Source of the DNA: Anthoceros angustus
Lineage: Eukaryota > Plantae > Anthocerotophyta
Direction: 5' to 3'
Length of the DNA: 64,000 nucleotides
NCBI GenBank assembly: GCA_010909165.1
Contig: MU008209.1
Span: forward strand, 262,109-326,108
Made by a program: the position numbers and the translations under genes. The notes beneath the pieces are model-generated. The model did no database searches and was not told the origin of the DNA. It saw only the letters and a list, made by a program, of their open reading frames with translations. This document shows positions 1-64,000 of this stretch, piece by piece. Within the stretch, counting starts at the first letter, position 1. Every line of letters begins with the position of its first letter.

Positions 1-449
1 ATGCCGATATTTCTCGATGCTGACCTGGCCTGCGAATCTCTTCATAATCCACCAACAGGACCAGTTGCCCCTTGGCATCAACGCTCCCTTCTCCCTCCAA
101 GGAGCGGGATCCCTCGAATGACTTGTCTGTGCCGCGAATTGTACGTTTTTCATTCTGGAGACGCGTTCTCTTGCCTGCTGCCTCCGCTCATCGGTCGCCA
201 TTCCAGACGCTGATCGGGAAGATGCTTTTCTCCGCATGTTGAGCTCAATGCGGGCAAGATCGTGTGGATTTTTCTCGAAGAGCGGTGCATTTTATTCCGG
301 ATTTTTGTGAACTTAGCTGCAGCTGGAGTTGCTAGACGGAGTTCCCTTATGAGAATTGCAGCGTAGCTGCGAGGCGCGGCCTCGGTTTTCCACGCTCTTT
401 GCGTTCAGTGGATTGTGTTGGCTCAGATCTGGAGAGGACGACGTCAGCT

Positions 450-3400
450 ATGTGCGCGACGCAGCTGTACAGTCCGTCACCGGCAAGTAGGGCAATCATT
501 CAGGCGTGCAGACCAGAAGCACAATTGCCAGGAGGATTCTGCTTGAAGAGCTTCACTGCGAATGAAATTCGTCGACAATGTCTGCACGTCCCGGTTGCCA
601 CTGGATCCGTGAAGTGCAACTCGTCTCTCAGAATCCGGACCAAGGAGGTGACGTCGGTCCATAGTTTCCTGCAATGTTGCCAAATTGTGGACTCCAGAGA
701 TGCACATCGACTTGTTCAATGACTGACAACACCGCTGTGCTTGGCGCTGTGTTAGATGCCGGCGGTGCTTTCCTTCAACACTCCATCCCCTTGGCAAGTG
801 TCCGGGATAGTGAACAAGAGTGCTTGCTCGTGCCTGCTGTCGTGGATGTCCTTCAAGTTTGGGATAAGTCCACCATTTTGGAGCATGAGGGCTGAAAGAA
901 GAGCTGCCAAGTCCAGGAAAGCAGAGAATAAACTGCCGGAGGAACTCAATGTCCGTGCTGAATTTCCCTCTCCTGGCGCGCAGGAGGAGTCTGTGAAAGA
1001 TACTCAAGGTGAGCTTCAGAGCTTGCTCTGTGACCACCTGCTACACGTTGATTCCTTTGCTTCGCAATTAGCCTTCTGTTTCTGTCCCGCATCAGTGGAA
1101 TCATTTTCTTCTGACTAGGTTATGTCGTGCAGATGCACTCAGAAAAACAGAAACAACCACGGATCTACAAGCGGAAGCAACACGTGTGGTCAACAAGACT
1201 GAAGAGATTCAACCAGATTCCAATGGCTGGATTCCGGAAGGTGCAGACAAGACGAAGTCTTCATTGAGTATCACAATTTTGGGGGCAACTGGGGACTTGG
1301 CCAGAAACAAAATTTTCCCTGCGTTGTTTGCCTTGTTCAACAGTGGTTACCTGCCTGAGGTAACGCCACGTCCTGATGAACCTACAGAAATCTTGTCAGA
1401 AACTACCTCCGTTTGGATTTTGGGCAGGCCGCCTCTCAAGCTACCTTTTTCTCATCTGGTGGTTGATCACTTAGAATGTCGGGATTTTTGGATTCTCAAG
1501 AAGCAAGATGTCTGATGAGGAATTCAGGAGTCTCATTAGCCAGAAGCTAACCTGCAGAATAGACCAACGGTATGTAATTTGTCTTTGCTTGACTTTGTTC
1601 TGCTGACATGAGGCTTCAACGTGGACACCATTACCTTGCTACCTTACGCTTACTAGCCCATTGCCTTTTGAAGGGAAGACTGTGGGGAAAAGATCGCCAA
1701 GTTCTTGCAAATGGTACAGTATGTACGTGGCGTGTATGGAGCCTGTGACGCAATGGCAGGGCTCGTGAACAAAATGAAGCAATTGGAGGTGATCTTTCCA
1801 TCACTTTGCATGATGTCGAACTGCTCTAGCATGCGGTCAACTCCTGCTCTGTTGTTGACCAAAGAACTTTCTTCTCATCTTGACAGGGGAATGGCATAGG
1901 AAACCGCATTTTCTACCTCTCTGTTCCATACGAAAATGTTCCTGAGGTAGCACGGTGCGTTAGTGCCAACGGGCAGTACAGGCTGGACTAGGGTTATTTT
2001 GGAAAAGCCATTTGGACACGATGTAGAGTCATCAGCAAGGATCACAGAAGCCCTACTTTCTGGTCTTACTGAGGAGCAGATTTACAGGTCTGTGACTATT
2101 CATGTTTCTACTTGAATGTGGGTCCACGAGTTGAGCTGGATTCTTCACTGCTATTTGCCATTATGGCAGGATTGATCAGCACCTGGGGAAGGAGTTAATG
2201 GAGAACCTGACTGTATTGCGCTTCTCCAACCTTGTGTTTGAACCTCTTTGGAGCAGGACATACATTCGGAATGTGCAAGTAAGATCACTTCTCAGCCAAA
2301 TTTTAAGGCTTAATAGCAGCTCTGGATATTCACCAAGATGTGAATCTGCAGGTAATCTTGTCGGAAGATTGGGGAGTTGAAGGAAGGTTTGTTCTCAGAT
2401 CCGCACAACGCTAAGATGTACATTGTTTTCAGATGCAAATTCATTTCAAAGTCGTGCCTCAACTGTTTGCCAACTTCGATAGATATGACCTGGAGGTATC
2501 GTTATTACTCTATTCAGGTACTTCAATGAGCATGGTATTATTCGTGATATTGTCCAAAGCAATGTCTGCAAACAATTGCTTTATTCGCAATGGAGCCTCC
2601 TGTCAGTCTTGATGGTGAGGACGTCCGCAATGAGAAGGCAAGAGTGCCCAAGGACGTTTCCCTTGATTTCGTTCTCTTTGCATGATGTCGAACTGCTCTA
2701 GCATGCGGTCAACTCCTGCTCTGTTGTTGACCAAAGAACTTTCTTCTCATCTTGACAGGGGAATGGCATAGGAAACCGCATTTTCTACCTCTCTGTTCCA
2801 TACGAAAATGTTCCTGAGGTAGCACGGTGCGTTAGTGCCAACGGGCAAAGCAGTACAGGCTGGACTAGGGTTATTTTGGAAAAGCCATTTGGACACGATG
2901 TAGAGTCATCAGCAAGGATCACAGAAGCCCTACTTTCTGGTCTTACTGAGGAGCAGATTTACAGGTCTGTGACTATTCATGTTTCTACTTGAATGTGGGT
3001 CCACGAGTTGAGCTGGATTCTTCACTGCTATTTGCCATTATGGCAGGATTGATCAGCACCTGGGGAAGGAGTTAATGGAGAACCTGACTGTATTGCGCTT
3101 CTCCAACCTTGTGTTTGAACCTCTTTGGAGCAGGACATACATTCGGAATGTGCAAGTAAGATCACTTCTCAGCCAAATTTTAAGGCTTAATAGCAGCTCT
3201 GGATATTCACCAAGATGTGAACTGCAGGTAATCTTGTCGGAAGACTGGGGAGTTGAAGGAAGAGGAAGGTTTGTTCTCAGATCCGCACAACGCTAAGATG
3301 TACATTGTTTTCAGATGCAAATTCATTTCAAGTCGTGCCTCAACTGTTTGCCAACTTCGATAGATATGACCTGGAGGTATCGTTATTACTCTATTCAGGT

Positions 3401-6007
3401 ACTTCAATGAGCATGGTATTATTCGTGATATTGTCCAAAGCAATGTCTGCAAACAATTGCTTTATTCGCAATGGAGCCTCCTGTCAGTCTTGATGGTGAG
3501 GACGTCCGCAATGAGAAGGCAAGAGTGCCCAAGCCGGACGTTTCCCTTGATTTCGTTCTCTTTATATGCTCGCAAAGCTGAAAGGCTACTAACATGTATG
3601 CTTTGTTACAGGTCAAGGTGCTAAGGTCCATGAGAAAACCTACCTTAAATGATGTCGTGCTTGGTCAATACAAGGCAAGTGTTTCCAAAGATGGGAAATC
3701 GAAGATTCCAGGATACCTCGATGAGCAAGATGTGCCACCGAACAGTTTGACACCCACATTTGTGGCTGGTGTATTTTACATCGACAATGCTCGCTGGGAT
3801 GGAGTTCCTTTTCTAATCAAGGCTGGCATCAGGTTAATCAAACACAAGTTAAACATTGTGGACTCTCGCCATCTTTGAAAAGTTCGCGATTTGCAGATAA
3901 TCATGATTCAACTGATGTACCTTGTTGGCTTCTGAAGGGTGGAGATTCGTATACAGTTTCGACATGTTCCTGGCAACCTCTACAGGGAGCGATTTGGCTC
4001 CAACTTGGATCTGGCAACAAATGAGCTCATCATCCGCATTCAACCAGATGAAGCAGTCTTCTTGAGGGTCAACAACAAGGTGCCCGGCCTGGGGCTGCAA
4101 CTGGACTCACAAGAGCTGAATCTGTTCTACAAGGACATGTATGTCCTGGAACTCCTTGTGCTTTCTGTTTTGCTCCCTTTACGCACATGTTCCAACCTTC
4201 TGAGGTGCACCGTGCAGATACGCGGCTGAGGAGATCCCCGATTCGTATGAACGCCTGATCTTGGACGTCATTGACGGTGATAACCACCTTTTCATCAGGG
4301 GTGACGAGTGTCAAGCAGCTTGGGAACTCTTGGCTCCCGTCCTGTCTGAGATTGAAGAACAAGGTATCCCTGAGCTGTACTCAGGCAGAGGCCCCATCGG
4401 AGCGTACTATCTTGGTGCGAAGCACGGTGTTCGGTTGGGCTGATGACTGAGCATCGGCTGGGATCACAGAAGCCCTACTTTCTGGTCTTACTGAGGAGCA
4501 GATTTACAGGTCTGTGACTATTCATGTTTCTACTTGAATGTGGGTCCACGAGTTGAGCTGGATTCTTCACTGCTATTTGCCATTATGGGATTGATCAGCA
4601 CCTGGGGAAGGAGTTAATGGAGAACCTGACTGTATTGCGCTTCTCCAACCTTGTGTTTGAACCTCTTTGGAGCAGGACATACATTCGGAATGTGCAAGTA
4701 AGATCACTTCTCAGCCAAATTTTAAGGCTTAATAGCAGCTCTGGATATTCACCAAGATGTGAACTGCAGGTAATCTTGTCGGAAGACTGGGGAGTTGAAG
4801 GAAGAGGAAGGTTTGTTCTCAGATCCGCACAACGCTAAGATGTACATTGTTTTCAGATGCAAATTCATTTCAAAGTCGTGCCTCAACTGTTTGCCAACTT
4901 CGATAGATATGACCTGGAGGTATCGTTATTACTCTATTCAGGTACTTCAATGAGCATGGTATTATTCGTGATATTGTCCAAAGCAATGTCTTGCAAACAA
5001 TTGCTTTATTCGCAATGGAGCCTCCTGTCAGTCTTGATGGTGAGGACGTCCGCAATGAGAAGGCAAGAGTGCCCAAGCCGGACGTTTCCCTTGATTTCGT
5101 TCTCTTTATATGCTCGCAAAGCTGAAAGGCTACTAACATGTATGCTTTGTTACAGGTCAAGGTGCTAAGGTCCATGAGAAAACCTACCTTAAATGATGTC
5201 GTGCTTGGTCAATACAAGGCAAGTGTTTCCAAAGATGGGAAATCGAAGATTCCAGGATACCTCGATGAGCAAGATGTGCCACCGAACAGTTTGACACCCA
5301 CATTTGTGGCTGGTGTATTTTACATCGACAATGCTCGCTGGGATGGAGTTCCTTTTCTAATCAAGGCTGGCATCGGGTTAATCAAACACAAGTAAGCAAC
5401 ATTGTGGACTCCTCGCCATCTTTGAAAAGTTCGCGATTTGCAGATAATCATGATTCAACTGATGTACCTTGTTGGCTTCTGAAGGGTGGAGATTCGTATA
5501 CAGTTTCGACATGTTCCTGGCAACCTCTACAGGGAGCGATTTGGCTCCAACTTGGATCTGGCAACAAATGAGCTCATCATCCGCATTCAACCAGATGAAG
5601 CAGTCTTCTTGAGGGTCAACAACAAGGTGCCCGGCCTGGGGCTGCAACTGGACTCACAAGAGCTGAATCTGTTCTACAAGGACATGTATGTCCTGGAACT
5701 CCTTATTAACTTTCTGTTTTGCTCCCTTTACGCACATGTTCCAACCTTCTGAGGTGCACCGTGCAGATACGCGGCTGAGGAGATCCCCGATTCGTATGAA
5801 CGCCTGATCTTGGACGTCATTGACGGTGATAACCACCTTTTCATCAGGGGTGACGAGTGTCAAGCAGCTTGGGAACTCTTGGCTCCCGTCCTGTCTGAGA
5901 TTGAAGAACACAAGGTATCCCCTGAGCTGTACTCCTTCGGTGGCAGAGGCCCCATCGGAGCGTACTATCTTGGTGCGAAGCACGGTGTTCGTTGGGCTGA
6001 TGACTGA
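450..6007 (+). CDS. G6PD4: Plastid-type glucose-6-phosphate dehydrogenase, P0/G6PD4-like (probably catalytically inactive); multi-exon, middle and 3' exons present in 2-3 tandem copies
   Basis: Exons encode [22 protein letters not shown] (Rossmann fold), [24 protein letters not shown]|[34 protein letters not shown] and a C-terminal HGVRWADD* (stop 6005-6007). The N-terminus from ATG 450 is transit-peptide-like. The final copy (4461-6007) carries the cleanest 3' exons. Confidence 0.9.
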
Positions 6008-6018
6008 CATCGGCTGGG
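1805..6018. repeat. Staggered near-identical tandem duplications inside G6PD: ~1805-2679 repeated at ~2676-3563, and ~2916-4460 repeated at ~4461-6018
   Basis: Junctions read directly: 2676 (…ttctCTTTgcatgatgtcg returns to 1805) and 4461 (ggatcacagaagcc returns to 2916). Copies differ mainly by small indels. Confidence 0.9.
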
Positions 6019-6198
6019 CTCGTACTAGAAGCAGCTGTCCACCTACCCCTTGGTCTGGAGACAGTGCACAAGTCCTGAGACCATCTGTAGTGCTGTCAAT
6101 CATGGTCCTTCCAAAGATGGGGAACGACAGACGCTGTAGAACGGACAATCGGACGGATACATACATGCCGCTGCGACTAGCTAGCCACGTTTGTTGTT

Positions 6199-6303
6199 GT
6201 TGTTCACATGAACCAGCAGTTGTTCACACGAACCAGCAGTTGTTCACACGAACCAGCAGTTGTTCACACGAACCAGCAATTGTTCACACGAACCAGTAGT
6301 TGT
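6199..6303. repeat. 20-bp minisatellite (GTTGTTCACACGAACCAGCA) x ~5
   Basis: Period of 20 is directly visible at 6199-6303, between the convergent 3' ends of G6PD and PEX22. Confidence 0.95.
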
Positions 6304-6834
6304 CACCCACAAATCTCCAAGGTCTCACCAAGGATGAATTCAGAGCAAAAAGTCAATGGATCGCCACAAAAATTAGCCACCCCTATTACGAGGTGGCCAG
6401 AGGAAATAACCAAATAACCTTCTAACAACCTACCGTCACCAACACCAACTCTGGGAATACCAGGCAATACATACAGAGGTTCTATGGATATGGGGGAGCC
6501 CTGATCCAAGGGTGTACATGATACATACTGCAAAATGCTTGTGCGAGCTCTCCAGTGGGGAAGCAGTGAGAGCTAGTCCACTGGCCATGGTGCCTTACTG
6601 TGGATCATGATCATACAACATTTGGTGAAGCTGAATCCCTGAATGCTAACATCAACAGCTCATGGTTCCAAAGGTCTCCATTTTCACAGCACGTACTTGG
6701 ACATCTCCCCAGAGGTCGCCAATGCGCAGAATCATGCATGTCATCAATAGCCGGCTTGCTGGATCGCTTCAACAATGTAGTCAAGCAGGGGGACCACCTC
6801 CACAGGTAATTTAGTAGTCAGTAGTGTACAGGCC

Positions 6835-7720
6835 TTACTCACTGGAAGGGGACAATCCAAAATACAGCTCCAAGGACTCCGCTGCAATGACGTTGCTGGC
6901 AATTGATGCAGCACCTGGGGCTGTAATGTGAAGCGAATGCCGGATAAAGCGCTGGAAACAACACGCACACAAGTGTCACACAAAAACAGCGAAACCCTGA
7001 AGGTGGAAGGACTAATAAGATGGCCTGATCTGACAGCCACGTACAGCGAGTTGAGAGATGGTTGTAGCAGATGTATCTACATGCCAGTCGGGTTCCAGTT
7101 GGCGTACAAACGACGTCCTCCCCGACTCAGAGCTACAGAACAACACCTGATGGCGAATTCAAGGCCGCCCATGTGAAAAAGGTGTCCGAGTGCAAGAGAG
7201 CATCCGTTTGAAGGAATCTCAAACGACGACAAAAAAGAGACGATAGGCACATGCTGCCACAGTAATACACAAAAAGGATGCATACCTTATTACGGTTCAC
7301 AGAGCCCACAGAAAACAACCCCACAGCATCGAGTGCAGCCAGCACTGCCGCCTGTTGAACACATCAAAACGATACAAGGACGTCAGGTACCAACGAAAAA
7401 TCAACTGCTGGCAAGGCGAGCCGGCTACGTTGACGGAAAACATCACATGCACCATAATCATCTACTTCACGAAGAAAACCAAGACTCACCTCACTCCTCA
7501 TCGTCCAGAACCCTTGCTATGAGATACAAATCACAAACCTGAGATATCTCCAGAAGTACTTCCACAACAGCAGGTTTCACAATAGCATGCTTCTGCATGC
7601 ATAGAACAGAGCTCATAGTCAACAACCACGTAAAACACTGGGGTTCGTCCGCACATCTCATCAAAGGCAAAACATCGAAGTACCTGGAGCTCTTCAGTGC
7701 TTTCCTCCAAAACGACACCA
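6835..7720 (-). pseudogene. Duplicate of the 3' exons of PEX22 (probably an assembly duplicate)
   Basis: 6678-7718 is repeated at 7719-8757. The junction is at …acgacaCCAttttcacagc. This copy has no 5' exons. Confidence 0.75.
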
Positions 7721-7867
7721 TTTTCACAGCACGTACTTGGACATCTCCCCAGAGGTCGCCAATGCGCAGAATGCATGTCATCAATAGCCGGCTGGATCGC
7801 TTCAACAATGTAGTCAAGCAGGGGGACCACCTCCACAGGTAATTTAGTAGTCAGTAGTGTACAGGCC

Positions 7868-9526
7868 TTACTCACTGGAAGGGGACAATCCAAAATACAG
7901 CTCCAAGGACTCCGCTGCAATGACGTTGCTGGCAATTGATGCAGCACCTGGGGCTGTAATGTGAAGCGAATGCCGGATAAAGCGCTGGAAACAACACGCA
8001 CACAAGTGTCACACAAAAACAGCGAAACCCTGAAGGTGGAAGGACTAATAAGATGGCCTGATCTGACAGCCACGTACAGCGAGTTGAGAGATGGTTGTAG
8101 CAGATGTATCTACATGCCAGTCGGGTTCCAGTTGGCGTACAAACGACGTCCTCCCCGACTCAGAGCTACAGAACAACACCTGATGGCGAATTCAAGGCCG
8201 CCCATGTGAAAAAGGTGTCCGAGTGCAAGAGAGCATCCGTTTGAAGGAATCTCAAACGACGACAAAAAAGAGACGATAGGCACATGCTGCCACAGTAATA
8301 CACAAAAAGGATGCATACCTTATTACGGTTCACAGAGCCCACAGAAAACAACCCCACAGCATCGAGTGCAGCCAGCACTGCCGCCTGTTGAACACATCAA
8401 AACGATACAAGGACGTCAGGTACCAACGAAAAATCAACTGCTGGCAAGGCGAGCCGGCTACGTTGACGGAAAACATCACATGCACCATAATCATCTACTT
8501 CACGAAGAAAAACCAAGACTCACCTCACTCTCATCGTCCAGAACCCTTGCTATGAGATACAAATCACAAACCCGAGATATCTCCAGAAGTACTTCCACAA
8601 CAGCAGGCCTCACAATAGCATGCTTCTGCATGCATAGAACAGAGCTCATAGTCAACAACCACGTAAAACACTGGGGTTCGTCCGCACATCTCATCAAAGG
8701 CAAAACATCGAAGTACCTGGAGCTCTTCTGAAGTGCTTTCCTCCAAAACGACACCAATCAGCTGCACCGTCATCTGAACAACAAAAATGTCACCGTCTGC
8801 CAGTGTTCAGCACTTCACAAAAAAAAGACTCCCTTTCCTACGCAGCAAACGTACCTTCCGAGCGCCATCCAACCGCGTCCTCACTATTTGGCTCAAAGTA
8901 AGCTGCCAGGCGGAAAGCGTCAGAAGTCACGAAACATGCAGACCAGAAAGATCAAGCCAGAAACTTGCACTGAAGGTAGAACCTGAGCTGGAACTGAAGG
9001 CTCCCGAATAACAACGCCACGCTGAACAGCATGCGTGATAGATCCCGCAGCGGCAGTAGACGTGCCGCTAGCACTGCCATCCCCTGCTCCCTGCACCCCC
9101 TCTCGCGAGGTGGACGGAGCCTCCCGCTTGTCGAATCTCCGCCGTCGGTTGCTCGGACTCCTAAGTAGTTTCCAGGTGCACACCAACGCAATGGCAAATC
9201 CCGCAACAGCTCCTATCGAGCTCACATTCTGCGGCAACCACAGGATTCCGGTCACTGCCGTTCCACACATTTAAACCTAAAACCTCTGTGCATGCGAACT
9301 TGCATGTCATTCAGACATTCCTGAATCCCGTCTCTCAGCACAGCGCAGAGCACATCCGAATTCGCCTCATCCGACCTGGCCGTCACATATGAGGTGCAGA
9401 AATTACAAGGGAGCAACTCACCTTGTAGCGGAACAGAAAAGCAATGACATGCGACAACTTGAGCGTCAGAGAGGCACTGAATCCCCGTATTAGCTGCACA
9501 AGTTCTTCAGCGATGGAATCGCCCAT
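7868..9526 (-). CDS. PEX22: Peroxisome biogenesis protein 22 (PEX4 membrane anchor), multi-exon
   Basis: Spliced translation: MGDSIAEELVQLIRGFSASLTLKL…SIGAVAGFAIALVCTW (TM)…LTLSQIVRTRLDGARK…VVLEESTSEELQ…VEVLLEISRVCDLYLIARVLDDESE…VLFCSSESGRTSFVRQLEPDWHVD…LELYFGLSPSSE*. This matches plant PEX22 motifs. Confidence 0.9.
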
Positions 9527-10319
9527 AGTCTCTTTCGGCATTCAGTCTCGTTCGGGGCCGGTGAGGATCGAGGAAAGAGGAAGAGAATTTGAGTGTTCTT
9601 GGCCAGGGTTTGGCGGATGTTCTTTTCGGTCCGACTGTCCTGCAAATTCACGGACCCAACCTGCTGAATGGTGCACCCAACTCTTACTCGCATCTGCCAA
9701 TCGCTCGTTTAGGGCTCTTTTCTTAAGCAAGGCTTCCCTGGGATAATAACACACGTGCTCCTCCACAATACAATACAATGTAGGCCACATATAGACCACA
9801 GCCAACTTAATCCAATCGCTGCTAATCGCCCCACAAACTTTCTCGTTTAGAGAACAGCTGCGCTTTTAGCCCTCTTGATATCCCACAAACTCTCTTATTT
9901 AGAGAACAGCCCACCACTTGACAACATATAGTAGAAAATAGACGACTGTTGGAATTTTTTAATATTATATATGATGGCTTCTCATCTTGGAGATGTGTCG
10001 ACGCATCCTCAATAACAACTTTGGTTTTTCCACCTTCCTCGGCCGAAAATGAATATGAACATCGTCTCAAAGGGCACGGATGCGCCGGTGTAACGGTGCT
10101 TCCGCATCCTGATTGTGTGTACATCATAGAAACATTCACACGCTCTAATATATCGGCAAACTGGCGCATCCATGCCTTGATTGTGTGCATGTGATAGCAC
10201 CAACTTTTAATGCCCCCTGCTAATTTTTTTGATAGCTGGAATGTGATAACTTTTAGGAGCAAAAGCAGCCCTGAAGGCCGCATGGTCATCAGTAAAATAA
10301 TCAAGTTCGGGTCAAATAG

Positions 10320-13296
10320 TGTCACCGGTGAGCGGGCGAGAACGTGTCAGCTTGAAGCGTGGACGTTGCGGTGGTCAGAGACTCAACTGGAGCAAATTAC
10401 GCAAGTAACGGACCAGCCTCGACTAACGGTGGAGGCCAATCCGAACCCCGCTGTCAATGGAAGTCGAGGAAGATCCCGGGCGTGCGACATCAACCTTCGC
10501 AGTTCGGGGGGAACCTAATTTGGGACAGTCGTCCGAAGCCACCGAAGGGAGGGTCAAGAATAGTTCAGTGGGGCGACTCTTCGATGTTGGGTAGAGGCAC
10601 CAGGCCACTAGCAAAGGGGGGCTAGCCGCGGTCCGCGCCCCAGTCGGCGAAGGTAAGCACGTGTGGAGGATCCGGTATCCCCCCACGCTTGGTAGCAATA
10701 ATTAGGTTAGGTAGCTGGCAGTAGGTAGCTGACAAGGCCAGCTAGGGTGTGTAATGAAGGCAACCTCAGAGCTGTATAAGAGGGAGGTTGCCGCCCTTGT
10801 AATGCGATTCTTTTTTTAACATGATTCCGCATTTGCAGCTGGACTCCGCTCCGCCGGGTGTGAATATGTTGCCCAAGTCACCGAACGGGTGGACTGTCTT
10901 GGGAAAGGAAATCCTAGCTCTAGTGACGAGCCTGCTAACGCGTGGTGGTGAGTGCAAGTGCTGAAGGACTCCAGCCTCGACTTCACGCAAGCATTGTGGT
11001 GGAGTTGAGCATGCCGAAGTGGTAGCCGAAACGAGGGCAGTGGAGCTGAGGAATGATCAACCCCAACCCTGCTCTGCATGGACGTGGCCACGGAGGACTT
11101 GCGGAAGCTACACCTCTCTCGAAGCGTGAAGCAACACATTGAACAGACCTCCCAACGGAGGAAGAGAGAGATTGAGCAGAGGAGAAGCGGCGTTGAGAGA
11201 AGTGAGCATGGAGAGGTTAGCGTCTGCTAGCCGGAGGACGCGAACGAGTCCTTAAACGTATGGTAACACCAGGCCTCAGGTGGTAGCGTATGTGAGGATA
11301 TCCTGTAGAGCCTGAGAAGAAAGAGAATGTGCGGAGTAGCCTGGGGTGAATTGTAAATCCAGGTCAAAATGAGTCCTTAAGCATGGACTCTAACGGGAAG
11401 GTGGTGGCCTTGTTTGGGTGGTCCAGTTCGTTTATCGGAGCCTCGAGAGCTTCCTTAGACGCGAGTTTGAAAGGGCAGGTTTAGGCCCTACTGCCCTGGA
11501 GTCCGAGGTAGGACCGTTAGCGATGGGGTTTAACTTGTGGAGATTTTACCCAAAGTAGCTAGAAGTAATAAGCTGGAGCCATAGGCACGAATCATTCTCT
11601 CGGGATCGAACCAACGACTACACGATAACGGGTTATAGTGTGCGCCCAGCTAGTCTGCTAGCAAAAAACCGTCCATGAATGCTTCTTGGCCTTTCATCTG
11701 CCATAATACCATCTCCTTAATGTACCTCCCTTCAAAAGCGTCTGCAAGCTTAGTTTACGGTTGAACTTTGAAGAGTACCTCGAGAAGTTTATCTAAAGCA
11801 CTTTCAGACCAAAATTCGGTCCTCTGGAGATCTTTTATGAGCACAGCTAACCTCACTAAGCAACAGGAACATCTCTGTTAACTCTGGCTTTTACCCACAA
11901 GCTATTGTCATAGGCGCCCAGAAATCATATCTCGTCGGGGACTCGCTTGAGCAAAGGGTGTGGAAGGATATCCTCCTCTAGAATATTCATGAAAGAGGCC
12001 GTACTTCAACAAATATTCCTTTAATGTACCACACCAAAGGATACTATTCTTGTCACCGACCAGAGGGAGCGAAACAGGTGGAGAGGCTAGCTTTGATAGC
12101 GGTGTGGACGCGAGGTGGTCAGTCTGACCACCTCTGGGAGCAAGACGGCGCAAGAAATGACGGGCAAGGGAAAATCCGAGAACCCCGTGTCTGTCAATGG
12201 AAGTCGAGGAAGACACGCAGTGCCGACATCAACCTTCGGCCATTCTGGGAACCTAATTTGGGATGGTGTCGGTGTCACCAAAGGGAGGGGAATGAATTCG
12301 CGACTCTTGATGTTGGGTAGAGGCACGGCCACTAGCAAGGGGGCTAGCTGCGCGTCAGCGAAGTAAGCACGCAGGAGGATCCATCCCCACGCTAGCAATA
12401 ATTAGGTTAGGTAGTTTGGCAGGTAGGCTGACACAAGGCCAAATTTAGGGTGTAATGAAGGCAACCTCGTAGTCAGATAAGAGGGAGGTTGCCTTGTAAT
12501 GCGATTCTTTTTAACATGATTCCGTGAGCAGCCTGGACTCGCCTCATGGTGAATATGTTGCCCAAGTCACCGAACGGTGGGACCGTCTTGGGAGAAATCC
12601 TAGCTCTAGTGACGAGCTCGCTAACGCGCGTGGTGGTAGTGCAAGTGCTGAAGGACTCCTCGACTTCACGCAAGCATTGTGGTGGAGTTGAGCATGCGTG
12701 GTAAACGAGGCGTGGAGCTGAGAATGATCAACCCCAACCCCGCCTCGCATGGGCGTGGCCACGGAGGACTTGAAGCTACACCTCTCAAGCGAACACATTG
12801 AATGTGACCCTCCCAGTGAGGAAGAGAGAGATTGAGCGAGGAGGCGTTGAGAGAAGTGAGCATGGAGAGGTTAGCGTCACTGGGAGGACGCGAGCAGTCC
12901 TTAAACGTATGGTAACACCAGGGCCTCGGTGGTAGCGTATGTGAGGATATCTGTAGAGCACGAGAAGAAAGAGAATGTGCGGAGTAGCACTGGGGTGGTT
13001 GTAAATCCAGGTCAAGGGTTTGAGTCCTTAAGGCGGTCAGTCTGCGGGAAGGGTGCATGGGTGGTCCGATTCGTTTATGAGCCTCGAGGAGCTTCCTTAG
13101 GCGCTTGAGTTTGAAAGGCGGGTTTGAGCCCCACCGCCCCGGAGTCAGGTAGGACCGTTAGCGATGGGGTTTAACTTGTGGAGATTTTACCCAAAGTAGA
13201 AGTATGTCGGAGCCATAGGCACGAATCATTCTCTCGGGATCAGACCAACGACTACTACACGATAACGGGTTATAGTGTGCTTGACTAGTCTGCTAT
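10320..13296. mobile_element. Two tandem copies (~10320-11663 and ~12051-13298) of a ~1.3 kb LTR-like element
   Basis: Both copies begin TGTCACCG and end …GCA before the same flank (aaaccgtccatgaatg). They share long colinear blocks with many indels. No target-site duplication could be found. Confidence 0.45.
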
Positions 13297-16127
13297 GGCA
13301 AAACCGTCCATGAATGCTTCTTGGCCTTTCATCTGCCATAATACCATCTCCTTAATGTACCTCCCTTCAAAAGCGTCTGTATTCTTGGTTACCCACCAGT
13401 GAACTTTGAAGAAAGGTACCTCGCACCACAAGTTTATCTAAAGCACTTTCGCAATCCAAAAAGGTCGGTCCTCTAGATCTTCTTCGCAAGGCACCGCTAG
13501 CATATCACTAGGAACAACTTCGGAGACATCTCTATTCAAACTCTCATGCTCCCTCTCACAAGCACTATTGTCATAGTAAGCGCCCAAATACATATCTCGT
13601 CTTGGGAGCTCCTTGAGCAAAGGGTGTGGAAGGATATCCTCCTCTAGAATATTCATCGAAAGAAACTGTGCTTCAACAAATATTCTTTTGTACCACACCC
13701 AAAGAGTTTGTACTATACTGAGTTGTTCTGCGAAGAACTCTTCCCACCAAACGTCTTCACCTTCTCCAAGTCTATCCTTCAATTTTTCTCCAACTTCTTT
13801 CTATTAAGATTTTTACAGGTCTTCTATTGCTCTCATGCTTCTCACTCCTATTGAGGCAATGGTTGCCTTGATGGTTGTTGTTGGAATTTCTCTCATAAAT
13901 TTGAAGCCATTCATCTGTGGACCAATAAGGATTCGTTGAGTAGGGTAATTGTTTTCTCTGCATTACAGTAAGCTCGCCTTGCTCTCCTCTGGTCTCACGT
14001 CTTGGAATCATGACGATTCAAAGGTTTCCCGGGGAAACAATCAATCATGAAAATACGTTGATCCTCCATAATCATCCTTAGTTTGATTGTTTATGGTCTA
14101 CCCTTTGCTTTATTCCTTATTCAATGCTTCAATTTTTGCAGCTTGGTCCAAATGTGCAAGACTGGAGGTGGTGTTTGGAGGATGCTGCAAAATACCCAAT
14201 GCACAAGTGGTACACAAGTTGTTACTAAATTTTTGTTCAACTTTCTTAAGCAAATTGGAGACGATATCGAGATTCAGTTAGAAGATTATGAGACTCCATC
14301 TTCCGCTCAAAGTGCCCTTGACAAGATGAAGACCTCGTATACAGTAGATGAGATGATGATTTTCTTGAAGAAATGGAGTTTCCTGCTGGGGCTAAGGACT
14401 GAGAGAAACACATAAACACATATGTTTGAGCATGATGTTTGCAAGTTGGAAACAACTAAGCATGGGATGAAGCTCATGCACAGATCACAGGCTACAGTCT
14501 TCACGAAGGTATCGATATAATGAAATTCAGTTTAATATGTTTCATTCTTAAGGTTTTATTGCAGTTTCATTGCAAAGGTTTGAAGACGTGGCAAGATTGT
14601 GTGAGAGAGCTTATGGGTCACAATTCAAATGCCAAGCACAGAAGAAGAGTGGAAGATGGAAGATCATAGTATAGGACGTCAACGTTTATGAAACCTTTTC
14701 TATCCTTACATGGGCTTCATTTTTACATACTAACTTATCAACTTTGGGAGTATACACTAAAGGTAAATTTTTAATCTTCAATGTAACTTACGTTATAAAA
14801 TCACTGGATACATTAGACTGATTGCTCTACATTATTGTCGTCCTTACAAGTTGCTTTCGCCGCTTATGTCATAAAGACTAGATCAAGTTTCACCAATTTA
14901 AGGCTTTGAATATTCCACCATTGCCAAATTCTTATTGTCAGTTGCCGCAAGATTGAAGGATTGCAAAAGTATGGGAAATTTTTTTGATGAAGACAAAGAG
15001 GTGGACATGGTCCATTCTTATACTTTCCTTCGAAATCATGTTTTTTTAACCCCAATTGGTCTAATTGGATTGCTTATGCTTCTTCTTCTCCTTATGCAAC
15101 CAACAATACGGCCTCTATATGAGCTTGGTGACGAGTTGTGGGTGCACAACATAACCTTAACTACAATTTAGTATTATGAATAGCTAGTACCTAGCCTAGA
15201 AAGGTCGGACACTTAATGTTGATAGATCAACATGTGATTAGTAAAACAAGTTCAACATATGTGTGATTGCTCAAACCATGGTAGGCCATATGGTTTGTTG
15301 ATGAGTTGCAAAACGTAAGCAAACATAAGTCGTGGTCAAAGAGAACTGGCAATCATGACTTAAAGACCATTCTAGAGATTTGGGTGCGAATTTGAGGTGA
15401 GCATGGCCGAAAGTCGTGGCTAGAGCAGATATAGACTGCATATGCGTAAGGCACGAGGCTTCTTGTATAAAGCCTTCTAGAGGGAACGAGATCAGTTTAG
15501 TTGTTTGAGGTTTTAATGGCGAGTAGGTTAGGGAAATTGTTTCTGCATGCTTTCTCTAGAGAAACGTGTGGTTACTTACTAATTGAAAGTAGAATGAAGT
15601 TGTCATTGCGAACTTGCTACAACTCAAAAAATAGAATTTAGAGTGTTCTCAACATGCTTGTATGAACATATATGTGTCGCAAATATCTTGTCGATAAGAA
15701 TCTTGTTGTTGTCTCATTTTTCTCACTTTTCCTTCATGCTGACCTTGTTGTGTTTTAGAAGAACGCATATGAGCTTGCCGCATATTGAAAATTTAGAATA
15801 CCTTTACTAGCTTGCTGAATATTGGAAATTCAGAATAACTTTACTAGCTTGCTGACATATGTTAGCACGACAACATTCAACCGTACCTTGCTCAAGATAC
15901 ATAATAAATATCTCAGGCTTTGGAAGCCGCTCATTAACATATTAGTCATTTCCTTACCAGGTATGGCACAAAAACTTTATGGTCTTGGACTTTCCTCCTC
16001 ATTGAGGTTGAGGTGGAAAAGATACAAGCTTCTTTTTTCGTCGTGCTCATGTTGCCTATATGCGCTATATGCCTTATGTTTTGTTTTTCTGATTTTTTCG
16101 CCTCGGGGAGCCCTTAAAACTTGACAG

Positions 16128-16262
16128 TCTCAACATCCTGTGGTAGAAGTAAGCCCAACTTCGACACATCCCAACCCACATCCCAAGCCCAAATACCCAA
16201 CTTCGACACATCTTGTGGTAGAAGTAAGCCCATCCAAATACCCAACTTTGATGTTGCAGGTG
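16128..16262. repeat. Short local repeats (GTGGTAGAAGTAAGCCCA x2; CCCAACTTCGACACATC x2)
   Basis: Directly visible. Confidence 0.7.
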
Positions 16263-17749
16263 TGGTATGAGATTTTTGGACTAATTTTCTTTGAGTATAA
16301 TGCTCGCACAATATAGAATACTGTTAACCTTAGTGTAGATGATCACCTAATTCTCTTTTATACCTACATAATGATTATATACTTCATAAAATTTTTTCAT
16401 AAAAATAATCTAATTAGGTTAATAAACTCATTGAAATAAAAATAATACCTATTACATATTTCTAATTCCTTAGGTAGTTAACTAGCAAACTAAATGCTAC
16501 TTCCAACAACATACAGGTACCTATCATGTTCCGTTTTCGACACGACAGAGTGAGGCATTGCGCACAAAGAGAGCGGTATCATAGGCCCGGACCATCACGA
16601 CGGATGCGCTCTGCCAATATCCATGTGAAACTGTACATGCGTGTGTGGGTTGTGGCTGGTATGTGGGTGGTGTACAACTGGACTCCGCCAGCCCTGGGAA
16701 GAAGGCCGAACAACAGTGTAGCGGCAGCGCCGTACTCCCCTGATGAGGACTCTGGGAGTCAATGGCAGTGCTCCGGAGCAGGGGCTGGCAGAACAGGGCG
16801 TACAGCTACCTATGTGTGTGGTAGACCTGGTATTTTGGGTGTTTGGGTTGTTGGTTTGAGCAAGAGGGACATGAAACTACCATCCTCAGGTAGAAATCCT
16901 GTTCCTCAGTACAACGTGAGATGACTGTGCATGGTTAGTGGATGCCAGTGGTAGAACTGGAGTACGAGTGGGGCACGAGCGAATGCTGCTGCAGGTTTGA
17001 GGGTATGTAAATGTCGCTTGCTTGAAGCAACAGGCAGCTACCGAATCACCGACATCGGATGTTTGGGTCTCCAGCGAGATGCAGTTTCACTCCTGGGCTG
17101 CCAAGTGACCAACCGTCTGCTTCCACAGATGCAGCCCAGGAGTATCTGACCTGGCTGAAGCCCTAGAAGCCCTCCAAAAACAGGACAATGCCCGTGAAGA
17201 TGCCCGCAGTAGTGGCCACCATAGCCTGCTCAGGGAGTAGCAAGCAGCGTTACAAATCTTTCTGTGTGTCGGGTTCCTTGTGTGCTCAAGACACGTGAAT
17301 GACAACTTGAACGAAGTCTAGGTTCTCGAAGGGTTTACCGCAACAGCACATGCAGCAAGTCCGGCCCGCTCTCTGGGGTCATTCTCCTGATAGGCAGAAA
17401 AATACAGGTAGGAGGCGTAGAGCCAGGTCAGCGGAATTCCAAAACCCAGCAGAAACCTGCACATGTGAGATAACGTTCAGCTGAATTTGAGAACTGGGAA
17501 ACCGGAATGAAACCACCGAAGTCTGGTAAACCCACAGGAACCAGCCGATGCCACAGCCGAAGAAAGGCAACGGTTCATCATACAGTCCCAAGTAGGGATG
17601 CGGGTCTATGCTGCCTCCATGATGCTGTCCTCGAAGCCGTCCGTATGCACCTGCACTCCAAAACATTTGTCACTTTCAGTTCATAACATAGCTCTTTTTC
17701 TTTGAAGAGATCCAACATTGGCTCTTATGGCTTAAGGAAACCAGACATC

Positions 17750-29685
<11,936 letters not shown>

Positions 29686-29769
29686 AAGCACTGCCAAGTT
29701 CACCATGCATCTTCATCTTCCGGTCAGCCGTACCTAAGCTGCTTTCTCGCTTCTATTCTGTATGGTACA

Positions 29770-29965
29770 TTGGAGTTGAGAACGGAAGTTCCGTTGGAGT
29801 TGAGAACGGAAGTTCCATCATGCTTCCTCCACGAAGGCTTTCATCTCAGTACCGAAGGTTCTTCTCGTTTCGGCTCCTGTGTGGAAATCAGCGTTTGTTA
29901 CGTTGGAGTCCTGATAACGGAAGTTCGATCAACACTATGCCTCCTCCATGACGGCTTTCATCACA
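29770..29965. repeat. Short direct repeats (TTGGAGTTGAGAACGGAAGTTCC x2 plus degenerate copies)
   Basis: Directly visible between the LeuRS stop and the PPR start. Confidence 0.7.
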
Positions 29966-30036
29966 CAGGATGAGAATCAATTCATGGAAGCTAGATTGTT
30001 ATTCGCGTAGATGTCAGCTGCCAGTGGTTGCGAGCT

Positions 30037-32640
30037 ATGGCTGTCTGGAGCGTTGCAATTGAGACAGGCAAAGGGCAACTGGACCCGTTGTGGGCACGGT
30101 CCTCGTGGACCCAACAAAGTGGTGGGCTGCCAGCTGCCGGACGTCTAACTTCAAGAAACCAGGACTTGGCAAACAACGAACCTCCGATGTGCAGCACCTT
30201 TAGAAACTCACCCAGTCCAGTAGTATGTCGGGCTGGAGACAGAACCTCCATCGACCAAGAGCTTGATGCGCTGGATACGAAGATCGGTCGTCGCAGGCAT
30301 TCAGGGTACGAAAGGAGTGTAACGGCTGAGACCGTGATCAAGTTATGTCGTCAAGGCCATCTCTCTGAGGCTGTTAACGCTTTGGAAGTTCTGGTAGAGA
30401 CAGACTGTCGTGTCTCCAGGCCCCTCTTTTACACTGTGCTGAAGGAATGTGTGGTGAAGAAGGATGTTCGTCTAGGTAGCCGAGTCCATGCTTTCACGGC
30501 AAAGATGGGTTACGAGTCAGATACGTTCCTGTGCAATTACATTCTGCGAATGTATGCCTCTCATGGCAGGCTGCAAGACGCGGTGGATGTGTTTGAAGCC
30601 GTTGCAAAACCAGATGCCTTCATGTGGTCTTCCATAATTTTTGCACATGTTAAACACGGACAAGACAGGCAGGCCCTACAACTGTATAATCGGATGCGCA
30701 AGTCCAGTGTGAAGCCAGACGGCCATGTATTTGTGGCAGCCCTTCAGGCTTGTGCAAGGGGGCAAGACTTGAAAACTGGGCAGGAGCTACATGCTGCTGT
30801 GTTAGCTTGTGGCGTTGAGCCGAATGTGTTTGTCTCTAGTTGCTTGGTGGACATGTATGCAAAGTGTGGCAGCTTAGAAGACGCTCAAAGAGTGTTTGAC
30901 GCACTTGGCCAAAAGAATGTGGTCACGTGGACTGCTCTAATAGCAGGATATTACCAGCAGGGCAATGGGCAGGAAGCTCTTCGTCTCTTCAGGGAAATGG
31001 AAGCAGAAGGCATCGCTGTACCCAATTCGGTGACATTTGTGTGCCTCCTGCAGGCATGTGCAAGTGTGGGCACTCCAGCTTTGGAGATGGGGAAGCAGAT
31101 TCATGTGCAGATCAGAGAACGAGGCCATCAAGATGATGTGTTTGTAGCCAACAGTTTGGTGAACATGTATGCAAAGTGTGGCAGCTTGGAGGATGCTCAG
31201 GGAGTGTTTGACGGACTTGATCGGAAAGATGTGGTGACATGGAATGCCCTGATGGTAGGATATACCAAGCAGAGCATGGGCCATGAAGCCCTTCGTCTCT
31301 ATCGAGCTATGCAGAAAGAAGGCTTGGTTGCACCCAATTGCCCGACATTCGCATGCCTCCTGCAGGCATGCGCAGGTGTGGGCACTTCAGCTTTGGAGGT
31401 GGGGAAGCAGCTTGACAAGCATATTAGAGAACAAGGACATCAAGATGATGTGGTTCTAGCCAACAGTTTGGTGAACATGTATGCTAAGTGTGGCAGCTTG
31501 GAAGACGCTCAGAGGGTGTTTGATGGACTGGATCAAAAGAACGTTGTGACGTGGAATGCCATGATAGCAGGATACTCTCAGCAGGGCATGGGGCAGGAAG
31601 CCCTTCGACTTTACATAGCCATGGAACAAGAGGGCATCACTGTACCTGATGCCGTGACATTTGTCTGCCTCCTTCAGGCATGTGCAAATGTGGCAGCTTT
31701 GCATCTGGGAAGGCAGCTGCATGCACAGATTGAAGAGCAAGGGCTTCAAGCTGATGTGTTTGTAGCCAGCAGTTTGGTGAACATGTATGGAAAATCTGGG
31801 AGCATGGTTGATGCACGACAGGTGTTCGATGAATTGCCTGAACGAGGCATTGTTTCCTGGAGTGCACTGATTGCAGGCTACTCCTGCCAGGGAGACAGTG
31901 AAGTGGTCTTCGACCTGGTGCAGAGAATGACAGAGGACGGCATTCAGCCAGACAGCATCACTTTCCTCAGCATACTAACGGTCTGCAGCCACGCAAGTCT
32001 AGTGGACAAGGGGAGTGAGTACTTCCAGGCTATGAGCAGGAACTACGGAATCTCACCCACAGTAGAGCACTACACATGCATGGTGGATCTCCTGGGCCGT
32101 GCAGGCCTACTCAATGAGGCATTATCTGTGGTAAGAACAATGCCTGTCCCGCCCAATGCTGCTGTGTGGCACACTCTGCTGGGTGCTTGTAGAAAGTGGA
32201 GCAACGTCGAAGTAGGACGTCACGCTTTCGACCAAGCAGTGAAGCTAGACAATAGAGATGCTGCAGCATATGTGTTGATGTCCAACATATACAGGAGTGC
32301 AGAGATGTGGGATCAGGCAGGCGAGATACGGTCGAGGAGGACAAGCATCAGGACATGGAAGCAGCGAGCTCAGAGCTGGTGGACAGACATGGCTGGACTG
32401 GTGCATAGTTTTCTGGCTGCGGATGAAAAGCATCCCAAGAATCAAGCCAGGCTGAAACACATGTTTTCCAAATTGAAGAATGAAGAATATGCAGACTCTT
32501 CACCGACAGACTTCTCTGTTGATATAAAGCAAAATGGTTTGCATGGGCACAGCGAGCAGCTGGCTATGTTACCTTCCCTCAACGACAAACCCCATATTCC
32601 TTGTGAAAGATACACCTTGAGACATTGTTTGATCTCTTGA
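30037..32640 (+). CDS. Intronless PLS-class pentatricopeptide repeat protein with E1/E2 and a truncated WW-type DYW domain (candidate organellar RNA-editing factor)
   Basis: Repeated P-L-S triplets (LVNMYAKCGSLEDAQRVFD, VVTWNAMIAGY, VTFVCLLQACA), HYTCMVDLLGRAG, WHTLLGAC and AYVLMSNIY, followed by AQSWW and HSEQLA. There is no CxxC or terminal DYW. Confidence 0.92.
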   Translation: MAVWSVAIETGKGQLDPLWARSSWTQQSGGLPAAGRLTSRNQDLANNEPPMCSTFRNSPSPVVCRAGDRTSIDQELDALDTKIGRRRHSGYERSVTAETVIKLCRQGHLSEAVNALEVLVETDCRVSRPLFYTVLKECVVKKDVRLGSRVHAFTAKMGYESDTFLCNYILRMYASHGRLQDAVDVFEAVAKPDAFMWSSIIFAHVKHGQDRQALQLYNRMRKSSVKPDGHVFVAALQACARGQDLKTGQELHAAVLACGVEPNVFVSSCLVDMYAKCGSLEDAQRVFDALGQKNVVTWTALIAGYYQQGNGQEALRLFREMEAEGIAVPNSVTFVCLLQACASVGTPALEMGKQIHVQIRERGHQDDVFVANSLVNMYAKCGSLEDAQGVFDGLDRKDVVTWNALMVGYTKQSMGHEALRLYRAMQKEGLVAPNCPTFACLLQACAGVGTSALEVGKQLDKHIREQGHQDDVVLANSLVNMYAKCGSLEDAQRVFDGLDQKNVVTWNAMIAGYSQQGMGQEALRLYIAMEQEGITVPDAVTFVCLLQACANVAALHLGRQLHAQIEEQGLQADVFVASSLVNMYGKSGSMVDARQVFDELPERGIVSWSALIAGYSCQGDSEVVFDLVQRMTEDGIQPDSITFLSILTVCSHASLVDKGSEYFQAMSRNYGISPTVEHYTCMVDLLGRAGLLNEALSVVRTMPVPPNAAVWHTLLGACRKWSNVEVGRHAFDQAVKLDNRDAAAYVLMSNIYRSAEMWDQAGEIRSRRTSIRTWKQRAQSWWTDMAGLVHSFLAADEKHPKNQARLKHMFSKLKNEEYADSSPTDFSVDIKQNGLHGHSEQLAMLPSLNDKPHIPCERYTLRHCLIS

Positions 32641-32941
32641 AAAACTTACTCAAAGGAAGAAAACAATCGATGTTTGTGTCTGCGAAGTTAAGAACAAAGG
32701 CAGCTTAATTCGGTGATTTGATGCATTTTGGTGGTTGATACGGCTAACCAAATCGATAATACTTTTACCAAATCGTGAATCCTGATTCGTGATTCATGTC
32801 GTGTCCTCCTTTTTAGAAACCGGAGCCTGGACGTTGTGTGAACTTAGTAACAGAGGCGCGGAATGGAGTCCGATTGATAGCCGCTAATTTGCTGGAGTGT
32901 CGAGCGACTGTGAAGCGCGCGAGTTCTGGTCACAAGCAGCG

Positions 32942-35900
32942 ATGGAGATCATGTCTGCTGTGGCGGAAAGCGGGGACAGGAGGTTGCAGGCCAAGTTCAA
33001 GCATTCGCTCAATGTGGTGGATCGGACTCTTGCACTTTACAGGTAAGTGTTTTTGATATTGCATCGATGTTGCCTCCTTGTTTGTGTGCTTGCTACCCTG
33101 GCTTCGTGCATGGTCTCTGGTGGTTTTGGATCTTGTCCATTTGATTTTCTTCCGGAAGTGATGTTTCAAGCATCTCACTCTCCGGCGTCCTGCGTGGATT
33201 CTGAGAGTGTCATTGCTTGGAGTCTGTCCATTGTAGGAGTTTAACGCCTGTTTCCTATAGGTTTGAAGAGGTGGCTTTCAGTTTCAACGGTGGCAAAGAT
33301 TCCACTGTAAGTCCCAGGGATAAGAATTGGGATATGAATTGAGAGGCCATTGTCGTTTCGAGTTTGAGGCAGGAGTTACTGGTTGCTGATTACAATGCCT
33401 ATGCTTGGTACAGGTTCTCTTGCACCTTCTGCGAGCAGGTTTCGCCGCAGCTGCTTCGAGATCGTGTTCAGGATCTGCCGATCCTAAAAGCCCTTCCTCA
33501 GCTACCCCGCATTCTATCACGACAATTTATTTCAGAAGTCCGAACGCATTTCCGGAAATTGATGCTTTTACGTTAGAAACTGCCAAAAGGTGACCTCCAC
33601 TGTTTAGATTGCGAATCTGGGAGTGTGGAGAGGTTAGAGCTGCGTGTCGTTGATTTAGTATGTGCTGGCTCGTGACAGGTATAACCTAGAGCTTAAAGAG
33701 ATTAGTCTTGATTTTAAGTCTGGGATTGAAGAACTACGCCGGGACAGGCCAATCATGGCCATTTTTCTTGGTACTCGGATTGGGGATCCCAATGCGGTAT
33801 GTTCCATCACATTCATGTCCGGTTCTGACTTTCGTTTTCGATTCTAGTACTGCCAGTCCACACATTGTCCACGCCTCTCAGTGTCTGAGGTGACTTTTGA
33901 CATGCTGCCTTGCCTTATTCAGGTGGGGCAAGAAAAATTCTCTCCTAGCTCTGCAGGCTGGCCGCCTTTTATGCGAGTGAACCCCATTCTGGATTGGTCT
34001 TACAGGTCAGTGGTTTGGTGTATGGGATCTGCTACTAGTATTGTGATAAGTGGTACTAAAAACAGGCATGGGCCACATTTATCTCGCCCAAGCTGATTGT
34101 ACGTGGTTTATGGACTACTCAGGGACGTATGGGCGTTTCTGCTGGCCTGTCAAGTCCCATACTGCAAGCTGTATGATCAAGGGTGAGACTGGAAGTTTGC
34201 CGTTTCTAGATGCTTGTTTCTTGTTTGCAGGTATCACTAAACGGCTGAACAGGAAGTCATACTTTATGACTAACTTTGCTCACTGTAGTCTGTTCTTTTT
34301 CTAGGTACACATCTATTGGCAGTGTGCACGACACATTACCAAATGGAGCTCTGCTCATCCCCAGATTGGATGGGCAAGTGGAGATGGGAGTTGCACCTGG
34401 ATCTGCAACCTATCGGCCTGCTTATCTTCTTCGGGATGGAAGACTTGAAAGAGCAGGGAGAACAAAGAAACCCTCTTTTAAGTGTAACTCAACAGTGGAT
34501 GCAACAGATAATGGTGACTTATCGGTTGCCAGAGGCAACACTCTGTATGCTGCATCGATCCTAGTCGTGGGCGATGAAATACTGTAAGCTCGGCTATGTC
34601 TTTTGTCTGGGTCACTGGGATTCAGTTTCTTAAAAAGCACTAGGGATACCATAGTGTGTAACCTGATAAGCTGTTCTGCTCTGACAATTATGTGACTGGC
34701 ATCTGTGTCTACTGTTCTAATATGGGGTCTGCTACAGACGAGGAGAAGTTGAGGATCATGTGGGCACCTACCTGAGCCAAGAGCTTCACCTGATTGGTTG
34801 GGCCATTGCTCGTCGAGCCATTCTGCCAAATGATGTATGGTAACATCCTTCCTTTTGTCTATCTGGATATAGGTGGACACTTCACATTCATGCAGGCATT
34901 GTAGTGTATCTGACCTTGTGATAGACACCATACTGGCTTCCAGTGCTACTATATGTTGAACAGTGCAAGTTACTCGGTGGCTACAAGTGCAGATTGACGC
35001 AATTTCCGAGGAAGTTGAGCAGAGATCAGCCACAAACGACCTTGTAAAGTATCTCGGCTTTGCCTGCCATGTGTTTGTGCCGTTCTGCTTAAGTTTTCTA
35101 ATTTGACTTGGCTGCAGGTATTGATTGCAGGCGGTGTTGGTCCTATTCACAGCGATGTTACTTTGGCAGGTGTTGCGAAGGCCTTTGGCGTCCGCCTGGT
35201 ATGTTGGTGGACCGTTGTCTACGTTCTTGTCTCATGGACTTCTGGGCCAAAATGAAATTTGTTTTCGGGTGAGGTACCCCAAGCACCCGTGCATGGTCCA
35301 GACCTGACATGCTTTGACAAAGCAGGCCACAGATGAAGAGTTCGAAGAGGATCTTCGTCAACAGATTGGCGAACATTGCTCTGGTGATCAAAATAAGGTC
35401 TGTTAGTTTGACAAGCTATGAACGCCATTGTTTGACAGTAGTTCTCTCAAACAAACAAGCCTCTCCAAGTGAAGTCCCTACAATCCGTAGTTCCTAGTTC
35501 CCATCCATTGGATATTCCCATTGCAGATGGCGAAGTTACCAGAGGGCATCACAGAGCTTCTGCCGCACAAAGATCTACCAGTTCCTGTGGTAAGCCCCAA
35601 TATGGCCGCCATTTTAACGCGGAAGCGAAAGCATCCTGTCTGTTCCGTTTTAAAAGAGGATACCAGCAGTTCACTGACGTTGGTGTGCAGATCAAGTGCC
35701 AGAATGTATACGTGCTTCCAGCTGCAACGAGAGCGGAGGTGGAGGTCCAGTGGAGATGCTTGCTGGAGCTGAGTAGCGAGAAGGATTTGTTTCGTATTCA
35801 AGGTCCATTTGCCTCTATCAGGCTCTGCACTGCGGTTCCTGAGGTGAGTTTTTGTCTGAGGATTTTTGCTGCTGTGTGCCGAAGCCCTGTTCGTTGAAAG

Positions 35901-36437
35901 GAAGGAACAGGGACAAGAGTTGTGGGTCGACCTACCTACACTACTATTGCTCTAGGCGTTGGGAGGCAAGGAAGGACGCTAAGACCTTCATGCCGTGATG
36001 GGGACTTTCGTGTTGGAGCAGGTTGAGATTGCAGGACCATTATCCCAGCTGGATTCGGAGTATCCAGACCTCACAATAGGTCGGTGGCTGCTATGCTTCG
36101 TTTGAGTAAAAAGCGGAAGAGCAAGCTTTTGTGCTTGTAAATCAAGCATTTAATCTCATATCGAAAACCGGTGTGTAGGCTGCTACAGGGAATCGGCTCG
36201 CTCAGAGGCAGTGAAGGGCAACTGGAACGTGGGAAGGCTTGTGTTGAGTATTATCGGCAAGGTCGGTAACCGGGTTTTCTCCCTTCATGGGCCAAGTGCT
36301 GTTTCTAATCGTTCCGCGGTTTTGGACTGATGCTTTGCTCTGTGGTTTTGCAGAGTGCTCCGAGGGTGACAAGTGCAGCCAAGGCTCTGGAGGCCGCGTT
36401 CGCGCCTGGCGATGTTGTGGAGCTCAGGGATGAGTGA
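32942..36437 (+). CDS. Bifunctional-type FAD synthase (PAPS-reductase-fold FMN adenylyltransferase plus C-terminal molybdopterin-binding/CinA-like domain), multi-exon
   Basis: [19 protein letters not shown]…[12 protein letters not shown]|[43 protein letters not shown]; then [20 protein letters not shown] and MAKLPEG. Stop at 36435-36437. Confidence 0.88.
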
Positions 36438-36896
36438 CGTGGCACACATCAGAGACGCGGCTGCTGGGTTGTTCGCGGGAGCGACGAGCTTTTATATTAT
36501 TATTACTACTGCTGCCGACGCTGTCGCATTCGGTCGGAGGGTGACTCGCAGAGCTCATCTTTGGATGCTCTTTTGGTGATCACTAGTAGTGCGTCACTCC
36601 CATAGATGATGCTATATACACGTCGCGAGCATTATTAACAACCGGCTGAGCTTTGTTGATTCATACAATTCCTCCGGCTGTAGCCGACTATTCCCTCTGC
36701 ATGCGCGGCACGCACTTCGTACCTTTTGCAGGTCCGTCACATTGAGAGTGAGGCCAGGATGCAAATTATGGAGGCTTCCCATTTCCATGTGCATCCCCAG
36801 ACGATGCTCTGCATGTACACGAGAGAGATCATTGGCTCAAGCTGAAGACCCGGTGTTGCCGGGTGTGTTCTACCTACTGCGAATGTGCATGGAGTC

Positions 36897-39800
36897 TCAG
36901 AAAACATCACTGAAGGTTTGGGCAGCACTAGCAGGTGGCGGGGTTTGGGAGGCTTGGGCGATCTTGTCCCAGCCCAGGTCGAAGGTGTCGTCACCGTGGG
37001 CACCATCATCTGCATGGGCACGGGCATCCAGATGGGAGGCGACGGGGGCCTCGAGGGACGGCGGATTCCTGCACCGGATGAGCGGCCAGTTGAAGCCCTG
37101 GAAGAAGGGGTGCTGCTTGATGTCGTTGGCGCCGCGGAAGGCCCCCAGGCGCCGCGCCGGGTCCCGGTGCAGCAGCGCGCCGATGAGCTGACGCGCCGGG
37201 AGCGAGACGGGAATGCTAGCCGGAAAAGTGAGCTCCTGCTGCAGGACGTTGACGAAGGTGAGGTGACGGTTCCGGCCGCGGAAGGGAGTGCGGCCGTACA
37301 GCATCTCGTAGAGCAGGATGCCGAGCGCCCACCAGTCGACGGCGCTGGTGTGGCCCTCCCCATTGATCACCTCCGGCGCGATGTACTCCTCGGTGCCGAC
37401 GAAGGAGTTGGAGGCGGCGCTGGGCTGTGCGCAGAAGACGGGCTGCTGCTGCTCGCGCCGCCGCTTGCGCCGCCGCATCGGGCCGACATGGCTCTGCAGG
37501 AGCTGCGGGCGCGAGGAGGTGAGGAAGGAGAGGTCGAAGTCGGTAAGCAGAATGTGGCCGTTGTCCTGGAGCAGCACGTTCTCGGGCTTGAGGTCCCGGT
37601 AGATGACGCCCATGTAGTGCAGATACTCCAGGGCGATCACCACCTCGGCGGCGTAGAACCGGGCCGCGTCCTCGCTGAAAATCTTACGCGGCTGCTCCTC
37701 CTGGAGCACAAATAGCTCCCCGCCGGGGCAGAAGTCCGTGATGAGGCACACGTGCGTGCGCGTCTGGAAGCTGGCGTAGAGCGTGGGCAGAAAGGGGTGG
37801 TCCACCATGGCCAGGATGCTGCGCTCCGCGCGCGCCCGGTGCACCTTGTTGCGCCGCACCATGGCGCCCTTGTCCATGGCCTTCATGGCGAACACATGGC
37901 CCGTGCCCCGCAGCTCCACCAGGTACACGGACCCCGTGTCCCCGCGGCCCAGCGGCCTGAGCGGCCGGAAGTCCTTCAGGCCCAGCCCCTGCCCCTGCCC
38001 CCGCCGCTGCACCCTCCCGATGGCGTGCCACTGCGCGCTGTTGAGCTTGTGCGGCCGCGCAGTCACGGGCCCCGAGTGCGCCACCCACAGCGCGTCCGGG
38101 GTCTGGTCCGCGTCCGGCAGCTGCCGCGTCGCCCTGTCCACGGTCTTGGCCGTCGTCTTGTTGCTCTTCACCAGCAAATGCTGTGCTGCTGCTGCTCCTC
38201 CTCCTCCTGCTGCTGCTTCAACTTCCCCCTCCTGCTCTGCATCGACGGCGGCAGGGGCAGGGGCGAGGGCGGGAATCTTCTTCCTCGCCTTTGCAGACGA
38301 ACCCCTGTCCTTGCTGGGAACATAGTCCGCCACCTTCTGCTGCACGCCGATGAAGTACTGTAGCGCCCCGCTCTCCGGGTCGCGCATGGCCTGCAGGTGG
38401 AACAGGTTCCAGAACGCCTGCCCGCCCTTGGTGTAGTTCACCATCTCCAGGGTCAGGTCACGGGCGTCGCGCACTGCGTCCCGGATCTTCTTCACGCTGG
38501 CCGGGTCCGTGTCCGGGCCCTGCAAGAAGCGGCAGTTCCGGCCCAGAACCTCCTCCCGGGTGTACTCCGTCAGGTCCAAGAAGCGGTCGGAGGCGAAGAT
38601 GATGGGGTTGTCGTCAAGCCGGGGGTCCGTGATGACGAAGCTGTCGTCGATGCGCTCCAGCGTGGTGGCCAGATCCACTCCCCGCCGCGTCCGCTCCGGC
38701 AACCGGACGCGGTCGATCCTCCGTCGTCCTCCACCATAACCACCTCCAGCTCGGGGTACGCGGACTCCTGCGCAGCCGCCGCCACTGCCGCCGCCACGTC
38801 CTCCAGCAGCAGCGGCTTCCTCTCCTGCTCCGAGATCGCGGACCCGCTCGTCGCCAGCCCGCTGCTGCTGTTGCTCCCGCTCGACAACCCGGGCACCAGC
38901 TTCGTCCTCGGCTCAGACGCCAGCGACAGATTCGACATGGACACGAACCCGGGGCCGAGCAGCGGGGGCGGCTGCTCCAACACCTGCCTGGGCCGCGCCA
39001 CGGCCGCCACCAAATCCCCCACCAGCCCCTTGGCCTTCTCCTCCTGCCGCGCGTCGTACCGGATGAGCGACTGCGGGAGCCCCTTGGGCCGCACCGCGTC
39101 CGCCATCGCCCCCTCCGTGTGCTTGCTCACTTCCGCCTGCATCCCCACGAAATGCGTCGTCGCCCCGGCATCGTCCTTCACCGCCGTGATGGTCAGCAGG
39201 TTCCAGAAGGTGGACCCGTCCTTCTTGTAGTTGAGAATCCTGCCGCAGAACCTCCCGCTCCCGCCATCCCCCAGCGCGGCCCGAATCTGCTCCACCTGCC
39301 CCGGGTCCGTGTCCGGGCCCTGCAGGAAGCGGGGATTCGCTCCCAGCACCTCCTTCGTCCCGTACCCCGTCATGGCGAAGAACCCCGCGCTGGCGAAGAT
39401 GATGGGGTAATCCGGCTTCCCGGCGTCGCACACCAAGAACGCGAGCGGGAACGACCCCAGCGCGTCCTTCACCTCCCGGCTCATCCCGCTAACGCCATCG
39501 CTCCCCTCCGAGCTCCGCATCGCCTCCATCCACTCACGCGCCAAACTGCACGGCATGGACAGCGACGGGCCATTACCCCCGGGCCCGCCACCGCCAGGCA
39601 CGGGCAGGGACAGCGACATGACGCGCGACATGGACGTACTCGTCTTCACGCCGGAGCTCCCGCTGCCTTCGTCGTTCGCCTCCTCCTCCCGCTGCAAGAT
39701 GAGGTGCAGGGAATGGATGGCGTCCCGGTCCACCTCCTCCCACGCCGAGCTCCGCCCCTTGATGTACTCCGCGAACGCCAGGAAGGAAGAGCGCGGGTGA

Positions 39801-41415
39801 AGCCTGCTCCCGTCATCGCCTTCCTCCGCGCTGTGCCGCGCCCCGGCCCAGCTCCGCTCCCGGGGCTCCTGCGACCGGAACCAGAACACGAAGGAGCCGG
39901 CCGGCGAGATCCTGGCCGCGGCCATCCCGGCTACGGCGTCCCCGAGCGCGGCTGCTCCGGGGTACCCAGACTCCGTGAGGGAGTCGGACACGAAATCCAC
40001 CACATCCTTGTCCTGCCGCAGCAGCCATCCCGCCATCTCCCGGATCTGCGCCTCAGTCGGCGTGGTGCCGAGCATCCAAATCCGCTTCCCGTAGTAGAGC
40101 GCGGCGCCGGAACAGTCCACCAGATCCATCACCGTCGGCGCCTGCACCACCACTCCCACCGGGAGCTCCCGCAGCAGCATGTCGCAGAGCAGCCCCTCGT
40201 TCCTCTGCACCCGCTCCTGCCGCACCTGCTCCGCGTAGTCCATCTCGCGGTTCAGCTGCGCCGCGAAGGCCTGCACCAGGGACTCGCAGGCCTTCCGGAG
40301 CGGGAAGGGGAGGGTGCGCGGAGTGGTGTGGTGGCACACCACCAGCCCCCACAGCCTCCGGCTCCCGCTCAGCTCCTCCTCCGCGTCGCGGGTCACCACC
40401 GCCAGGGCCAGCGATGCCACGGACCCCATGTTGGCCATGTACTGGGCGTGGCAGGCGTGCGGGGAGCGCAGGCTGGACCCGGCCAGACTGATGGGCTGAT
40501 GCAGCTCCCGGGACTGCACCACCCGTACCGGGGTGGAGACGCAGTCGGCGATCATCCGCACTCGCTCCTTCATGAACAGGAACCTGGACGCCTGGGGCAC
40601 GTCCGTGGCCGGGTAGTGCAGCCCGATGTACGGCTCCAGGTCCGCGCGCAACCTCTCCGCCACCACCTCCCCGTGCTCGTCCTCGTGGAACTTGTACGCC
40701 ATCACCCGATCGTACCCCGTGAGATCCCGCACCTCCTCCACCACCAGGTCCAGCAGCGTCCGCAGGTCTCCCCGCACCGGCAAGGCCTGCACCCGCGCGA
40801 TGGCCGCCCTCGCCGCGCCCGCCGACACGAACATGTCCGTGGCCTCCGCTGGCTCCAGATCCACCACCAGGCCCCCGATCTCGTCGTTCGCCCGCAGCAT
40901 CGCGTACAAGGGAACCCCGCTCTTGCTGTTCACCGCCAGCGGATTCAGGATCCCCGGATCCTCCGCCTCCGCCGCCTTCTCCACCACCGCCACGCTGCTC
41001 TCCGCCAGAAGCTCCCGCGCGTCCGTCCCGATCCCGACCTCCTGCACATTCTTCCCGCCCTTGAGCCCTAGCACTTCCGCCGCGTTCTCGCTGTACGCCA
41101 TCACCCGGAAGCTCTCCTCCTCCACCGCCAGCATGCACCCGAACGACTGCGTCACTCCCCCGCGCTGCATCGCGCGGAGGTACGCCGTCACCGCCTCGCT
41201 CGGCAGCTCCACCCCTCCGCCTCCGCCCCCGCCAGAGCCGCCATCCCCGCTGCCTTGGGGTACCGGTTGGATCCCCCCTCGTACGCCGCGTGCAGTCTGG
41301 CATCCGCGCTCGTCTGCGCCACCCGCACCCCGTGCCGGGACTTGCTGCTGCTCGCAGCTCCTGCTCCGCCCGAGCCCGAGCCCGAGCTCGAGCTGGGCCG
41401 CGGAGAGCGCAACAT
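36897..41415 (-). CDS. NEO: Neochrome: intronless phytochrome (PAS-GAF-PHY)-phototropin (LOV1-LOV2-AGC Ser/Thr kinase) chimeric photoreceptor; two apparent frameshifts in this assembly
   Basis: Phytochrome part: VAQTSADARLHAAYE, TAYLRAMQRGG, GYDRVMAYKFHEDEHGEVVAE, HYPATDVPQASRFLF, LRSPHACHAQYMANMG (bilin Cys 40451-40453), LHPRSSF. LOV1: GANPRFLQG. LOV2: DLATTLERI…GRNCRFLQG. Kinase: GRGDTGSV, YRDLKPEN, DFDLS, SNSFVGTEEYIAPE. Encoded in three overlapping ORFs (41188-41415, 38570-41212, 36897-38702). Confidence 0.96.
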
Positions 41416-41580
41416 CTTGTCTTGTTGTTCAAAACCTTATCCTCCTCGAGCTCCTCCCTCCGAATGCACAAACACAACTCCCTGCTGCAGAGAATGGAAT
41501 GCCTCTGCTGCAAATCAGCGATCAAATCCTCCTCCTGCCAAATCTTGAGCGTGACACATCGAGCAACAGGAACATCTTCT

Positions 41581-41602
41581 GAGGAAGAAGAAGAAGAAGA
41601 AG
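41581..41602. repeat. (GAA)n / (TTC)n microsatellite in the neochrome 5' region
   Basis: gaggaagaagaagaagaagaag. Confidence 0.8.
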
Positions 41603-42015
41603 AGACAGCAGTCGAAGCCAGCAAGAAGCAGCGGGAATGCAACAAATGGCGCTTTATAATGCAAGAGGAGCTGAGGAAGGCGGCCATAGCCAGGGCGGTG
41701 CGAGGAGCATGTGGCGAGCACTTATCTGCGCAGAAAGCGCGCCGCGTGCTACCTCAAATTAGGCCTAATTAAAGGCCAAGCACATGAGCCAGCGGCGCCG
41801 CCATGAGCCCTTGCCAGAGGCAAGCGCGGGGACCCGATCCGCGGTACCGGAGATCTCGATCTCCCGCCTCACGCGTCCGCGCGGGTTTAATCCCCGCCGG
41901 CCCCGGCAGCTGAGCACCATTCGTGCACCAGATCTGCAGCTGCTCCTCCTCCTGGGGATGGCCGGCTGTCGCTGGCGGCTTCACTACATCCTGCAAAGTG
42001 CACAGAGCGGGCGTC

Positions 42016-43317
42016 ATGTACAGCAGCAAAGGAGAGCGAGAGCCCGAGGGCGAGGGCCAGGGCCAGGGCGAGTCCCTGTTCGTGTTCATGGCGGACGAGC
42101 TCGAGGGCGGGCAGCAGCAAGACCAGCAAGACAGCAGCCAGTGGATGGATCCGGAGCTGTGGAGCAGGCTGCCGGAGGATGTGATCGCCTTGGTGCTGAT
42201 GAAGCTCCCCGTGCTGAGCCACTTCAGATTCATGTGCGTGTGCAGGAGGTGGCGCGTGATGCTCTCGGACACCGGCTTCGCCAAGCTCTGCTGCGCCGCG
42301 GTGGAGCAGCCGACGGCCTCGGGGCCGCCGTCCTGCCTGTGCGGGATGGCCTCCGGATCCAGCCCGCCTGCGGCTGAGATCAAGATCCCGGGGTCCAGCC
42401 TCCGGCCTCACCGATTCCACCGCTCCTCGCTCCCCGCGGATCCGGCCGACGCCGCGAGCCAGCTTGATCTCTGGGCCTCCGACCGGGGCCTGCTCTGCTT
42501 CAGCAAGCGGAAGCAGCCGTACGGCGAGGCGCATCTCTACATCTGCAATCCTGTGACCCGGAGCTGGAAGAAGCTGCCTCCCGCCAGATTCGACCAGTTC
42601 GAGTCCCCGCACCGCGCCTTCTTGCAGGTCCTGGATCCCGGCCATGCTGCGGCTGCGGCTAAGTACGAGGTGGTGCTGCTGGCCAAGACGCTCGCCGGCG
42701 GATGCTGTGTCTTCGTCTACGCGGCCGGAGCTCGGCGATGGCGGAGGCTGGAGTGGGAGGAGATCTCGGTTCCTGCATCCGGCGCCTTCGATCCCGTGCT
42801 CTGTAACGGCGTGCTGCATGTCCTCGGATGCTCTTCCGGATCCGATCCGTTCAAGCGCGCGCTCAGCTCCTTCTGCGTGCGCAGCAAGCGGGAGGTGGCC
42901 GTGCCGGCTCCTCCCGCGGCCCGGTGCCGGAAGCTGGTGGAGCACCACGGATGCCTCTTCATTGTCTCCTTCTTGGAGCCGTTCGCGGGCCTGTCGGTGT
43001 GGAAGCTGGAGGATGCGGATCCGGAGAAGAAGCTCGCAGCCGCCGTGTGGACGCACGTCTCCACCTGCAGTGTGCAGAAATTCGCGCAGCTCACCGGCTC
43101 CTGCAAGCCGCCTCTGCTCGCCAAGGTCGGGGCTATAGGAGGATTCATCTGCCTCTGCATAGACAACAAAACCGGGAGCTCCGCGTTGCAGCACACTCTG
43201 GCTTTGTGCACCCGGGACAACAGCTGGTGCGTATGGGACTTTGGAATTGCGGATCCCCGCCGTTCCAAGCTGCTCCCGTTTCAGCCAACACTTACGACTT
43301 CTGTGACAACGCCATAG
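42016..43317 (+). CDS. Intronless F-box protein with a beta-propeller/kelch-like C-terminus (start 42016 or 42088)
   Basis: F-box MDPELWSRLPEDVIALVLMKLPVLSHFRFMCVCRRWR, plus ASDRGLLCF, YICNPVTRSWKKLP and C-terminal PFQPTL. These motifs are typical of plant F-box/kelch-like proteins. Confidence 0.88.
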   Translation: MYSSKGEREPEGEGQGQGESLFVFMADELEGGQQQDQQDSSQWMDPELWSRLPEDVIALVLMKLPVLSHFRFMCVCRRWRVMLSDTGFAKLCCAAVEQPTASGPPSCLCGMASGSSPPAAEIKIPGSSLRPHRFHRSSLPADPADAASQLDLWASDRGLLCFSKRKQPYGEAHLYICNPVTRSWKKLPPARFDQFESPHRAFLQVLDPGHAAAAAKYEVVLLAKTLAGGCCVFVYAAGARRWRRLEWEEISVPASGAFDPVLCNGVLHVLGCSSGSDPFKRALSSFCVRSKREVAVPAPPAARCRKLVEHHGCLFIVSFLEPFAGLSVWKLEDADPEKKLAAAVWTHVSTCSVQKFAQLTGSCKPPLLAKVGAIGGFICLCIDNKTGSSALQHTLALCTRDNSWCVWDFGIADPRRSKLLPFQPTLTTSVTTP

Positions 43318-43442
43318 CTCATGAGCTCGAGCTCACAACAGAGACTTCTAAGACTTGCAATCTACATCCAAGACTAAGTGTCATCTAGAACAGCAAAGCC
43401 TTACAGTTTTCTCTTTGAGTAGCTTCTTCTCGTCTGTGACAT

Positions 43443-43508
43443 AGTCCTTAGAACCTGTTCCTCTGTGCATGTCTCTGTGCATGTCCTTAGAACCTGTTCC
43501 TCTGTGTG
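43443..43508. repeat. Short direct repeat GTCCTTAGAACCTGTTCCTCTGTG x2
   Basis: Directly visible; a related copy lies near 43615-43640. Confidence 0.7.
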
Positions 43509-44701
43509 TCTTTCATGTTTGCTCCCTTGCGCTGCATCCAGCGTTGTACAAGAGAGTTTTCTGTTTCTGCACCTACATAGATAGCATCGTCTTCTGATGT
43601 GTGAGACAAAGCCCTTAGAAGTTGAACCTGTTCTTCTGTGTCCGCGCAATATCTTTCATTTCATGTCTTGTCCTATGGATGATGTACCAAGTACCTTCCG
43701 TGTCATCAGTCCGTGTATGTACATCTATGTGCACTGTACACTGTACAGCCAGCATCGAAGTGGCCTAACCTAAAACTGAGAACGCTTGGGGGTTTGGGAA
43801 GAGAGAGGCTCGGAGACCGAGCCTCGCCAGGCCTCGCCTCGCCTCGCATTTTGGTGAGCCGAAATGGAATAAGTTAATTGGGGAAAGGAAAATGCGAGTG
43901 CAGCACGGGGAGAGGAAGATTCTGGATCTGCCATGTTCCTCTTGGACGAGCCGGGGCGGGACGGGGCTCCATAGCCAGCGGCATCGTCCCTCTCGCCCCC
44001 TCCGCCCCGGCGGGATTTGCCCTTACTGTCCTGGAGATGCTCTGCGCACAGGCCACGGCAGCCCGTGCGCGTGGGCCTCTTCAATGCTGCTGAGTGATTG
44101 CTCGCAGGCGTGCGGGTTAGGGCGGCACGGCGCGTAGCTGCTCGGGCCTGCACAGCACGCACACCTGGGATTGTGGAGGACGGTACATGCGAGAGCGCAC
44201 TCGCTGTTGAGCTGCGGAATCCAGCACCGGATTGCGGTCCTTGTTTGATGCTGGATTGTCTCGGGGCAATCGTGGTGATCGTCTCCAGGAGCTTCAGTCG
44301 CACAGGCTGAAGCTAGGGCTGTGGCATGTGGTTTAGGAAGCACACGCTTGCGCGCTCTCTCATCTGCGGATCGCCTCTGCGGCAAGGTGAGGTTTGGGCG
44401 TGCTGCCATCGACTGCGGCCGAGCTGGAATCCAGCTCCAAGTTTTTTGACACGTTTCGGGGAATTGCGCAGGGGTTTGGCGACGCGCGCTGTAAAGAAGT
44501 TGCAGCCGGAGACTTCGGCAAAAAGGGAGCTCATGTCACAGCTTGTCTGGCACAGATGTAAGTGTTTAGATCTTTGAGATTTCGGAGTTTGTTAGGAGGA
44601 GAAGACAAATCTTTGTGTTGCGACGAGCTGGGACTGCAATTTGACGGCGGGCCACGCTCGTCTGCAGGTTGCTTTCAGCTCCTGAAGCGGGAAAAGGGAA
44701 A

Positions 44702-47597
44702 ATGGCTGCCATGGAGAGACTTCTCGCCTCTACCACCGGTGTAGAGCCGACAGAAGGTTTGTGAACAAGAGCTTGTGATTGTGTTTGTTCCCCGTTAGAT
44801 ACGAGAGTTAGTTCTGAAGCCACACGCACTTGCTCGGCTTCCCCCGCTGGACCAGTGATGAACTGGTGGTGGTCTGGAGTAGACTGTGAATGTTAGTATT
44901 GTTTATACCAGGCATTCGCAGTCGCTCCGGTCCGTGATCTCAGCTTCACCCTTTTGATCCAGCAGAGGAAGTTGCTCTTGAGCAAACAGCTTTGCAGACT
45001 GTTCATAAGGAAATGACAGAGGCCGATGAAGCCAATTTGCTGGATGAGGAGGGTACTACAACTACTCTTCTTGTCAACGATTGGATATCGGTATTCTGAG
45101 CTAGTCATTGTTAGTGGTTCCGTTTCTGAAACCGATCTCGGGCCTGCCTTCTTTGCAGATATGCATGTTTTCGATCGAGAACCGTTGTCAGATCATCTTC
45201 CCTTGGTAACTACTGGGAATCCTCTTTTTCACTGGTTTGTAACCTGAAATAGTTCAGTTTGCGTCCGCCTTTCGGTCAGCGTGGGCCTAGATTTTCTAGA
45301 CGGCTTTTGCCTTGATTTCCGTCCATCTCTCTCCCTTTGACTCGTTATGTATGCCATCTCTTTTGCCAGGTGTCCTGCAATTCTTGCAAGAAGCCTGTGA
45401 AGGCCAGTCAATATGCGTCGCATGCAGGTACCCGTCGCGTGCTTTTGTTGATTGGTGGCTGATACTGGCTACCACAACGAAGCTCTTCTGAAGCTCGTTG
45501 CCTGGCAGAGAGGTGCAGGTCTTTGAATGCCTCTGAAGAGACCGCTTTGGATTTTGATGGAGGGCCTGTGAGTAAGAAGGCGCCTCGGAAGCAGCGAAAG
45601 AAGATTTCTGCCGTACAGGACAGTATCCTTGAACGTCCCATCCACATGTACAAGAGTCGTAGGAGAAGATCTTGACGATCTGCTCAAAACTTGCACATTC
45701 TAAATCAAATAATCAAAAATTCCTCCTTTGTGGAGTTTCCCCATTTTCGTATGTCCATTTCTGAGCACTGCACAGACAACTCCAAGTTCTCCGATGGAGA
45801 CAAATTGCACACAACTGAAGGCGAAGACGGAGGGTTTTCCGAATCGGCTTGTGCTTCCGGAGGTGCAGGAGATGATCAGGCTCCTGCTGTAACAAGTTCC
45901 AGTAATCCGCGGGGATCCAAGAGTAAGTGTTGAGCATGTTGGGGGTGGGGTGCCTGGGTCTACCCCAGGCTTAAATTAGTCTTCTCGTCTGTACGCAGGA
46001 GTGATGAACATCTCAGAAGGAACAGTTGTGAATGCTCCAAAAGTTGGCAGGCCACGGAAGAACCCAATTCAAACAGCAAAAGGTTGTTCAGCTAAACCAT
46101 GAGAACATCATACCCGCTCTGGTGTGTGGTGGTGTTGTTTAAGCTCCAAGGACAGGTCGCTGTGTGGTTTGCGTTGGCTTTTTAAACTACAGCTCGGACC
46201 AATACTATTGCCTCCAATGCAATTTGTTTGTCAGCTGCAAATGGACTTGGCACAGAAGAAACCCTTGGAAACTCGAGCAGCCCCGCAACTACAGAACTAC
46301 TCAAGTCGTAGGTTTCTCACTCCCAAGCTTGTGCTTGACTGGCAACCAAGTGCCTGTCTACTGTGTGGCCTGCTCTATCCCTATGAGTATGAGATAAGTT
46401 GAGTGTCGTGCACTAACTAGGATGCCTTTCATGCCTACAGAAACATGATCCATTCGTCCCTTAGTCCTGAAGAACTGGATATCATGTGTGGGGTGATGTC
46501 CATTAACGGGTCCTGTTGTAGACAACCATTAACTTGTGAGTATTAGAACACATTGTGGTTTTGGAGTCCGATTTTGTTTCTGTACTTGTATGTTCCAAAA
46601 ACTCCATGAGTTTCTTAGAAACTGTTGGTGGTGGACAGGTAAGACACATCCTGACACAAGCAAACGAGCTGTTTTTGGTCGAAGGAAACCATTCGATGTG
46701 CTTGTGCAAGAGTCAAAGGAAGGCAGTGTATCTCGGCTTCGTTCAGAATTGAAAAGGAAGCAACTCCATGAGACAGGTTGGTAGCATTGGTGAGTGGCCT
46801 GGCATTTCCCTATGGAAGTTGGTGTTGTGAGATAAAAGTAAGCAGCCTTGTAGGGCATGACATATGGGGTGGGGGAGGACTGCTGACTTGGTTGTTCACC
46901 TGTGGCAGAGCCCAATGTCAGCTTCAGAAGGAGTGTGTCAGAATCAGTTTGTCCACAGCCTCTAGCGTCCAAGGTCTACAGCCTGGGACATAATGATAGG
47001 ATGAAATATGTGCTGGGCCACTTGTTCCATCGAAATTGTGCCAGTGTGACTCCTATTACTACAGACACTGTCCCAGCAGTCATGGGGGCGCAAGCTGCAC
47101 CTCTGCCAACTTCTACCCTTGACAATGCCTCCGTGGCCAACATTACTACATCATCAGTGGTCTACAACATGGTGGGTACTCAAGAGTCCTGGACACCTTG
47201 TGGCTGAATGTTTGCATAAGACTCAGTAGGAGCTTGGACACCCCCCGACCTTTAGAGGTGGTGCTGATGACAGTGCCGTGGCCAGTCCGGGAACGTGCAG
47301 GATGTGAGACGCATGGCACTCCATCAAGGGACAATGAACAAGGCATCGCAAGCATGGCCACAATTGGACCAGCAACAAGTTCATGGTGACTTGCTAAGCT
47401 CCATCACCGGGGTGGTTCACAGCCCTCACCAGGATAGCAGGTACCTACAGCCGTCCAGGTCTTTAGAGAACGGGCTATCGAACATAGGGAAGGGGTGGCA
47501 GGGTCGTGGGAGCCAAATGCAGACAGTGATGCCTGGTAACTACTGGCCTGCCGATGGGTACACCATGACCGCTGCATCTGCCCAACCTCACATCTAA
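44702..47597 (+). CDS. SGF73: SAGA-associated factor 73 / ataxin-7-like protein (N-terminal zinc finger plus SCA7 domain), multi-exon; may start at 44533
   Basis: MAAMERLLA…EADEANLLDEE|DMHVF…|VSCNSCKKPVKASQYASHA|ERC (C2HC-type zinc finger) and LDIMCGVMSINGSCCRQPLTC|KTHPDTSKRAVFGRRKPFDVL (SCA7). Also PLASKVYS…LGHLF. Confidence 0.75.
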
Positions 47598-48355
47598 CAC
47601 GTGTGAGCTTCTGACTTGCAGGAGGCACCGGCCAGCAGCCCTCTCACGGGGGAGTTTCGGTCGTATAGTTTCTGCCTCTCAGTTTTCCGATTGAGGGCAA
47701 TCCATGCTTCCATGCAGTTAGACCCCTTGGATGTGCCGAAGTCCGGTTCTCATCTTGTGATCTTAACTAAGAGAAACACCGTAGAGGTACTCACATCCTT
47801 AGTGACCACCCTTTGCGTGTCCCATTCCAGTTTTTGCAGCTCAGTATCTCTGAATCGGATTGGACACTCACACGATCTCATCTTATTATAGTGCACATGC
47901 TTTGCGTACGTCAGTGCTCCACCAGGCGCATGGAATTCCATGTATGAGGGACTTGCCGAGAAGATGCCTGGGCGTGGAAGAGAATGTAGGCCCCGGCATT
48001 CGTGGTACGGTGCTTGTGATTCGTGGGTTGTTTGTCTTGGACTGCTCACGTTGCAGGCCTGATCATGCAGCTCGTTTAGCAACAGCTCACGCCGCTGGCG
48101 CATGCGGCATGCCACTGCCTGCAGGCTCCACGACATCTCCCATGATCTCCCCATCTCGATTCTCAGATACTTCCGTGTGCGCAGATATTTTCAATTCTTT
48201 ATGTTAACGTGTAACAGCCGGCCGTACCCAGACCAACATGCTCCACCCGTAGTAGCTCTTTTTCTGTTACCAAAGGCCGTAGGCCGTATTGACGTCACGT
48301 CATACACATCACACTGTCGGCAAAGATTTGAGGCTATATTATCCCCAAGATTCCT

Positions 48356-51300
48356 CTAATTTGTCGACCAATCGGAATCGTAACCAAGACGTTGTGATTT
48401 ACATTGAGAGCTACTACTACTTGAGGAGGAATTTTGTGTCTTCTCCCTCTGCACCACAGGACTTGGCCCCATAAATATGGCAGACAATTTCACCTTTGGC
48501 GAGGATAATCTATCTTGTGTGCTTGGCGATGATGGCATGTTTTTTGGTGATGTTACATTGGATCCTCTTGGACTCATAGTTCCATCACTACGTTTGGAAT
48601 TTATCCTCAATAAAATGTCTTGCTTTTTCCTGCTATCAAGCTCTTCTAGTTTGGCATTTGCTACAGCCAACATATTAAGCCTTGGTACTCTACTTTTAGT
48701 GGATGATGATTGTGGAGTTTGTTGTTTTTGTTGATTTGGCAATATTTTCCTTTTCTCATATTTTGGTGATTTCTGCCCTTGATTAATCTGTAATCTAACA
48801 GACTCAAACATGGACAGAAATTGTCTTAATGTCTTGAATATCTCAATTGTCTTTTCTTGCTTTGGAACTTCCCCGAAGAATAGGGCTATATTATTAATTT
48901 TTTCAAGGACATTATGCAATAAAACCTCTAGCCCACAAATATTTTCATGAGTTTGCTCAGCAAACAAGGTCATTTTTTGAGTGAAGTTAATTTCAAAATC
49001 TGATTGATTTGTGCATTGTTTAATTTCTTCATTCACGGTGGTAAGACCTCGTTTGAGGTCATGTAACTTTTCTTGTACATCCCCTATATTTATGCTGGAT
49101 GCTTGCTTTACATCTTCAAAATCATGAGCTAATTTTCCAATCTGCATATAATGATCAATTTTAATCTATTGTTTTAATTTATTTTCTTACTCTATAAATA
49201 AATAACACCTAATGTGTCTCACCTCTGTGTCCTTTTTCAATAGCTCGGACACCACAAAGTGGAGAAGAGTAGTGTTGGTATTTTTCCCCTTTATATCCAT
49301 AAGCTTTAGTAAAGCATCTAATTTGAATCCACTTGCACATCCACGAAAGGATCCACCATTTAGATGGTTACCCACAACTAATACCATCTTCAAGATCTTC
49401 ACAAACTTTTTGCTACTTTTTAACTCAATACATGATTTCTCCAATATAGTAAGATCGTATTTAATCTGTTTCATGAATATCACCATAATTGATTATATTA
49501 ATTTCAATATTAAAATAGATATCCCTAAACATAATATATCCAAGAAAATTACAGATAGAACCCTACTTGTTCAATGGTTCTATTACATTGTGTTTTAAAC
49601 AACAATGCTATACTCTTATTTTTAAACCGTGGTATTTTCATCAACTCCATATAGTATCTAAAGAGCACGATTAAAGCAACAAGTCATAAAGCTATGTAGA
49701 TCATGTTGAAAATTTACAGCCATCCTTTTGAAGCATAAAGTGTTAAAAATTAATTCCTTACTTCTCAATTTCCGAGAGCTGAGATACGTCATCATTGTAA
49801 TCTTTCAATAGTTTCACATCCTCTTCACTAGGCATAGTACGACTCATTAGCTGAAGTACCTCATCGGTAAGCACAAGTTCATCCAACTCCAATAAAGCTT
49901 TGCAAAGTTCTGAGAGTGGCTTTCTTAAACTCATAAGTTGGATGCTCACATTATGTGCATGTTTTAAATCAATCACTCGAATTGGCTGAGCTCTTTTTGT
50001 CTTCGCTACTTCCTACAATTTGCATTCCGTGTTCTTTGCATTTATTTGTGTATACTTGCATGAGTTTCAAAATTCTAGAAAGTAGAAGAAACAATAGACC
50101 AACTTTCACATATCTATGTTTCTCTCTTACTATGTTCCTTGGTTTTGTGATTGTGATTGTGGGTGTGGATATAGCAAATAATAACTCAAGATTACTTGTG
50201 TCAAGTGTAACCTCTTCCAAGTGTGTGTCTTCCCATATTGTTTCTCTAGTTCTAGCTAAAGAAAGTTTATTCCAAATAAGAGGCTTCATTTTAGGTTTCT
50301 CCTCAATATTTTCATCCCCTATTTTGTTTTCAGGAGGTTTTAGGGGGCAAAGCTTTTTGGGAATCGATTTTAAGAGTGGTGGAGGTGGTGGAGGTGGCGG
50401 AGGTGGTGGAGGCGGCGGAGGTGGTGGAGGAGGTGGAGGTGGTGGAGGTGTAGCTGGTACAAGAGAGAGTGAAGCTCGTGGAGGGGAGGAGGTGGAGGCG
50501 GAGGTGGAGGCGGAGGTGGAGGTGGAGGTGGAGGCGGAGGTGGAGGAGGTGGAGGCAAGTCTAGATCTAGAAGAGTTGACGATGGCGAGAAAATCTTTTG
50601 CTCTTCTTCCTTGTAATCATCTATGTCAAGACAACATTGTTTTCCCTTAGCATGCAATGTTTTAGCTTCGGTGTAATTATTGAAAAATTGTTGATTTTCT
50701 ATAATAGTAGTAGATTGTTGGACACAAACATTGCATGGAAAGTTCTCATTGATAGTAAATACATTCCGAGATTTTGACATACTTTGGTCCATTGTAGGAC
50801 AATTAATTTCAATGTCATAGATATTTGACTCAAGGGCTTCACGCATTATTGGTTTGGATGGAGTTGAATCTCTTAATTCTTTAGCAAGAATGGATAGATC
50901 CTCATCGAAAGTTAAGGATGAAGTAGGGATCCCAAAAGATGATAACCAAAGTGTCTTTTTTGAAACAAAATCTAATTTTTCTTTGTCATTTTTCTCTAGG
51001 CTGCTTATATTTGTTTCACATGATGGATTCTCAAATGTTTTAGGATTAAAATGCATAATATTGGACTCTAGTGATTGGAATGAAGACAATAGAGAAGTTC
51101 TTTGTGATTCATAACATAAACTTTCCGACACTAAAGCTGATTCTGCAACCATGTGAGACTCATTGTTTATATGAGATGGAGATGTGTGAGTTGAGTTCGC
51201 ATTGCTCATATTCTCCCCATGATCTTGATGATTCATATTCTGTACGTTGTATGAATTTGCATTGCACATATTCTCCTGATATTCTTGATGATGCATACTT

Positions 51301-53628
51301 TGTGAGTGTAGTATACTATTAGCATGTAATGACTCTTGGAACGAGCAAGTGCTAGGCAGTTCTTCACATTGTTTACAGTATCGTTTATGGTTATGGTTCT
51401 TCTTGCTAGATCCTGTGAGGGTACAAATACGAGGTTTTGGATTAGTATCTGAAGAACAAAACACTCTCAATAAGTGGAAAGAAATATATTTTTATTTCTA
51501 GGTAGTCAATTTATGTTTCCTTGTGAGTGATTAATTTTGTTAATGAATATACTTTATCTTTCAAGCTTACTGTTGTTTTGAAGTTGAATTGGTGCAAGCT
51601 CCAGTTCCATGTTGCTTAAAATTTTCTCATTAGGTTTTTGGAATCCAGACATATTGTAATCAAAATCTGGTCTTACTTCACAAGATTGTTTTGCACTCTT
51701 TCTATATGATCTTTTGGTTTTTGATTTGAATTTGTCATATATATAATTATGACAAGGAGATTGTTTCTCCTTGTAACCAGTTGTTTCTTTCTTTTTAGCA
51801 GTTTTTTTATAGCCTACAGATACTCCGGAATTGGAGCACTCCTTATTATTTTTAAGCAATGGCACTTGAGCCGTTATTCTATCTTGTAATTTGTTTCTCA
51901 TTGGTAAAATGGGATCACAAGAAATGTTATTTGTATTAGCTCCTTCTTGGTTAACTGGTATGATTTTTCGTGGTGCTGAATAGGTCTGAGGTTTTGGTAG
52001 TGTAGCATAAATCTGATAAGGTGTGTCTTTTTCCACTTGTATGGGTACTTTTATTGAGGTTAAAGTTGAATTTATCAAAGGCATAATACTGCAATCATTT
52101 TTAGAGTTGAAACATTGAAAATCCTGCACAAAGTTATTTTATTAAAACATGTTGCTATGAAAATAAATTAAAGTTCTATGCATCAATAACGTCAATACAT
52201 CAAACGTGAAGAGAATTATTGCCATACTCACAGTTTTTTGTTTGCTACTAATGTTTTCCAGTTTTACAGGACATGGAAAAATAAGCTCCAAGGCTGAATA
52301 TGAGTGAAATGTAGCTCTTCCATTCAAAAATAAATAGTTCCATTCATCCATCAGGATATTGACAAAAATAGTTGTTGCATGTAACTTAGTGCTATCTTTT
52401 TCGTCCATGCTAGTCTAACATTCAAAACCAAAGCATTATTGCAAGCATATGTAGAAACCATGAGAAAAAGATTAGATATAGATTGGTTTAAGCAAGTGCT
52501 CACTTTGGTGATGTCCATGAAACTTCACATTAAAATATCTAGTTGATTACTATGAAGGATACTTTGAAAAATAGGCATACACTAAAGAAACTACCTGGTA
52601 TTCGCACTATTTTCGGTTTTGCCCATAAGCAACGGCCCAAACAAAGAACCCAAATGTAGTTTTGTTAATGGTTCCCATGCTTTACTTGACGTACTCAGTT
52701 TGTTCAGCATATATATTAAATCTTTCAATAGTGCAAATTTCAAAGAAGGTAGACGTTGTAGAAGAACTCGCATAGTGTAAATTCGTGAATGCTGTAGAGG
52801 TACACCTACTATCACACATATCAATCATCAAGATATTATTTTCAATAGCTACAATTCTAACAAAAGATCACCATTTGGGACACTCTTTGAGATAATAAAA
52901 TAAAATCTATTTCCTATAAAAATATTGAAATATCTTTTTAGATTAGAAAAATTTAAATGAGAAAACATGTTTCTTACAATTTACCAGTGGCTGAAATAAA
53001 AAGATTGTGAATTGGTGCCAGCAAAGACCCATTGAGTTCTTTCAAGTATAATATGATACCCTCAGCAAGAGTATAAGGACTCCATGGTACCAAATTAGAG
53101 CAAGCTTTTCCTTGGTCAAAAATAGCTTTGTAGTGCTTTCCATGCTCCAAAACAGTACCGTGCTCTAAGGTTCAAAACACAGGGATCAAAAAATCATCAC
53201 CATTTCTAGCCTTGTGATACTAAAATGAAAAGGATATGGTATTTGCGTATGCAAGGATGCAAACCATAACAACCTTTAGCAATATCTACGAGGAACTCTC
53301 TTTTGAATTGAGTGAATTCCACAGAGGGTGCTGGTGTGAAAAATAATCCATTCAGACTTTGTGATCCTATGAAGAAGAGCATGACAAGAGTATAAATCAT
53401 AAAATCACCATATAAGAGTTCTATGCAGTAATAATTTGCTGTGACATATATCATCAACAAAGTTTTGAAATGTTACAGCTATGTAAGAAAGGAGATAGTA
53501 AGAATACCCAATGATAATAGGCAAGCTATGAGCTTTTGCAATCCCACATACAAATTCCAAGCAAGATGTGAATCATTATAGAACCTTTCTTCAAACTCAA
53601 ACCACTTTTCTGAATGTTGTAAATCCAT
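48356..53628 (-). CDS. Class III formin: N-terminal RhoGAP-like domain, polyproline FH1 and FH2; start uncertain (53628 or further upstream near 53928); apparent 1-bp frameshift near 50485
   Basis: FH2 motifs MKPLIWNKL, IDLKHAHNVSIQL and KILKMVLVVGNHLNGGSFRGCASGFKLDALLKLMDIK. Polyproline tracts at 50377-50556. RhoGAP-like exons: LNGLFFTPA, PYTLAEGIILYLKEL, LLQRLPSLKFALLKDLIYML, LGSLFGPLLM, ILMDEWNYLF. Confidence 0.82.
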
Positions 53629-54408
53629 ACTCAAAGAAGGCTACCACAATCACTTAATTAAATTGTGTGCACGATGGAATATTTTATATTCTGAACAAAA
53701 ATCTTATACATTTTATAGTTTTGATTTCTATCTCATTTGTGGAAGCTGTAATCTTAATCCAGAATATTTCTTTGATCTTCTACAAGTAGCTTGTGCTATA
53801 GCTATTGTGATAAATGGATCATCACTTCTTATCACCTCTACCATCACAATATGAAATCCTGGTTTTCCTTCAAGCCCTTTCTTTTCAACGTATGCCATAT
53901 GAGAAATGCATCCTACCTTTGAGCTCATCCATGGTGTACGCTCTCAAAGTGGGAAGCATCTCACAAGGTTTATAAATGAAGAAGAAAGGGTATAAATCGC
54001 TCTTTGAAACGCAGGTGACCTGGTCCCAAACTTTGTTACCAACTACCTGACATGTGAAGCGAAGTGAAGTGAAATCCGTTAAGAATTGAGAACAATTCTT
54101 TTACCCTTCACACCGCAGCTATTTATAGGTCCCGAGATGCCACCAGCGTGCAATCTCCAAGTTGATGTCAGAGTGGAGCAAAGCGTTGTGGTGTGGGCAG
54201 GGCAGCGCAGCATCGGATCATCGGATCCGCGTCCGGAGCGTTTCCTTGCAATTGCGCCCCCTCAGCTCCCTACTTGCAACATTCTTGGTGCATTCGAGGT
54301 AGAGTAGGTTGTGGGTTTTTGTGGGCGGTAGAGTATCGTCTGCATCCGCGGCAGCTGGACCCAGCGCAGAGCAGCGGACTTCGGCCCAGTTCAGCGATCT
54401 AAGAAACA

Positions 54409-57400
54409 ATGGCGGCTGGGGCGACGTGCGCTCTCCAGGCGGGAGTGGCCCTGGTGCACGATTGCAGCAGGGCGGACGCCTCGGGGGCGTCGCGTCCCAG
54501 CTTCGGCAAGCCCGGAGCGTCTTTCTTTTGCGGGGCCGGGGTGGAGGGCAGCGCGGCCTCGCCCAAGCTGCTCCCCAGCCGGGGAGGCTGGGACTCCCCC
54601 CCCCTCATCCTCAGGTTCCCGCCCAACTTCGTGCGGCAGCTCAGCATCAAGGCGCGCCGCAACTGCAGCAACATCGGGGTGGCGCAGGTGGTGGCGGCGT
54701 CTGCCACGGATGTGCCCGCCGGCAAGACCTTCTGCGAGGATGTGCCGGATGCCGCCGTCGTGGGGGCTGCTGACACTGCCGCCGCAGTGGTGGCCCCTGC
54801 GCCCGCGGATATCCGGCTCAGCGAGGCCGGCAAGGTCGGCAACGGGGCTGCGACGAGGAGCAAATCCAAGTGCAGCACCCTCGCTGTGCACGGAGGTCTG
54901 CGATCTTGCCCCTGGTTTAGTGTTCTGGGCGGTGGTGGAATTCGGAGGGCGGGGTTTGGAATTGGTTGGATTCTTGGCCGGGCTGAGGATTTGCTTCTTC
55001 TTGCTTGAGCTTCTTGGGTTCTGGTTCGGGGATCTCTGTTGCCCAGCAAGCGCATTGTGGGGAACCTACTTGGGATGAGTGGTGGGCGCAGTGGGTCCTT
55101 TTTAGGCCTTGTGGTTTTGTTGGGTGCTTGTGTTAGGCTGTTTCTTGCCCCAAAGTGTCCGTCACTTTCTTTGGGTGCAGGTTAGGAGTTCTGGATGTGG
55201 AGTGAGCACCTAGCAATGCTCTGTCTTGCAAGTGGCTTTTCATGTCCTAGCGGCGATTCAGCGGCGTTTCTGTGATACTTCCGGCAAGGAAGTCTGAAAG
55301 AACTGTCAAGCATAGTACTTGGATTGAGTTGTTAGACGGGTGACCGTGATGCTGTATCTGAATGCCGTTTCTGTCGTTTTTTGTTGTTATTTGAAGGTGA
55401 AGGAGAAGGACGACCCAATGTGTCCGATTCTCTCACAACACCGATTGTGCAGACATCCACTTACACATTTAGGAAAACTGACGAGCTCATTGCCTTTCAG
55501 GTATGTTGTTTACTTGCGCAGTAGTTTTACAGCTCCCCTGCACGTTTCGGGGCTGTACTAGAGATGTTGTGGTGATTTTTTCCTTATCGTTTTGGAGACA
55601 GGATGGAAAGCACAAGAGCTTTGAATATGGACGATATGGCAATCCCACAACTCATACAGCTGAGGAGAAGATCACGTATGGCACCTCTATGCCTTATCCA
55701 CTTAGACCTCAATTCCCTTTTTTGCTGCATTCAATTGGGAGTTGCAGATCTGTTAAAATTCGTATTTTATGTTGTGTCCAGTGCTCTTGAAGGGGCTGAG
55801 ACAACGTTGTTGTTAGCATCTGGTATGTGCGCTGCAACGACCATGCTGTTGGCCCTTGTTCCTGCCGGTGGGCGCATTGTCACCACCACAGATTGCTATA
55901 GGAGAACCCGGCAATTTATCCAGACATTTCTTCCCAAGTTGGGAATTAAGGCATGTCGTTTTCTGTGCATACCAATTTTTCAGTACTTGTGTCAGCGTCT
56001 TATATTTCTCAATCTAACGTTCTGGATGGTTGTCTTTGAGAAGGAATTTTGACATTTCTTACCTTGCTGCTGCAGGTCACTGTTATTAACCCAGATGACC
56101 TGAATTCCCTAAAGACTGCCTTGGAGGGAGACCAGGTGCGTTTGGCATGTCTGGCATAGAAGGGCTTGACATGGTTTCCTTCTACATATTTCACTGCACT
56201 TAATGGATGTGTTCTGTTGTTATGTAGGTGTCTCTATTCTTTTCAGAGTCACCAACAAATCCTTACCTGCGGTGTATTGATATCCCTCTTGTTGCTGAGC
56301 TCTGTCATCGCAAGGGTGCTTTAGTCTGCATTGATGGCACATTTGCAACGCCCGTCAATCAGAAGTCTCTCGCCCTTGGTGCAGACCTTGTTCTGCATTC
56401 CGCAACCAAGTACTTGGCTGGTCACAATGATGTAAGTTTTCACTCTCTTCCTGACTAGTTTGTGATGGGTCCTCATGTGCAGTTTTTGTCATGTTCAGCT
56501 CAGTGCCTGCATCGGCTCATGTGTGCCACCTGCAGGTGCTGGCTGGGAGTATCAGCGGGTCAAAGAAACTTGTTCAGGATGTGCGAAACTTGCACAACAT
56601 GATGGGTGGTGTTGTCGACCCTGTATGTTTCAAATCTCTTGGCTTGTTGCTCTTTGTTTTGAAGAAGTTCAGAGACTGACTTCCTCGGTCTACATGTGCA
56701 GCATGCTGCCTACCTTATTCTCAGAGGTATGAAAACACTACATGTGCGTGTCGAGAAGCAGAATCAAACTGCAATGAAGCTTGCGCGTGCTTTGGAGGCC
56801 CACCCCAAGGTTTCACCTCTACTCCTCTCCCCAGTGATGGTGCTCGTCCGGTGTGCATGGCTCTCATGGCTCGTCCGGGTTTCTTCATCGTTTCAGGTTC
56901 TTCATGTACATTATCCCGGCCTGGAAAGTCATCCAGAGCATCACATTGCCAAGCGCCAGATGTCTGGCTTTGGTGGTGTTGTAAGTTTTGAGGTAAGATT
57001 TGCGTGTCTTGTAATGGAAGAACCTGTGGGATTGGTGGCGATGTCATGCGTCCTGACCACGTCCTTCTTGTTCACTGATGCAGCTAAAGGGAGACCTAAA
57101 ATATACTTCCAATTTCATTGATGGCCTTCGAATTCCATACATTGCTCCATCCCTTGGAGGATGTGAGTCTCTCGTTGAGCAGCCCACAATAATCTCTTAC
57201 TGGTAAGAATGCGTGACAGATTCACCTTCTTCGTCTTCACTTCAGCTGTGGTTTCCTGGTTTGGTTGTGCCAAAATCTTGAATCGAGTGTTCCTACTATG
57301 GTGCAGGGATCAGTCGGAGGAAGACAGGGCTAAATTGGGTATCAAAGACAACTTGGTCCGTTTCAGCTGTGGAATTGAGGATTACGACGATATCTACAAG

Positions 57401-57430
57401 GATGTGGTGCAGTCTCTCGCTGCCCTGTAG
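54409..57430 (+). CDS. CGS1: Cystathionine gamma-synthase, chloroplastic, 11 exons, with MTO1 region
   Basis: Transit peptide followed by [67 protein letters not shown] (PLP Lys), SLGGCESL and LVRFSCGIED. Confidence 0.95.
54601..54702 (+). promoter_or_regulatory. MTO1 nascent-peptide element (SAM-dependent ribosome arrest and mRNA decay) in CGS exon 1
   Basis: Encodes PLILRFPPNFVRQLSIKARRNCSNIGVAQVVAAS, matching the plant CGS1 MTO1 motif RRNCSNIGVAQ. Confidence 0.88.
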
Positions 57431-57715
57431 GTGGGATCGCAAGTTGTGAGCAGCTTTCGGGATCTAGAAGTGGTACAAATGGCTGCTGAGTGTAGATTAT
57501 GTGCGTGCTACTGCGTGGTGGGCTTACGAATTTATAGTGAGCAGTTTGGCATTGCCAATCGGAGTTGCAATTCTGAAATTTGGATAAGGCTAATAGCATT
57601 TCACGGTCAAGTTGAACTCACCGTCACAGAATCAATCAGACAAACAGAGGGAGTAAAAGAATCAGTCATACTACGACATCCTTACAATTCCAGCCATTTT
57701 CGCACTTCGATTTTC

Positions 57716-58503
57716 ATTTAGGGTTTCCCACCAAAAACTGATAATTCTGAAACAGCTGGTGGACACCAAACGTTGAGGAAAAGCTAGCGCTACATGACCG
57801 GAAGCCAGACAACGATTTCGGCACACACAGCAGACTACTATCCAAAGGGTGGCACTATCGTATGTTGCACCATGGATTGAACTCCCTGTCACAGGCTTTG
57901 ACCTCCAGAGGTTCACCACCTAAAGTTGATGCGAGCTCTACCTCGAGCGGACGAGAGACCGACTCATCAAAAGTCATCAGCCTCTGCTTTTAGCCCAGGA
58001 GACAAGACAACCTACCATCGCATACCAAGAAGACAGTACACCAGGAAGAGGCCGTCATATCGTCCTCCTATCGGCACAACCAGAAGGTTGCTACGTCCCG
58101 AAAGATGGTAATTTTAGAGCAATTTCTAATCATCGGCCCATGGGAAAGGCAAGACACACACAAGCCCGGATTACACAAGAAAGCGGAGAGACACAGCACC
58201 GTCACCGACAACCGGAATCAATGAAACGGACTACATGCAGGGACATGACAACGCCAAGATGTAGCCCGCGTTGGTGGATACTCATCAGGCTGCTTCAGAC
58301 TCTGCTGGCTGCAGTCATCCGACACAGCGGCCACGGCTCCCACGCGAGCGCAGCTGGGGTGGCCCAAGACAAGGCGTTGCTGGCACCTAGGAGGCGCTGG
58401 AGGCGAGCAACGCGGGGAACAGCCGTGAAGAGAACGAAAACAGACCGCTCTGAAGTGAGCGCGATGAACCTCTTTATAGGGAGGCTAAACCCTAAACCCT
58501 AAT
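57716..58503. mobile_element. Putative insertion between the CGS copies, bounded by inverted telomere-like/telo-box motifs
   Basis: TTTAGGGTTT at 57717-57726 and CTAAACCCTAAACCCTAAT at 58485-58503. The interior shows no similarity to the CGS1 upstream region. Confidence 0.3.
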
Positions 58504-58796
58504 CGAGACACCCAGAGGATGCCATGGCTGCATGGGGACATGGGAGCGGATGGAAGACATCGTTATGGCCCCGGTGCAAAACCGTGTCAGTGGGCCCCAC
58601 ACATGGCCACTTGGCTGTTCCTACTAGCCGCTGCTTCCCAAGCTCTGCATCATCTGACCAGGAGACAAGCCGATGCATGTCTGTTAGTAGATGGGCAACC
58701 GGTTCTGGGCTGTGGGTTTTGATGAGGGTTTGTTATTGGTCGGAGCTTGTGATCGCCAGCAGCCGAAGAAGGGCACGAATGTCTACGTAGCTAGGC

Positions 58797-61504
<2,708 letters not shown>

Positions 61505-61837
61505 ATATCAACGTGGTCATGAAGTTGAGTGCAGCCTTCTGGGCTCCATGTAAATGTACCAAGGGCTGCTGAGTGCACATTAAATGGATGGAATGAATCG
61601 ACTGTATAATCTCCTTTTTGCAAAGTTTTGTGCGCTATTACGATCCGGGGCTGTAGACCTGAAGACGCATTATGGATTGTTTTTAAATTAAACTAGTGAT
61701 AACAAGCTTTTTGTCAATATAATAACAAGCTGATTATTTAATATGATGTATATTGTATATATTATATTTATGATATCTGTATTAACGTAATGATGTAATG
61801 CTCGCGTCATCTGACCAATCTTACATGGCCAGCTCTG

Positions 61838-62120
61838 CTATCTTACATGTCTTCCTACCATTTCCATCTTATATATCTAAGTCTATCATCTTACATAGCT
61901 TCTTATATATATAGTCATTTTACATGTTTTCTTAGCATCTCCATTTTACATATCCAACTCCGCCATCTTACATATCTTCTTACATATCTGGTTATCGCAT
62001 TGCTTGACTATAGCCATCTTACATATCGAGTTCCACCATCTTACATATCCTGACTATCCCATCTTACTGACTATCCCATCTTACATATCTTGCTCATCCC
62101 ATCTTACATATCTTGCTCAG
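61838..62120. repeat. Degenerate repeat array of CATCTTACATAT(C)
   Basis: About 8-10 copies or variants are visible. Confidence 0.75.
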
Positions 62121-62867
62121 GATCTAATGCTTTTGCACTTTTGATACGGTCTTGAATTCCTTACCTCCATTGGTCATTCGATGTTTCTACAACGCATCCA
62201 ATACATTTGAACTTTTATATTAGATTGAATCAACATATGATTGTACAATTCTGAACTAAAGTCATGCATAAAACTAAGGACCCATAGGGACTTGATAGTT
62301 CATTTTCAATTCACCCAATGGGTAACTTGTTTCAATTAGTATGTTGTCAGCTAACATAATGAAACTACCAACCAAAATTGATTCAAGCACGTTTTGATCC
62401 GAAAATCTACTTTTCGATATAATTTCATTTGCATTCATAACAATAAAATATCAAAAATAATAATTTAATTAAAATTAAAATCATAAGTAAAAAAGAGTAA
62501 AGAGTAGAAAATAAAACGGATTATTCAACTAGTTCGCGAATGAACTCTATAAACTACATTTAGAACCGTCCATCCCCAGGGATCCTAAATTGGGCTAATA
62601 TACGATTAGTTCCATGTAGCTCTATATCCAGTTTTGTGTCTCGCGCTCTGTCTAGCTTCGTATCTTGCACCCCAAGCTCTTGCATCGTGTGACTGGGCTC
62701 TCCCTAGATAAATACTTATCCACTAATCGCTTAGCCATAAAGCAACGGACATGACAAAAACATTTGACGGTACTAGTGTTAACAAAGTTACAAACATAAC
62801 ACACACACACAAAACTGTGAGAGCTACATCCTCTCTACTTGCAAAGCAAAAGTCACAAACATAAAAA

Positions 62868-64000
62868 CCCTACTAGAAATGGGCACCCTATGTTACACTT
62901 TATGTTAAGATTTGGACCCTGGATGTAACACTCATGTTGCAAGTTTGGGGTCATGTAACACTTTTTGGGCCCCTTATTACACTCCGGCTTGGAAACCATA
63001 CCACGGCTGTTGTTGCATCATGTTGCAATGGTGTTGCAATTATGTTAAGATGAAGTGAGAGGTGGTTTTGCCCTCTCTCAAAATTGCAACATGATTGCAA
63101 CATCTAAAGTGTTACAAGAGAGGTCTTGTAACACTTTTGGAGGCTTAATGCGAACCTCCTCCCCATCCACCATTGCCCTTTTACTTTTGCCCTTTGAAAT
63201 ACCACGTTTTACTTGGCTCAGGTCAAACCTAAGGGTCGAAAAATTATTATTATCTCCAAGGGCCAAGGACCATTCCATAAAAGACGACTCATGATTCTCA
63301 AAGCACTTTGCTATTCTAACACATCCAAAACAAAAATCGTTCATCACGACACTTGGGAGCGGGGTTAGTGCATGTGGTCTTCCACGATTTGAGCATTCCT
63401 CATAGGTATGTCTGGAATATTCTGATGCAGACGGGTTTCCGGAGGGATTGTTGTACCTCTTCCTCTACTAGGGTAAGTACCTGATAATTGCCCGTCCACG
63501 GTGTAATGTCCTCGCATGCCGCGGCCCCTACCCTGACCGCTGTAAAATAGGCGGAGGAAGCTTCTCCAGCGTAAAAGTGTTGGATAATTTGTGTCTTGCT
63601 TCTTACATAGCATAGAGCTAATAACTTTGTTGAATGTCGAGTTACTCCTTGAAGGGCGCACAACACTAACCCAGGACTCGAGCGTGCGTGGAAAGTAGTG
63701 CAGAAAGATCTTGGTGAGGCGAATCGGTGGCGAATTTTGTTGACCACGCTGGAAGTGCATATTATGTTATCGGACGATCTCCCCTCTTGCATGCGCAGTA
63801 AGAAGTGTTTGATGGTGTATGCGGTGTGCATAATATACGTAGCATAGATATCGTGCAATTGTGACTGACCCCTACTGCGATGTCTGTGTTTTTGATCATT
63901 TGGACATTCCAGCGCATAGCTTTGGATGATCACGTTGCGTGCTTGTTGATTGGCGTCTTGTCCTCCTTTTCTTTTCGTTGTTGGTTGGGTAGGCTATGGG
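62868..64000. mobile_element. Possible end of a CACTA-like DNA transposon
   Basis: CCCTACTAGAAAT resembles a CACTA terminus and is followed by repeated TGTTACAC/TGTAACAC/TGTTGCA motifs in both orientations. No transposase was recognised and the other end is not in the window. Confidence 0.3.

What the first reader, a model, noticed from the sequence alone, without database searches (positions are those of the whole stretch)
39320..39352. Neochrome LOV1 lacks its photoactive cysteine (GANPRFLQG instead of GxNCRFLQG)
The codon at 39332-39334 is CCC (Pro) where LOV domains have the Cys that forms the FMN C4a adduct. LOV2 keeps NCRFLQ (38532-38534). TGC to CCC needs two substitutions and preserves the frame, so it is unlike the indel errors seen elsewhere in the window. 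Inference: LOV1 is photochemically silent and possibly a structural relay, so blue-light input would come only from LOV2 while red light enters via the PHY module. That would be a rewired photoreceptor architecture.
Basis: partly seen in the sequence, partly recalled or inferred. Interest (0 to 1): 0.8.

Follow-up and report, generated by a model that had tools for sequence, protein, structure and literature searches.

The report
Neochrome LOV1 without its photoactive cysteine
A hornwort's red-plus-blue light receptor gene (neochrome) really has proline where the first of its two blue-light (LOV) domains normally has the light-reactive cysteine; its closest known relative shares the change, but it is a modest variation, because that first domain is the dispensable one and has lost this cysteine in several other plants.

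Summary
On the minus strand, codon 39334-39332 is CCC, giving G-A-N-P-R-F-L-Q-G in LOV1. LOV2 keeps TGC at 38534-38532.

The proline is not an assembly slip. P0001, an independent 1350-aa neochrome (about 93-96% identical across domains), has the same motif. Sixteen other neochromes (four other hornwort genera, the rest fern or unlabelled) and three hornwort phototropins all keep Cys. The change therefore arose once, on the long branch leading to this lineage, probably Anthoceros.

The polar flavin-contact residues expected from solved LOV domains are kept, and the domain models as a LOV1 fold. My best reading is that LOV1 still holds FMN but cannot form the cysteinyl adduct, so blue-light gating of the kinase rests on LOV2.

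- LOV2 is already the main switch in phototropins.
- Algal neochromes are published as lacking the LOV2 Cys.
- Natural Cys-to-Pro LOV domains are known (the archaeal BAT protein).
- I found independent LOV1 Cys losses in Ipomoea, Castanea, Hamamelis, Carpinus and a phototropin-like protein from environmental assemblies, while LOV2 Cys was 210/210.

Caveats: the gene carries two 1-nt frame breaks in this assembly. The scan had already noted this codon from an overlapping window.

The parts
36897..41415 (-). Whole intronless neochrome gene: ATG at 41415, stop at 36897-36899. It reads in three frame pieces in this assembly.
   Evidence: It is colinear with the 1350-aa neochrome P0001 over all domains, and its C-terminus ends like hornwort phototropin.
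41212..41415 (-). N-terminal extension of the phytochrome module (M-L-R-S-P... to ...A-G-A-E-A-E-G)
   Evidence: Frame 0 translation. It matches the P0001 N-terminus (GGSNRYPKAAGMAALAGAE).
41211..41216 (-). Frame break 1: one base short, at a run of four G (41215-41212), between the N-terminal extension and the PAS2 domain
   Evidence: The two reading frames share base 41212. P0001 reads through without a break.
39695..41182 (-). Phytochrome photosensory module PAS_2-GAF-PHY, with the bilin-binding Cys motif (H-A-C-H-A-Q-Y-M-A-N-M-G-S) intact
   Evidence: Pfam PAS_2 2.4e-24, GAF 2.6e-18, PHY 5.3e-45. Motif read in the translation. 96.1% identical to P0001.
39098..39460 (-). LOV1 domain (121 aa used for all LOV1 analyses)
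   Evidence: Pfam PAS_9 2.8e-13. phmmer E 3.4e-44 to Arabidopsis phot1 LOV1, 2z6c. AlphaFold2 pLDDT 81; best PDB match 2z6d_A, TM 0.84-0.86, rmsd 1.2 A.
39332..39334 (-). [quoted passage not shown]
   Evidence: Aligned to Cys of 2z6c and 2z6d. Shared with P0001 only; Cys in 16 other neochromes.
39428..39430 (-). TGC = lineage-specific Cys in strand A-beta (F-L-V-C-D), at the position of AsLOV2 T418 / VVD C76 / YtvA T30
   Evidence: sequence. Spacing of 31 residues to the adduct site, as in AsLOV2. Other LOV1 domains have S, V or A here. The equivalence T418 = C76 = T30 is stated in PMC4161478.
38717..38725 (-). Frame break 2: one base short in GAC GAC GG^AGG ATC, in the LOV1-LOV2 linker
   Evidence: The frames share base 38720. 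P0001 reads E-D-D-G-R-I-E-R through this site.
38340..38645 (-). LOV2 domain, canonical
   Evidence: Pfam PAS_9 2.6e-16. 96.1% identical to P0001.
38532..38534 (-). TGC = adduct-forming Cys of LOV2 (G-R-N-C-R-F-L-Q-G)
   Evidence: This column is Cys in 210 of 210 sequences.

Best explanation
This is a genuine, lineage-specific Cys-to-Pro replacement at the flavin-adduct position of LOV1, in the neochrome of an early-branching (most likely Anthoceros-type) hornwort. The gene is otherwise a complete neochrome: phytochrome PAS2-GAF-PHY with its bilin Cys, LOV1, canonical LOV2, and an AGC kinase. LOV1 keeps the LOV fold and the polar flavin contacts, so it most likely still binds FMN. It cannot form the Cys-C4a adduct. 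Blue-light control of the kinase therefore rests on LOV2 alone, red/far-red input comes through the phytochrome module, and LOV1 persists as a non-photocycling structural or modulatory domain. What is shown: the codon, its presence in one independent relative, its absence from all other neochromes sampled, retention of the flavin-contact residues, and the predicted fold. What is inferred: FMN binding, absence of any photoreaction, the role of LOV1, and that the two 1-nt frame breaks are homopolymer errors of the assembly rather than real lesions.
For: - Codon and motif.
- Domain architecture.
- P0001 (UniParc UPI00045ECABD) has the same GANPRFLQG and reads through both frame-break sites.
- Sixteen other neochromes (Megaceros, Nothoceros, Paraphymatoceros, Phaeomegaceros, the rest fern or unlabelled) and 3 hornwort phototropins have NCRFLQG in LOV1.
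- In a quick ML tree of the phototropin module, window+P0001 (SH-aLRT 100) are sister to all other hornwort and fern neochromes inside a neochrome clade (99). Cys is therefore ancestral and was lost once, on a long stem of 0.63.
- N42, R44, F45, L46, Q47, N77, N87 and Q108 are invariant in the 21-sequence LOV1 alignment, the window included. R60 is near-invariant and kept (aligned to solved LOV1).
- AlphaFold2 LOV1 has pLDDT 81 and matches phot2 LOV1 2z6d at TM 0.84-0.86, rmsd 1.2 A.
- Identity between the window and P0001 is high in folded domains (PHY 96.1, LOV1 92.7, LOV2 96.1, kinase 98.2%) and lower in linkers (82-90%). That is the pattern of purifying selection, not decay.
- There are no in-frame stops in about 1500 codons.
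- Both frame breaks are single missing bases at short runs.
- Pro at this position is compatible with flavin binding in BAT-LOV (PMC4682037).
- Pro was the commonest non-Cys residue at this position among 148 representative LOV proteins: 4 Pro against 212 Cys.
- The kinase is regulated mainly by LOV2 in phototropin (PMC4401697, abstract).
Against:
- Only one independent relative carries the Pro, and my tools give it no organism label.
- The gene has two frame breaks in this assembly, which could be real.
- LOV1 of this lineage differs at 10 of 63 columns that are at least 95% conserved in 208 other LOV1 domains, against 0-3 in other neochromes. This could mean wider loss of function, including flavin binding.
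- AlphaFold2 has no cofactor and says nothing about the pocket.
- A nearby lineage-specific Cys (39430-39428) is unexplained.
Confidence: 0.6

Rival explanations
1. The gene is a pseudogene in this genome. The two frame breaks are real, and the Pro is part of a decaying LOV1.
For: Two 1-nt frame breaks at 41212 and 38720. There is an excess of changes at conserved LOV1 columns. No listed holder is on record as RNA; X5, a run of the same sample guessed to be RNA, holds 8% of the sampled words.
Against: P0001 has the same Pro in an unbroken frame, so the Pro predates any break. There are no stop codons in about 1500 codons. Domains are 96-98% identical to P0001 while linkers are 82-90%. Both breaks are one-base shortfalls at runs, as long-read assemblies produce. 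The sample's best DNA run holds only 80% of the sampled words of this GC-rich stretch.
Confidence: 0.15
2. LOV1 has lost flavin binding altogether and is only a spacer or dimerisation scaffold between the phytochrome module and LOV2.
For: 10 of 63 highly conserved LOV1 columns are changed, including the Q-Q-T motif before A-beta, the Pro in H-beta and a Lys in I-beta. Algal neochrome LOV domains without the Cys have also lost flavin contacts (PMC4532919).
Against: All polar flavin contacts are retained here, unlike the algal case. LOV1 is 92.7% conserved between the two species. BAT-LOV, which has Pro, binds flavin.
Confidence: 0.15
3. LOV1 is still a sensor but of a different kind. It would respond to light or redox through flavin reduction to the neutral semiquinone, as engineered and natural Cys-less LOV domains do, possibly helped by the new Cys in A-beta.
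For: Cys-less VVD and YF1 signal through the semiquinone, and natural Pro-type BAT-LOV changes conformation on reduction (PMC4682037). The conserved Gln (Q108) and the other contacts are kept. A lineage-specific Cys sits at the VVD C76-equivalent position near the flavin.
Against: Wild-type BAT-LOV photoreduces very poorly. Nothing here tests photochemistry. The A-beta position is naturally variable (S/V/A/T), so the Cys may be neutral.
Confidence: 0.08
4. The CCC codon is a sequencing or assembly error, and the real codon is Cys.
For: The assembly shows indel problems in this very gene.
Against: It would need two substitutions, not an indel. P0001, an independent sequence, has Pro at the same site.
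Confidence: 0.02

Closest known systems
Hornwort/fern neochrome (Adiantum PHY3/NEO1 type; Li et al. 2014, as cited in PMC4532919 and PMC10030945)
   Same: Same PAS2-GAF-PHY-LOV1-LOV2-Ser/Thr kinase architecture. It is colinear with a neochrome protein and therefore intronless, and its phototropin module falls in the neochrome clade.
   Different: All 16 other members sampled keep Cys in LOV1; this lineage has Pro. It sits on a long branch (stem 0.63) and is only about 53-57% identical to the others.
Zygnematalean (Mougeotia-type) neochromes lacking the LOV2 cysteine (PMC4532919)
   Same: A neochrome in which one LOV domain has naturally lost the adduct Cys.
   Different: In the algae it is LOV2 that lacks the Cys, several flavin contacts are also lost, and the protein is reported not to respond to blue light. 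Here it is LOV1, the contacts are kept and LOV2 is canonical. The algal fusion is of independent origin.
Natural Cys-less LOV domains, especially BAT-LOV of haloarchaea with Pro at the adduct site (Yee et al. 2015, PMC4682037)
   Same: All conserved LOV residues are present except the Cys, which is replaced by Pro.
   Different: BAT-LOV is an archaeal domain in a transcription regulator. The three characterised natural Cys-less LOV domains named in the 2026 preprint are all prokaryotic. This one sits in a plant phototropin-type kinase, next to a canonical LOV2.
Phototropin LOV1 (Arabidopsis phot1/phot2 LOV1, 2z6c/2z6d)
   Same: 57-59% identical over the aligned stretch, with the same fold.
   Different: Pro replaces the Cys, and the Q-Q-T motif before A-beta is changed to P-L-A.

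Membership tests
Neochrome (hornwort/fern type) | N-terminal phytochrome photosensory module PAS2-GAF-PHY with the bilin-binding Cys | tested here: met
   Pfam hits. The motif H-A-C-H-A-Q-Y-M-A-N-M-G-S was read in the translation.
Neochrome (hornwort/fern type) | Fused in one gene to a complete phototropin part: LOV1, LOV2 and an AGC Ser/Thr kinase, with no histidine-kinase-related domain | tested here: met
   In this assembly the frame is interrupted twice by one missing base.
Neochrome (hornwort/fern type) | Phototropin module groups with the hornwort and fern neochromes, not with phototropins | tested here: met
   Quick ML tree: neochrome clade SH-aLRT 99, window+P0001 100. The careful search did not finish.
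Canonical photocycling LOV domain (for LOV1) | PAS/LOV fold | tested here: met
   AlphaFold2 pLDDT 81. Foldseek 2z6d_A: E 8.6e-15, TM 0.84-0.86.
Canonical photocycling LOV domain (for LOV1) | Polar flavin-contact residues (Asn, Arg and Gln of N-C-R-F-L-Q, the F-alpha Arg, two beta-sheet Asn, the I-beta Gln) | tested here: met
   N42, R44, Q47, R60, N77, N87, Q108 are kept. That these are the contact residues is my recollection of solved LOV structures, not a tool result; PMC4532919 cites Crosson and Moffat 2001 for them.
Canonical photocycling LOV domain (for LOV1) | Adduct-forming Cys in G-x-N-C-R-F-L-Q-G | tested here: not met
   Pro (CCC 39334-39332). LOV2 meets this feature.
Canonical photocycling LOV domain (for LOV1) | Binds FMN and shows the 447-to-390 nm photocycle | not testable with these tools
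   Needs protein expression and spectroscopy.
Natural Cys-less LOV domain (Yee et al. 2015) | All strictly conserved LOV residues present except the adduct Cys | tested here: met
   The definition is in PMC4682037.
Natural Cys-less LOV domain (Yee et al. 2015) | Binds flavin and responds to photoreduction or chemical reduction | not testable with these tools
   Shown only for BAT-LOV and a few prokaryotic domains.

The most novel reading that the evidence does not exclude
LOV1 of this hornwort neochrome is not a dead domain. It would be a flavin-binding, adduct-free sensor or tuner that reacts through the neutral semiquinone or the redox state, perhaps using the new A-beta Cys as electron donor. 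Alternatively it could act as a permanently 'dark' LOV1 that resets the sensitivity of the LOV2-kinase switch. It would be the first natural Cys-less LOV domain with an intact pocket in a plant phototropin-type kinase, probably in the same genus as a species used for hornwort laboratory work.
Probability: 0.15. Interest if true: 0.6.

Novelty: new variant of a known kind. Interest (0 to 1): 0.38.

Why it matters
[quoted passage not shown] Anyone dissecting it in an Anthoceros species should know that its LOV1 cannot do adduct chemistry, unlike the fern protein used as the reference.

The case also gives a natural experiment on what LOV1 is for. In my sample the adduct Cys was lost in LOV1 in several independent lineages but never in LOV2. 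That fits the view that LOV1 photochemistry is dispensable.

A plant LOV domain with Pro at the adduct site and an intact pocket would also be a ready candidate for work on Cys-less LOV photochemistry. So far that work has used only prokaryotic natural examples.

Tried and rejected
- **Read check.** There is no read-level evidence.
- **Exact look-ups.** The look-up of encoding contigs for P0001 and for the 880-aa ORF found nothing on record.
- **Search for short fragments.** A third homologue search with a 271-aa LOV1 piece, meant to catch short fragments from relatives' read assemblies, found only phototropin fragments of other plants.
- **LOV1 homodimer with FMN (complex prediction).** No verdict, score 0.02. 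This is no evidence either way.
- **AlphaFold2 dip.** Confidence dips around residues 41-50 of LOV1. The Cys-containing Megaceros LOV1 control shows the same dip (69 against 67) and also no helix there, so the dip says nothing about the Pro.
- **Relative-rate test.** Tajima tests against a hornwort phototropin outgroup show this lineage faster in both LOV1 and LOV2, but not significantly (p 0.07-0.44). There is no LOV1-specific overall acceleration.
- **RNA editing.** Rejected as a way to restore Cys. C-to-U edits of CCC give Ser, Leu or Phe codons, never Cys. P0001 also carries Pro, though I do not know whether it came from cDNA or genomic DNA.
- **Neighbouring PPR gene.** I looked at it for a second homopolymer frameshift, as a test of assembly quality. 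Its C-terminal tail is degenerate and the test was inconclusive.
- **Literature.** Li et al. 2014 and Suetsugu et al. 2005 are not held. No held text mentions the hornwort LOV1 Cys. Figure 5 of PMC4532919 aligns LOV1 of selected neochromes and might show it, but figures are not held.
- **Joined gene model.** It was never sent to a search tool. Pieces were searched by reference only. The joined form, with X at both breaks, was used only in local alignments and the tree.
Full report
**What is in the sequence.** The finding lies in a minus-strand gene. Read 5' to 3' on that strand, 39352-39320 is GAG GTG CTG GGA GCG AAT CCC CGC TTC CTG CAG, that is E-V-L-G-A-N-P-R-F-L-Q, with the Gly codon GGC following at 39319-39317. 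CCC is at 39334-39332. The second LOV motif reads G-R-N-C-R-F-L-Q-G, with TGC at 38534-38532.

Pfam finds PAS_2, GAF, PHY and one LOV-type PAS domain in the ORF 38570-41212. It finds a second LOV-type PAS domain and a protein kinase in the ORF 36897-38702. This is a neochrome.

**Two frame breaks.** The gene is not one open frame in this assembly. The N-terminal extension starts at ATG 41415 and is in one frame. The stretch from PAS2 to the LOV1-LOV2 linker is in a second frame, and the rest is in a third.
- At each junction the two frames share one base (41212 and 38720), so exactly one base is missing.
- Break 1 is at a run of four G (41215-41212).
- Break 2 is in GAC GAC GG^AGG ATC.

**Is the proline real?** I could not check reads.

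Independent support comes from the protein databases. P0001 is a 1350-aa neochrome (UniParc UPI00045ECABD; no organism label available to me). It is 91% identical over the LOV1 region searched (92.7% over the 110-residue LOV1 segment) and has the same G-A-N-P-R-F-L-Q-G. It also reads straight through both break sites (A-G-A-E-E-D-E-Q-L-E-L-P-S-E and E-D-D-G-R-I-E-R).

A two-substitution change shared with an independent sequence is not an assembly error. No further relatives were found:
- no other close relative appeared in three word-index searches;
- none appeared in the exhaustive representative search;
- exact look-ups found nothing.

**How the change is distributed.** I collected 16 other neochromes: Megaceros, Nothoceros, Paraphymatoceros, a partial Phaeomegaceros, nine named ferns and three unlabelled. 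I added three hornwort phototropins. All have N-C-R-F-L-Q-G in both LOV domains.

In a quick maximum-likelihood tree of the phototropin module, the neochromes form a clade (SH-aLRT 99). Window+P0001 (100) are sister to all other hornwort and fern neochromes, on a long stem of 0.63 against 0.22. The careful search did not finish. With phototropins as outgroup, Cys is ancestral and was lost once on this branch.

The position matches an early-diverging hornwort family. Earlier notes of the scan call the genome a hornwort, and I take it to be Anthoceros-like. That is an inference.

**State of LOV1.**
- In a 21-sequence LOV1 alignment, N42, R44, F45, L46, Q47, I59, N77, N87 and Q108 are invariant, the window included. 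R60 is near-invariant and kept. These include the polar flavin contacts as I know them from solved LOV structures. The alignment to Arabidopsis phot1 and phot2 LOV1 is gapless across the active site.
- AlphaFold2 gives a confident LOV fold (pLDDT 81). Its best PDB match is phot2 LOV1, 2z6d (TM 0.84-0.86, rmsd 1.2 A).
- A dip in confidence around the motif also occurs in a Cys-containing control, Megaceros LOV1. It therefore says nothing about the proline.
- Between the window and P0001, identity is 96.1% in PAS-GAF-PHY, 92.7% in LOV1, 96.1% in LOV2 and 98.2% in the kinase, but 82-90% in the linkers. LOV1 behaves like a constrained domain.
- It is nevertheless unusually derived. Of 63 columns that are at least 95% conserved in 208 other LOV1 domains, it differs at 10 (P0001 at 9), against 0-3 in every other neochrome. 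In LOV2 the figures are 5 of 70 against 1-5.
- Tajima relative-rate tests show no significant LOV1-specific acceleration.

**How it most likely works.** By the established LOV mechanism, no thiol at this position means no C4a adduct. I therefore read LOV1 as a flavin-binding but non-photocycling domain. LOV2 is the only adduct-forming blue-light switch, and the phytochrome module is the red/far-red input.

Pro is compatible with flavin binding. The archaeal BAT-LOV domain has Pro at this site, binds FAD, FMN or riboflavin, photoreduces poorly, and changes conformation on chemical reduction (PMC4682037). Cys-less LOV proteins can signal through the neutral semiquinone, so 'silent' is not proven.

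The lineage also has a Cys of its own in strand A-beta (F-L-V-C-D, 39430-39428), where other LOV1 domains have S, V or A. By spacing this is the AsLOV2 T418 / VVD C76 / YtvA T30 position. The three residues are named as equivalent, and VVD C76 as a proposed water access point, in PMC4161478. I cannot say whether this Cys matters.

A test of LOV1 self-association gave no verdict.

**Pseudogene or assembly error.** Points in favour of assembly error:
- Both breaks are single missing bases at short runs.
- The region is 60-69% G+C against 37-53% around it.
- The best DNA run of the source sample holds only 80% of the sampled words here.
- An earlier follow-up in this genome reports another gene cut by a frameshift that its relatives lack.

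With the conservation pattern and the absence of stops, I put assembly error at about 0.7-0.8 and a real pseudogene at about 0.15. Either way the Pro predates the breaks, because P0001 has it in an intact frame.

**Comparison with what is known.**
- Algal neochromes without the LOV2 Cys, and with eroded flavin contacts, are published. They are discussed as red-only receptors (PMC4532919).
- Natural Cys-less LOV domains number about 70, with Ala, His or Pro at the site. The three characterised ones named in the 2026 preprint are prokaryotic.
- Among 148 representative LOV proteins nearest to this LOV1, I counted Cys 212 times and Pro 4 times at the motif. One of the four is a 702-aa LOV-LOV-kinase protein from environmental assemblies.
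- Among 210 paired LOV1/LOV2 sequences, LOV2 was Cys in all 210. LOV1 was Ser in four angiosperm phot1 proteins.
- Within clusters the Ser is species-specific. Ipomoea nil, I. indica and I. hederacea have Ser, against Cys in I. triloba, I. batatas and I. trifida. Castanea mollissima, C. sativa and C. crenata have Ser, against Cys in C. dentata, C. pumila, Quercus and Lithocarpus.

Loss of the LOV1 Cys is therefore recurrent in this family. It fits the accepted view that LOV2 mainly controls the kinase (PMC4401697).

**Novelty.** I found no statement of the hornwort LOV1 change in any held text. Figure 5 of PMC4532919 might display it, but I cannot see figures. The scan itself had noted the same codon from an overlapping window.

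**Verdict.** This is a new variant of known kinds: a neochrome, and a Cys-less LOV domain. It is of moderate interest, mainly for people who will work on hornwort neochrome and on LOV1 function.

**Procedural note.** The joined gene model was never sent to a search tool. Pieces were searched by reference, and the joined form with X at both breaks was used only in local alignments and the tree.

Noticed in passing
window 41211-41216 and 38717-38725 (minus strand): The neochrome gene has two one-base shortfalls at short runs, which split it into three frames. The nearest relative, P0001, reads through both. They are probably long-read homopolymer errors in a GC-rich stretch, but this was not checked against reads.
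   Followed up: partly
P0019, P0428, P0429, P0432, P0433 (Ipomoea); P0033, P0438, P0440, P0444, P0445, P0447, P0449 (Castanea); P0088 (Hamamelis); P0091 (Carpinus): Angiosperm phot1 LOV1 has Ser instead of the adduct Cys (N-S-R-F-L-Q-G), seen in both genome annotations and transcriptomes. It is species-specific within genera: close relatives such as Ipomoea triloba, I. batatas, Castanea dentata and Quercus keep Cys. LOV2 Cys was kept in all 210 sequences examined.
   Followed up: partly
P0365 and P0426 (702-706 aa, from environmental assemblies, contigs up to 44 kb): A phototropin-like LOV-LOV-kinase protein with Pro at the LOV1 adduct site (G-H-N-P-R-I-I-Q-G) and a degenerate LOV2 motif (G-Q-S-P-L-F-I-M). 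It is a second Pro-type LOV1 in the phototropin family, of unknown organism.
   Followed up: partly
window 39428-39430 (minus strand): A lineage-specific Cys in strand A-beta of LOV1 (F-L-V-C-D), shared with P0001. It sits at the position of AsLOV2 T418 / VVD C76, which PMC4161478 describes as a proposed water access point. Other LOV1 domains have S, V or A there.
   Followed up: partly
window 36000-44000: A GC-rich island (60-69% G+C) holds the neochrome gene and the neighbouring F-box gene. The flanks are 37-53% G+C.
   Followed up: no
window 41923-43317 (+): A 464-aa open frame with an F-box and a KIB1-4-type beta-propeller lies next to the neochrome gene, in divergent orientation.
   Followed up: no
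window 30028-32640 (+): An intronless 870-aa PPR protein with an E motif. Its C-terminal tail resembles a degenerate, truncated DYW-type extension. I could not tell whether this is real or another frame problem.
   Followed up: partly
window 48356-49147 (-): An exon-sized ORF matches the end of a formin FH2 domain. It lies in an AT-rich stretch (33-37% G+C).
   Followed up: no
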